Source: the human T2T-CHM13v2.0 reference genome, Homo sapiens
DNA: 64,000 bases
Reading direction: 5' to 3' (one strand)
Assembly: GCF_009914755.1 (NCBI RefSeq)
Contig: NC_060927.1
Shown here piece by piece: positions 1 through 64,000 of this stretch (position 1 is its first letter; each line of letters opens with the position of its first letter). The notes beneath the pieces are model-generated. The model saw nothing but the letters and a program-made list of their open reading frames with translations. It had not been told where the DNA came from and made no database searches. The translations under genes and the position numbers were made by a program.

Positions 1-1819
1 ACTAACTGAAGTTTTCGATTGTGAAATGGTAATAGAGGAAATAAACAGGATGCTGTCCAAGAGAATTATGGAGAGGATAGGGACCTACCTTAATTAAGAA
101 AGGCCACTCTGGAGAAGTGGCTTGTTCATGGAAACCTACAGAATGAAAGGCTTCAGCCTGGGGAGAGCTGGTATTGGCCCATGGTCCTTGCCCAAGAAAT
201 ACGGCCCTCTCTCCCAGAGCTCCCATTGCTGTGGGAATGAGCCAGTGTATAGACAGTGAGGCCAGGGCATGAGATCCTCATCTCCTGGTGGCAATTTTGT
301 TGCTCTATCATATGCTCAAATCTTAATGAACCATCCTGATAGTTTCTGCAAGGGAGCCATAAGCATGAGGAGTTGTTATTGTTGTGAGGGCTTTTCTTAA
401 TAAGAAATTCTTCATTTTGCCAGACTACAAGATGTTTAGCAACAATTTTTTTTGCGTCTAAGCTGTTGTGGAGTTATAAGAGTGCAAAAAAAAAGCAACT
501 GGTAAATATTTATTTGCTTTTGCACTTGTAAACATTAAAATTCATCTAAAGCTGAGATCTCGTATGTTAAGATACAACTTAGAATAAATTTTCATGTTTT
601 GAATTACTTTCCTCTTAAAGCTGCTATGAACTAATTTTTTGAAGTGGGGGTCTCCTGTGGGTATTGCTCACTTTAGCTGTGACTGGGGGAAAGGTGCAGA
701 GTAGCCTTTTGTGGAACTGAGTGAAGGAAATGTGGGGCCACTTGGGAAGCTGTTTCTGTAAGAACAGTGACATTCCCTCTAGGAATTACTTTGAAAAAGT
801 TGAATTTCTTGCATTTGAAGACGCTGAAGAAACATGTACGGAATGCCCACTGTATAAGAGGCACCAGGCTAGGCTTTGGCAGTAGAACATAGGTAACACA
901 GACTTCTCTTCTCTTGGGGTTTGCATTCTGGTAGGGGAGCTTGAGAATATGCCAGTAAACAAATACATACCCTTAAGTAGCCTTAATTGCTACAGTTGGG
1001 GAGCGGAGGGACAGTGTAGCTCTGAGTGGTCAAGGATGACCTCTGAGCAGAGAGCCAAGTGGTAAGAAGGAGCTAGCCATGCAAAGATCCAGGGAGGGGA
1101 ATTCTGGGCTGCAGGAACAGCAGGTCCAGAGACCCTACAGTGGGGAATTAATTTGGATCAGTTGAGGAGCTATCAGGCCAGTGTGGTTAGACCAGAGGGA
1201 GTGAGGGGGAGAGGAGGGGATGGATTTAGAGATTGATGGAGGTGCTCTGGAAAGGTACTCGTTGACCACGCTGAGGATTTCCTTCTACTAGAAATGAGAA
1301 ACCAGGGTAGATCTTGGCTGCAGTGTTACTTGATTGATTTTTTGAAAGACCTCTCAGGCCTCTGCGTGGAGATGATATAGGAAGGCAGGAATGGATGAAA
1401 GAAGCCCAGTTAGGAGGCAGTGGTAATGGTGGCTTGGACCAGTGTGTTTTCTATGAAGACAGGTGGTGGACTTGGAATTGACTTTCAAGCTTGAGTGTTC
1501 AGCCTCTGGACTATGGGCTCTGGCAAAGTAGCATTCTCAGCCTGCTCCTCTTAAACATTTGTTTGACCACATTCCTGAAAAATGTGGCTGCTGAGAGCTT
1601 AGGCTGGGAGTATTTACAGTTTGAGAGATGGGAGAGAGGCAGGGACTGGGACCGCCCCAGGTAAGTGGAAATGAGTTCTTGCCATTGGAGTCAGGTTCCA
1701 GATTCCAGAGACAGGGGAGAAGAAATGGATGGCAAACTTTGGGGGCTCCCTACTCCAGGTATGAGGTGTGTAGGTCCTCGGCTTCCACCCTACAGAAATC
1801 TGAGAGCATCTACAATCTT

Positions 1820-1960
1820 GGCAGAGTGGCTTTGGGAGTCAGATCAACCCAGTTGGCTCTGTCCCTTATTCACTCAGGGTCCTCAGGTAAGTCTTAGTCC
1901 CGTGTCCTCGTTTGCAAAGTGGAGCTAATGATCATGCTTAATGCCGAAGGTGGTGTGGCT
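1820..1960 (+). mobile_element. MIR fragment
   Basis: Degenerate MIR core: ggagtcaga...ggctctgtcccttatt...tttgcaaagtggagctaatg. Confidence 0.6.
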
Positions 1961-2128
1961 GTGGAGACCCCCTCACTGTCACTGACAAATAGGAGCTGTC
2001 AGCAGCCCAGGTGCCACACAATGATGGTGACTGTGAGGAGGCCCCCCACAGCCCTTTCCTTTGCTATTGTCTGTGGACATTAAAGCTACTGGTCCCCAAG
2101 TAACTGCCATTAAAAATGACCTCCAGAT

Positions 2129-2420
2129 GGCCGAGTGCAGTGGCTCACTCCTGTAGTCCCAGGACTTTGGGAGGCCAAGGAGGGTGGATCGCTTAAATCC
2201 AGAAGTTCATGACCAGCCTGGGCAACATGGTGAAACCCCGTCTCTAGAAAAAATACAACAATTAGCAGGGCACAGCGGCTCATGCCTGTAGTCCAGCCAC
2301 TCGGGAGGCTGAGGTGGGAGATCACTTGAGCCTGGAAGGCAGAGGCTGCAGTGAGAAGATCACACCACTGACAGAGCAAGACTCTGTCTCAAAAAAAAAA
2401 AAAAAAAAAAAAAAAAAGAA
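2129..2420 (+). mobile_element. Alu, J-like, with long poly(A) tail
   Basis: ggccgagtgcagtggctcac start, two arms, ~27-nt A run. Confidence 0.95.
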
Positions 2421-2571
2421 GGACCTCCTCCTGAAACTCAACACTGGTAAATCAGAGCTTTCCCTTATCACCTTCAGCAAAGTGAGAAGGTCCACTTCTG
2501 AAAGCTAAAAAAAACTTCCTTGAAAATTTCAAGCAGTTCAAGTCTGAAAATGGTGGTGATGATTGTTTAAG

Positions 2572-2795
2572 CCAGATATAAGCAAACTTTTTCAGCTAAG
2601 GGCCAGAGAGTAAATGTTTTTCAGTTTTGCAGGCCACAGGTCTCTGCTGCAGCTACTTAATTCTGCCTTGTAGCACAAAAGCCACCATAGACAATACACA
2701 GCTGAGAGGATGTGATAGTATTTCAATTAAAACTTTGTTTGCAGAAACAGGCGATGGGTCTGATATGGTCCACAATCTGTCATTTGCCAACCCCT
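2572..2795 (+). mobile_element. MER58A-like hAT-Charlie MITE
   Basis: gcaaactttt...aagggccagagagtaaat...ctgccttgtagcacaaaagccaccatagacaatac...tttgccaacccctg. Confidence 0.8.
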
Positions 2796-4621
2796 GGTTT
2801 ACACAGAAATCTGCATGTGCCTGTTGATTAGTAAAGGACGTGAGTGACCTGAAGGTAAAACAAGCAAATCCCACATCAGTCAATGATCCTTCAGGTCTTG
2901 CTTCACTTCCATTCACCCTGTCCTTTGCCCTGTCTGCCTCCTCCAGTATGGTATTTATTTTTTAATGAAATCGCCATCATTTTAATGTTAGTGATTTATT
3001 TTAAGGACTTTGTGTGTACATTTGCTTTAAATCTGTTACACATTTATTTTTTCTTCATATTAAGGAAAAACAATTACTTTAATCAATACCTGGTCTCTGA
3101 AAAGAGTGATAATGTGTAAAGTTACACACTGTTATATTTTTATGAGTATCTCCAAACAGCTTGTTTAAATCCCTTTGGTGTTTCATAACATATTTTTAAG
3201 TCCTGTGAGTAGTGGCTTTAATATATTATCTCCCAGGGAAGAAGAAGAAGGGAATCCTTCTATAGAAGAAGTGGCAAACCCAGACACCTACAGAAACCAG
3301 TTAATACTAATGAGAAACAAGGACCAGGTGTTAGACATTAGGGAGTGGTAAGGACTGCAGCAAATTAAAGAGCACATGACTTTTCTAAAGAGGGCCATCT
3401 CACTCAGCTCCAACAGATTACTGCCAGTGAGAATGCCTAGTGAGCCAGAAATCCAGGTTTTTGTGCAGAACCCCCCAACTTTTAAGTAAGCTCAAATTTT
3501 TAAAACAATTTCTGCTTTTTAAAAATGTAGGCCAAACTAAACCCATCCCTGGGCCAGGTAGGAACCGCGGGTGGTCAACCTCTACTGTAGTGTTGATTGC
3601 TAGAGTTGCAACTTCCTGAGAAGCCTTTCAGAAGGCTTGAAGGCCTAGGTGTACTCCCTCCCTTTCACCAGGCTTTTTTCTAGCGTTTCTTTAGTGCAAA
3701 GCCCTCAGCTGGATGTCTGCTACATGGAAATCCAGCATGTGGTCCCATCCTGAGGAGCCACAGCGTGAGCCCAGAAGCCAACTGATGCAATGAAATGTTC
3801 TTGGGGGTACTATGCAGTACAGCATACCCTACAAAAACATTTCAGAGTGGGCATCATCTACAAATTCATCATTTGGTGCTGGGATTTTCCATTTTTGTTT
3901 CCTTAAATTAGGGAAACTCTTTTTTCAGGTTGAATCTTGCTCAGAAACTCAGTATGTGAACACTCATTGCTGAAGGTTTACTGACTGCATCTTCTGGCTC
4001 AGCCCTGAGTCAGGTGCTAAGGGGACATTCCACTTCAGGGGTCGGCATACCACAGCCCGCAGGCCACTTCCATCCCCTGGCCTGCATTTGCATGGCCCAT
4101 GAGCTAAGAATGAACACAATTGGGCAGAGGCTCTGGGCTGCTATTCTGCTTTGAGACAGAGTGGAGGGTGCAAAGCTGCAGCCACTCTGCTCCTTTGGGC
4201 AAACCATGAGGCGCCTCTTTGGAACTCTTAAGCACTAAGGAACTCAACGTGAACACCTTTAATTACAGAAATAATAACAGCGTCACCAGTGAACATTTGT
4301 GCTAGCCCTGCCTATGCAGAAGGCCAGCTGCATATGTCACTGATCCTAGAGTACTCCCATGAATGTCGTACTTTGTTGCTGTCATGCTGGTGAGGGAAGC
4401 GAGGCTCAGATGAAGGAACGTGCCCAGAGCCACACGGCCCATGGCAAGACAGAGCCCAAATATGGGCTCTGACTCTATAGTCCAGGGGGATCTTCCCCAT
4501 GTGATGCTGGCTTTGGCGCCAGTTCCCAGAATGAGCAATGCCAGATGATTTCAGATGCAGTATTAATTAAGTGAATATTTTAATGTGTGCTTTTAAAAAG
4601 AGACTAACTTTCCATTGGTGA

Positions 4622-4839
4622 CAGTGGTTCTCAACCAGAGGGAATTCTGTCCTTCTCCCTAGGAACATTTGGGAGCATCTGGAGACATTTTTAGTTGTCA
4701 TAACTGGCACTGGGGTGCTACTTGGTGTCTCGTGGGTAGAGGCCAGGCCTGTTGCTAAACGTCATATGGCGCACAGGACAGCTCCACAACAGGAACCATC
4801 TGGTCAAAATGTCATTAATGCCAAGGCCGAGAACCCCTG
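4622..4839 (+). mobile_element. MER20 hAT-Charlie DNA transposon
   Basis: Termini cagtggttctcaacc ... gccgagaacccctg; internal tctggagacatttttagttgtcataactgg. Confidence 0.9.
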
Positions 4840-5851
4840 ATTTATAGTATTCATGTAAAGTTTCCTTATTGAAGAAGTTTACTTGAGGACAAATAGAGTA
4901 GTAATTTAAAGACAAAAATAAGTACCAGTACAGGTTCATGCAGATCGGGCAGAAATCATGAATGCAGTACCCAGCTGTCTAGGGATTGGGAGCACTGCAG
5001 CATGCTTTATTTAAAATTAGTTACATCAGGCACTTGTAAGGACTATCAGAAGTACTTTTCAGCCAGTGCTAGTTTTGCTCGTCAGGTTTCTTTCTAGAGA
5101 AATGTTTTCTTTATAATTCTGCCCACCCCCGTCCTGGTCTGTCATCTTCCTGGCATGTCCGTGGGAACAAGCTCAGGGTAGGCCGAAGGGGTTATTCAGC
5201 TGCCAGTATGGTTTAGTTTCTTCTCAGAAAGTATCTGGGTCCTTGGAGTTTCTATTGCCCACTGAACGATCTTTGAATTAAGACACATGGTAAATCTCAT
5301 GGTATGGAAAACCAGACCCCACTAAGAACAATTAGATTTCCGGAGAGGTTGGAGTCAAGAATTCAGGTTGCAGCAGGTGGCATATTTGGTATAAGATTGG
5401 TGTACAACTTCTGTCCGTGACTGATTTCAGAACCACGTACTATTGCAACCAACTGTCAGTGGTGGCCGTCTGATAGGTTAGGGCTTGCCGTCTTTTAGGG
5501 GCTTGGAATTAAATTAGGATTTATCAAATGCCTCCCCACTTTCCCACCACCTAATTGAAATAGAGATGACAGACCATCATTTTGATTGTTTGAGTCTGGT
5601 GAATTAAGCTCTGCATGAAATGGTAAGGGAGCACTTATTCACAGGAACTCTTGGCAGTGATATAAATGGAAACGAATGATGCTCTAATCCTGCCCACACG
5701 AGTTAACACAGAGCCAGTGTCCTGTTGCAAGAGAACATATTTATTTGTAACTGATGAACAATCATTTCTCTGCAGCAGTGGTTTGGGTAACGTCAGGGCT
5801 CCAGAAAAATAAAAGGCCAGTTTTGTGGCCCTGTAAAAACAGCAGCCACCT

Positions 5852-7005
5852 TATCATTTCACACCCGTTAGAATGGCTTCTATCAAAAATATAGAAAATA
5901 AATGTTGGCAGAAATGTGGAAAGAAGGGAACCCTTTGTGCACTGCTAGTGGGAATGTAAAATGTGCAGCCCCTGTGGAAAATAGTATGGTAGTTCCTTAA
6001 AAAAGTGAAACCAGAATTACCATATGATTTAGCAGTTCTACTTCTGGGTATACACTTGACCCTTGAAAAACAGTCTTGAACTGCTTATATCCACTTATAC
6101 ACGAGTTTTCTTCTGTCTCTGCTACCCCTGAGAGAGCAAGACCAACCCCTTTTCATTCTCCCCTCATCAACCTACTGAAAGATGATGAGAATGAAGACCT
6201 TTATGATGACCCACTTCCACTTAATGAATAGTAAATATAAATATGTTTTCTTCCTTAGGATTTTCTTTATAACATTTTTTTCTAGCTTACTTTATTGTAA
6301 GAATATAGCATATAATACAAATAATATACAAATATGTGTTAACTATTTATGTTATTGGTGAGGCTTCCGGTCATCAGTAGGCTATTAGCAGGAAAGCTTT
6401 TGGAGACTCAAAAGTTATACATGAATTTCTGACTATTCAGGGATTAGCACCCCTAATGCCTATGTTGTTGGTGGGTTAACTGTATGCCCAAAGGATTGAA
6501 AGCAGGATCTCAAAGAGGTATTTGTAGACCCATGTTCATGGCAACATTATTGACAATAGCCAAGAGGTGGAAGCAACCCAAGTGTTCATCAATGAGTGAA
6601 TGGATAAACAAAATGTGGCATATAGTACATACAATGAAATAACTGTTTAGCCTGTAAAAGGAACGAAATCCTCTCACATGCTACAACATGGATGAACCCT
6701 GAGGACATTATGCTAAGTGCAATGAGCCAGTCACAAAAAGACAAGTAATACATGATTCCACCTATATCTAGCATAGTCAAACTCAAAGAAACAAAGTAGA
6801 ATGGTGGTTGCCAGAGGCTGATGAAAGGGGAAATGGGGAGTTGTTTAATGGATATAGAGTTTCTGTTTTGCAAGATGAAAAAGTTCTGGAGATCAGTTGC
6901 GCATCAGTTGCACAACAATGTGAATAACTAAACATCACTGAATGGGACACTTAGAAATGGTTAAGATGGTAAATTTTGTGTTATGTGTTTTTCCACTATT
7001 TTTTT
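5852..7005 (+). mobile_element. L1M (L1MB-like) 3' fragment, interrupted by a Tigger element
   Basis: catttcacacccgttagaatggc, gtggaagcaacccaagtgt, atggatgaaccctgaggacattatgctaagtg and cttagaaatggttaagatggtaaatttt are typical of L1MB 3' ends. Confidence 0.9.
6053..6482 (+). mobile_element. Tigger2a/MER28-like TcMar DNA transposon
   Basis: Termini cacttgacccttgaa ... gggttaactg, flanked by TA on both sides; internal gaagacctttatgatgacccacttccacttaatgaatagtaaat. Confidence 0.88.
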
Positions 7006-8776
7006 TTAAAGCAGCCACCTTAATTCACAGATGTGGGAGGTTTTTAATGAGTGGTATGGCTCAGAACAAATATGTTGAAATTCCCCACGATGGAAATAGG
7101 CTATAAATTTATAAGTATGCATATCGTCCTTCTCTTTATCTTCCTTGCAAATTAAAGAATCTTGCTCTTCCCTACTCCTGATAGAGGCCTCTTGGATCCA
7201 AGCTAGTTTTAGTCTTGACACCAGAGCGGTTCTTGTCCTGTAGCAGAAGTTGAGCCCTTCCTGGAGGGTAGGAGGCATTTCAGATGGGTCCATCTGATGT
7301 ATTGCTGCCGGTAGCATTTATAGTACATTGTACTCCGTTTTTATTTGCTTCTACTGGGATGAGAGCCAAGCCAGTAAAAGGCAAACAGCATTAATTCAGT
7401 GATGACATATGCCACTGAAAACTGTTTTTCTTTTCTTTTTTTTTTTTAATTTTTTTTTAAAAAGCAGAATGGAGGCACTTTACTCAGATTCTGCTGGGTG
7501 CTGAAATAAAGACGGAGAGAAAGAAAGGCTGTACGGAGAGAAAGAACGGCTGTGGGGAGGTTGTTAACCTTACCTTCCTCCTGCATACGCTCAGAGAGGG
7601 TTCGTTAGCATTTTGCTCCAAGTTTCATGGGGAAGACATTTCAGGAGCAGGCTCATTCTTTGAGTCTGGGCTCTAACTGGCCTCACATCACCCTCTGAGT
7701 AGCTGTTCACCTGCACATTACATCCACTGGGGGAGTACTGGGTATCAGTTGATACTCCTTTCCTCATTGTCATCTTTTCTACACACAGATCCAAATGTGC
7801 TGAGGAGAATGGACTATGTTATATGGGCAGAGCAACAGCATGGTTAGTTTCTAATTGGCCTAAAAATAAAATCTCTTCAAAAATAAACAGAATTGGAGAA
7901 AGCTGCTTTGTACAGAAAGAGCCTCTTCTCTTGAGCCAGGTTATTGGTATCAGGATCATGGTGAGTTTATTAAACCATGATTTTTACTTTCGTTTTTGAG
8001 GCCTTTTCAAAAGACCCGAGTTAGTGTTGTTCTGCAGACTCATTGGGTCAGAGTGCCATCTTGCAAACTGAAACCAGGCTGGCCAGAGTGAGCTTGCAGT
8101 GGGAGTTGGGAGTGAGGAAAGCTGGTCTGGTGTGACATTAGGGAGTAGTGACGACTGTGGCAAACCAGTGAGACGCACCCTGTCTGAAGGGAGTGTGCCG
8201 CTTGGTTCCAACTGATGTGTGCCACGTGGGAATTCAGGCTTTTGTTGCCAACCTTGAACATTTCTAGTGGAAGCTACCATTGCTGATTTTTATCTGAATT
8301 CCTTTGCTTATTAAATGTTGGTAGCTATGTCACAATTAAAAAATAACTACTTGGAAGGGGTGTCAAACCAGGGTTGCCAGTTCATAACCCAAGTCAGGCA
8401 GGAATTGAAGGGCTAGTCCTGCTGGGAAAACTACATCATCTGGATGAACCAGAGATGGAGGTGAGGAGGAGCTCTGTTAACCCAGAGGTCCTGTCCTTAT
8501 CTTGGTGTCACAATTTGGGCATCATGGAGGGAAGCAAACCCCCAGTAACTGGGCAGCTCAGTTCTGCTGGACCCTTCAGGAGGCAGCTAGGTTACCAGCA
8601 AAGCTCCGAGTGAAAGTGTGCTGCTCCTGACAGAGGGGAGCATCTAGTGTTACTAAACTGTCAGAATTGTTGTTTGGCTCCATTGAAGGAAAGAAAAGAA
8701 TGAACATTTCTTGGGCACCTCCTCTGTGTCAGGCACTGTGCTTGGTACCTGACTGATCCAGAGCAGCTTCATAAGC

Positions 8777-8935
8777 AGGCAGCCTGTGCACTCACACAGG
8801 CCCTGTGCTCAGAAGGGCCTATGCTTGCTTTCATACTGTCTCATACTCTACTGTCACCTTCTCAAAACTCTTTAATAACTTTCGAATGGGCCCCATGATT
8901 TCATTTTGCATTTGGTCCTATAAGTTACATAGCCA
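8777..8935 (+). mobile_element. MER91-like hAT element within MIR sequence (~8700-9135)
   Basis: cacagggccctgtgctcagaagggcc ... gggccccatgatttcattttgcatttggtcc...tacatagcc. Confidence 0.6.
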
Positions 8936-9304
8936 TAACTTACATAGTCTGTTTTCACACGGACGATCTTTTTTCATCCTCAGGACTCCCCGAGAGGTGA
9001 GTGTTACCATTTGTCTCCCTTTGATACAGGAGTGAACAGACACTCAGAGATGGGCATTTACCCAAAGCCACACAGCTGGAAAGGCCTAAGTCAAAATTTG
9101 TACTCAGGTCTGCCTGAGTCTGGGGTGCAGAATTGCCCATCTTGTGGCACGCTGCAGCTGTTGTACCGAAAGGCCTACAGCATGTTCTGGTCTCTGGAGG
9201 CCTAGGCATGGGGAAGTTTAGCCTCATGGATTGTCGGTGTCTGAGGGCATATAATGATATGGGTGTATACTCAGGGCCACATTTTGTGTGTTGTAGTAGT
9301 CCTA

Positions 9305-9530
<226 letters not shown>

Positions 9531-9839
9531 GCAGTATGATACAGTCTAGTCTCAGGGCAAACTGAGATTCTAGCTCTTTACCAGCAATCTCATCATAGGC
9601 AGCCCTTTGTGCTGATACTCAGCACATCTGAAGTTCTGTATGACTGCCACTTACACACTCAGATGTTACAGAGAGGAGTCAGATTCAGCAAACACCCGGT
9701 GAGTGCTCACCATCTCCTGCTGCTGTGTGAGGGTGCTGAGGAAGAGAGTGGTGGTGATGATAAGTAATGATGCTGTTGCTAGGATGGTGGCGGGTGATGG
9801 TGTTGCCGAAGCTGGGGTGGTGGTGATGACAATAATCAC

Positions 9840-10360
9840 AATAGTTAACATTAACCAGGTGCCAGGCAACATTCTAAGTGTTTTGTATGCATTAACTCAT
9901 TTAATCTTCATCCCACCACAATGCCGTATGCAATATTATTACTTCCATTTACAGAGGAGGAGACTGAGGCACAACGAGGTTAGGTTAGTTGCCCAAAGTT
10001 GCAAAGCTAGTAGGAGGCAGAGCTTTGTAACTGTTCTTCCATACACAGACGGAAATCAGCCCTGCCTTTGGGGACCTAGAGTAACAAAAGAGCGATTATA
10101 ATTGAGTATGATGTGTGCAGTAAGAGCAACACAAGATGATGATAGTGGTGGTGGTACTTGTCATTTGCTTGATGCCAGGCACACTTCTAGGTGCTTACAT
10201 GCACCTTCTCATTGAATTCCCCAACAGTCCTATGAAGTAGGCTCTTTTCATCCCATTTGATAGATGAAGAACTCCAGGCCCAAACTGGTTTAAGTTATTG
10301 GTTAAAAGTCACACAGAAAATGGCCAAGCCAGGATTTGAACCTATAATCTCTGCTCTGCC
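9840..10360 (-). mobile_element. Two MIR fragments
   Basis: catttacagaggaggagactgaggcac and cccatttgatagatgaagaactccaggcc...aggatttgaaccta. Confidence 0.75.
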
Positions 10361-11414
10361 CTTAAGAGATAGTACAAACTGGCGGCTTCGGGAAGCCTCA
10401 CAGAGAAGGCAGCATTTGAACCAGGACTGAAGGATCAATAAGATGAATTCTGGCATCAGGAAAGGAAAGGCACTCCCTGCAGTAGGAATGGGAGGGGCAA
10501 AGGCAGAGAGGCGGGACCATGGCTCAGCATGGTCACTGATTAGGTGAGTGTGGCTGGAACCGTGACAGGGAACAGCAGGAGATGATGCTGGGTTGGGGAT
10601 GGAAGGCTCTGCTCCTGAAGAGCCTTGCTTTCCCCACTCAGGGGTATCCTGAGGGCTATGAGGAGCTACTTAGGAAAGTGACAGGAGCAGATTTGACTTG
10701 GTCACCTGGAGATGGAATCCAATTCCAGGTTCCTGGCACCAGGAAGACAAAGCAGTATTGTGAATTTGAAAATGAAATCAACTTTATCATGCCCCACATG
10801 AAAATTCAGTCGCTCTTATTTTTGCTTGGCTTTTATGTAAAAGACCCAAGCCAATGAAACTGCCTGCCATTAGTCAAGGTCAGAGTGAAACTTGTCAGAA
10901 AAACTTCCTTAGGTCTCTCACTGACACTACAAGTTATTGCCAACCTGAGAGCTCCTCCACAGAAATTACCATTTGGAGACTGTCCACAGTGGGATTTCAG
11001 ATAGGCTCCAACCCCCTACGGGAACCCCCCCCCCCCGCCAATTATTACACACTTTCACCAAATGTTAGAGGGAGAAATGACTCCATTGTGGAAATCAAGT
11101 TTGAGCCCAGCTCTGACCTGGGCTGTGACTCAAGAGCCTTGTCTTCAGGACCTTCATTCTCTCTCTATGCTGGTGGTTCTCACTTTTTCTGGGGCCTGAA
11201 CCTCTCTGAGAATCTAATGAAAACTGAACACTCACCCTGTAGAGGAGGAGAGGGGGACAGACATTATCACCAACACAGAGATGCCCCTGTGGCTTGAGGG
11301 ACGATATAATGTGCCACTGATCCACACAACCAGATGGTCACTCCCTAACCCCTTCCCAAGGCCGAGAAATTCTGGAGTGGTCACTTTTCACTGGTTTTAG
11401 AATGGCTGAAATAT

Positions 11415-11749
<335 letters not shown>

Positions 11750-14328
11750 TTAGGGATATAAGTGTGAGGGACTATTTTGGCCAAGAGTTCCTTTCTGTGG
11801 TTCGGGATGAATAGGACATGGAGTTTGCATTCTTTGTAGCAGCACAGGCAAGAATCCTGTTCTGTAAGGAGTGAGGAGAGGAATAAGACACTGAGAGTCC
11901 CTCCTGTACCCAAGGGCTTCACAGAGTGGATACTGATTTTAACTGAACATGTGGCCTATAGCGTCAACCCTCCCAACATTGTTTTCCATTAACAGGACAT
12001 CCAGGTCTTTGAGATTCCCCCCCCTCCCCCACCAGCCAGATAATTGCCTGGCTGGGCCACCCCCTTCTGGGACCCCACAAAATTATTCTTATTTGCAACT
12101 CTGGTTCCTCTGGCCAGCCACCAGAGCTCTGCTATAAAAGCATTATGTTGATGGAGAGAAGGCATGCCTGATCTTTGTCTGCTTTGGCTTAAAACCCTGC
12201 AGTAGTTTCTACTGCTCTTACGACTAAATTCAGTTTCTTTATTTCAGCCTAAAAGGCCCTGGCTTCATCTGCCTTCCAATTCCCCATCTGGGTCCTCCTC
12301 CCTCTCATTCTTGAACTCCCACTGATTTGATGGTCTCCGTGCAGAACACCCTTCTTCCCCAACTCTCTGTTTGGCTAACTCCCCTTCATCCTTCAACACT
12401 TGCCTTCGTTGGGGAGCTCATGGAGACCTGGGCTTGGAGAGCTATTCCCCTATGGCCCCCTGTGCTTCCCCTGGTGCCACATTCATTGCATTCTAATTAA
12501 TTGTTGTTGTGCCTGCCTCTCCCCATTTAAAAGATTCCTCCCCATGGGTACAGCAGTGCTACTATCTGATGTACTGATGTGTCCCCATCCCCTCGCACCA
12601 GGCCTGTGCACAGTAGGGGCTTGGTAAGAATCTCTCCTATCTAATGAAAAAATGGAGCAGGGAGTTAGGAAAATGGGCAGGCACAGCTAGGAAGGCACTT
12701 TATAAATGGCAAAGTGCTCTGTGGAGGTTTTTAATCAGAGTGTGCTGCACCTACTTGACTCTGTCTTCTTACCTGTGAGCAGGGGATACATCAGGTCCTG
12801 TCTGCGTCACAGGCCTGTGCCTGAAACAAAGGAGGTGGTCAACATCAAATGCATTAGAGGAAATCCAGTGAAACGCATCGTAACACACTTCTTCCTGACT
12901 CGGGAGTCTTGCCTCTTTAAAAATCTGCTCCCATAGCCAATTCTTTCTTCCCTACTCAGCCTACCTTCTCTCACCTGGAAACTCAACCTGATTAGCTCTG
13001 CATTTAGTCCATCCTGCAGAGGGACACTCCGGGCTGGCTGAACGCTGGCCTCGTTTTTGCAGTGCAGGAGGAATCCTTGCTGGGCTCAAGTCAGCCTGCA
13101 GCCAATGTTAGATTTTTTTAAGGGGCTTCTCCCTGTGATCACAGGCAACCTTTGCTTTTTCACTGCTTGCCTCTGTGCACCTGTGCTCTTCCCAGCCCCA
13201 GCACCCCAACCAGGGCTTCATTTGGGCCACCTGGCATGTTCCGGGCATCTTCTTCACAGTGGAAGGGAAGATAGGATCTTCTGCTGAGGCTCCTGGGGAC
13301 TTCTGAAGACATTCAGGGCCTGGAGAGGTGGAGGAAGGAGCTGCCTGGTTAACAGGTATTGGCCGACCAGAGAGAATCCTAAACTATTTGGCAAGCTTTC
13401 CCTGCTAACCTTTAGATTGTGGCTGCTGGTTACAGACGTGCTCTGGGAATAGGGTGTGGTATGGCTTCCTGTCTTGGGAAAGAAAATAGGAGCTTTTGGA
13501 AGGATCTGGGGTAGGTGATAGGATCAAAGGACAAACTGGAGAAGCATATTTTAGGAAAAACAGGATCTCTGGGGATCTGGGTGGTAGGAGCCCACGGACA
13601 GAAGCACCTAGGTGCTCCTGCTGGGATGTGCTGTTGCTCAGTCTTAGAGTCGGTGGTTGAGATTCTAGGGCAAGATGTCATTGTCCTGGCTTGAGTGCTA
13701 AATCGTTGACCAGAGCAGGGAGCCCCACACTCCGATGATTGTCCCACCATGACTGTGTCTGTTAGGGAAAGGTGGTTTCCCAAAGCAGAATTGGGGTGTA
13801 GTTGTTACTACAGGAAAGAGTAAGGGATGCTGAGCAGCAAAGAATAGATGGCCATCGTAGTCACAGCCAGTTCTCCTAGTTATCCTAGTGAAACCCATCA
13901 TGCCAGCCCTCTTGCCCTTGCCCTAGAGAACCTGAGAGGCTCTTGGACAGCCATTCCACCCTTGCTTCTTTGAGACTTCAGCACATGTCCTCAGCACATT
14001 CAAAGGCTCTTCTGGGTCGGTCATGTTCTTGGGGTAAGGCTGGAATGTCTATGTCTTCTGTACAGCTGTCTAAAAACACCTTCAACTGTATCTGTAAATC
14101 CATATAACTGCCAATTACAGAATGCAGCCCATAGAAGAGGCCCTGTGTGGGTTGGGATGGGGCAGGAAATGGTGAGGGCTGCGGATTGCCCCTCCTGTCA
14201 TGGGGCAGCTCAGAGCAAATGGCCCAGTTCGCCAGAAACCACACAAAACTGGAACAGAACTCTGCATCAATTCTGGCTCCCACCTCCACTAACCTCTGTC
14301 CTCTAACTGGGATGATTTCTCTTGGCAG

Positions 14329-14461
14329 CGGAAAAAAACACCTCTGGAATGATAAGCCGCCCTGCTCCAGGGAGGATGGAGTGGATCATCCCTCTGATTG
14401 TGGTATCAGCCTTGACCTTCGTGTGCCTCATCCTTCTCATTGCTGTGCTCGTTTACTGGAG
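14329..14461 (+). CDS. PTPRG: PTPRG coding exon (about exon 13): stalk and transmembrane helix, (A)[43 protein letters not shown](R)
   Basis: Acceptor ...tttctcttggcag, donor AG|gtaagc; 133 nt, phase 1 to phase 2. The translation has a ~25-aa hydrophobic helix and matches the PTPRG sequence as I recall it. Confidence 0.97.
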
Positions 14462-15219
14462 GTAAGCCAGGCAGCACCTACAGCGTAGATTTGGGGGCCA
14501 GATGCTGGCCAGGTTTTGCTCACGGGAGGGGAATCCCACGGCCTCTGCATTCAGGAAGGTGAGGTAGCTTAAGTGTTTCTGGTCTTGCCACCCGGAAGGC
14601 CATCTTGTCTCTGTTAGATGATGGCAGGGCCAGATCCACTTTTGAGGTCAAGGCATTTATGGTAAGCTTCTGGGATTTAGTACCAAAGAGGTTTTTGTTT
14701 GAGAACCAGGGAGATCCAAGTTCAGATCCAAGCTCTGCTACTTGCTAGATCCAAATCCCGTGTCCACTTTGATTGTTAGTTTCAGAACCAGCAAAATGAG
14801 TTAACAAGTCATAGCATTTGCAGTTTTTCTGAGATGATGCTTACTTTGTTGTAGTCACATAATAACTCCTCTTTACCTTAGAATTTTTTTTCATAGTCTT
14901 TCACTGAAAATTAAATTGGGTGATAGGAAAACATTTAGCATATTATGTGGTATTTAATATATGTAAGATTAAAATGGCAGATTGTAAGCTATCCGGATTC
15001 TCACTGCTTCTCATGGGAAGCCAGGTTGCAGCCTCTGTTTAGAAGTTGTGTTTTTTCAGCCGGACCGTCTCAGCCAGCTCAGCTGAGCAACTCCGTCAAG
15101 CCCACTCGTTTGGCCTGGGTGCCCTCACCTCTCAGACTAACGTAGGAGGCTTCTGCCCTTTATCTGACAGGCTTCACCAGTGAGAAACAGGTGTCATATT
15201 TTCATCTCTCCCTCCCTTC

Positions 15220-16150
15220 TTTCCATTCACTCAATTTTGAGCCCACACTTTGTGCCAGTCTTCTAGACACAAATGATTTCTGAAGAAGTGAGTAAAACAG
15301 ATAAGAATCCTTACTGTCATGGAGCTTACAGTTTAGTGGAGGAGGCAGGCAATAAACAAAGCAAATAAGTAAAACATGTAATTTCTAAGATGGTGGTAAC
15401 TGGATAATGGAGAAAGCTTAAATCTGGAAAGGGGAGGGGCCCATGGGGGCCTAGCAGGAGTGTTCAGAGTGGTCAAGGAGATGATACCTGAGCAAAGACC
15501 TAAAGGAGGAGGGAACCAAATGGGTTCCACCTGGGGCAAGTTCCAAGTAGAGGAAACAGCACATGCAACGGCCCTGAGGCAAGGGCATGCCTGGTGTGCA
15601 CCAGGAACAGCCAGAGGTCAGTGGGGCTGAGACGTGAAGACAGGGGTAAGGTGGCAGAAAAGGGTATCAGAAAGAAACAAGGTAGAGCAGGATCGGGTCA
15701 TGCTGCACAGCCTTGTGGGCCATTGTTAATGCACTGCCTTTCACTCGAAGATGAGTAGGGTTTGGTACAGAAGAATGTTATGATTTGACTTGAAGATTAC
15801 TTGGCTGCTGTGTTGAATACAGACTGAAGAGGAGCAGGGGCAGAAACAGAGACCATCGGGGAGACTACTGGACTAGTTCAAGAAGGACACGATTGTGTCT
15901 CAGATGAGGGTAGCCGTGTAGGTGGTGAGAATTCATTGTGTATAGATCTATTTTGAAGGTGGGAGCAACAGAATCTGCTGGCAGATTGGGTCTGTTCCTA
16001 ATTGGCTGGAACAGAAGAATAAGGAAGGAGGTCATCTCAGGTTTCCTCGGGCGTCTGACGGTAACCATAAGCCCTTTAGTGCTGCAGACCAGCAAGTTTA
16101 TGAAGTATGTTGTATTTTGGGGTGAGCATAGGAACACTAGACTCACCTTC
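15220..16150 (-). mobile_element. L2 fragment
   Basis: cattcactca...tgtgccag; cttactgtcatggagcttacagtttagtgg; aggaaacagcacatgcaacggccctgaggc. Confidence 0.75.
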
Positions 16151-17614
16151 ATGTCATCCCTTCTCCAGGAAAAAGTATTGTGCAAATATGTTTGAAGCCC
16201 ATTGGTAAACTGGAGGCCACCTAGTGTGAGTTTAACTAATCAAGTGAGGTTAACAAGGTCAGCATGCCTATCTCTTGGCTCTGCTCAGCACTGTTTGGTT
16301 TTAGTCTCAGACTGTCACCACAGGGGAGCAGAGAAGTCCCACAGCTGCCACAGCATAAAGAAACACTTTGTACCCAGCAATTCTGGCAAAACCCTCCAGA
16401 TTGTTTCTGACTGGCCCACCTTGGATCCTCTACCCACCCCTAAATGGATCACAGTGACCAAGAAGGACCATGGGGCCAAACAGGCATCAATACCCAGCCA
16501 GCCAAAACATGAGTATTTACTACAGGTTTCTTATAGGGAAGGGCTGTGTCATGTAGTAAACAGCTTTAAAATCCTTCCATTCAAGATGTATTTTCCCTTT
16601 AGAAAATGACAACTGTTTATACTTCTGAAAATCTCAGTGAGTCCAAATGGAAAATATGAATTGAATAATATCTTAATATTTCCTGTCTGAAATATTTTTA
16701 TGATGTTTATTATACATGTATGCATATATTTCATCAAAAGCTTCATTTAAAGTAACCAGAGCTTTAAACTTCATCCAACAGAGTCTGGACTTGAGCTTTT
16801 ACCAAATTCCTACTCCCAGTAGCACAAAAAATGAGTGTGAAAAAGAAAATTCTTATAGAGCAAGGAAAGTAAAATTAAATTAGTGTTAGGATGAATGAGT
16901 TGGCTAAGCATACAGCCTAGAGGGGACAAGGACCTTTTTTCTGTCCAACTTTTAAAAAATTATTATTAATGCGAAAGAAGAAAGCATTGGGGAGCTCACA
17001 TAGAAAATTGGTAAATACAGAGGAGACATGCGTTTCCCTTTGGCAATGCAGTTTTTTAGCTAGAACAACAGTGCTTTTCTTCTGCCTTTTGAGGCACAGT
17101 AAGACTGGATGATTGGCAAACAGACTTGACATAAGTAGAGCATTGAGGCAGATCAAAACCTTCTGGATCATTTCTTCAGGAGGCAGGCCTGGCACCGGGG
17201 GGTTCAAACCTGCTCACTGTGGCAGCATTTTCTACCACAACCAAGGAATGGCCCTTTGCAGTTATTCTGATTTTTGAGTGTGTTTTCTCCAAGTTGTTGA
17301 TACTACAACTTAATAGGTTCATGAAATAGTGGAAAACTACACTCAAGGTCTCTGAATTCTGTCTCTTCCAAGTCTCCCGCTGTACAGTGGTGTTAGTGCT
17401 AATGTTCAGTGAGTCCTTTTGAGTGCCAGGCACTGTGCCAAGCACTTGGGTGGCACCAACTCATGTGATTCTCACAACAGATCTGTACGGTAGGTACTAT
17501 CACTGTCCTTTCTATTTGACCCACATTCTTTGACCAAGGAAGAGAACGAGAACTCACATTTGTTGAAAGCCTGCTATGGGCCAAATAGTTGGCAATATCA
17601 TCACCAGAACCCTT

Positions 17615-18165
17615 TTGTTGTTCAGAACCCTTTTCTATTGCAGTTGACAAAAATCCATTTCAAAATGCCTTAAAGCTCAAGGGGAAAAAAAAAAGTTTGA
17701 TTCATGGAATTGAGAAGTTCAGGAGCATTGGGCCTGGCTGAATTTGTAAGATGGAACATCAGGACTTGGCTGGTTTGGTCTGTCTGTGTTTCTCTTGCCG
17801 TCAGTTTCTGGGATTTGCTGTCTGTGTGGTCTTCTCGCTCAAGCAGGCCCTCTGCCTGTTTGTACAGAGCAGCCTCTGGCCATGTTAGACTTACATGTCT
17901 CCACCCCAGTGCAAAGGGAATCTTTCTTCTCTAATAGTTCCACTTAAGTCCCAACATGGCATCTCTTATTACTGACTTCTGTCATTTGTCCATACCCCGG
18001 AGTCGTCTGGTGGCCAAAAGGATGGAACATTCTTGTCAGGCCTAGGTCTTATATTTAACTCTGGAGCTCAGAAGTAGGATCAGTACCATTGCCATCAAAA
18101 CCTTGGACTGAAGCCGAACAAGGGATGGCTTTCCAAAGGACCATCAAGACCTAAAAAAGTGAGTA
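17615..18165. mobile_element. MLT1-type MaLR LTR
   Basis: ttgcagttgacaaaaatccatttcaaaatgccttaaagc start and ggatggctttccaaagg near the end are MLT1-like. Confidence 0.55.
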
Positions 18166-19269
18166 GAAGGTTCAGCTAAGTATTCTGTTACTTAAAAAAT
18201 TATAAAGCTGTTTCTATTGCATGTGCACTGGAGCCATTTTCAGCTTCCTATTATTTATGCAATGCTTACAGAGTTCCTGCCATGCATCCTGGTGGGCCTA
18301 GAGATTTAGAGATCAGGTCCCTTGGCCCTCACAGTCCATTGGAAGAGGCAGATGAGTAAATAGAATTGAGTATGGGGAGTATTTGGAGAAGGATAAATCC
18401 AAGTTGCTATAACAGCATATAGGAAGGGCTTCAGCCCAACCTGGAATAGGGGTTGGGGTCAGGGAAAGCTCCCTGGAGGACCTGGGCCTTGAACCACAAC
18501 CAGCTGTCAGCCAGGTGAAGAGGGTGTGGAAGAATGAGGCTGGGGAGAAAAAGCCTGGCCTACTGCAAGCAGATAATGTGGCTCAGTGTTGTTGGAGCAG
18601 AGTGTGGGGACAGCAAGGGCCGGATCATGAGGGCCTCATCGAAGGGAGATGTGCCATATCCTGAGGATGATGGGAAGGTATTGAAGGAGCCAAAACTGCA
18701 GGAGGGCAAGATCAGAAAGAAACACTACTGTGTCTAGAGACTGTAACACGGGCCTATAGTCACATAGCCTGGATTTGGAGCCACACTCCACCACACTGTT
18801 TATCTGTGCAGCTGTGGAGCATGTGTTCCTACCAGCAGTGCTGTCATCTCTAAGGTGTGAATTTGTTTTGGGGAGATTTTTATAAACTTATTTTGTGTAT
18901 AAAGCACAGATTTACATATACATAAATAGCATTGTGCATTCGTGGTATTAAAATTGGCACTGGGCAATTGGGGGGGCGGAGTCTAAAAGGGCCCCTCAGA
19001 GGAGGTGCCAATGAAAAACAGGTTGAGAAACACTGCTTTAGACAAAGACTTCTCCACCAACTTCGGTTTCCTCATCTGCAAAATATAGTTAAGAAATGGG
19101 CCACAAGTTCACGTGAGGATTCGGTGCAAGCTATGGAAAATGCTTGTCCTGGTGCCTGGCACATGGTGAATGTGAGGTAGTGTTATACCAGATCTGACTT
19201 TAGGGAAAAATGGAAAATGTAACTCTGGGTCCTGGTATGCCTCAAATGAAGTTTTTTTTTAATAAGGAA

Positions 19270-19630
19270 AATCAAATGTACAGAGCTAAATGAATTTTGT
19301 CCTTTAAATGTCATCACATTGTATAGCTGTACAGAGTTTCCAATATGTCCATTGCATACAACATGCTTGAAAATAACTTTTGGAATTTCTTTCTAGAGTT
19401 CATTCTTTTGAAGGATCTCAGTTGTGCAAAGTATTTATCCTAGAAATAGATAAAACTCATCTGTTTAGAGCTAAATATAGCATAAATGTAGGTTAACCAA
19501 CTGAGCAGAACCACTTTGGGCCAAAAAAGGAAAGGGGTGACTATAATGTTAATGAAATTGGTTTGGGTGATGCTCCTAATAGGCCTTAAAGTCAATTCCA
19601 GAGGAGGACATCCCTAAATAACTGGGTTAA
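19270..19630. mobile_element. MARNA-like ancient mariner relic
   Basis: ttgggccaaaaaagg...gtgactataatgttaatgaaattg...aagtcaattccagaggagg resembles MARNA as I recall it. Confidence 0.45.
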
Positions 19631-19710
19631 AGACATGACCCCACTCCCACCCGCAACCCCAGGAAACAACTCTGAAGCCCAGTGGCCAGCCTCATTAATT
19701 CCAGGTTGGC

Positions 19711-20040
19711 TGTATTAGAGTAAGCTTCATTGATGTTGCAGCAGACACACCCTAGAACCCCAGTGGCTTAATAACACACAAAGGTTTATTTCCCACCCAC
19801 GTGAGGTCTGACAGGGTTGAGCCGCCCTCCTCCACCAGTGGTTTCTCTTTCTGGAACACATATCTCCCAAACTGGTGTAGCAGGGATAGAGAAGTTGAGG
19901 AGGCACCAAGCTCTCAACTGCTTGGCCTAGAAGTGGAACCCTTCACTCCTTCATTCACCACTGGCCACAGATGGTCACACAGCCCCAAGGACACAGATGA
20001 GGTAGGGGGAACACGTGGGTATTTGTTAAGCACTGCCACA
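19711..20040. mobile_element. MaLR/ERVL-type LTR fragment
   Basis: tgtattagagtaagc...ccagtggcttaataacacacaaaggtttatttc...cactgccaca, with TG...CA ends. Confidence 0.55.
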
Positions 20041-21135
20041 GTATTCTTAAATATTTAAACCCATTGGTATCATTGAATTATGTATATGTTTCCTGAAAGG
20101 GAGAACTTTGGAGACCAATCATTAGTCTGTACTTAAAATTTGGCTGAAACTAAAAACCATGAGCAGAAACCTCGGATACCTGTATGTCTGAGAGACCTCA
20201 GACATCAGTCTCATCGGGGACTATTTGAGCAGTGTTTTTATAGGCAGCAACATGGATCTGTGGGGAGACATTTATTCTAAAATGTTTTTAGCTGAGCTGT
20301 TTCAGGTAGGACACTATAGTTCTCCCTTGAATGTCCCTCGCAAAGGTCTGCCTTGAAGAGCTGTAGGAACCAGAATCTGTAAAAACACAGAAGTTGCTAT
20401 AAAACTAGGAAGAAATGTAAGCAAAGTGATTTTGGACAAGGGGCAGGGTTGTGAGGCAGATAATAAAAATAAAATCAACTAACAGTTACAGCTTTAATGG
20501 CACCCTATTGTGTGCCTTATAAATATTGCAATCCATACAAGCATGCAGTGGTTCAGAGCTATTGGAAATAAGGGGAAAAAATCAATTCAAAAGTTTTCAC
20601 AGTGTGCCATTTTGGTCTTTTTACTTAAGATGGTAGTAAAACATACCTTTTGAATTCCAACAGTCAGATACTGCATTCCAAGAGCTTCGCATCCCCTGCC
20701 TTACCAAGACAAGCTGTTTTTATGGCAATAATGTGCTGACATTCCTGAAAAGACTTGGAGCAGCACAGCTGCTGCCACTCAGAGAGAAGAGGAAAATTTT
20801 GGAAGGTTTCTTTTTGATTTACATAATTTGAGGTTAATGCTGGGAGAGGAGCTATGGGAGAGGAGCTATGTGCCCGGTGTCCAATCAGTGTGCTAGGGGG
20901 TGCAACTTATTAGTTGTGCTGTAGAATAGCATAGCTATTAAGAGCCAGACATTTCTGTCTGCTTAGAATTGTATTACAAAGATATTTTTAGTTTTGTTTT
21001 TTTTTTTTCTGTAATCCTGAGGGATGTTGCATAGAAGGTAGTTCTTATTGCTCTGATGAGCAATATCTCACCCCTGAAATGGCTTTGTATATCTGAAAAG
21101 GCTTTGTATATCTAAAGGTTCTTAAGCAAAAAACC

Positions 21136-21431
21136 TTTTTTTTTTTTTTTGAGATGGAGTTTCACTTTTGTCACCGAGGCTGTAGTGCAATGGTGTGATC
21201 TCGGCTCACTGCACCTCCACCTCCTGGGTTCAAGCAATTCTCCTGCCTCAGCCTCTCGCATAGCAGGGATTACAGGCACCCACCACCACGCCCAGCTAAT
21301 TTTTGTATTTTTGGTAGAGACGGATTTTGCCATGTTGGCCAGGCTAGTCTCAAACTCCTGACCTCAGGTGATCCACCCGCCTCTGTCTCCCAAAGTGCTG
21401 GGATTACAGGTGTCAGCCACCACGCCTGGCC
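21136..21431 (-). mobile_element. AluS-like element, antisense to PTPRG
   Basis: Poly(T) followed by gagatggag ... cacgcctggcc; target-site duplication aagcaaaaaacc / aagcaaagaacc. Confidence 0.96.
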
Positions 21432-23718
21432 AAGCAAAGAACCTTTTATGACTATGTACCATACTAGACATGTGCTCAGCAGATTATACCCCCACCTAAT
21501 TAGTATACGAATCCTGGGAAATAATCAGTATTGTTATGTTCATTTTGCAGATCAGAAAACAGAGGCTTAGTAAGATCATGTGACATCCCCAAGTCGCAGC
21601 GTTAATTTTTGGTGGATTGTGGATTTGAACCCAGACAATTTGACTTCATAGCCCACTGGGTTAGCCAATACGTTATCTTGTCCAGAGGAGGAGTAGCATG
21701 CCTGGTGGCATATACTTCCCTCCATAGCCTACTTTTATAGTGCATGTTTATGTGTCAAAAAGACACTCCAGGAAAAGGGGATGTCTCTGCTGCTGGACAT
21801 GGTGGGAGTAAACTGGTTTGGAAGGCCAGATATAAATCATCCTTTGTTTTGGATTTGCCAAAATCATGTGAAAGAAAACTTAAGAAACCAATTATATTTT
21901 CAGGTGTTCTGGAAGCTAACTAGTGGTACTCACTCAGTTACATCTCCATTATTTGAGAAGATTTTTATGTTGAATAATATAACCTATTTGGTCTTAGTCC
22001 CAGCTGATCAGTGCTAGTTTTCTTGATATTAAATGTTTAATATCTTATTGACCATAATTCTAGCCTAGAAAAAGACTTGCAAAAGTATAGAGCAGCTTTA
22101 CTTCTCAAATTCAGATAGGACTGAGCTAACTGCAGATTCTGGAACAGAAAACTGGAAACTCCCTAAGTGGGAATTGTAACATCTGACCCAGGTTTGTTAA
22201 AATTTGGTATGAGAAGGATTTCACACTCTGATCTGGTAGATTCACTTCAGCACATGACCAAGCCATCTGTAAATTCTGTGGTAAATCAGTCAACACCAAT
22301 TTAGCCACATATGCAAATAGGAAAAGGTCTCTCTTTTACTCTAAGTCCCATCTTTAGATTTTCAGAAATTTTGCCATGTGTTGGTGCCTCCTCATTAAGA
22401 ATGCTGTTCATGAAAACAAGTGAGTTTTGTTGACATTGCAATTTTTTTTCTTCCCTGGATGTTCAGTGGGAGACAGAGTGTAATAAATATGAAGGGATGC
22501 AAACCGCAAATGTGTGGGGGATTTGTGTTGGCATAATGGAGGCTCAGGCAAACAAACAGATGCATGCGAGAGTCGAGAGTGGCATGTGGTAACACCCCTC
22601 TCTTGCTTGAGGGATGACTGACCACATGTGCCTCACTGGAACACAGATCCCTCCTGTACTGCCACAGTAGCAACAATGACACCAGAGCTGCTGTGAGCCC
22701 AGGCACATGTTCTTCACCCATCTGCTCTAGCGGCCGACACTTCCAGGTCTACTTGACGATGACTGGGTTTTTGGTATAGGTGTTTGTCCCCTTTTCACCC
22801 CAGCAAAGTCACAAAGGAGACAGGTATCATAAGAATGACTTCTCACATACAGGTAACTGTGAAGACGTAGGAAAGGGGAAACACCCCTGTTAACCAGCAA
22901 TAATAGCTGAATTAATACAAAGAACACCTTATGTTATTTAATCCTCCAGCAGCCATGTGTGGTAGGCAAGGAATCAGGGACTGCATCATTCTTGTCCCAA
23001 GAGAGGAAACGGTTTCCAGAAGGGGGAATGACTTGTCCAGGATCATAGAGCTTGTAAGTTTTAGAATTTCTCAGACTTAGGGTTTTGGGTTTTTTGTTGA
23101 CCTAAGGCCCTTTATGGCTGGCCTAGTTACTCCTTTGTTAGTTCATTCAACATTTCTTAAGCATCTAGTTAGTTCCAGGCACTGGAGAGCCATTGAGGGG
23201 ACAGAGTTCCTGCATTTAAGGGGCTCATACCTGAGAGGAAGAGAGGAGCAGGTAAACCAAGGTAATCCCAAATAGAGGTCAAAAACTGGTGGCCTCCAGA
23301 CCAATTTTATTTAGCTAACATGTTTTTTTAAAATCTTGAATTATTTAGAAAATAGAAAGATGTGATGAAAAACCCCAGTTATCTGGCTTCTTCTGATAAA
23401 CCGGACAATTTAGCAATGTGTTCTCAGATTCCCTTGTGTCCGTTGGTGGCTGGATGGTGCTATGGTGGCCCATTTTTGAGAGGCTCTCCCTTGCCAGTTT
23501 GCCAGTCTCTGCCCTCCCCGCTATTCCCTGCCTGTTTGGCCCCTGTGGGTGGTTGATTTTGCATTCCCCTGGGTTGCAATAGTGATCAAGGAAAATAGTG
23601 TGTTCTGGGAAGGACTCTGACCACAGCCAGGGTTAGGTGAGAAGGAGAGGGAGCCAAGAAGGATTTCTCGGAGGAGAGAATGTTTGGACTGTATTTTTTA
23701 CAAAACAAAGAAAAAGGA

Positions 23719-24030
23719 GGCTGGGCGCGGTGGCTCATGCCTGTCATCTCAGCACTTTGGGAGGTCAAGGTAGGTGGATCACGAGGTCAGGAGTTCAAGA
23801 ACAGCCTGGCCAAAATGGTGAAACCCCGTCTACTAAAAATACAAAAACAATTAGCCGGATGTGGTGGTGGGTGCCTGTAATCCCAGCTACTTGGGAGGCT
23901 GAGGCAGAGAATTGCTTAAAATCAGAGGATGCAGTAGGTGGAGATCACGCCATTGCACTCCAGCCTGGGCAACAGAGCAAAACTCCATCTCAAAAAAAAA
24001 AAAGAAAGAAAGAAAAAAGAAAAAGAAAAA
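23719..24030 (+). mobile_element. AluS-like element
   Basis: ggctgggcgcggtggctc start, A-rich tail; target-site duplication aaagaaaaagga on both sides. Confidence 0.95.
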
Positions 24031-26702
24031 GGACAAGTGCTCCAGGCAGAGGTCGCTGTGTAGGAGATGACCCAGAAGCACTGGATCATGGCACATTCAT
24101 TATTTCTTAGGGCAAACTCTGCCAAACTGCCCTTCCTTTATGCAAAGCAAAGTCCACTGTTAACGGGTAGAATCAGATTCTTTTCTGGAAGATTCTACAT
24201 GTACAAAGTACAAAGGCACTGGGTCAGTCCTGGTTGCTCAATGTCCTCTTATGCTGAGGGAGAGTGAGAATCAAAAGGTAGGTTTATATAAAACTTTGTC
24301 TAGTTTGGAAAACTCTGAGCTTCCAAGTCATTATTTTTGGTGGGTTTGTGTGATCACCATCTTTTCTACCAACAGACCATTTACTGGACCACAGGTATTC
24401 TGGCATCATTTTTTTCTTTTAAAACTGGTGAGTGTGCCATTCTTTTCTTTTTGGAACCCATATCTGTGGCCATATTTCAAGACTTTTTTTTAATCATTAG
24501 GAATAATTTTTACAGTTCAGCTTTTCAAAGCCTGACAATGTGTCAAGCCATTGGGGAGAGCTCAAGCACATTTTGTGGTGCCAAAATATGGCTTGCCTCA
24601 GAGGGTTTGAGTTTATGACGACACCCTGGTGTTAAACTATCTTGCTCTGAGATGCTAAAAGAGATGGGGGTAGGGAGTCTTTTGAGGTCCCCAAACTGTT
24701 CCTGGAGGTGGTCACCCCTTTTTTTCTTTCTCTATGTGCCTGTGCTGGGAGATCTGGGTCACATGGCAGCTAATGCTGTGGATCCCAGGCAACTTTTTGC
24801 TCAATAACTGTTTCCCAAATGGCTACTCAGGGGCCTTTCAGAATTCACGAGAGCTGTCAGTTGTTATAGTAACCGGCCCCCTGCTGTCGAATTGGCCCTG
24901 AGATGCCAGTGGAAGCTCTTGGAACAAGCTAACACATAGTCATTAGACAAAAGCGGAAAGAGATTCACTGCTAAAGGTTGCCAGTTAAACATGCTCCATG
25001 ATACTTAAAAAGCTGGACTGATTCTGTTAGGGAAGCGGTGGGTGGGTAAATTTTTAAACCAAGCTTACTTTTCAGGAAAGGGAAGCTCCTTGTATGTTCA
25101 GTCTATTCTAGGTAACAACCATCTTTCTTTGGATTTCTCAGAATTAACTGTCTTCTCCCCCCGGGGTTAATTATGTCTGTTCTGCTGGTTTGCTCAGGTA
25201 GCCTCAAATATCTCAATTATTCAAGATATTAGTTATTGATTGTGTGGCATTTGCTTCTCAGCAAAAGTGTTGTCAGTTTACGGGTGGTAGTTTTAAGCGC
25301 CTGTGATTGTGTGTGAGGAAAAACTGCGGAGATAGCCGGCTCTGCTCCAAAATTCCTGAAAGAGTGAATCTGGCAGAATTCAGAGTAGGGCTAAGGGTTG
25401 AGAAAAAGTCTAAATATTTTAGGAAGCTGCAAATTTCAAGTTTTTATGAGAATTTGTAAAAACATTCCAACACACTCATGATTTCTTCAGATTAATGTTC
25501 ATAGCCACACTGAGTATATCCATGATGTTTGTAGGACAGTTGTTGTAGTTCCAGGATGTACTCAATAGAGGGAGACAAGAAGTTCTGTGTTACAGCAATC
25601 CCTCCCCCCTTTTAATCGTATTTCCAAGTTTGACTTCTCCAAGTTTTGGTTCCTGTGCCAAGCACTTTTACCCAATATGGAGTCTAATAATTAATACAAT
25701 CATTGAAAGCTTGTATTAAGGGTGAAGAAAACCTAACACTCCAGAATTAGAGGATGTTCATTCCTAGAAGTGAAAAACCACCAGCGGACTCAATAGTTAA
25801 CAAAATGTTAACTCCTTTGGAATTACATACCTGGCTTCAGAATTCTTTGTGGGACTCAACAGAACTTCCAAAAAAAGAGAACTTCCATATATCTGAGTTT
25901 GTCATTGCTATTTTATCAACAGAGTTTGGAAAGAATAGGAATCATTTCAGTGTGAAATCCTATAGCCCAGCTGGTTTGGGAGACTAAATATAATTAAATA
26001 AATACTTTCAAGTGTTCTTGTGTGACAGAAGTGCATCTTTCAAATTCTGTAGCCAAGTCTCAGATGCTACAGTTATTTAAGTTTTAAGGAGAAACTAAAT
26101 ATAGGACTTAATATATAGTAATAACTTGCCAACTGCTGTTCCCATCTCCCTGAGGTGCCTCTCCTATTTATTCTCCAATCTGTATTGTGAATTAAGAAAA
26201 TGTTTGTTCTGAGATGAGAGGAAAGCATGGGGTAAAAGACAAAACCCGAAATGTGTCTAATGGCACCAAATTCAGAGACATTTGTGGCAGAAGGGAGGAC
26301 CAAATGATCTCCAAGTTCACTTTACTCCAATGATATTTTAAGCCATTCTGTTTGCCAGGGCAGTGTGTCAAAGGTGGAAGAGTGGGTATATGAATGACAA
26401 GGGTCATCACTGTGTTTGTGATATCCTAACCTTCCATTAACACCGGGGTAATAGAGGCTGCGAATATGTAAAGATGACTTAAAAGAGTAAAGTTCCCACT
26501 GGGTATTTCTTACCTCAGCATAAAAGCTCCTCATAAGCTCCTTTGTGCATAAGCATCCTCTTTTGAAAATGTCACAGATGAGGCCTGATGACGGGGTCTG
26601 TCTGTGTTAGATGGGAGGGGAGGGCATTTGTATGCAACTCTTGGTGGCCAATTGAAAATACTGTATTCTACACCTGTTCTCTTTTGTTTTTTGTCCATTT
26701 AG

Positions 26703-26789
26703 AGGGTGTAACAAAATAAAGTCCAAGGGCTTTCCCAGACGTTTCCGTGAAGTGCCTTCTTCTGGGGAGAGAGGAGAGAAGGGGAGCAG
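26703..26789 (+). CDS. PTPRG: PTPRG 87-nt juxtamembrane cassette exon (about exon 14): (R)[28 protein letters not shown](R)
   Basis: Long polypyrimidine tract ending tttag, donor AG|gtgagg; 87 nt, phase 2-2, so skipping keeps the frame. Corresponds to the 29-aa segment absent from the known shorter RPTPgamma isoform. Confidence 0.95.
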
Positions 26790-28344
26790 GTGAGGGGCGG
26801 TCAAGCTTAAGTGGGGGGCGTCTTGATGGCCGGGACTGGCTTGCCAAATTTTTGTTTTGTTGCCATGGGGATTGAAGTCTTGTAGATGGCACAGTGCTGA
26901 AACTCACCTGCTTTACCTGAATTCCCAAAAGTAAGACTTGCAAATATCAATTCAGCTTGTGGGTAGCTGGTACCAATTAAAAGTATGTCCTGTGTGTGCT
27001 TGCTTTGCTTTATTTTGCAGTTTTGGGGGTGTTATTTGTTTCCGGGTTTGTATGTACTGGGGGTGCTCTATGTTTGTGTGTCTGTATGTGTGTTGCATCC
27101 ATTTTCTTTCCAAATTTTTAGATATTTGCATGGTTTTGAGCTTTTAAAAAAACATATAATGCATGCATATAGCCTTATGTGAAAAATACCTCTTAGAAAC
27201 CTAAATTTGTAGATAAGTTAGGGATGAAGAGTAGGAAGGGGAGAGAGAAGTGAGCAAACATGGATGTACTATGTGTTTTTCCTTAAGAATGGTGAAGTTG
27301 TTTTTTTTTTTTAAAAAAAGGAAATGCATATGAGTTCTGGATAGTTTGAATACTTGGAAAAATTATTGTCCTGGAAAGAGTTATAGTAAATGTTTGGAAC
27401 TCATGATTGTACAGTTTTAATCACCACACTTGAGTCTCTTGATAATATTTCTGTAAGGCCTGTCTTAGGCAAACTGTATTTAATATTAATATCTTTTAAT
27501 ATTAAGTTGCTAATTAGACTAATTCACTAATCCATATTATGTCAGGAGCAGTCCCTTTTTACTTTCAATGAACCAATTTATAGGATTTATGTTAGAATTT
27601 TTACATGGAATGATTCATCTCCATTGGTTGTGGGTAAATCAGAATACTGAGATGAAATTTTAGATATCCAACTATTATAATCAGATAAACCTATGAAATC
27701 TGAGAAGGTATAGTTTAGGAGTTGTGACAGATTAATGAGAAAGTATATGATCTATTTTCTTTTACACTGTACTGTGCAATTTTGGCCTTGTAGGGAAAGC
27801 AATAACTGCTAACACTGGTAACTAAATTATTCTGTGATCCCTTTTTGCTTATTAATGTCTTTAATTTCTAATACATTTTCAAAACTAAGGATAGAAACTG
27901 AAATAGAAATTTCTCTGTATAGTTTTGGAGTCAAAGACTAATCTTAAGAGAGGAAGACGTTGGACATCACTTAAATGCTTAACTGTCATACCCAGTCCAT
28001 TATAAATATGTTGTGTTTTTGACTATAACACTTTAAAAACCCAGCATCACCTTATGAATATCACAAAGATAAATGCACATCCAATTTCAGGTCCTCCCCA
28101 GAAGTGATGATGTAGCCTGCCAGACTATTTCTTTTATGTACTTCGACCCCCACGTCAGTGGGCCCATTATAGATATATTTTAGATCCTAACAGAGATGCC
28201 CCAGTCTCTCTGGTATCTTCTCTGCTGCTCAGTGAAGGAAGCACAATCAGTTTCATCTAGGTCTAGGAGTTGGGAACCATCTTGTGAAACTACAGGTATT
28301 TATAGAATCCCTCTGATTGTGAATCATATCATTTACTTTTTTAA

Positions 28345-28670
28345 ATAGTGTAGCAGCTTAAAAGACAGACTTTGGCTCAGGGAGATATGTGTTCTAACTG
28401 CAGCTCTGCCACTTCCTGGCCCTGCGACTAGGAAGGGCCCATAGGGCCTTAGTTTCCTTATCTAGAAAATGAGTCTAATGATAGCAACTTTTCATGAGGT
28501 TGTTGTGAAGATTAAATGGGGGTAGTATATGTAAAATGCTTAGTGTGTGAAATATATTAACCCATTGAGAAGATGAGGAAATTCAGGCTCTGAGAAGTTG
28601 TCACTTGGCTAAGCCACCCTGCCTAAGTGGTTGCCTTGGGACTCCACTGCAGCGGCGTGAATCCTGAGCA
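28345..28670. mobile_element. MIR fragments
   Basis: cagctctgccacttcctggc...agtttccttatctagaaaatg...gttgttgtgaagattaaatg. Confidence 0.75.
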
Positions 28671-29319
28671 GTACCCCCTCTCACAGCTACATGTGCTATG
28701 CTAAGTACTCCATGAAAACGATATGGGCCAGATACAGATCCTGTCCTCAAGGGGCGCCATGTCTGTGCTTCTTACGCTAGCCGCCCTGCTGTAATGTACA
28801 ATTCCTCATTCTGGCCCACTGTCCCCTCTCCTTCCCCATGCTCTCTCCCCAGGCACTTTTGCTGCCTCCTTTCCTGACCCATGTCCATCCTGCTGCTGTT
28901 CTATAAAAGGGCTTTGAAAGACAGGGTGCCCCCTACCTCTGTCAGGCTTCTGCAGGAGGCTGGAATGCAAGCCCTTCAACCAGGCTCTCTCTCACCTTTG
29001 CCTTTTTCATTCCGCTCTCATTTTCTTTCCTGGCTTGTATCTCCACCTAAAATGTGGCCAGGAATCAAAAGAAGAGCCCCCAGTGATAGCTAAATTGCAA
29101 CCCTCCAAACAGCTACAAGAGCTGTTACAGAATCCCTACACATTAACTTCATGTGGCATTACTCTTCTGCCCCTGTCATCTCCCTGTCCCACAGCAGGAA
29201 GGAAGGAGACTGTGCCGCTAAGACGCGTTGCACAGAGAATTGCTAAAAGCAGGACAACAGCTGTGAGAGGTGATTATCCTCCCAGAAAGGAGAGGAAAAA
29301 AACATTGAAGATCAGACCC

Positions 29320-30430
29320 AAGTATTTAATTTTTTAATAAAGCTGATTTAAGTTTTGAGTAAGTAATACTTGACATGATTCAAAATAAAAAAGTTTAAAA
29401 TTATATGCACCACTAAATTACCATCCCATCACTCACCCACCCTGCTCCCTACCTCCTCACAAATAGGTAGCCCCTATTGCTAGTTTGTTGTCTATTCTTC
29501 CAGGGATTGTTACACATATATAATATATAAGCAAATAATGAATATCCTTTTATCTCCTTGTACACAATGGAATACAGCATATGCAATCATGTGCCTTGCT
29601 GTTCTCACTTAACACACGATTTCCCTATGCCTATATAATTTCCTCATCCTTTTACACAGAAGCATGGTATTCCTTTGTATAGAAGTGTCATGATTTAATT
29701 AACCTATCCTCTGTGGCTGTCATTTTGATTGTTCTCCGTCTTTTGTTATTATAAACAATCGTGTGATGAATAAGTTTATGTGTCACTTTGCAAGTGGATA
29801 AGCATGTCTGTAGGAAAATTTTCAGAGGAAAATTTATTGGCTGTATCACAAGGTACATGCTATTGTGCATGTATGGTGCCAAGTTGCCCTCCATAATGGG
29901 ATACCAAGGTGGGCTTCTCTCTGCAGTCTATGAGCATGCTATTTCCCTACAGCCAACCCAGCACACTGCATTGTCAAACTTTGGCCTTTTTACTAACCTC
30001 ATAGGTGAAAAAGAAACGGTGTCTCGGTGTGATTTTAATGTATTATCTCTTACTATAAGTGGGATTGAACCATTTGTTTTTCTGTAAACTGTTTATATCT
30101 TTTGCTTGTTTTTTCTTTGAGTTATTGGTCTTTTTCTAATGAAGAGAGATAATCCCTTGGTAGCAATGTGAGTTGCAAATATTTTTTCCCAATTCATAGT
30201 TTACTTCTTAACTGTATTTATGGTTCTTCTTTGATGTTTATATAATCAGATTTATCTATATTTTCTGCTTTGTTTTCTAGATTTTGAGTTTTCTTTTAAA
30301 AGTCTCTCCATTCTGAGGTTACTCTTTTTTAAAATCACTTTTATGGTTTCAAATTTTAATAGTAAATTCATTTGGAATTTAACCTGGTTGATCGTGTGAT
30401 GTCTGAATCTACTTCCCCCCCCCGAGATGG
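29320..30430 (-). mobile_element. Old L1 (L1ME-like) 3' fragment
   Basis: Degenerate L1M 3'-end text: atggtattcctttgtatag..., ttattataaacaat, ttgcaaatattttttcccaatt. Confidence 0.65.
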
Positions 30431-33400
30431 TCTCAAGTATTTTAAAAAAAATACTGTAATCTGGGGCTTAGTGAAGAGGCATATAATACCTTCTTAGATC
30501 CTTAAAATATCACTCACAGCAAAATACAGTCAATCAGTATATTAACAAAATAAGGAGTTGCCAAGAGGCTTTTACCCAGACATTTTAGATTATAAATACT
30601 GAAAAATATGTGCAGTAAATATAATGTGAATTTCATTTCTTACCTCCTCCCCAAAATGAGTTGGACTATCACATCACTGTTAACCTTCCAAAATCAGTGG
30701 GATATTGTGTCAGTGCCTTAAAACTGTGGCAAATGAGGTGGAGAGCCCCTCAAGCCTCAGTCCAGATGTTCAGAATATTCCAGTCTAGGGTCTGAAGGGT
30801 GAGACAGACACCTTAAAGCCCCTGACTTCAAGCCTTCTTTTCTAAGTAATAGCTGGAAGTCTTGGGAAGTCCTGTCCAGGGCTCACTTTCTCAAAGCCAG
30901 CTAAAATAAAAGAACTGTCACGGTCTCATCAAAATGTGGTTTCTGAAGAGACCTTTTCTCTCCTATCTCCTGGAAAGTATTACCAGTACTTCAGTCAGAC
31001 CTAGGTATCTGCAAGGATTTCTTGGCAAACTTAATGCCTAGCTAAGAGAATATAGTTTTGAGACCACTTTTGTGCCTATAATTTATCATTTTCTCCCACC
31101 TTCCTAAAGATGTTAATTGCAGGCAATTTGAATCATCCAATAAAATTCTCACTATGGGAATCAGATTTTTGTCACTTCTGACTGTACCAAAAGTCGACTA
31201 GGCCATCTCTCCTATTCATGTGAAATCCAAAATATTTTTGAAACATTCTCTCCTCGTTTTAGTATCTGTTTCCTCTTTCACACCCCATCCATCACTGCAT
31301 GATTTTGTTCTCTTTTCTCTTCCCTTTTCCCTTTCTCTCTCCTCATATCTGTTAAGCCCTGCTTATCTAAGGTATGACAGCCATATGCCCTGGGACTTCC
31401 ACAGCCCTCATGTGAAACTTGCCATTTGATTATCCCCCAAAGCACATTGACATTTGTCAAATCTCACGCCCCCTTTTATGATTTGGAAAATATGGCCACT
31501 AGAAACATATTTTGGTTTGAGTTTTTCTTTTGAGAAGATCCCTTCCGGAAGAGATACTACAAGTGTAAACTGAGTTTTATAAACTGAATCACTTAACATG
31601 CCATAAAAGAAACTTAACAGCAAGTGAGTTGTTGTATATGAAAAATCTCAACTTAGAACTTACATTGGGCTCCTTTCCAAGTGGAATCCCGGAGTTATTT
31701 CAGACACTCCTCTTTGAGGAAAAGCCCAACAACGCCTACAGCCTTTTTCTTTTATTGTTGTATTTGTCACTTCAATTTCTTGAAACATTTTGCCCTAATA
31801 AATCAATCCATGCCTTTTTAATACAGCTCTCAATCATCTTCCTTGAAAGCATGTGAACGTTTTCAACTTTCTATTTGTAAGTGGCTCTTATTCATGCAGG
31901 GTTTACTACAACAGATCCATTTACAAAAGTAGATATTAATGCGATTTCTTTTCTTGACAGCATGAAAATAAATGGGATTATTAGCGGGTATGCTACTGTA
32001 AATTTAAATGAGGGCAGTGTGTAAATCAGTTAAGATTGTATAATTAATATTCAGCAGCAGCTCAGCTAACTGCCCTCTCTAGTCTGCAATTAGAATTTTG
32101 AGCTACACACTGCTAATAAACTCTTTGCCACCCTGATGTGATTATAGAACCATTGAGTTTAATTTGAAGACAGTCACTTGGTTTCTAATTCCTATATACC
32201 AACAATCAGTTAGTTCATGATTCTGGGTTTTCATATGAGTCTGGAGGCCACACTGTGGTCCTCCACCCTGCCCATGTCCAGTAGTCATGATGTTGTTCAG
32301 GGCAGTGTTGTAGTAAGCAGAGGACCCTGGATGAGAACAATGTGACATCCCAAGCTTCTCAGAGTGGGTGTACGTGTTGACCCAGATGTCTGTAAACCTC
32401 AGGAACCCCTTTTTCCTGTAAGCAGGTTTGGAGACCTGCCTTTTAAGGAGGTTTGTTTGTTTGTTTGTTTGTTTGTTAATACAGCAGTGTTGTGTGGAAT
32501 TCCAGACATTTCTAATGTTCAGTCTTTCTGCACTCAAGTTCAGCACTTTGCTTCTGAAAAATATTGGTCACTAAATTATTTCCAGGTTCTTGTCAGAAGG
32601 GCAGAAAAAGATATAAGAAAATTGTTAGCTCATATCAGAGGTTATCTAAACAGGTTCCCGGAAAAACAGAAGCCACAGAAGAAAAGGCCTTTATGCAGAA
32701 ATTTGGTCATTCTGGGTATTCTTCCTTAAGAATTCCTGGGTGGAAATGGGGGGTCAGAAGTCTAGAGGTTTTTTTGTTTGTTTGTTTTGGTTATTTTGCT
32801 ACATTTTGTTTGGGTAGTAAGTCTCTATAACTGGAATTTTATTAATACTTATAAAGGACTGTCAGAGCAGCTGGGCGTGTGTGTGTTTCATTAGTCAAGA
32901 AGGCCAATTAAACATACTGGAACCTGTCATGTGCTGGCAGTGTATATTTTTCAGCAGGGAGCTCAGGGACTTGACGTTGACAGCTGATACTGGCCGATGT
33001 GTTTCACATCCTGACTAAAAGATGTACTCTGCACGTTGTGTGTGCTCTGTTTTCCCAAGAGTAGACTTTATTTTTAAAGAGGTCTTTATCCTTAAAATAT
33101 CTCCCTTATTTGAAAGCATGGAAGGTTATTTTTAGAAATTTCAGTCCAAGAGAAAATATTCCTAATCACAAGCTTCATGTGTCCCATGTGGGCTTTTAAG
33201 AAGCCATGCATACTTGCACATTGCTACCATCAGGGCTTCAGACACTGTACAGATCTGGACCACAGGTGTGGGTTGTGGGCTTGAGACCCAGAAAACTGCT
33301 AACCAGATGCCATACAGATTTGATCAGCTACTATCACACATTACCCTCTGGACTTCCAATCAAACCTTTCTTAGAAATCTTTTGAAGATATATGAGCCCG

Positions 33401-34806
33401 TGTTTGGTTTTCTAAAAAGGGATGAACGAATGGAGAGTAACATAGGAAGCTTGCTTCCACTCTGCTACTTGGAACTTTCTATAGAAATGTGCATATATCT
33501 AATATGTTAGTCATCTTTGGTCAAGCACCAGAAGCACTTCGGTAGCATTTAGGGCTATGCTGTAAGAAAAGTGCATTCTTTTGAACAGAGACGCTCATTC
33601 GGTGAGGCAAAATGCTTACTCTGTGAGAGGGATATGAGAAATGGGACCAACTTAGGGACCAACAGATTCACATTTCCCGTTTCACTTTCATTCTGTCTCA
33701 CATACCCACTGAGTTCGAACTGAGGAGATAACTTGTGCAAACTGAGCTCTTTCTTGTACCCATCTGGGAGCATTCAGTGAATGTTTCATGTAAGTCCCTC
33801 TATCTTGGGTATCTTGTTGATGGGGGTGGGCTTTAGAAAGCCATCTAAAACAGTGGTTTTCCAGTTGGTTTAAGTGGCAGGAAACTTGGAATTCAGGATG
33901 TCGGAACATCATTATTATTAATAATATTGAAATAAATATTGACAACTTCAATGCCTTCATAGAAACTGAAATTAATTTTCCTACCAGACAAGTATAGCAG
34001 TCCACAAGGGTGGACTCTCAGGAGCCATTTTCCCTTTCTCACAGTGGTTCATAATTGGACACAGTACATACCAGAATCCCTAGAGGGAGTCTTCACAATA
34101 CACAGAGCTATATATACCCCACCCTGCACCTGCTCTGTTAGAATCATCATGAATGGGGCTTACCCTGCCTGGGTATTCTAAAAGCTCCCTAAGCCAAAGA
34201 GCTATGCACTGCTTGTTAATAACCACCATTTGACTGATACTTTACTGATAAGAGAGAGAGAGAGACTGAGAGACAGACTGACTGACTGTTCAGGGCCCTC
34301 CAAAATTAAGGCATACCTAAATCAGAGTACTTAAAGTGTCAGAAAGATATATGCTGCAAATTGTACAATAGGGGGAAGTAGAAGATAACTAATTTGGGTC
34401 ATTACTAGGCCTGTCAGAGTCAGTGAAAATAATGTTACCTGGCCTCAGTTTCTTAAAGGGCACAGACAGCACCCAGGCGTTGGGGAAGGGATGAGAAGTA
34501 AAAGGGCAGAGGTGGAAACATGAAATATATGGTGGGGAATCATTGGATTATACTTTGTAGTTAAATTTGTAAACATACTTTTTCATTACAAACATCTATT
34601 TCATTGATTTCCCTTTTTAGGGTACTTACATATACAAATGTTCACTGAAGAGAAATGATAATTTTGGAAAATGGCTCTTTGTGATCCTAGAAATCTGATT
34701 CATTCAGGGAGGGTCTGTAAGGGTAAGTTAGTTGAAAGAGAATTAGACCTAGATAGAAAATTGAAATTGCACGCTCAGTGACACACGTAAGCACTTCGAG
34801 AAATTC

Positions 34807-35138
34807 TTTTTTTTCTTTCTTTCTTTCTTTTTTCTTTCTTTTTTTTTTTTTTTTTTTGAGACCAAGTCTTGCTCTGTTGCCCAGGCTAGAGTGCAGTGGT
34901 GTGATCTCGGCTCACTGCAACCTCTGCCTCCCAGGTTCCCAGGTTCCAACGTTTCTTCTGCCTCAGCCTCCCGAGTAGCTGGAACTACAGGCACGTGCCA
35001 CCACACCTGCCTAATTTTTGTATTTTTAGTATAGACGGGGTTTCACCATCTTGGCCAGGCTGGTCTCAAACTTGTGATCCACCCACCTCGGCCTCCCAAA
35101 GTGCTGGGATTACAGGCGTGAGTCACTGTGTCTGGGCA
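34807..35138 (-). mobile_element. Alu, antisense, with T-rich tail and an internal 8-bp duplication (cccaggtt x2)
   Basis: Target-site duplication gcacttcgagaaattct / gcgctttgagaaattct. Confidence 0.95.
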
Positions 35139-35678
35139 GCGCTTTGAGAAATTCTATCTCCATTCCCCTGCGCTCAAAATTAGAGACAATACTGCCTCCT
35201 TAAGTAGATCACAGTTCAGAGGTTTAGAGGCATTAAAACTTGTGTTTTTCTTTTCCTTTTCTCCAAAATCCCTGCTTTTGCTTTTTTTATTCCTGGATAC
35301 CTCTGAAGGTCAAGAAGCATAATTTCTCGTGGAAATTCCCTGAAATGAGCAAGTTAAAATACAATGTCATGTGATATGCAGCTGCTTTTCTTAGGTATTA
35401 AACACAGTGTAGAATTTGTACATGCAAAGGGACCATCTTCATATTGTTAAGGATCATGAAAAGCTGACAATAGACTGACCACCTTCATCAGTCCCTGGCC
35501 CAGAGTAGACCCCCCAATAGATAGTTATTAAAGGAATAAATTAAATACCAGCATTGTAATGCCTCCATGAAATGGAAGATTAAGCAAACATTAATAAAGA
35601 GGATGCCAGTCTATATTTGTTATCAAGGAGAGATGCATATAGAATGATCTCATTTCGTTTTTTAAAAATAAAACCCCC

Positions 35679-35830
35679 ATGTAGTCCCAGCTACTTAGGA
35701 GGCTGAGGCACGAGAGGCGTGAGAATCGCCCGAACCTGGGAGGCGGAGGTTGCAGTGAGCTGAGATCGTGCCACTGCACTCCAGCCTGGATGACAGAGCG
35801 AGACTCCATCTCAAAATAAAATAAAATACA
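35679..35830 (+). mobile_element. 5'-truncated Alu (right arm only)
   Basis: Starts at tgtagtcccagctac and ends in an (aaaat)n tail. Confidence 0.9.
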
Positions 35831-35889
35831 TACTCCCCCAATACCCAGAAAAAAAAATGGAAAACAGCCCATCTGTCTATATTTGGGTG

Positions 35890-36510
35890 AGACTATAATA
35901 ATAGCCCACAGATTGATCTCCTTGTTCCATTTCTGCTGCCCTCTAATCCATTCATCATGTAGCAGCCAAAATGAGCTTTCTGAAAGAAGCAAATCAGATG
36001 GTGCCTCTCCATGGATTAAAGCCTTTCATTGACTGTCCCCTGCTCCTAGACACCAGTGAAGGTTCTTTGGTCGCTAGATCCTGCATGATCTGGCTCTGGC
36101 CCACCTCTCCAACCTTGCTTTCCACAGCCTTTCCCTTGCCTCTGGCTTCCTTCCAGTTTCCTAAAATGCACCAAGCTCCCTCTGCTCTAAGGCTCTTCAA
36201 CTAGCTGCTTGACCTGCCTAAAATGGTCTTCCTCCAGAGTTTTACAGGGTTAGACCTCCTTAATCAGGCCTCAGCTCAAATGCCACCTCCTCAGTGAAGT
36301 CCCTTCCTTCAGCCGACTTCATTTACCACCACATCATTCTTATTTTCTTCATTGCTCTTGACTATTTGAAGCAATTTATTTGCTTGTTGTGGATTTTTCC
36401 CCATGAAGACATAAATACTAGGAGAGTAGGTGCCTTGTGTGTCTTGTTTATCATTGTGCTCCCAGCTCCTCACTGCAGATAGATCAAGGAATAGTGAATA
36501 AATGAGGAAA
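35890..36510 (+). mobile_element. L2 3' fragment
   Basis: ctcagctcaaatgccacctcctcagtgaagtccctt; gtcttgtttatcattgtgctccc; ends gtgaataaatga. Confidence 0.75.
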
Positions 36511-38269
36511 AGTATACAGGGATAGACCTCAAAATATTAATAGTGATCATCACTAGGAGGAAGATTTTGGGTGTTTTTAATTGATTTTTTTCTTTTTGTT
36601 CATTTGTCTTGCCTAATTTTTCTGCAAAGATGATCTGTTGCTTATATAATACTTTATCAATTACTCCAGTGCTTAGCCAGGCTTAAGGAAGTAGTTTTAA
36701 GGATTGCAGACAGCGGCGGGAATGTGTTGTCTGCATACTTGATGCTGTGCAGTGGGTGCTGAATAAACATTTGCCAAATCCATTGAAATCTTTATTCTAC
36801 GGGAAGACATTCCCCACAAAGTTCTGTAGTTAGTTGCCCACCCATATATTTGTGTGGGAGGCAAGTGCATGATGTGCAGCAAGGTACAGATGCGGAGCTT
36901 TGTCCCCCAGGTTTCTGATCCTTATCCCCAGTCGTGTGCTTTTCGCTGGCAATCATGGAGTTATTTTGCTCCAGGGAAAATCCATTATAAACAGCAGCAC
37001 ATGGGGCACTAGAGTGTGATTTGCTTCAGTACACACTGCTTTTTTCAAAGATAATGTGGGGCCTGTAGTTCCACATATAACTGAGACTGGCTGAACTGTC
37101 TGCCTGTCTTGTAGGGAAAAAAAAATCTACAATATAGTATATATATATATCCTTTCCAAGTCACTTTAACAGTAACTTGGCCAATAACAATTGTATTTAC
37201 TAATAGCTTTACATTTTAGAAGTCTAATAGCCATAATAATTATGGTCTTAAAATCAAAGTTATTTCTTGCATGCATTTGTTTTTTTCAAGTTAAAGGCTA
37301 ACCCAGTAAATTGCATCCCATTCATCTTAGTGACTTAGAGCACTTATTTGGGCTATTAAGTAGTTGAATAGCTGTCCTCTAACTCAACAAAAGCAGGTTT
37401 TCCTTAGCTATGATACTGGATGGTTAAGGCTTTCATTCATTTGTGAAGTCCATAACCTGTGTTTTAACTTTAATGTTACATTCTGGAAATCTGTGCAAAT
37501 TGGAGAAGGTGGGGGAGGAGAGGAAGGAATCCAAGAGTAGAAAACTTAATAACTAATTTAGAGAGAGAAGGAAGTTATCTCAAACATCAAAATAATTTGT
37601 TTCACATAGATTTCCATTGCTTTACATTCAGAAGATTTGGTTAGCACCAGAGCCCTATAATATTATGTGCATTTCATATCCATGTAGCTTAAGTCTGACT
37701 AACTTATGTTCTTCACAAATTTAGGTAAAGGCAGCTACGCAAAGAGTGATGAAAACTTGTTTTATTATTTATATTATAAATGCTGAGCAATTCATAGGAA
37801 ACAAAAAAAACACGCTCATTTTTCTTCAGTGCTCTATTAGAGTAGTCCTGGGAGGCATGTGTCAAGAGTTGTAGTAACTGACGTTCAAAATCTCCTAATG
37901 GTATGGAGCAGCAGTCTAGATTGATTCTAGAGCACTATCCAAATGGAAACTGCTTAGAGCTACTTTCCATCTGAAAATAGGCACTGCTTAAAGAACAGCG
38001 CTTCATACTATGACATGTGATCATTTCTGATTGCGTGTGGTTATAATAGCCTGTATAAAACCTGAGATGGAAACATCTTTGTAACTCTGTGGTCTCTTCA
38101 CTCCCAAGGAGATCTTGTTTTTTATAGTTTCTTGATTTTTCTCTAACCTTCCCAACCCTAGCCCCTTCTTTGGCCTCATAGAAACAGGGTATGCCCAATG
38201 GAATCATCCCAGGATATTTTTGATTAGATTGAGCAAAGACAACTGTGAAGAAAAGTTGACTTATCTGGT

Positions 38270-38535
38270 AGTTGGAATACGGGCCCCAGAAAAAGCAAAG
38301 CTGTAATGTGTGTAAATGTTGTTTGGTGTGCGACGCCAGAGGAGGACAGATCCCAGTGACACTGTGCACCAGAAGGATGCCGCCTGCTTGGCTAAAAGAC
38401 CCAGCAGTAGGGCCAGCTATTGTAAAGCCCCTCCGCCAAATGAACAGGGACCCTTCTCTGGTCACAATAGCCATTCACGCTGAGCAGCTTCATTAAATAT
38501 TCAGCCTGTGCTTCCGGCAGCTCATTAGGGCCGCA
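38270..38535 (+). promoter_or_regulatory. Candidate intronic promoter or enhancer upstream of the putative alternative first exon
   Basis: No recognisable repeat. Locally GC- and CpG-richer than the AT-rich flanks (cgacgcc, ccgcc twice, cacgc, ccggc, ccgca). AT-rich ttaaatat at ~38493-38500. Confidence 0.35.
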
Positions 38536-38675
38536 ATGAGCAGTGACGTGGATGCAGGAAAGCTGAGGGCCAGCCAGCATCGGAGGCAGAGGCTGAGTGA
38601 GCTGCTGATGGCTTTTCTCTTCATTGCCTGTCCTATGATGACCAGTGTGTGCTCTCTGCTTTGCTTGAAATACAG
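38536..38675 (+). CDS. Candidate alternative first coding exon of PTPRG: MSSDVDAGKLRASQHRRQRLSELLMAFLFIACPMMTSVCSLLCLKY(R), splicing to exon 39285
   Basis: ATG in gccgcaATG context with an in-frame TAA upstream at 38494-38496. 46 open codons plus AG, then donor CAG|gtaaaa. Phase 2 matches the 39285 acceptor. No transcript evidence is available here. Confidence 0.45.
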
Positions 38676-39284
38676 GTAAAAAAAACAAACAAGCAGATGA
38701 CACGTAAGGGCTTCAAGACCTTGTCTCAGATGTTGTCTGGCAAGGGCCTCTGATTCTGAGTGCTTGCCTTCCTGAAGCCCTCTGACCCCTTTAAAGAGCT
38801 GTCTGAGGCTTAGGGGGCCTTTGCATGAACAATGTGGTGCTATTGTGTACTTGGGCTGTTTGATGACGATGTTGGAAGGGGATATAAGGTGTGGTTTTGA
38901 ACTTGGTGCTGGGGATTTAGAATAGCAAATTATTCCTCTGTAACGTACCAAATTTAGAAATATTGTGAGATAACCCTAGCACTCTGTGTGGTAGGTTTAC
39001 TCTCTACCATGTTTTCACGTATTTGAGTAGTTAAATACTAAGCCTTTCCCTTTGAACTATCAGTTTGGATGCGGTGATGATAAAAAAAATGGATATGCTG
39101 TAGCAATTTTGGGCCCCTCCAACAGGCTGAATGTTGTCCTTGTATCTTGTTACTTTTACATGAGTTTACCCTCAGTGCTGTGTGATGTTTAAAGCTGGGA
39201 AGATCTATAAAATAAGAATTAAAAGAAGATGAACTCAAATAAAGTATATTCTATTATTGACATGTTTTTCTCTTTTCTACACAG

Positions 39285-39376
39285 AAAATGTTTTCAGACT
39301 GCTCATTTCTATGTGGAAGACAGCAGTTCACCTCGAGTGGTCCCTAATGAAAGTATTCCTATTATTCCTATTCCGG
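39285..39376 (+). CDS. PTPRG: PTPRG coding exon (about exon 15): (R)[30 protein letters not shown](D)
   Basis: Acceptor ttttctcttttctacacag, donor G|gtaagt; 92 nt, phase 2 to phase 1; in frame with both upstream exons. Confidence 0.97.
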
Positions 39377-42300
39377 GTAAGTAAGACACTGCTCTTATTT
39401 CCAATGGGCTAATTGTTTTTCTCTTTTATTCTCAGTTTTATGTGATAAAACAACAAAATATTTTATAGCCTTTTAAAGCTTGCCCAGTATAAGAAATTCT
39501 CTTTAGAAGAACAAATAACTGAGTTAATGTAGTATACAGTCATAGGCAGGAAAGGGAAGTACAGTAGAAAAAAGGGAAAAACCGTACAAAAACATTCTTA
39601 GTATCTACTTGGACTAAATTTCATTTGCATAGGCAATTTGTGCTTATATTTTTAAATCACAATTTGTGACACATTTTTTTAAAGGTGATATTTTTCTAAG
39701 ATTCTTTCCTCTAAAATAATGTATCTTAATGTTCAAAGTTTTGGTTCTTACGATGGTTGTGTGGAAATAGAGGAATACATTACTGGTCTGGTGGATATTT
39801 CACTTTTCTTCTAGTAAGAAGATAAAGCACTTGGTTAGTGTTGGGGTAGGGAATAATGGAGTGCACACTGTAGTGAATCCTAGCAAATGCCATAGACATT
39901 TAGAAGTTCAGCAGTGGGTTAGGTGTAATAGGATGTGGGATTTGAAGATCTCACCCACCATTTTTATTTGGCATCCCTTCTTCTTTGCCAGATTTTAACT
40001 TTCTACGTCCTGGTTTCATTATGTGCTTCCAAATACGTATCTTCAGATATTTTAGATACATCTATCCTCTTGACATTACTCTTTTGCAAACAGAAGCATC
40101 ACTTTGATTATAATGCCACCCCTCCTCCACACCTGAAGCTCCCCCATCCTGCTGATCTGCCCTATTCTCCATAATGCTTTCCACCAGCTAATGTGCTATT
40201 TATTTTACTTTTTTCTTTGCTCTCTTCCCACTACAATGAGAGCTTTATAAGGGCAAGTGGCTATATCCTCAGTGCTAAAATAATTCTTGGCACATAGTAG
40301 GTATTCTTTAAGTACTTACATGAATGAACGTTAGAAAAATTTCCTTAAAGTTCTAAAAAGGTCTTGGCTGTGAAACTCAGAGGTAGAGTCATTCTTTGGG
40401 TACCATGGAGAAATGCTTCTATTGTTTGCAGATTGTCACTACGTGTGGTTATGGTTGTGGACTGAATTGCCCTGTTATGTGTCTGTATATTGCTAAGTCA
40501 TTAGATATTACTGGGATTGTCCATGTTTTGTACATTCTAGTCAGCTTTTCTCACTAAAACTTGCCACACAGAAACAAGAAGATTAACAGAAAGTCTCTGA
40601 TTAACTTCCTGTTGGAGCATTTTGTGGCTGCTAAACTAATTCTCATAAAGATAGGATAAGTTTTGTGTTACTGTGTGTTCTCCACTAACCCTGCCCCTTT
40701 TTCCTTGCTGAAGGAGACTACTTTTCCTTTGAGAGTAGAGAAGGTAGACAGGAATCATCAGTCTTCATCAGCATGAAATAAGTAGTTTCATTGAATCTAC
40801 TGGATTTGCACAATAGCGTGCATATACTTTTTCCTCTTGCTTTACCTACAATATGTGTTGACCACTGGAAAATTCCTGGCAGCCTTTCTCCCCTCTGACC
40901 TGATTTGTCTGACACAGACTCAGTTGTTTGGTAGCTGTGTAACTGAAATCCATTTTTGAAGAGTTAAATGGTGAAATACTTACTGGGCTGTTTTTCCATT
41001 TCTATTTTCTTTTACCACTGGATTAGGAATCAGAAAACCTAGGTCCACCCTGAAATCTTTGTTCAGTGCCTTCACCTCTCTGAACCTTAGTTTCCAGAAT
41101 CTGTAAATTAATTAGGATGCCTATTCTCCTTGCCTTTTGAGGTAACTGTCAAGACAACAGTAGATGATATTTGTAAAAGCACTTTGGAAACCATACATTA
41201 AGCGAAACGTGTAAGCTGTTGCAACTTTCCTTCCCAAATCATGGTACTGGTAATCCCAGCAGTCATGGAGAGAGAGCATTTGCATGACTCTCATGTTAAA
41301 ATTGTGTCCCTGACACCGAACTACATCCACTAGGTGTGCCCTACCTTGAATCACTCTTCTTTGATATAGGCTTTAGAACTTTCAATTCACTAGGATCCTC
41401 TGAATATGCCTTGCAACACCTTTGAGTAGGTATATTAGACCAGAAATTGCTTTTGAATGTTTTCTGTTTCATTCCCAGTTACCTATTTAATTAAGAAGTT
41501 AAATACTCAAAACCCAGGGGCATTTCTTTAAATGTGTCTTTTTCCCTTTTAAATATGTTTCTCCTAATTCATACTCACTACTAGTAATATAACTATATCA
41601 AAAGAAGACTGCTTCACATTCTCCACTGAATGAGAAGCCCATGTATTCAATTGTACCTCAGTTGGCAAGGTGAGGCATTCTTGACAAGCTGTAACACGTT
41701 TGTAAAGATGAATTATTTTAAATGTAAGGCAGTGTGATGTTAAAGGGCTTACCTAGTGAAATGACGAGTGAGGCTCATCTGTTCTCTCAGGTCTTCATAG
41801 CTAACATAGCCTTATTAGGAGTATGCCTAAACAAATGAACTTACTTCACCCTTAACTGAGAGTTACCCTAAATGACCTTTCCTTAAAGAGCTTTCAGCTT
41901 GATCACAATCTCTCAGCTTGGTAAATAAAACCCCACAGTCCTATTTAATAGTTACATTTGGAAAATATTTTAATTCACAAAGCACTTTTTAAACAATTCA
42001 CTGTTCTATTCTTTAGGATTTCTTCTTCTTTAGTTATAGCAGTACAACGGTGTCTCATAAAAGAAAAACACAATTCAATTTTTAACAAACTTGTGAGTTA
42101 TTTTCACTCTACTAAAGCTTTTACCACAACTTTTCTTTAATGGAGACCTCCATGGAATCATTTTAAATGATTTATCTTAGAAATTATCCAATTGTTTTTA
42201 TTTCTAAAAATAATACGAGATTTATAGAGCTCCTATGAAGTATTTATTCTACCCATTCAATCTCAGTTATATTTTATCCCTGCTCAAAACCTAAATAACA

Positions 42301-45300
42301 ATAATACCAGACCCCAGATTTGTCAAATTATTTTACCACTTGGGCTCTTCACTCTCTATAATTGATTTTTTTAAAGATATTTGCAGACAACAGACATAAC
42401 TAGTAAACTGAATCATTATACTGGCTAAAAATATGTGCAGCAGGGTGAAGTTGAAAATTCTGGTACCAAGCTGTTGTAAAAATAGAGCTCCAGGGTCATC
42501 ACTGTGGAATATGCAATACACTGTGTTCCCAGAGCTTATTTTACAGTTAGCCTCTTAAAAAATTGTTATCTAATAATTATTGAGCTTTACCAACAAAGTA
42601 TGTTTATTTTCACTATAGTCCTATAGAGACAGGTACAGTTGACACCCCCATTTTCTGGATGAAGAAACTGAGGTTCAGAGACTTTTTTTTAATTTGCCCA
42701 AGGTTACAGAGCTAAGCAGTGGAGCTAACACTGGAATTATCTCTGTGACTTCAAAGCACAGATGCTTATAAATGGCTCTGCCACCTCTTGGCATACGACT
42801 GTAACAGTTTTCATATCTCAAGACTTCAGACTCCTCATTTGGATATTGATTCATTAAATCAAGGCATTTTCAAATACATGTGAATATTCTCTTTAGTTTT
42901 TTCTGAGTTATTGATCATTAACTTCTCTCACTAGCACTGACCATTTGGTTTTTCATTAAATTCTCTTTCATCCTCCTGGAGGGAATTTCATAATTCTTGG
43001 GTTGACATTTTCCCCATATTAAAAAAATCTCCCCTCTCATCTCTGTTCTCTACTTATTTTTATTCTTTTCCTTCCTGAGAGAAAGACTCAACTCAGCAAG
43101 ACATCCATTCCCTGCACAAAAACAGGTCTGTGTGATTTAAATGACTTAGGAAACAAGTCACAGCCACGTTGAATGTTGAACAAATTTAGACACTAACTCA
43201 GCAACTTTGGATGATTCTGCTGTGGCTAAAATTCATAAATAAATAGCTTGTATCTTTAAATCCCAAAGCATACGTGGAATCAGTAAGTTATACTGACTTT
43301 TGGAAACTATTATAAAATAGGTAAATGATTAAGGAAAGCTTTGCTAACCCTTTGATACTCCTCCCTTTGAGATAGCAGTTTATAGGAGTTTTTGAAGAAT
43401 TTTGAATGACCAGTTTTACTAATTCTAACAGGAATTTAGGATATTCAGTGTGTTCTTCTGATTTAGTATAGCAAAGACAGTGTTTTAAGAACGAAGACTT
43501 TTTTTTTTCCCCTGGTCTCACCTAACACTTATGCAAAATATGGAAATGCTAGACAGAGACTGTGAATATATATGGTGGTTGAGGTTAATTAGCCATGTTA
43601 GAAAAAACTCAAAATGCAAGAGTATTTATCCAGCTTGAAAGAAGTGCTTTTGAGGTTGGCTTCCAATCACTATAAAGGTAGTATCAATTATTTTATCAGA
43701 TAGATTTTGAATGGTTAGTGCCTGTTCCATGCATGACATATGGGAAAAGTAGGAGCAGGAGAGATACGTTAAACTGTGACTTCTGCAGGAGAGTGAAAGG
43801 GGTTTTGACTCAATATATTTCACTAAGGGTTTTTCAAAAGAAAATGTTCCCTGGTTACTGGTTTCCCATTGTTTCGGTGTGAGGATAAAGCATAATTGAA
43901 TGCAGTAACACAGCTGTCAGTCCCCTCATATGCTTTCCATCTTCTAAAATACTGAAGTGGTCACAAAATTCTGTCTTTAAGATCCATAATATTCTTAACA
44001 CTGACAGGTACTTATAAAAATCTAGTGACTCAGGAATATTCTTTTGAAAAAACAAACTTGAATATTACAATTATTAATGAAGCATTCACTACATTATATT
44101 ATTCTTTTAGGCTTTCATTATATATAAACTTTTAGAAATCAGAACTTAGCTCATGAAATTAACCTGTTATAGAGCATATTGAAAGAGCTTTCCTAAATAT
44201 GCATACTGTCAGACACAAATGTCCTAACGAATGCTTTTCTCTGGAAATTAGAAAATCTAACTTTCTAATAAGAGCATTACAAAACAAAATGTTGCTGCTA
44301 ACCAGTAGCTTAGAAATTCAGAAATGATTCATGCCTTTCCAGCAGTTAAAATACATCTTAATAATTTGAAGGTCACTGGCTTCAGCAGGGTGCCAGAATA
44401 TAAAGGGGTTTTAAACATGCAGTTTAAAACCCTTGGGATTAAACCAACCTTGTTGGCATATTTTATTTATACAGAGATTATCTCCAAAAGAGATTCATTG
44501 GTCTTTTGACTATAATGAAGCCCTTTCTTTATTGACTTCATTGTGTCATAAATGAAAAGAGATTTCTTTTTATGGCAGGAAATAAAATGTTCCAACCTCC
44601 ACAACACTCCATGCATCCTAAGAGTGGGATTTAGACAAAAATCTATTTGTTGTGTCCTAACTCAGGAAATCTTGATAATGTCCTTTTGTTTCATATTTGC
44701 TTTATCTTCCTAAGTTGACACAAAGGTATTACCAAACACCTTGAGAGGCCTGAATTTGGCCTCTGAGAGACTGAGAGGGCAGACAGGAGGGGCAGGGGGC
44801 TGAATTCCTGAAAATGAGGTCTATCCACTAGAGGTGTGGTTAACAGTACCTGCTAACAGGCCAGTTGTTGGAGCAGGGTGGAGGGAAGGGGGTGGGTAAG
44901 GTCTGAGCTGCACTGATTTGACCCAAGTACTATGCTAGGGCTCTGTTTTTCTCTGCCCATGGAGATTTGGTCGGAATTTGGGATAGGGTTGAGAGATCTG
45001 CCAAGGGTTAAATGAACTTTACAGGGATTGCTCATAGAGTGGGTGACTTAAGGACCTCTGGAATCTTAATGGTATTTATATAAATACTCACACACTTCCA
45101 GAGTAAGCAAGAAGGGATATTTTATTAAATAGACCTTAAGTCAATCAACTGCAGCAGCTAAGCATCTTGTCAGGAAGGTAAATGCCATTAACAATTTATC
45201 TACCTGGCATCATCAAGGTGACCAGTCTACCAGTGTGAATTTTCCAAGTAACTGAAGCCTACCCTCAAAGCCAAAGAATATCATTTCAATCCTTTTTGCT

Positions 45301-45522
45301 GAAAAGTTTCTTTTAAATGTAAGCTCTAGGGAGGTAATATAATAAGGAAGAACCCAGGCTTTGGAGTCTGCCTGGCCCTATTACTTGATAATGACAGTAG
45401 CCTTGGCAAGCTTCTTGGTCCCTGTTAGGCAGTTTCCTCATCTAGAAAATTAGATTAATCACAGCACCTAGAACATAGGGTTGTGCATGTAAAGCAAGTA
45501 GCACCTAACAATAAATCATAGA

Positions 45523-45680
45523 TATGAAATGTTTACTAAATGCCAGGCACTCTTATAAGTACTTGTGTTATCTTGTTTACTTTTCATAACACTCTATGAA
45601 TTATGAAATGTTTACTAAATGCCAGGCACTCTTATAAGTACTTGTGTTATCCTGATTGCTTTTCATAACACTCTATGAAT
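45523..45680 (+). repeat. 79-bp tandem duplication (2 copies) within MIR-like sequence
   Basis: tatgaaatgtttactaaatgccaggcactcttataagtacttgtgttatc...cataacactctatgaat at 45523 and 45602, about 3 mismatches. Confidence 0.95.
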
Positions 45681-46583
45681 TAAGTACTGTTAGTTATTCC
45701 CATTTTACAGATGAGGAAAGGGAATCAGAGAAGTGGAGTCACGCAGTCTGGCTCTGGCTTTTCCACTTATACCGCTGCCTCTGGCTTCCTGATACACAGC
45801 AAGCATCTCATCACTGGTGGCTGATAAGAATCACAGATACTCAGTTTTACTGAGTTACATGCTAATGGCCTTACCAGGAGCTGTGTACTAAGGCTGGGCC
45901 CTCTGTGCAGCTCCTCCCTGTGGTGTATGTTCAGGGACAGCTTTGGCTGCTTATTTTTCCTTTCTAATATCAAATAAAAAACTATGGGCAAGAAAGCTGT
46001 TTCTCTTTTTATTTATCTGTTATTCCTTAAGATTAAGAGAAAGGAAATTTAGCGTGTATGAGTAGGTTAGAGGCATCAAGTGTTGGTGATTTCCCTCTAA
46101 CAGTTCTGAAGATGCAAGTACGGCCGATACATAACTGTAGATTTTGGAAACAGCTTTATGTTCGAATGCCATTGTTCTTTATTGCCTACAGTGTTGCATT
46201 TGAGGTCAGCGTTATCTCAGCTTTGGTGTTTTCTTCTCAGTAGAAGTTGCTGTCATCAGTTCACCCTCTTCTGAGGCTCTGCTTTTGGTACCTACAAACC
46301 TAATTTCAAGCTTCATCAAAAGTACATAAGAAGGTTTTGTTGTGGATTGAACAAAATAAAAGGCCCGTTATGTACATAATCTAATTCTAACCACAAAAAG
46401 CTAAAATCTGGGAACTTACTTAAGGGTAAATAATAATATTTAATAACAATAAGCCCACCTCTTCAGGTACTGATTCTCTACATTAGTCATTTTATAATCG
46501 GGTGATTTAGTGATAATGGTAGTGGTCCCACTTTTGCCTAGTTTAAACCTTTGGTATCTGAAAATTTTGTAAGTACAAATAGT

Positions 46584-47130
46584 GGCTGAGTAAAGTGGCT
46601 CATGCCTATAATAATCTCAGTGCTTTGGGAGGCAGAGGCAGGAGGATCACTCGAGCCCAAGAGTTTGAGACTAGCCTGGACAACATAGTGAGACCCCATC
46701 TCTACAAAAAATATAAGCCAGGTGTGGTGACGTGGGCCTGTAGTCCCAGCTACGCAGGAGGCTGAGGTGGAAGGATTGCTTGAGGCTAGGAGTTCAAGAC
46801 CAGCCTGGGCAACATAGCAAGACTCCATCTCTACAAAAAATGTAAGCCAGGTGTGGTGGCATGGGCCTGTAGTTTCAGCTACTCAGGAGGCTGAGGTGGA
46901 AGGATTGCTTGAGGCTAGGAGTTCAAGACCAGCCTGGGCAACATAGCAAGACTCCATCTCTTTAAATTAGCCAGGCATGGTGGCACGGAACTATACCTAG
47001 CTACTTAGGAGACTGGGGTGGGAGGATCACTTGAGCTCAGGAGTTTGAGGTGGCAGTGAGATACAATTGAGCAGCTGCACTCCAACCAGCCTGGGTGACA
47101 CAGTGAGACCATGTCTCAAAAAAAAAAATT
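46584..47130 (+). mobile_element. Four-monomer AluJ-like element with an internal 129-bp tandem duplication
   Basis: ccatctct...agccagg recurs at 46696, 46825 and 46954; the two middle units are nearly identical. Confidence 0.9.
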
Positions 47131-47234
47131 AGCACAAAATTATCAAGTGATATTTATCAGATTAACCAGGATATTAAGAATTAAAAAGTTTAATTTGTTA
47201 TTCCTTGAAATTATAGTACTTTGAGAATGAAGAC

Positions 47235-47460
47235 AAACAGTGTATCCTAGTACACAGGAATACAGTCTTTGGGTTCAATGGACCTGGGTTCAAATCTCAG
47301 CTCTGCCACTTAACTGAGTCTTTTTGGACAAGTTGCCTCGGTTTCCTTATGTGCACTTTGAGAATAACCATGTTCCCTTCATCTGGTTCTTACAGAGATA
47401 AATGTGTGAAAAACATTTAGCACAGTCCCTGGTAACCAGTAAGGGCTTAATAAATGGTGG
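47235..47460 (+). mobile_element. MIR
   Basis: gacctgggttcaaatctcagctctgccactta ... atttagcacagtccctgg...ttaataaatg. Confidence 0.8.
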
Positions 47461-50400
47461 TTTTCCTCTCATTCTACCAGCTTTATCATTATCCTGCTTT
47501 TGTTATACCATAATAATCTCTCATTTAATCTGTTGTCAGTGAAAACATCTTCACTTTGATTCCAGCCCCTTTTTTCCTTTATGCTTCTCCCACCACCACC
47601 ACTGCATCAGTGACATTTACTCCCACTGTCATCAAATCCATCCTTTTAATGGCACTTGTAGTCTTTATCACATAATTACACTGTTCTTGCTCTCCCTTGT
47701 GTTCATCTCTTCACCAACACAAATGTCCTTGAGCAGAGACCATCTCCCTAATATCTGGCTGAATACTAGGTGCTCAGAAACGGCTTCATCCAGGGGTTTC
47801 CCATTCTCTCTGAGTCGGAGCACTTTTTATCTAGGGTCTGCAGCCAACTTCTTCTGCCATTCTAAACTTTTTTCAGCTGCAAGATGCATATGAAAACAGT
47901 ATGCATTTCTTGGAGTACATGTTAATACATATAAAGTACACAGAAAGTGCCTGGCCTAGTTAATGCTGCTAATATTCCCTTCAATCTTTAATGAAACTCA
48001 GACATTTAGGTGGAGATAGCATGTTTTGGATGAATGTCTTCTTAAAACACACAGGGCCTTTCCAGATAAAAATTGAGCTGATTAGGCCTCTGATGCTGTC
48101 CTAATTGCTTGGCCTTCTGCTAGTTACATTGATTTTATAATCATCTGGCTCATGTTGAGAGAATGTAATAGAAAAATTATGAGAATGATTAGAATAATTA
48201 GTCATAGCCTTATATTCATCTCAGTATAAAGAAAAGAGATTTATGACTCCTCAGCTATTTATCTTGATTGCAGGGCAAATGCTGTATTATCTGGGTAGCT
48301 GACAGTGGTCAGTACAGCATGCATCTGTATGTATGTCCGCCTGTCTGGTACTTTTGTGACATTATTGGTGGTGCCTGGAAACCCAGAGGGTGTGGTTAGG
48401 CGTCCTTGGATAAAGATGCAAATTGGAGAGACTAGTGAGTCATATATTTCCATGATTATCACACTGAACTCTGCTGGATTTTTGCTGCTTCTAGCCATAG
48501 TGGCAGCAGGCATACTGATTTCTGGGCATGTGTGTGTGACATTAGCTTGGATATTACAGTTGAGCACTTTGCAGAAAAAAACAATAAGCAGTTAACCTGA
48601 AAGCATTTCTTTTAATGATCTGAGGTGGGCTATGGCCTTTAAAATGCTGTGGTTTTTACCTTACAGAGTAAAACAGTTCTAAAGCTGACATGTTTTTTCT
48701 TATTTTGAACTAGAGTCCATGTTCCTAATCACGGCACTGTAAGTTCTCGGGAATCTAAAATTCTAAACTATCATTGTCGTATAAATGTTGCCTTCAACTT
48801 ATTACTCTGCTAAATATGTCACTCTGCCCTTGAAAATAGTGTTGTATCTGTCATTTCTAAGTATATGAAAGTCCTATAGTCTACATACTAGAGTGATTCT
48901 GTGGTTAGGTTGTGTCCCATCTCACCCATTTTGCCTCTTGTTTGAAAATGAGTTTATTCTTGGGCTAATCATTTAGAGACTCTCCAGCTTTGTACATAGT
49001 AACCCTTTTCTCAACTTGAGATCATTTTCATTGCCACTGATCATTATTGTAGAATTTGCTTCTAAACATTTTAAGTGAAGTGATCAGATAATTTTGGAAA
49101 TTTTCTTGAACTGTGCATTCTGCTAAATATTCTGGAGAAACATTTTGGCTCCGCTTACTCTGTTAATGCTGGTTACATCATGAGAGCTATAGATTTCTTG
49201 GGCATGCAAAATGATTGCATATTCATGAACATCTTCAATTCTGAAATATTTGTAAATAACTTGGCAATTTTTTTCATAAGGTTGCCTATTAACATGATTA
49301 GGACTTTAATTGTTCACACAGGAAGAATTTGTACTTACAGAGCACCACCTATTTGATAAGTAACATTTCTATGCTAAGCAACTTGGATTATGAACACATA
49401 AGTCACCTTCCTAAAACAAAGTATAAGAGATGCTATTTTCCACTTAAGCATGATTCAAGTTTGAAAATGTCAATAGATGCAAAAAGCCACCCTAGAGCTT
49501 TGCTCTCTCGAAAGAAAGAAGGAATGACATAGTCAATGTTAACTGTCACCAGATGAAGAGAAATCAGATTGTCAGGCCTGGATCTATAAAATTCTTGCCA
49601 AAGTAGGACCTCATTTACACATACAGATCTTCATACCCTTTGCTAAGAAAAGCATCTGTGGCAGTTTAGATGTTTGTGCGTTTGCCAAAGATCTTTCACT
49701 CTGAATAAAGTAAATGTCATGTCTGTTGTTTATCTCAAATTCAGCAGAGTATTTTTAAAAGGAAATATTTGTGGGGGAGGGTCGAGGGAGAAGGGAAGAA
49801 GGAGGTTGGGGAGCTCCAGTTAGTTGGGTGTGGCTATTTTATAGCAGTACTCAAGTATCATGATAAATAAGCTTAAAACATACTTTGGGCTTATGAACTG
49901 AAAGTCTCCTTTTGAAGTGACAACACGAAATAAATGGGAATGTGGAGTCTTCCCGAATCTATACCTAGTCTGTCAACACCAAAAAAATCCAGTTAATTCA
50001 GTCAAACTGATTATTTGGCATCATGTAGACACAGCTGTCTTGAGCTAAAATTTTGAACACTTAAAGATAGATGGCATTGTACCCAGAGCCAGCTGGTACA
50101 ATGGCATCTATCTATAATTGTGTATAAAGGATTGCTTAAAACTTATAAGATTGGAAATAGAACTTAATTGCTTAAAGTTCAAGCTGGACTCCATTGAACA
50201 GCAATTAAAAAAAAACAACAACAACAACAACAAAGAAAACCCCTGGTGTGATAAAATTTCTTGGCAAATGGGTACCCTTGATAAATTCACACTTTTAGTT
50301 AAGAGTATGCTATGGTAATTTAACTATGTAAATTGCGTTGAATATAAAAATAAGGGGAATTCTCTATGTACCTTTTTTTAAAAACCATATTTAACCTGGC

Positions 50401-50601
50401 TTGTAGGCATTAAAGTCATAATGAGATCCTAATGTAAAATAAATTCTGAGACTTTTCTTCAGGACATCTATTTTGTGTGATACAATTATTTTGCTCTTTG
50501 CAAAAATCAAGTATTTGTCTTAAGGATGCTTTGCTTTATCAGTGTAATTTGTTTTATGGAAGTATTCTATGTAACTTTGAATATTATTTTATTCCCCCCA
50601 G

Positions 50602-50693
50602 ATGACATGGAAGCCATTCCTGTCAAACAGTTTGTCAAACACATCGGTGAGCTCTATTCTAATAACCAGCATGGGTTCTCTGAGGATTTTGAG
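50602..50693 (+). CDS. PTPRG: PTPRG coding exon (about exon 16), wedge region: (D)[30 protein letters not shown]
   Basis: Acceptor attccccccag, donor GAG|gtatgt; 92 nt, phase 1 to phase 0. Typical RPTP helix-turn-helix segment preceding D1. Confidence 0.97.
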
Positions 50694-53137
50694 GTATGTT
50701 TCAAGGCTGGAAGTTAACTTCCAGAAACCTAAGTCTTACTTTATGCAGATTTTTGTAAACTTGAACTGAATTCATTCCAAGCATAACAAAACAGTAACTA
50801 CGGAAAGTGGAGTTTTTCTTTTCATCTATTATTTTAATAGGCATTCTTTTCCAAATAAAATTTAGGTGAAAGGGGAGTTGATTGTACCTGTCCTGAATAT
50901 GTATTTCTACAAAAGAACCGACTTAGTGATAGAAAAGAAGCAAACTGGTAGGGATTGCTTTTCAGGTTCTTGCTACATCTAATTCTAACTGGGAACAGCA
51001 GTCATAACACAAGGCTCCCTAATTCCATGTCTTTTCTGCAATGCACATGGTATAGTGAAGATAGCAGGTTTGGTGTCTGAGAAACTGGGTGCTGGCTTCA
51101 TCAGTAGTGAGCTTCATAATCCTCAGACCAATCACCTCATCTCGGATCCCCAGTTTTCCCATTTTTGAAAAATGGCACCAATGTCACCTACATTGTAACG
51201 TCGTTGGAAAAATAAATGATTAACATCTTTAAAAGTGCCAAGTTCATTGTTAAGAACCATGCAAAGGTTGACTGTTGTTGTTTTCATGATTATTAATCCT
51301 TGGAGAGAAGACTTGGGTTAACACAGCCTTCTGATTTTAAGAACTGGTGTGTAGGAAACAAGGTAGAGAGAGGCATGTACCACCCTGCCAACTCTGGGTT
51401 CTGTGCCAGTTCAGCAGTGACAGGGTGTCAATGAGGAGCTATTAAACAGACTGCCCTTTTCTTCACTGAGGCGCTTAACTAAGGCACATCTCTGGCAGCA
51501 AGAGTTGTGTCGAGGAGGCCAAGTTTTCATGGCAGCTCAGCTGTCTTCTAGCTCTGTGGGTAAGTTGGTTCCTTTCTCTGTCTCATTTCTACTTTAAAAT
51601 GGAAATGATGATGATGATGATGCTAACCTACCCATCTCTTTCAACAAAATTGGTTACAGGGCAAAATGAAGTAATGGAAGGTAAGCACTTTAAGATCATC
51701 TAGGAGTCATACAGCTGGAAGGTGCAGTTACCTTGAATGAACAATGAGAAATAAAAACAGGATGAAAAGCCCCTGTCTATGCAAATTTAGAATCCCAAAA
51801 GGCTATCATAAAGGCAGTTATATTGCTGACTTGTTTTAAATTAAGTCTTTCTCTTAGTTTTTTTGTTAGTTTTTGTTGTTTTGAGCAGAATGAAAACAAA
51901 GGTGGTAGAAAGAACCTCTGATTTATTCTACGAAGTCATATGTTTTATGGAACCAACAAAAGCATGTCAAGTATTTAATGCTATTAGATGCTTACTAAAA
52001 AAGGTGCCTATTCAACTACAAAGAACATGGTTTAAGTCAAACATTTTGTATTCATGAGGACAGCAAATGTGTGTGGTGTTAAAGTGATTTAGTTCAATTG
52101 ACTGTTGGCTGGATGACTGAGCAAGAATATTGAGGCATTTAACAACGTTGATGGTATTCAGGACAAACATTTATCCTCTAGAGAGCCGAATTTGATCAGG
52201 ATGATCAAATGCAACTCCAGTTTCTCAATTATTTATGATTTGAGACCCCAGTGCTATTCATCACAGCTGGTTTTGACACCATTTAATTATTCAAAATAAT
52301 CAGCTACACCTCTGTAAACTTGATCTGACTTAAAATGGGCTTTGCTGCATCAAAATCATGCTTCTTAACAAATCCTGGGCATCTGTACCCTATTTCTGTC
52401 CTAAAAAAATATACTGCAGCTAAAAGCTTTAATCGCCTACATTGAACTTTAGAGCTTAAATAGTATTAGCTGATACTTATGGGAGTGGAATGGGGAGGGC
52501 AGGCAGGAAGGTGAAAGGGCTGTTGTGATTTCACTGTCTTTTCAGGTTTGAAAGGTTTAAAATCAGAGCTGTTCACAATAGGAAGAATATGCTTTCTTCT
52601 AAAAAGAACAGCAAAGCAGCAACGTAAAGGGGAGAATAAGAAAATAGAAAAGCTCACCAATACTACTGTCACCTTATAATTAGGTGAAAATTTGAAGTAC
52701 TTTTAAAAGAGTAGTATTCCTTTTGGGTAACTGCTAAAAGGGAAAACTGGTAATAGGCTACATAAGAAGCTATTACGGCTATTTTATAAACAGAGATAGT
52801 AACAGGCTTTATAAGAAAGGACAGAAAAAGATTTTGTGTAATTAAAAACAAAATTGTATTATGGTAAGAGAGTTAAGGTAATCTTAGTCTCAGATTTCCA
52901 GACCCATTTACCTGGAATAATGATGGCCAGCATTTACTAGTTAGCACTGTGCATGGATCATTCTATTTCCTGAGGTAGGTGTATCTTATTGTCCCCATTT
53001 TACTGATGACGAAACTACCCATGAGAAAACTGAGGCTGTGGGTGGCTACATTTTGAAATGGCAGGAGTAGGGTTTAAGACCAGGGTATCTGACTTGAACC
53101 CACATGGTTCACCTTGACACCATCCAGACTCTCATTA

Positions 53138-53460
<323 letters not shown>

Positions 53461-54781
53461 CCAGAGTAATGTCCTGTAATGAGCCAAGGTCAGAAGGAGA
53501 AATAAGGAAGCTTGCAAGTGACTAGAAATGATCATGCCTCGGTGCCTTAACAATACAAAAGTGGGGAGAGCAGCCAAATTAGGAACCCCCCCCACTAGGA
53601 GTATTAGCTGCCCATTACATGATCTTTATGGTCTCGAGCCTTCTAAGATAGCTGAGAATACGACTTATAAAAATCTTATCCAACATGTAGGCCTAAAATT
53701 AGTCTTAAAATTATGAGAAATACAACTGAAAAGTTAACAACTGGACATTAAGAGGAGCTAAAACAACCCATCTAACAGTTACTGATGATCTACCATTCTC
53801 TGGACATAATATAAGATACAAATATGAATTAGAGTCCTTGCCCTCAAAGAGTTCAATCTGGTACTGGGGGAGGCCAGAGTGTACACAACCAAAACAGAAA
53901 CAGGACAAAGCAAAATAAGTGCTATTGTACAGGCATAAAGTTCTGAAGAAGTGCAAAGGAGAAAGGCATCTATGTATTTTCATTGGAGATTTCAGCAAAA
54001 ATTCTCATCCATCATGTTTAAACATCTCGGAAGTAAAAAAATGTTGGTGAATAACTATCGTAGTTTCAGAACTTTACTGCTTGGAGAATGAGAAAAACAA
54101 TTCACTGGTACCTTTGACTCTTTGTCTAGAAGTGTTGCTGTAAGCCAGCTTTTTGTTCTTGTCAAATAAATTCTAGAGACCGTGAAAAGCAACATCATAC
54201 AGTATTTGCAGTCACTAGAAATAACATCAGTCCTTTTCTTGTGATAGCGTTGGATGACACCATTACCTTGGCTACCTGAGCTAACTTCAACCTCATTGTC
54301 CTTCCCAGGGAGTAGTTTCCCAGAGTAGTATTAAAAGATTGACAGCCTCTTCCTTGGCCCCCACAAACATAATGCAGAAGGCTTCCAAAAGACCAGTGCT
54401 AGCATACTCTTTCAAAAGGAAGGCACTCCAAAGCTCCATGAGTCAGAAGAATTAACAGGCAGGGACTGGTAGAATCAGAAGTCTAAAAGAGTGCAGGATG
54501 AGGCCAGAAGTCCACAGCCCCTGCACAAGATCCTTTGGGGGACTGCCTCTATTACAGTTAACCAGCTGTGCTAAATTTGGGCTGGTTGTTCATCTTAAAT
54601 CAAAAGAACAAAGCTTAGTCCACCTGAGCCCATGCTCTGAGGGACCAGTGGCCACAATCACTTTAGGAAATGAAGGGAGATGTCCAGGGCTGCTGATGAT
54701 GTATAATAGGGAAGTCTCTGGTCAGAGGTGTAATGCTGCACCGACTGCTGCCTGCAAGAGGGCAGAAAATGAGCCTGTAGG

Positions 54782-54998
54782 CAGGGCTGTCCAATCTTTT
54801 GGCTTCCCTAGGCCACATTGGAAGAAGAAATGTCTTGGGCCACACATAAAATACACTAATGAGAGCTGATGAGCTAAAAAATTGCAGGGAAAAAAAAAAC
54901 CCTCAATGTTTTAAGAAAGTTTACGAATTTGTGTTGGGCTGCTTTCAAAGCCATCCTGGGCCGCCTGTGGCCTGTGGGCCATGGATTGGATAAGCTTG
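54782..54998 (+). mobile_element. MER30 hAT-Charlie MITE
   Basis: cagggctgtccaatcttttggcttccctaggccacattggaagaaga ... ttggataagcttg; ctgtag on both flanks. Confidence 0.9.
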
Positions 54999-57296
54999 CT
55001 GTAGAGTTAGTTTCCTCAGCGTTTTTGACAAAAATGCCAGTTTGGGTCTTAAATATCTTAAGAAAAACGTTTTTAAACGGTTATGAGGTAAATCACAGTT
55101 TTTTGAGATTTTGGTGAAGAGGGAGATAAAAGGGAGATAGCCAGATTTCATGAAAAATAATTCTTATGCTAGAGACCAGCTGCAGGATAATAATGCTGTG
55201 TTATACTCTCCAAAGATAGGTTAGTTTTCTAGGGGGCAAATGCAGTCATTTTGATAAAGATACATGGATTTGGATACAGGAAGAGAACAGGCATTCTTAC
55301 CAAGGTAAATGGCAATAAAGCAATAAGCAGGAAATCAAATGGTCTTTTCAAAGGGTATGGAGTTAATATTGTCTGGGATTGGGAAGGGTGGGGAAGATAA
55401 GATGGGACCTTGAAAGCCTGGCTAAGGGAATGTGGAATCTCTCCACACGTTTCTGAGGAAGGGAATAACAAAGTCAGCACAACGTTTGAGGAAAATCAGT
55501 CTGGCAGCAATTTATACCCTGAGCAGGAGAGAGTAGGGGCTGGAAGATGCAGTGTAACCAGCACCTGTCAAAGGCCAGTTCTGTGTCCGACACTGTACAT
55601 GCACTGGGTCACTACCATGACCTAAACCCATCAGTCATCTGTAGAACAGTCTCTTTACCACAATTGTAGGCTGCCTGAACTCAGGCACTAAGAATGTTAC
55701 CCCTACTTGGTGTAATACTTGGTAACCAGATCCAAATAATTTATTCTCAGCTACCTTTTTGGAACTGAGCAATCTGAAAGATTTCTAGAAGTTTTGTTGC
55801 ATTATTTTTTTGAATTGAGCCACAGTATAGTAGGACAGTAGGTCTTTAAGTGCTCTTTAAATAGCCTCTTGCATCAATGACTGTAGGTAGGAAGTGATTT
55901 AGCCTACATCACCTCCCTAAAATTCTCGTTACATCAATTTTTAGGGTTTGTTCAGTCTTCGATTTTTTGCTTTATTTTACACCTGTTTTATGTTGGCCTT
56001 CTCCTATGCTTATGTGCCTGTTAAGATTCAAACTGTTCTTTTTGAGAATTCTAGCTTTGTTACATAGGGAGTAAAATATAAACAAGCTTAAACTATTTAT
56101 CAAGTTCTGAATAGGTAAATTTACAATGCATACTCCATTGGCCAGTGTCTCTTTAAAGGGTTTTTAACACACTAAAATCCTGTTAACTTTGAAATGGCAG
56201 TTCTGATAGAGAAAAGCCACTCCCAGATCAGATGATATTATCAGCATCTAAATGAGCCAGGCAGTACTGCAAGGAATTACAGATGACATTATTATCTACA
56301 TGACAAAATCAGAAGGCCTCAGGCAAACCCCATGGGTTCTAATAAAATCAGATTTGACAATATTTATTACGATTTTTTGTTTCTGTCATTCATCTAATTG
56401 GAAAAGTGAAACAGAGGCAACAGATCAGACAAGGGGTTTTAGATAACAAAGAGTTTGGCCATATTGAATGACAGCTTTAAACAATACTGACAGCTGCTCC
56501 CAAGCAGTCTTGGTCAATTGCATTATATTAGAAAAGAGGCTCCAACTTCAGTCCATAGCTAGGGTGGTCAGATCTATACAACAGGAAAAAAAAATCAATA
56601 AACAAAGTAAATCTCAGACTAAGGTACTAAAAGCCAAAATCTCTCAGCATAAGATACCTGAACAACTCAACCCTAAAGAAGTACATGCCAAAGGTGTGAC
56701 CTTCAAAACCCGAAAACAAAAGACTAACTTGTTTCAAATCCATTTTCAAAAGTTGTCTGCCCTTGAAACTCTTCAAAAGAGCATGGCTCAGAGCTTATAA
56801 GGCAGTTTCAAAAGGCAGGTCCCAACGTGCTAAGTTTGGCTAGCATTGCTCATGTTCTTACGTAGACTGATTTGTGATCACACTTTATTATCTCATTTTA
56901 GAGAAGAGCCAAAGGGCAGCCTTAAAGCTCCTTAAACCAGTGTTTTCCAAACCATAGGTTATAAACTATGTTAGAACAGAATATATTGGAGTTTAGTAAG
57001 AGTAAGGAAAGGGTAAGAACTGTCATTAAACACACTTTCCCAGAAAGGTGGATTGAATTAATGCCTGTGGGGCTTTTTTTTTTTTTTTTAAATGGACAGC
57101 TGGGAAGGACTATAATTATGGAAACTTCAATTTACAGTGTCCAACAATTGGAGAGTCATTGAATACTGTTTCTTTGAACACACAGAAATTCTTTGCTTTT
57201 ATACCTTAAATTCTTTGAGTACAGTAACTTCCTCCTTCTAGAGAAGAAGTGTACTTCTCCCTGGGAAGTACTTTGTGAATATAAAAGACAACCAGT

Positions 57297-58592
57297 TCAT
57301 TGTTTTCATTATGTTTAATGTAAATACTATGGAAAACATGCATAATTACTAGGCAACTCCTTTGTGGAAAAAAAAAGTCTGCATGCTTCTAAACTCTGCT
57401 ACATCTGTTCTGTGTAAAACATTTCTCCTGATAATTTTGTGTTACTTTGTTCAGGCTCTTTGTAGCAGCTGTGTACTGCTAATGACTTCCCTTATTAGTC
57501 AGCTCCAGTACTTTCTTGGGTTTGAAGCATATAGTGTAGAAAAATTTGGCTTTTCAGCAACGTTGTATTAGGCTAATGGATGACGTTTAAATCCACGGCC
57601 AAGGTAGGATAAGAGTGTTATTTCTGCTACTGCTATTTTTCCAAAGAAGGATAACTTTTAAAATACTAGAGTTCACAAATAATTTGTCAAGACTGTATAT
57701 ATGAGATATGACCATTAGTTGGGCTGTTATTAGGGTTATTTCAGCACTGAGTCTTTAGAGTCAATGCACCCTCACAATTATAAAATGAGGCTATAAGGCC
57801 TGTAAGCATATTGCAAATCATGGTAGAGATTATACTTCTTAGAAATTCCCTTTCTTCCTTTAAGACTTAGGTAAATTTTTTCACCTGTCTAAAGCCTTCC
57901 TCTGTTCTGTGCTCCCATCAGAGCTTTCTCAGGCCTCTTTTGTATTCATCATGTTTGACTATCTTTTTGAATATTTTTCTCACCCATAGACTATGATGTA
58001 TTCAAAAAGAGATATTGTTTTACATCTCAGGGACTAGGTCAAAAACTAGAAAAAAGTAGATGATTGATGAAATAGTAAATAATGAAATCTTTATACCTTT
58101 TTCACATTCTTCATAAACTCGTTATAAATATATCAATAATTATATCCGAAGTTGGGATTGAGAAGGTAACGGTGGCTGTGGCCAGGGAGTGAGTAAATAC
58201 TTTATGCCTTTAAATGTATATGGTGTTCCTTTGTTTCTAAACTGTGTCTATAATCTTGCTGTTTTCTTCACTAGGAAGTCCAGCGCTGTACTGCTGATAT
58301 GAACATCACTGCAGAGCATTCCAATCATCCAGAAAACAAGCACAAAAACAGATACATCAACATTTTAGCATGTGAGTAATAAGCTTTAAACTACCTTCAA
58401 CTGCGAGGAAATTAAATTTTCATGCTGGGTATAAGCTGAAAGCCAAGCAGTCAGAAGCAGGATGCCAAGAAAGAATGATTCTTGCAAGCTAACCTCTCAT
58501 TAGCCCATCTTCAACAGTGTAGAAGTTGGGACATTTTCTTCCCCCTTAGCCTTTCATTAGGCTGTCAGGGCTCAGCGAGCTTAATAAGGTGA
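57297..58592 (-). ncRNA. Possible terminal exon of an antisense lncRNA (PTPRG-AS1 is known to overlap the 3' half of PTPRG)
   Basis: Minus-strand acceptor-like acattttctttcag at 58593-58606 and minus-strand ATTAAA at 57314-57319. The overlap is recalled, and the boundaries are inferred. Confidence 0.25.
58275..58371 (+). CDS. PTPRG: PTPRG coding exon (about exon 17): [32 protein letters not shown](Y)
   Basis: Acceptor ttttcttcactag, donor T|gtgagt; 97 nt, phase 0 to phase 1. Contains the NxxKNRY phosphotyrosine-recognition motif. Confidence 0.98.
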
Positions 58593-59149
58593 CTGAAAGA
58601 AAATGTTTGGAGCTTCGCTATTTTCACATGAAGTGATGTCATATCACATGTTGGGAGCCAAAATTTGAATGTCACTTGGTTACACTGACATTGTTTTTAA
58701 CCTGTAAGGGCCAAATCTTTTAATACAAATGAAAATATTGGGAATTGAATCAAGCAAGCTGAATTTCAAAGCATTCTTTCAAAGACTACATAATTGGCTT
58801 GTACCTTAAATGATGAGCCTCCAGGCCTTTTGGTCCATGTGCTTACTCCTATCTATCACATTTCCATGGTCAGGAATATTCTGTAGGTTAGGGACTCAAA
58901 CAAATGGACATTCTTCATACAGAGCCTCAAGGAATACCCTAGGAGCACAAGCTACTTCTATGGCTAGAAGACCACATTTCACAGACATGTGGGGCTTGGC
59001 TCACTGGCATATAATATATGCTTTGATACTAAGGGTAGGGGCATAGATATTTATAGTTAACATATACCATGGTAAGGACATTACATAGAATTGTATACAA
59101 TAGTGCATTTAAATTGGACCACTTAAAATTTGAACAGTACTGTATAATG

Positions 59150-61040
<1,891 letters not shown>

Positions 61041-61288
61041 AAATAAAATGTTACAAAAACTCCAAGTTACTTTTGAATAGGATTGTTTGTTCTACTTTTC
61101 TGAGAAAATGAACTGGTTAAAAAAGCCAGGGGGAGAACAAGGAAGAAAGTCAAACCTCTCCCTAGTCTTTGGATTGACTTTGGCAGTATTTGTTGGCCAG
61201 CTCAATCAAGGCTCACCACTGCTGTGACTATGAGGATTTCTCTATCCAGATACACCTCCTTTCTAACCAGAGAAATCAGGCAAGGATA

Positions 61289-61310
61289 TGTATACATCTG
61301 TGCCTTATAT

Positions 61311-61352
<42 letters not shown>

Positions 61353-61368
61353 GTATACATCTGTGCCT

Positions 61369-61405
<37 letters not shown>
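61289..61405 (+). repeat. Compound (TACA)n/(CA)n microsatellite with a duplicated spacer
   Basis: gtatacatctgtgccttatata occurs twice, each copy followed by a CA run. Confidence 0.95.
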
Positions 61406-61406
<1 letters not shown>

Positions 61407-62888
61407 ATTCTCTCCACCAGAGCATCCTTTACTTCTCTAATGTCAAACATCACTTACTGCCTTGCTAAAAGTATTGTGGCAAAAAAAGGAGGAGAAAATC
61501 AAAGCAACTAATGTGTGATGTGCCCAAAGGTCATGGTGTTTTGCTAGAAAACCATCATCTCTGGTTAAATGTGAATTGCACTTTCACAACTTCATTTGTG
61601 ATTTTACTTTCACAATTTCAAATTAGATGTAATTTTATTTTTAAACATTCAGGGAGTTAGGTTTTGGTGTTCTCTTGGCCACTCAGATTCTGGGCACATT
61701 GCCTGCCTTCATCTACCCTCTATATTAATGCCTTTTCATAGCAAAGAATAGCATAGAAACAAGTAAAATCAGACCGTGAATGAGCCAGAAACATGATGTA
61801 TGAAAAACCTTCTCTCAGATTCATCACAACTTTCAAGGTATATGTGGATGTTACCAAATCACCTCCCAAATTGATCTATTAATGTCTTATTTGTCAGTCT
61901 AAGAAATAACAATATGCAATTAATGACTACTAAGGCATAACGGTTTGGATCCAGATGCCTTAGGAGAAATTTTTCCTTTGGGGCCTATTTATATCAAGCA
62001 ACACCTGTTTCATGTCAACTGTAAACTGAAAGTTTGTCAGAACAACAAAAACAGTTCACAGTTCCAAAAACATAGAGGGCTCTCAAAAATTGCTTGGTAT
62101 ATTCTGAGGTCAGTAATGCCTATGCTGATCCACTCATTGGACTTCTTTTTCAACTAGCCTTTTATGATAATGACTATAAACAGAAACATAAATTGGGTTT
62201 TGCCCATTCTGTTTCTACCTAGGGAAAATAAAATTATAACCTCAGCTTCCTTTTACTTATTTTGCTATCCTAAAAAAAACAGGCACAATCTGCTGGGCAA
62301 CTAGATACACATGTCATGCATCACCTACCCCCAACTTTTGTTCATTAACTGAGGTTAAGTGGATCCTAAAATCTGAACATTAACTTCAGATTCCTGTAAT
62401 GAGATTACTCTTAACAAAAGCTCTGGTTTCCTCAATTCCTTAGGTTCTGTTAGGGTAGCAGGGAATCCAAGTGAATTAGCAATGGAATTGCCTGAAAATA
62501 TTAATAGATGTTTTGGACTTGACAGATCAGTCACCCTTTTATATTTGTATTAATGGGGAGGGAACAGGGGCATAGGGCATAATCAAAGCCCTTTGAACTT
62601 GGCTTTAAAATACAGAACAAGCAAATACCTTTGAACTTGGCTTTAAAATACAGAGGACTACAATTTGTAATAGTTTTACATGAGTTTGCATCCTGAGAGC
62701 AGGAGATGTAGGAGTGGCTCTGTATTTTGGGATGGGTTTGAATGCTCTATTTAGTTGTTCTGCCAAAAGTTTTCTCAGACTACCTTGGGAGATGTCATGT
62801 TACCTGATTGCCTTGTGTTGTGCTTTAGAATGGTGCTAGTTTCTGAATTATCCATTTTATTTCTGTTTTTTTTTCTTATCTTCTATAG

Positions 62889-62971
62889 ATGATCACAGTA
62901 GGGTGAAGTTAAGACCTTTACCAGGAAAAGACTCTAAGCACAGCGACTACATTAATGCAAACTATGTTGAT
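62889..62971 (+). CDS. PTPRG: PTPRG coding exon (about exon 18): (Y)[27 protein letters not shown]
   Basis: Acceptor ttcttatcttctatag, donor GAT|gtaagt; 83 nt, phase 1 to phase 0. PTP motifs DxxRVxL and DYINA. Confidence 0.98.
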
Positions 62972-63163
62972 GTAAGTCAGAACTGTTATTATAAACCTGT
63001 TTCTAGAAATTGAAGACTGCAGCAGAAACTGTTTAATATATTTTAATACTGTACAGAGCTTTCACTAAAAACAAAGCCCATTCAATATGGAAGGCATTTG
63101 AATTATTGACTGGTCTTCTGTGATAACTGCTTTCATCTCACTTTGTGCTGTGTCATTTTGAAG

Positions 63164-63298
63164 GGTTACAACAAAGCAAAAGCCTACATTGCCACCCAAG
63201 GACCTTTGAAGTCTACATTTGAAGATTTCTGGAGGATGATTTGGGAACAAAACACTGGAATCATTGTGATGATTACGAACCTTGTGGAAAAAGGAAGA
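63164..63298 (+). CDS. PTPRG: PTPRG coding exon (about exon 19): [45 protein letters not shown]
   Basis: Acceptor tcattttgaag, donor AGA|gtaaga; 135 nt, phase 0-0. PTP motifs YIATQGP, DFWxMxW and IVMxT. The catalytic Cys lies beyond the window. Confidence 0.98.
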
Positions 63299-63879
63299 GT
63301 AAGAGCCTTTTGACTCACTATCTTAATAATGCACCTTCATTCAAAAGATACTTGTGGAGTACCTGCTTTAGGGTAGGAACTTGACAAGGTATAAAGAGTT
63401 ACGGAAATGAAAAGTGTTCTCTCTGCTTTATCTTGCTTATGATTCAGAAGGAAAGAGAGCTAAGGCATTATGAGAGTAAATGTGATGACAGAGATGAACA
63501 GGGTATCAGTGGAATGCTGCAAAATGAATCAATGTATCCTCTGTACATTCCTCTGTACAGAGATTTTTTAAAGGAGCAAATACTTGAGACTTGAACAATG
63601 ATTACGAGGAATTACACAGGCTAAAAAGAGAAGGAAAGGGTGTTCTAAGTACAGGGGACAGACAACAGTAAACAGGGAAATTGAAAGAAGCGTGGTGTAG
63701 ACAAGGAACTACTAATAGTTAAGATTGGGGGAAGCAAAAATTGCCTAAACAGTTTAACCATCATTAAGAGGACCTTTTAAAAAAATGATTAGTGCTGTAG
63801 AATTTATTGGATTATGAGTTTACATTAGATGATGCTAATTTAGGCTGGAATAAAAGCTACACTTCAAGGAATCACCACA

Positions 63880-64000
63880 CTGGGTTGATAGGTGCATCAA
63901 ACCACTATGGCACATGATTCCCTATGTAACAAACCTGCAAATCTTGCACATGTACCCCAAAACTAAAACTAAAAATTAAAAACAAACAAAAATAAAAATA
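63880..64000 (+). mobile_element. Primate L1 (L1PA-like) 3' terminus
   Basis: gggttgataggtgcatcaaaccactatggcac...ctatgtaacaaacctgc...tgcacatgtacccc followed by an A-rich tail. Confidence 0.9.

What the first reader, a model, noticed from the sequence alone, without database searches (positions are those of the whole stretch)
38536..38675. Candidate hidden first exon giving an ectodomain-less PTPRG with its own Cys-rich membrane anchor
Seen in sequence: a gccgcaATG start, an in-frame stop 40 nt upstream, 46 open codons and a CAG|gtaaaa donor 609 nt before exon 15. The donor is phase 2 and ends in AG, like the TM exon and the cassette exon, so it joins in frame as [57 protein letters not shown] 22-aa uncharged stretch (LLMAFLFIACPMMTSVCSLLCL) ends at KYR|K, mirroring VLVYWR|K of the true TM exon. 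It carries three Cys, plus one more from exon 15, and has basic residues on both sides. Established: other receptor PTPs make short isoforms from intronic promoters (cytosolic PTPRE, truncated PTPROt). Inference: a ligand-independent PTPRG isoform anchored by palmitoylation or a monotopic hydrophobic segment. Chance cannot be excluded: 46 open codons occur about 1 time in 9 in random sequence and a phase match 1 time in 3. It may also already exist as a predicted isoform in databases I cannot query.
Basis: partly seen in the sequence, partly recalled or inferred. Interest (0 to 1): 0.85.

Follow-up and report, generated by a model that had tools for sequence, protein, structure and literature searches.

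The report
Human counterpart of Ptprg exon 14a
The open frame is the human copy of an alternative first exon already known in mouse, which makes a PTPRG phosphatase lacking its outer and membrane-spanning parts; its last 13 codons are kept from fish to man, yet no human transcript model uses it.

Summary
In detail: ATG 38536, 46 open codons, CAG|GTAAAA at 38675/38676, in frame with exon 15. On statistics alone it looks like chance: 2 such ORF+donor candidates in the window against 2.1-3.0 in shuffles.

Comparison overturns that. A published mouse primer for Ptprg "exon 14a" (PMC11215419) matches 38545-38565 at 20 of 21 bases. The mouse numbers (primer at nt 4, ORF start nt 94, 13 codons) land on ATG 38635, 13 codons and the same donor. 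Predicted finch, turbot and salmonid isoforms carry M-T-S-x-C-S-L-L-C-x-K-Y-R directly before the exon-15 peptide.

So 38542-38675 is the human counterpart of exon 14a, the first exon of mouse RPTPgamma-V2 (NM_001347593), which lacks ectodomain and TM segment. That paper states V2 has no validated or hypothetical human orthologue.

Only the last 13 codons are conserved. Two invariant cysteines make palmitoyl anchoring plausible but untested. Human transcription could not be tested here.

The parts
38542..38675 (+). Human counterpart of mouse Ptprg exon 14a (134 nt): about 93 nt of 5' UTR plus 13 codons plus 2 bases of a split Arg codon. T2T chr3:62286542-62286675.
   Evidence: The mouse primer, described as 'nt 4-24 of exon 14a', matches 38545-38565. 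NM_001347593 ORF start at nt 94 and 13 aa from exon 14a map to ATG 38635 and the donor at 38675 with no net indel. The paper's 2,598-bp amplicon equals 2097+504-3, which fixes the primer at transcript nt 4.
38545..38565 (+). Match to the published mouse exon-14a forward primer, 20 of 21 bases
   Evidence: 1 match in the window at up to 3 mismatches; 0 of 100 shuffles gave any match.
38635..38675 (+). Conserved coding core: MMTSVCSLLCLKY plus the split codon AG|A (Arg). Met at 38638 and Cys at 38650-38652 and 38662-38664 are invariant across the species compared.
   Evidence: BLASTP E 4e-7, 1e-5, 7e-6. (tblastn to 38587/38638-38694). (invariant M...C.LLC.KYR, 8 of 13 positions in 6 sequences).
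38676..38681 (+). Splice donor GTAAAA (9-mer CAGGTAAAA, 7 of 9 consensus positions), phase 2
   Evidence: The 7 annotated donors in the window score 6-8 of 9. The site equals the mouse exon-14a end by collinearity.
39285..39376 (+). Exon 15 of PTPRG, the acceptor partner ([15 protein letters not shown]...)
   Evidence: Hub annotation.
38536..38538 (+). Purine at -3, but 6 nt upstream of the mouse transcript's 5' end equivalent; probably outside or at the very edge of the mRNA.
38608..38610 (+). In-frame ATG (M25). It would be the first in-frame AUG of a human mRNA starting where the mouse one does. The mouse ORF starts only at nt 94, so this AUG is either absent there or followed by an in-frame stop.
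   Evidence: ORF start.
38552..38566 (+). Out-of-frame 4-codon upstream ORF (MQES, then TGA). The same ATG and TGA are present in the mouse primer sequence.
   Evidence: primer text.
38611..38634 (+). With CAG at 38643-38645 it could act as a 3' splice site for a 30-nt in-frame cassette (38646-38675).
   Evidence: Its function is an inference.
38493..38501 (+). TATA-like TTAAATATT, which contains the 'in-frame stop' TAA. About 31 nt upstream of an initiator-like TCATT at 38522-38526. Unverified promoter lead.
   Evidence: Read; motif consensus recalled, not tested.

Best explanation
Window 38542-38675 is the human counterpart of 'exon 14a' of rodent Ptprg, an alternative first exon driven by a promoter inside the intron between exons 14 and 15. 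Transcription starts near 38542. The exon carries about 93 nt of leader. Translation starts at the conserved Met pair (38635/38638). Thirteen codons (MMTSVCSLLCLKY) and a split Arg codon are then spliced from the donor at 38675 to exon 15. The product would be an RPTPgamma of about 667 aa made of the juxtamembrane linker, D1 and D2, with no carbonic-anhydrase-like domain, no FNIII domain and no TM helix. This is the V2 type described in mouse. Shown: collinearity with the mouse transcript and conservation of the peptide and junction from teleosts to human. Inferred: that human cells transcribe it (my odds about 0.7, most likely in embryonic neural tissue or eye, as in mouse). Also inferred: that the two invariant Cys, set among hydrophobic residues and followed by K-Y-R-K/R-C, are S-palmitoylated and tether the phosphatase to membranes without a ligand-binding part (about 0.45).
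For: (1) The mouse primer gEx14a_Fwd ('nt 4-24 of exon 14a', PMC11215419 Table 1, passages read) matches 38545-38565 at 20 of 21 bases, the only match in the window; 0 of 100 shuffles matched. (2) Mouse NM_001347593 has its ORF at nt 94-2097, codes 667 aa, and takes 13 aa from exon 14a. Counting from 38542, nt 94 is ATG 38635, followed by exactly 13 codons and then AG|GT. (3) Finch P0025 (684 aa, cluster of 28 sequences) begins MQSLPGSLDVILLSTFSVMTSLCSLLCIKYR|KCFQ. Turbot P0123 begins ...RMNALCSLLCIKYR|RCFQ and huchen P0124 begins KMTSFCNLLCIKYR|RCFQ. BLASTP of the human ORF against these: 15 of 30 identical with no gaps, E 4e-7; 9 of 13, E 1e-5; 10 of 13, E 7e-6. Each match ends exactly at the exon-15 junction. 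(4) Eight of 13 core positions are invariant in 6 sequences, including the Met and both Cys (the three salmonids are not independent). (5) The finch 31-aa peptide searched against the whole human genome returns one candidate, window 38605-38676. (6) The exon DNA is single copy in the genome, so it is not a repeat. [quoted passage not shown]
Against: No human transcript evidence could be consulted. [quoted passage not shown] No protein of 84-2000 aa in the 5.8-billion-sequence database shares three 5-residue words with the human ORF. The same authors could not amplify V2 from mouse hippocampal cultures, pup hippocampus or adult hippocampus. The ORF, donor and phase statistics are at chance level. 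The donor lacks G at +5 and T at +6 (7 of 9), and 161 GT sites on the + strand score as well. There is no CpG island (observed/expected 0.34). The genome-wide E-value of the finch peptide is 4.0, so the match is significant only once the search is limited to the locus. The mouse exon sequence itself was not seen, only its primer and its numbers. For palmitoylation: no assay exists, the 12 titles and abstract openings listed for 'PTPRG' + 'palmitoylation' do not present palmitoylation of the PTPRG protein as a topic (listing only), and the mouse paper calls V2 cytoplasmic.
Confidence: 0.66

Rival explanations
1. Conserved relic: the sequence is the orthologue of exon 14a, but its promoter is silent in human. 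No human mRNA uses it, and its intact state reflects the short length of the coding part (41 nt) or another constraint, such as an enhancer.
For: No human model exists. V2 is rare even in mouse: one cDNA, one EST, and no detection in hippocampus. There is no CpG island.
Against: ATG, frame, both Cys, K-Y and the GT donor are all intact in human after about 430 My of vertebrate conservation (the age is recalled). The 5' leader is 20 of 21 identical to mouse.
Confidence: 0.15
2. One reading: human transcripts start upstream of 38536. Translation from that ATG (or from 38608) gives a 47-aa (or 23-aa) exon peptide whose 20-22 uncharged residues act as a signal-anchor or monotopic segment, so the human isoform is an integral membrane protein with almost no ectodomain.
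For: ATG 38536 has a purine at -3 and the frame is open. Hydrophobicity of 2.13 exceeds the classic 1.6 threshold and is matched by the finch model at 2.18. The TATA-like element at 38493 would place a start near 38524 (read, untested). The review PMC9900141 describes a PTPRR isoform from an alternative promoter that behaves as a type III membrane protein (passage read).
Against: The mouse transcript begins 6 nt after the ATG equivalent and its ORF starts at nt 94. The rat model has 2579 nt of leader and still codes 667 aa. Upstream of the core, human and finch share only 4 of 17 residues and turbot is not hydrophobic (0.87). Thirty-three further open codons have about a 0.2 probability by chance (own arithmetic). 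The hydrophobic residues coincide with a 20-of-24 pyrimidine tract. The Met at the start of the core is invariant in 6 of 6 sequences, as expected of an initiator.
Confidence: 0.12
3. Internal cassette micro-exon: the conserved 13 residues are inserted between the TM exon (or exon 14) and exon 15 of full-length RPTPgamma, adding juxtamembrane cysteines. In human this would be a 30-nt version, 38646-38675.
For: Whitefish P0121 and trout P0122 models read ...VLVYWR|MTSFCNLLCIKYR|RCFQ. Human has a pyrimidine tract plus CAG giving an in-frame 30-nt exon.
Against: The fish-type 39-nt acceptor position reads AT, not AG, in human. The salmonid entries are 'unnamed protein product' models of unknown evidence. 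The huchen model, also a salmonid, reads K rather than R before the Met, so it is not spliced from the TM exon. The mouse cDNA, backed by 5'-RACE, shows first-exon use.
Confidence: 0.05
4. Pure chance: an intronic ORF that happens to end at a GT in the right phase.
For:: such candidates arise at the observed rate in shuffled introns. A second candidate with a better donor lies at 1628-1886.
Against: The primer match, the collinearity with the mouse numbers and the fish-to-human peptide conservation at the junction cannot be produced by chance.
Confidence: 0.02

Closest known systems
Mouse Ptprg transcript variant 2 / RPTPgamma-V2 (NM_001347593, NP_001334522; cDNA AK144283); rat X6 and rabbit, guinea pig and Chinese hamster predictions (PMC11215419; PMC1431701)
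   Same: Same gene and same intron. The 5' part is 20 of 21 identical to the mouse primer. ATG at the same distance (nt 94), 13 codons, the same phase-2 donor joining exon 15, and the same predicted product (linker + D1 + D2, no ectodomain, no TM).
   Different: No human transcript or model is known. Human has two extra in-frame ATGs upstream (38536, 38608) that could lengthen the N-terminus. The mouse sequence beyond the primer was not seen here.
cyt-PTPepsilon (PTPRE) and PTPROt (PTPRO): short receptor-PTP isoforms from internal promoters
   Same: An alternative promoter inside the gene removes the ectodomain and yields a ligand-independent phosphatase. PMC1431701 Table 8 lists Ptpre and Ptpro as known cases and Ptprg as a novel 'catalytic' form.
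   Different: Different genes with unrelated first exons. PTPROt keeps a TM segment (listed as 'Tmcat'), whereas the exon-14a form does not. That cyt-PTPepsilon also has a short unique N-terminus is recalled, not checked.
N-terminal dual-cysteine palmitoylation motifs (GAP-43, PSD-95, SCG10/stathmin-2); recalled from general knowledge
   Same: Two Cys within the first 10 residues, set among hydrophobic residues and followed by basic residues.
   Different: There is no sequence homology, no acylation data exist for RPTPgamma-V2, and no prediction tool was available here.

Membership tests
Ptprg exon 14a / RPTPgamma-V2 orthologues | Lies in PTPRG on the coding strand, downstream of the TM exon and exon 14 and upstream of exon 15 | tested here: met
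   38542-38675 lies between exon 14 (26703-26789) and exon 15 (39285) on the + strand (hub table).
Ptprg exon 14a / RPTPgamma-V2 orthologues | Sequence identity with the mouse exon | tested here: met
   Only the 21 nt of the published primer could be compared: 20 of 21 identical and unique in the window. The rest of the mouse exon was not available.
Ptprg exon 14a / RPTPgamma-V2 orthologues | In-frame initiator Met at nt 94, 13 codons, then a donor joining exon 15 in frame | tested here: met
   38542+93 = ATG 38635; 13 codons; AG|GTAAAA; AG+A = Arg; then KCFQ.
Ptprg exon 14a / RPTPgamma-V2 orthologues | Exon peptide conserved in other vertebrates' short isoforms | tested here: met
   Finch, turbot and huchen first-exon models plus two salmonid cassette models; 8 of 13 positions invariant.
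Ptprg exon 14a / RPTPgamma-V2 orthologues | A capped transcript that starts in the exon and is spliced to exon 15 in this species | not testable with these tools
   No human RNA data could be reached. The literature says no human model exists.
S-palmitoylated N-terminal anchors | Cysteines near the N-terminus in a hydrophobic and basic context | tested here: met
   MMTSVCSLLCLKYRKC; both core Cys invariant in 6 of 6 sequences.
S-palmitoylated N-terminal anchors | Thioester-linked acyl chains and Cys-dependent membrane association | not testable with these tools
   Needs acyl-exchange or click-labelling experiments.
   Hydrophobicity is 2.13 in human, 2.18 in finch and 0.87 in turbot. The rodent ORF excludes the stretch. 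The stretch overlaps a pyrimidine tract.
PTPRZ1 paralogous exon | A similar exon in the equivalent PTPRZ1 intron | tested here: not met
   In the intron of about 9.3 kb between the PTPRZ1 TM exon (C7:123335049-123335123) and the exon-15 homologue (123344407), there is no + strand match better than E 0.75 and no motif hit.

The most novel reading that the evidence does not exclude
The 13-residue peptide M-T-S-x-C-S/N-L-L-C-L/I-K-Y-R is a lipid-anchor module kept since the common ancestor of teleosts and mammals. It turns RPTPgamma's catalytic half into a membrane-tethered phosphatase that answers to no ligand. Human makes this form too, although no annotation shows it. In human (and perhaps birds) upstream AUGs extend it into a hydrophobic signal-anchor, giving two grades of membrane attachment from one exon. 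The 6.2-kb PTPRG mRNA seen on old northern blots (cited in PMC11215419) would then be this transcript; mouse V2 is 6265 nt.
Probability: 0.3. Interest if true: 0.65.

Novelty: new member of a known kind. Interest (0 to 1): 0.5.

Why it matters
PTPRG is studied as a tumour suppressor, a CO2/HCO3- sensor and a contactin receptor. All three roles assume the ectodomain controls the phosphatase. A conserved isoform lacking that ectodomain would act on substrates without such control. It would be missed by antibodies and guide RNAs aimed at exons 1-13. It would survive upstream loss-of-function variants and the promoter methylation reported in tumours. The 2024 paper that describes mouse V2 says there is no human orthologue; the human genome in fact keeps the exon intact, which makes the question directly testable by one RT-PCR. 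The fish-to-human conservation of two cysteines in the 13-residue peptide does not appear in print in the searches made and gives a concrete hypothesis for how the isoform is localised.

Tried and rejected
1. Chance model. It fits the raw statistics but was rejected on conservation.

2. Search of the 5.8-billion-protein set with the human ORF, longer proteins only. No candidate was found. The finch relative shares only one 5-residue word, which explains the miss.

3. Exon 15 as a protein-search query was too short. I used the 45-aa exon at 63164-63298 instead.

4. Of the 12 short forms read:
- 1 (P0025) has the exon-14a peptide.
- 8 (P0018, P0020, P0023, P0024, P0026, P0027, P0028, P0030) keep the TM exon.
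- 2 (P0015, P0034) start further downstream.
- Turtle P0031 is a read-through of the intron end before exon 15, so I dropped it as evidence.

5. Of the 35 proteins listed, I read 18. Five of these carry the motif. The other 17 were not read.

6. Pfam on the ORF, on the 179-aa antisense ORF and on the 86-codon ORF at 1628: 0 families for each.

7. Rfam on 37500-39500: only two sub-threshold hits, rliB at 24.9 bits (gathering score 40) and SNORD34 at 21.4 bits (gathering score 38).

8. A PTPRZ1 counterpart: none found.

9. A retrocopy or repeat origin: the exon is single copy.

10. Literature searches:
- 'PTPRG' + '6.2 kb': 0 papers.
- The peptides as text: 0 papers.
- Accession numbers: only PMC11215419.
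- Promoter terms: nothing on PTPRG beyond PMC5470264, which lists mouse Ptprg among the genes with most TSS switching in cerebellum.

11. Supplements of PMC1431701 held no Ptprg text. Its 5'-RACE file, Additional data file 5, was therefore not seen and may give the mouse exon.

Its figures 1A and 2B, which print the mouse exon and peptide, are not held.

14. No structure or complex prediction was run, because nothing here depends on one.

Full report
**1. The observation**

- ATG at 38536 in context gccgcaATGa.
- An in-frame TAA at 38494.
- A 47-codon ORF: MSSDVDAGKLRASQHRRQRLSELLMAFLFIACPMMTSVCSLLCLKYR.
- CAG|GTAAAA with the exon end at 38675, followed by a 609-nt interval to exon 15 at 39285.
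- A phase-2 join that reads ...[12 protein letters not shown].

The ORF's own stop, TAA 38677-38679, overlaps the GT of the donor.

**2. Is it more than chance on its own? No.**

Every stop codon starts with T, so any ORF whose last sense codon ends in G carries a phase-2 GT. That holds for 18 of the 83 plus-strand ATG ORFs of 46 aa or more in this window.

I counted every ATG-initiated open frame of 40 codons or more that reaches a GT with at least 7 of 9 consensus positions, in the phase needed by the next annotated exon.
- Two candidates exist in the whole window. The other one, 1628-1886, has 86 codons and a perfect CAG|GTAAGT.
- In 200 dinucleotide-preserving shuffles of the same introns, the mean was 3.02 (>=40 codons) and 2.08 (>=46 codons).
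- For the intron before exon 15 alone, the mean was 0.28, and 24.5% of shuffles gave at least one candidate.
- The hydrophobic stretch (19-residue Kyte-Doolittle maximum 2.13) is reached by 8 of 216 ORFs of 40 aa or more on both strands; 34 of 216 exceed 1.6.
- There is no CpG island (observed/expected 0.34). The donor matches the consensus as well as 161 other GT sites on the strand do.

Had I stopped here, I would have called it a chance ORF.

**3. The literature changes the picture**

A search for PTPRG isoforms led to Forrest et al. 2006 (PMC1431701, passages read).
- It lists a mouse 'catalytic' Ptprg variant, cDNA AK144283, that lacks the ligand-binding ectodomain.
- Its alternative 5' exon was confirmed by oligo-cap 5'-RACE.

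A search for that accession led to Taki, Boron and Moss 2024 (PMC11215419; sections 42-44 and several passages read). They describe mouse Ptprg-V2 (NM_001347593, NP_001334522, 667 aa).
- It has only 13 amino acids from exon 14a.
- They call it a cytoplasmic variant.
- Rat X6 (667 aa) and rabbit, guinea pig and Chinese hamster predictions are named as orthologues.
- They could not amplify V2 from mouse hippocampal cultures, pup hippocampus or adult hippocampus. They suggest it is embryonic, because its support is an E11 spinal cord cDNA and an embryonic eye EST.

**4. Collinearity with the mouse exon**

Their forward primer, 'corresponding to nt 4-24 of exon 14a', matches window 38545-38565 at 20 of 21 bases. 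It is the only match in the window, and 0 of 100 shuffles gave any.

Their predicted amplicon of 2,598 bp equals ORF stop 2097 + 504 - 3. So the primer starts at nt 4 of the transcript, and exon nt 1 corresponds to window 38542.

The mouse ORF starts at nt 94. 38542 + 93 = 38635, which is an ATG. From there the human sequence reads exactly 13 codons, MMTSVCSLLCLKY. Then comes AG|GTAAAA, and AG plus the A of exon 15 makes Arg.

The mouse exon (93 + 39 + 2 = 134 nt) and window 38542-38675 (134 nt) therefore agree in length, start codon position, codon number and donor. I did not see the mouse exon sequence itself. This is an inference from four independent numbers that all fit.

**5. Conservation beyond mammals**

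The large protein database does hold vertebrate models (7988 of 8000 scored candidates at E<=0.001, best 120 listed). I read the 12 listed proteins of 614-739 aa.
- One, finch P0025 (UniRef A0A8U8C9E1, cluster of 28 sequences), starts MQSLPGSLDVILLSTFSVMTSLCSLLCIKYR and continues KCFQTAHFY.
- Eight keep the TM exon.
- Two start further downstream.
- The turtle model P0031 turned out to translate the intron end before exon 15.

A search with residues 1-45 of P0025 returned 35 proteins among 41 candidates. I read 18 of the 35, and five carry the motif:
- P0025 itself.
- Turbot P0123, as a first exon: ...RMNALCSLLCIKYR|RCFQ.
- Huchen P0124, 5'-incomplete: KMTSFCNLLCIKYR|RCFQ.
- Whitefish P0121 and trout P0122, where the motif sits as a 13-aa insert between the TM exon and exon 15.

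BLASTP of the human ORF gives the following:

| Target | Identity | E-value |
|---|---|---|
| Finch P0025 | 15 of 30, gap-free | 4e-7 |
| Turbot P0123 | 9 of 13 | 1e-5 |
| Whitefish P0121 | 10 of 13 | 7e-6 |

Each match ends at the residue before the exon-15 peptide.

Anchored at the junction, 8 of 13 positions are invariant in the six sequences: M...C.LLC.KYR (the three salmonids are not independent).

Searched against all 3.1 Gb of the human genome, the finch 31-aa peptide returns a single candidate, window 38605-38676. Its genome-wide E-value is 4.0, which is not significant by itself. Within the 64-kb window the E-value is 1.5e-5. The exon DNA is single copy.

**6. What is and is not conserved**

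The conserved unit is the last 13 codons, starting at the Met of 38638, which is preceded in human by a second Met at 38635.
- Upstream of the core, human and finch share 4 of 17 residues, and turbot is unrelated.
- The mouse ORF starts only at nt 94. So human ATG 38608 is either absent in mouse or followed there by an in-frame stop.
- The rat model has 2579 nt of 5' UTR and still codes 667 aa. I take this to mean that no longer open frame exists in rat.
- Thirty-three extra open codons have a chance probability of about 0.2 (own arithmetic).
- The residues AFLFIACP are the translation of a tract that is 20 of 24 pyrimidines. The turtle model shows that translated pyrimidine tracts look hydrophobic.

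Against this, the finch model's extension is as hydrophobic (2.18) as the human one (2.13). A longer, membrane-inserting N-terminus in amniotes therefore cannot be excluded.

**7. Mechanism**

*Shown:* an alternative first exon with a conserved short coding part, spliced in frame to exon 15, documented by cDNA and 5'-RACE in mouse.

*Inferred:*
- A promoter sits just upstream in human. There is a TATA-like TTAAATATT at 38493 and an initiator-like TCATT at 38522, but neither was tested.
- The product consists of the linker, D1 and D2, with no ligand-binding or dimerising ectodomain.
- The peptide has two invariant Cys among V/L residues, followed by K-Y-R-K/R-C. It resembles N-terminal dual-cysteine palmitoylation signals (a recalled resemblance). 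I put about 0.45 on palmitoyl tethering.

No paper in the searched library prints the peptide. The 12 titles and abstract openings listed for 'PTPRG' + 'palmitoylation' do not present palmitoylation of the PTPRG protein as a topic (listing only).

**8. Rivals**

- A silent relic in human (0.15).
- An internal cassette, as in the salmonid models (0.05). The fish-type acceptor position is AT in human, though a 30-nt in-frame version starting at 38646 is possible.
- Chance (0.02).

**9. Comparison and novelty**

The kind is known: mouse RPTPgamma-V2 and, more broadly, internal-promoter isoforms of receptor PTPs. PMC1431701 Table 8 lists Ptpre and Ptpro as known cases and Ptprg as novel.

New here:
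- The human genome keeps exon 14a intact, although the 2024 paper found no human orthologue among validated or hypothetical transcript models.
- The 13-residue peptide, with its two cysteines, is conserved from teleosts to human.
- The paralogue PTPRZ1 shows no such exon in the equivalent 9.3-kb intron.

**10. Limits**

- No human RNA data, no vertebrate genome alignment and no mouse exon sequence could be reached.
- The supplement of PMC1431701 with the 5'-RACE data held no Ptprg text.

Noticed in passing
window 1628-1886 (+): An 86-codon ATG ORF ends at a perfect donor, CAG|GTAAGT, in the phase needed by the TM exon at 14329. It has no Pfam match and no similarity to the short isoforms read.
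   Followed up: partly
window 37935-38474 (-): A 179-aa antisense ORF overlaps the presumed promoter region of exon 14a. It has no Pfam family. About one ORF of this length is expected per window by chance (own estimate).
   Followed up: partly
P0030 (Lontra canadensis isoform X2, cluster of 20); window 38102-38242 (-): A predicted carnivore isoform has its own first exon spliced to the TM exon, giving a form without ectodomain but with TM, as in PTPROt. No + strand counterpart was found in the window. The only hit is a minus-strand tblastn match with an internal stop (E 1.8e-4), probably chance or a shared repeat.
   Followed up: no
P0121 (Coregonus), P0122 (Oncorhynchus mykiss): These salmonid gene models place the 13-aa exon-14a peptide as an internal cassette between the TM exon and exon 15, whereas the huchen model P0124 uses it as a first exon.
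   Followed up: partly
window 38611-38645 (+): A 20-of-24 pyrimidine tract followed by CAG would allow a 30-nt in-frame cassette, 38646-38675, in full-length PTPRG.
   Followed up: partly
window 38552-38566 (+): A 4-codon out-of-frame upstream ORF (ATG...TGA) lies in the exon-14a leader. The same ATG and TGA occur in the mouse primer sequence.
   Followed up: no
PMC11215419 section 43 and Table 4: Human PTPRG shows 9.6-kb and 6.2-kb mRNAs on old northern blots (Tsukamoto 1992, as cited there). Mouse V2 is 6265 nt. The 6.2-kb band could be the exon-14a transcript or a polyadenylation variant.
   Followed up: partly
window 38626-38705 (+): Weak Rfam hit to SNORD34 (21.4 bits, gathering score 38, E 0.62) overlapping the exon end. 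Taken as chance.
   Followed up: no
P0031 (Chrysemys picta bellii); window 39256-39284: The turtle short-isoform model gets its hydrophobic N-terminus by translating the pyrimidine tract of the intron end before exon 15. This shows how such tracts mimic membrane segments.
   Followed up: yes
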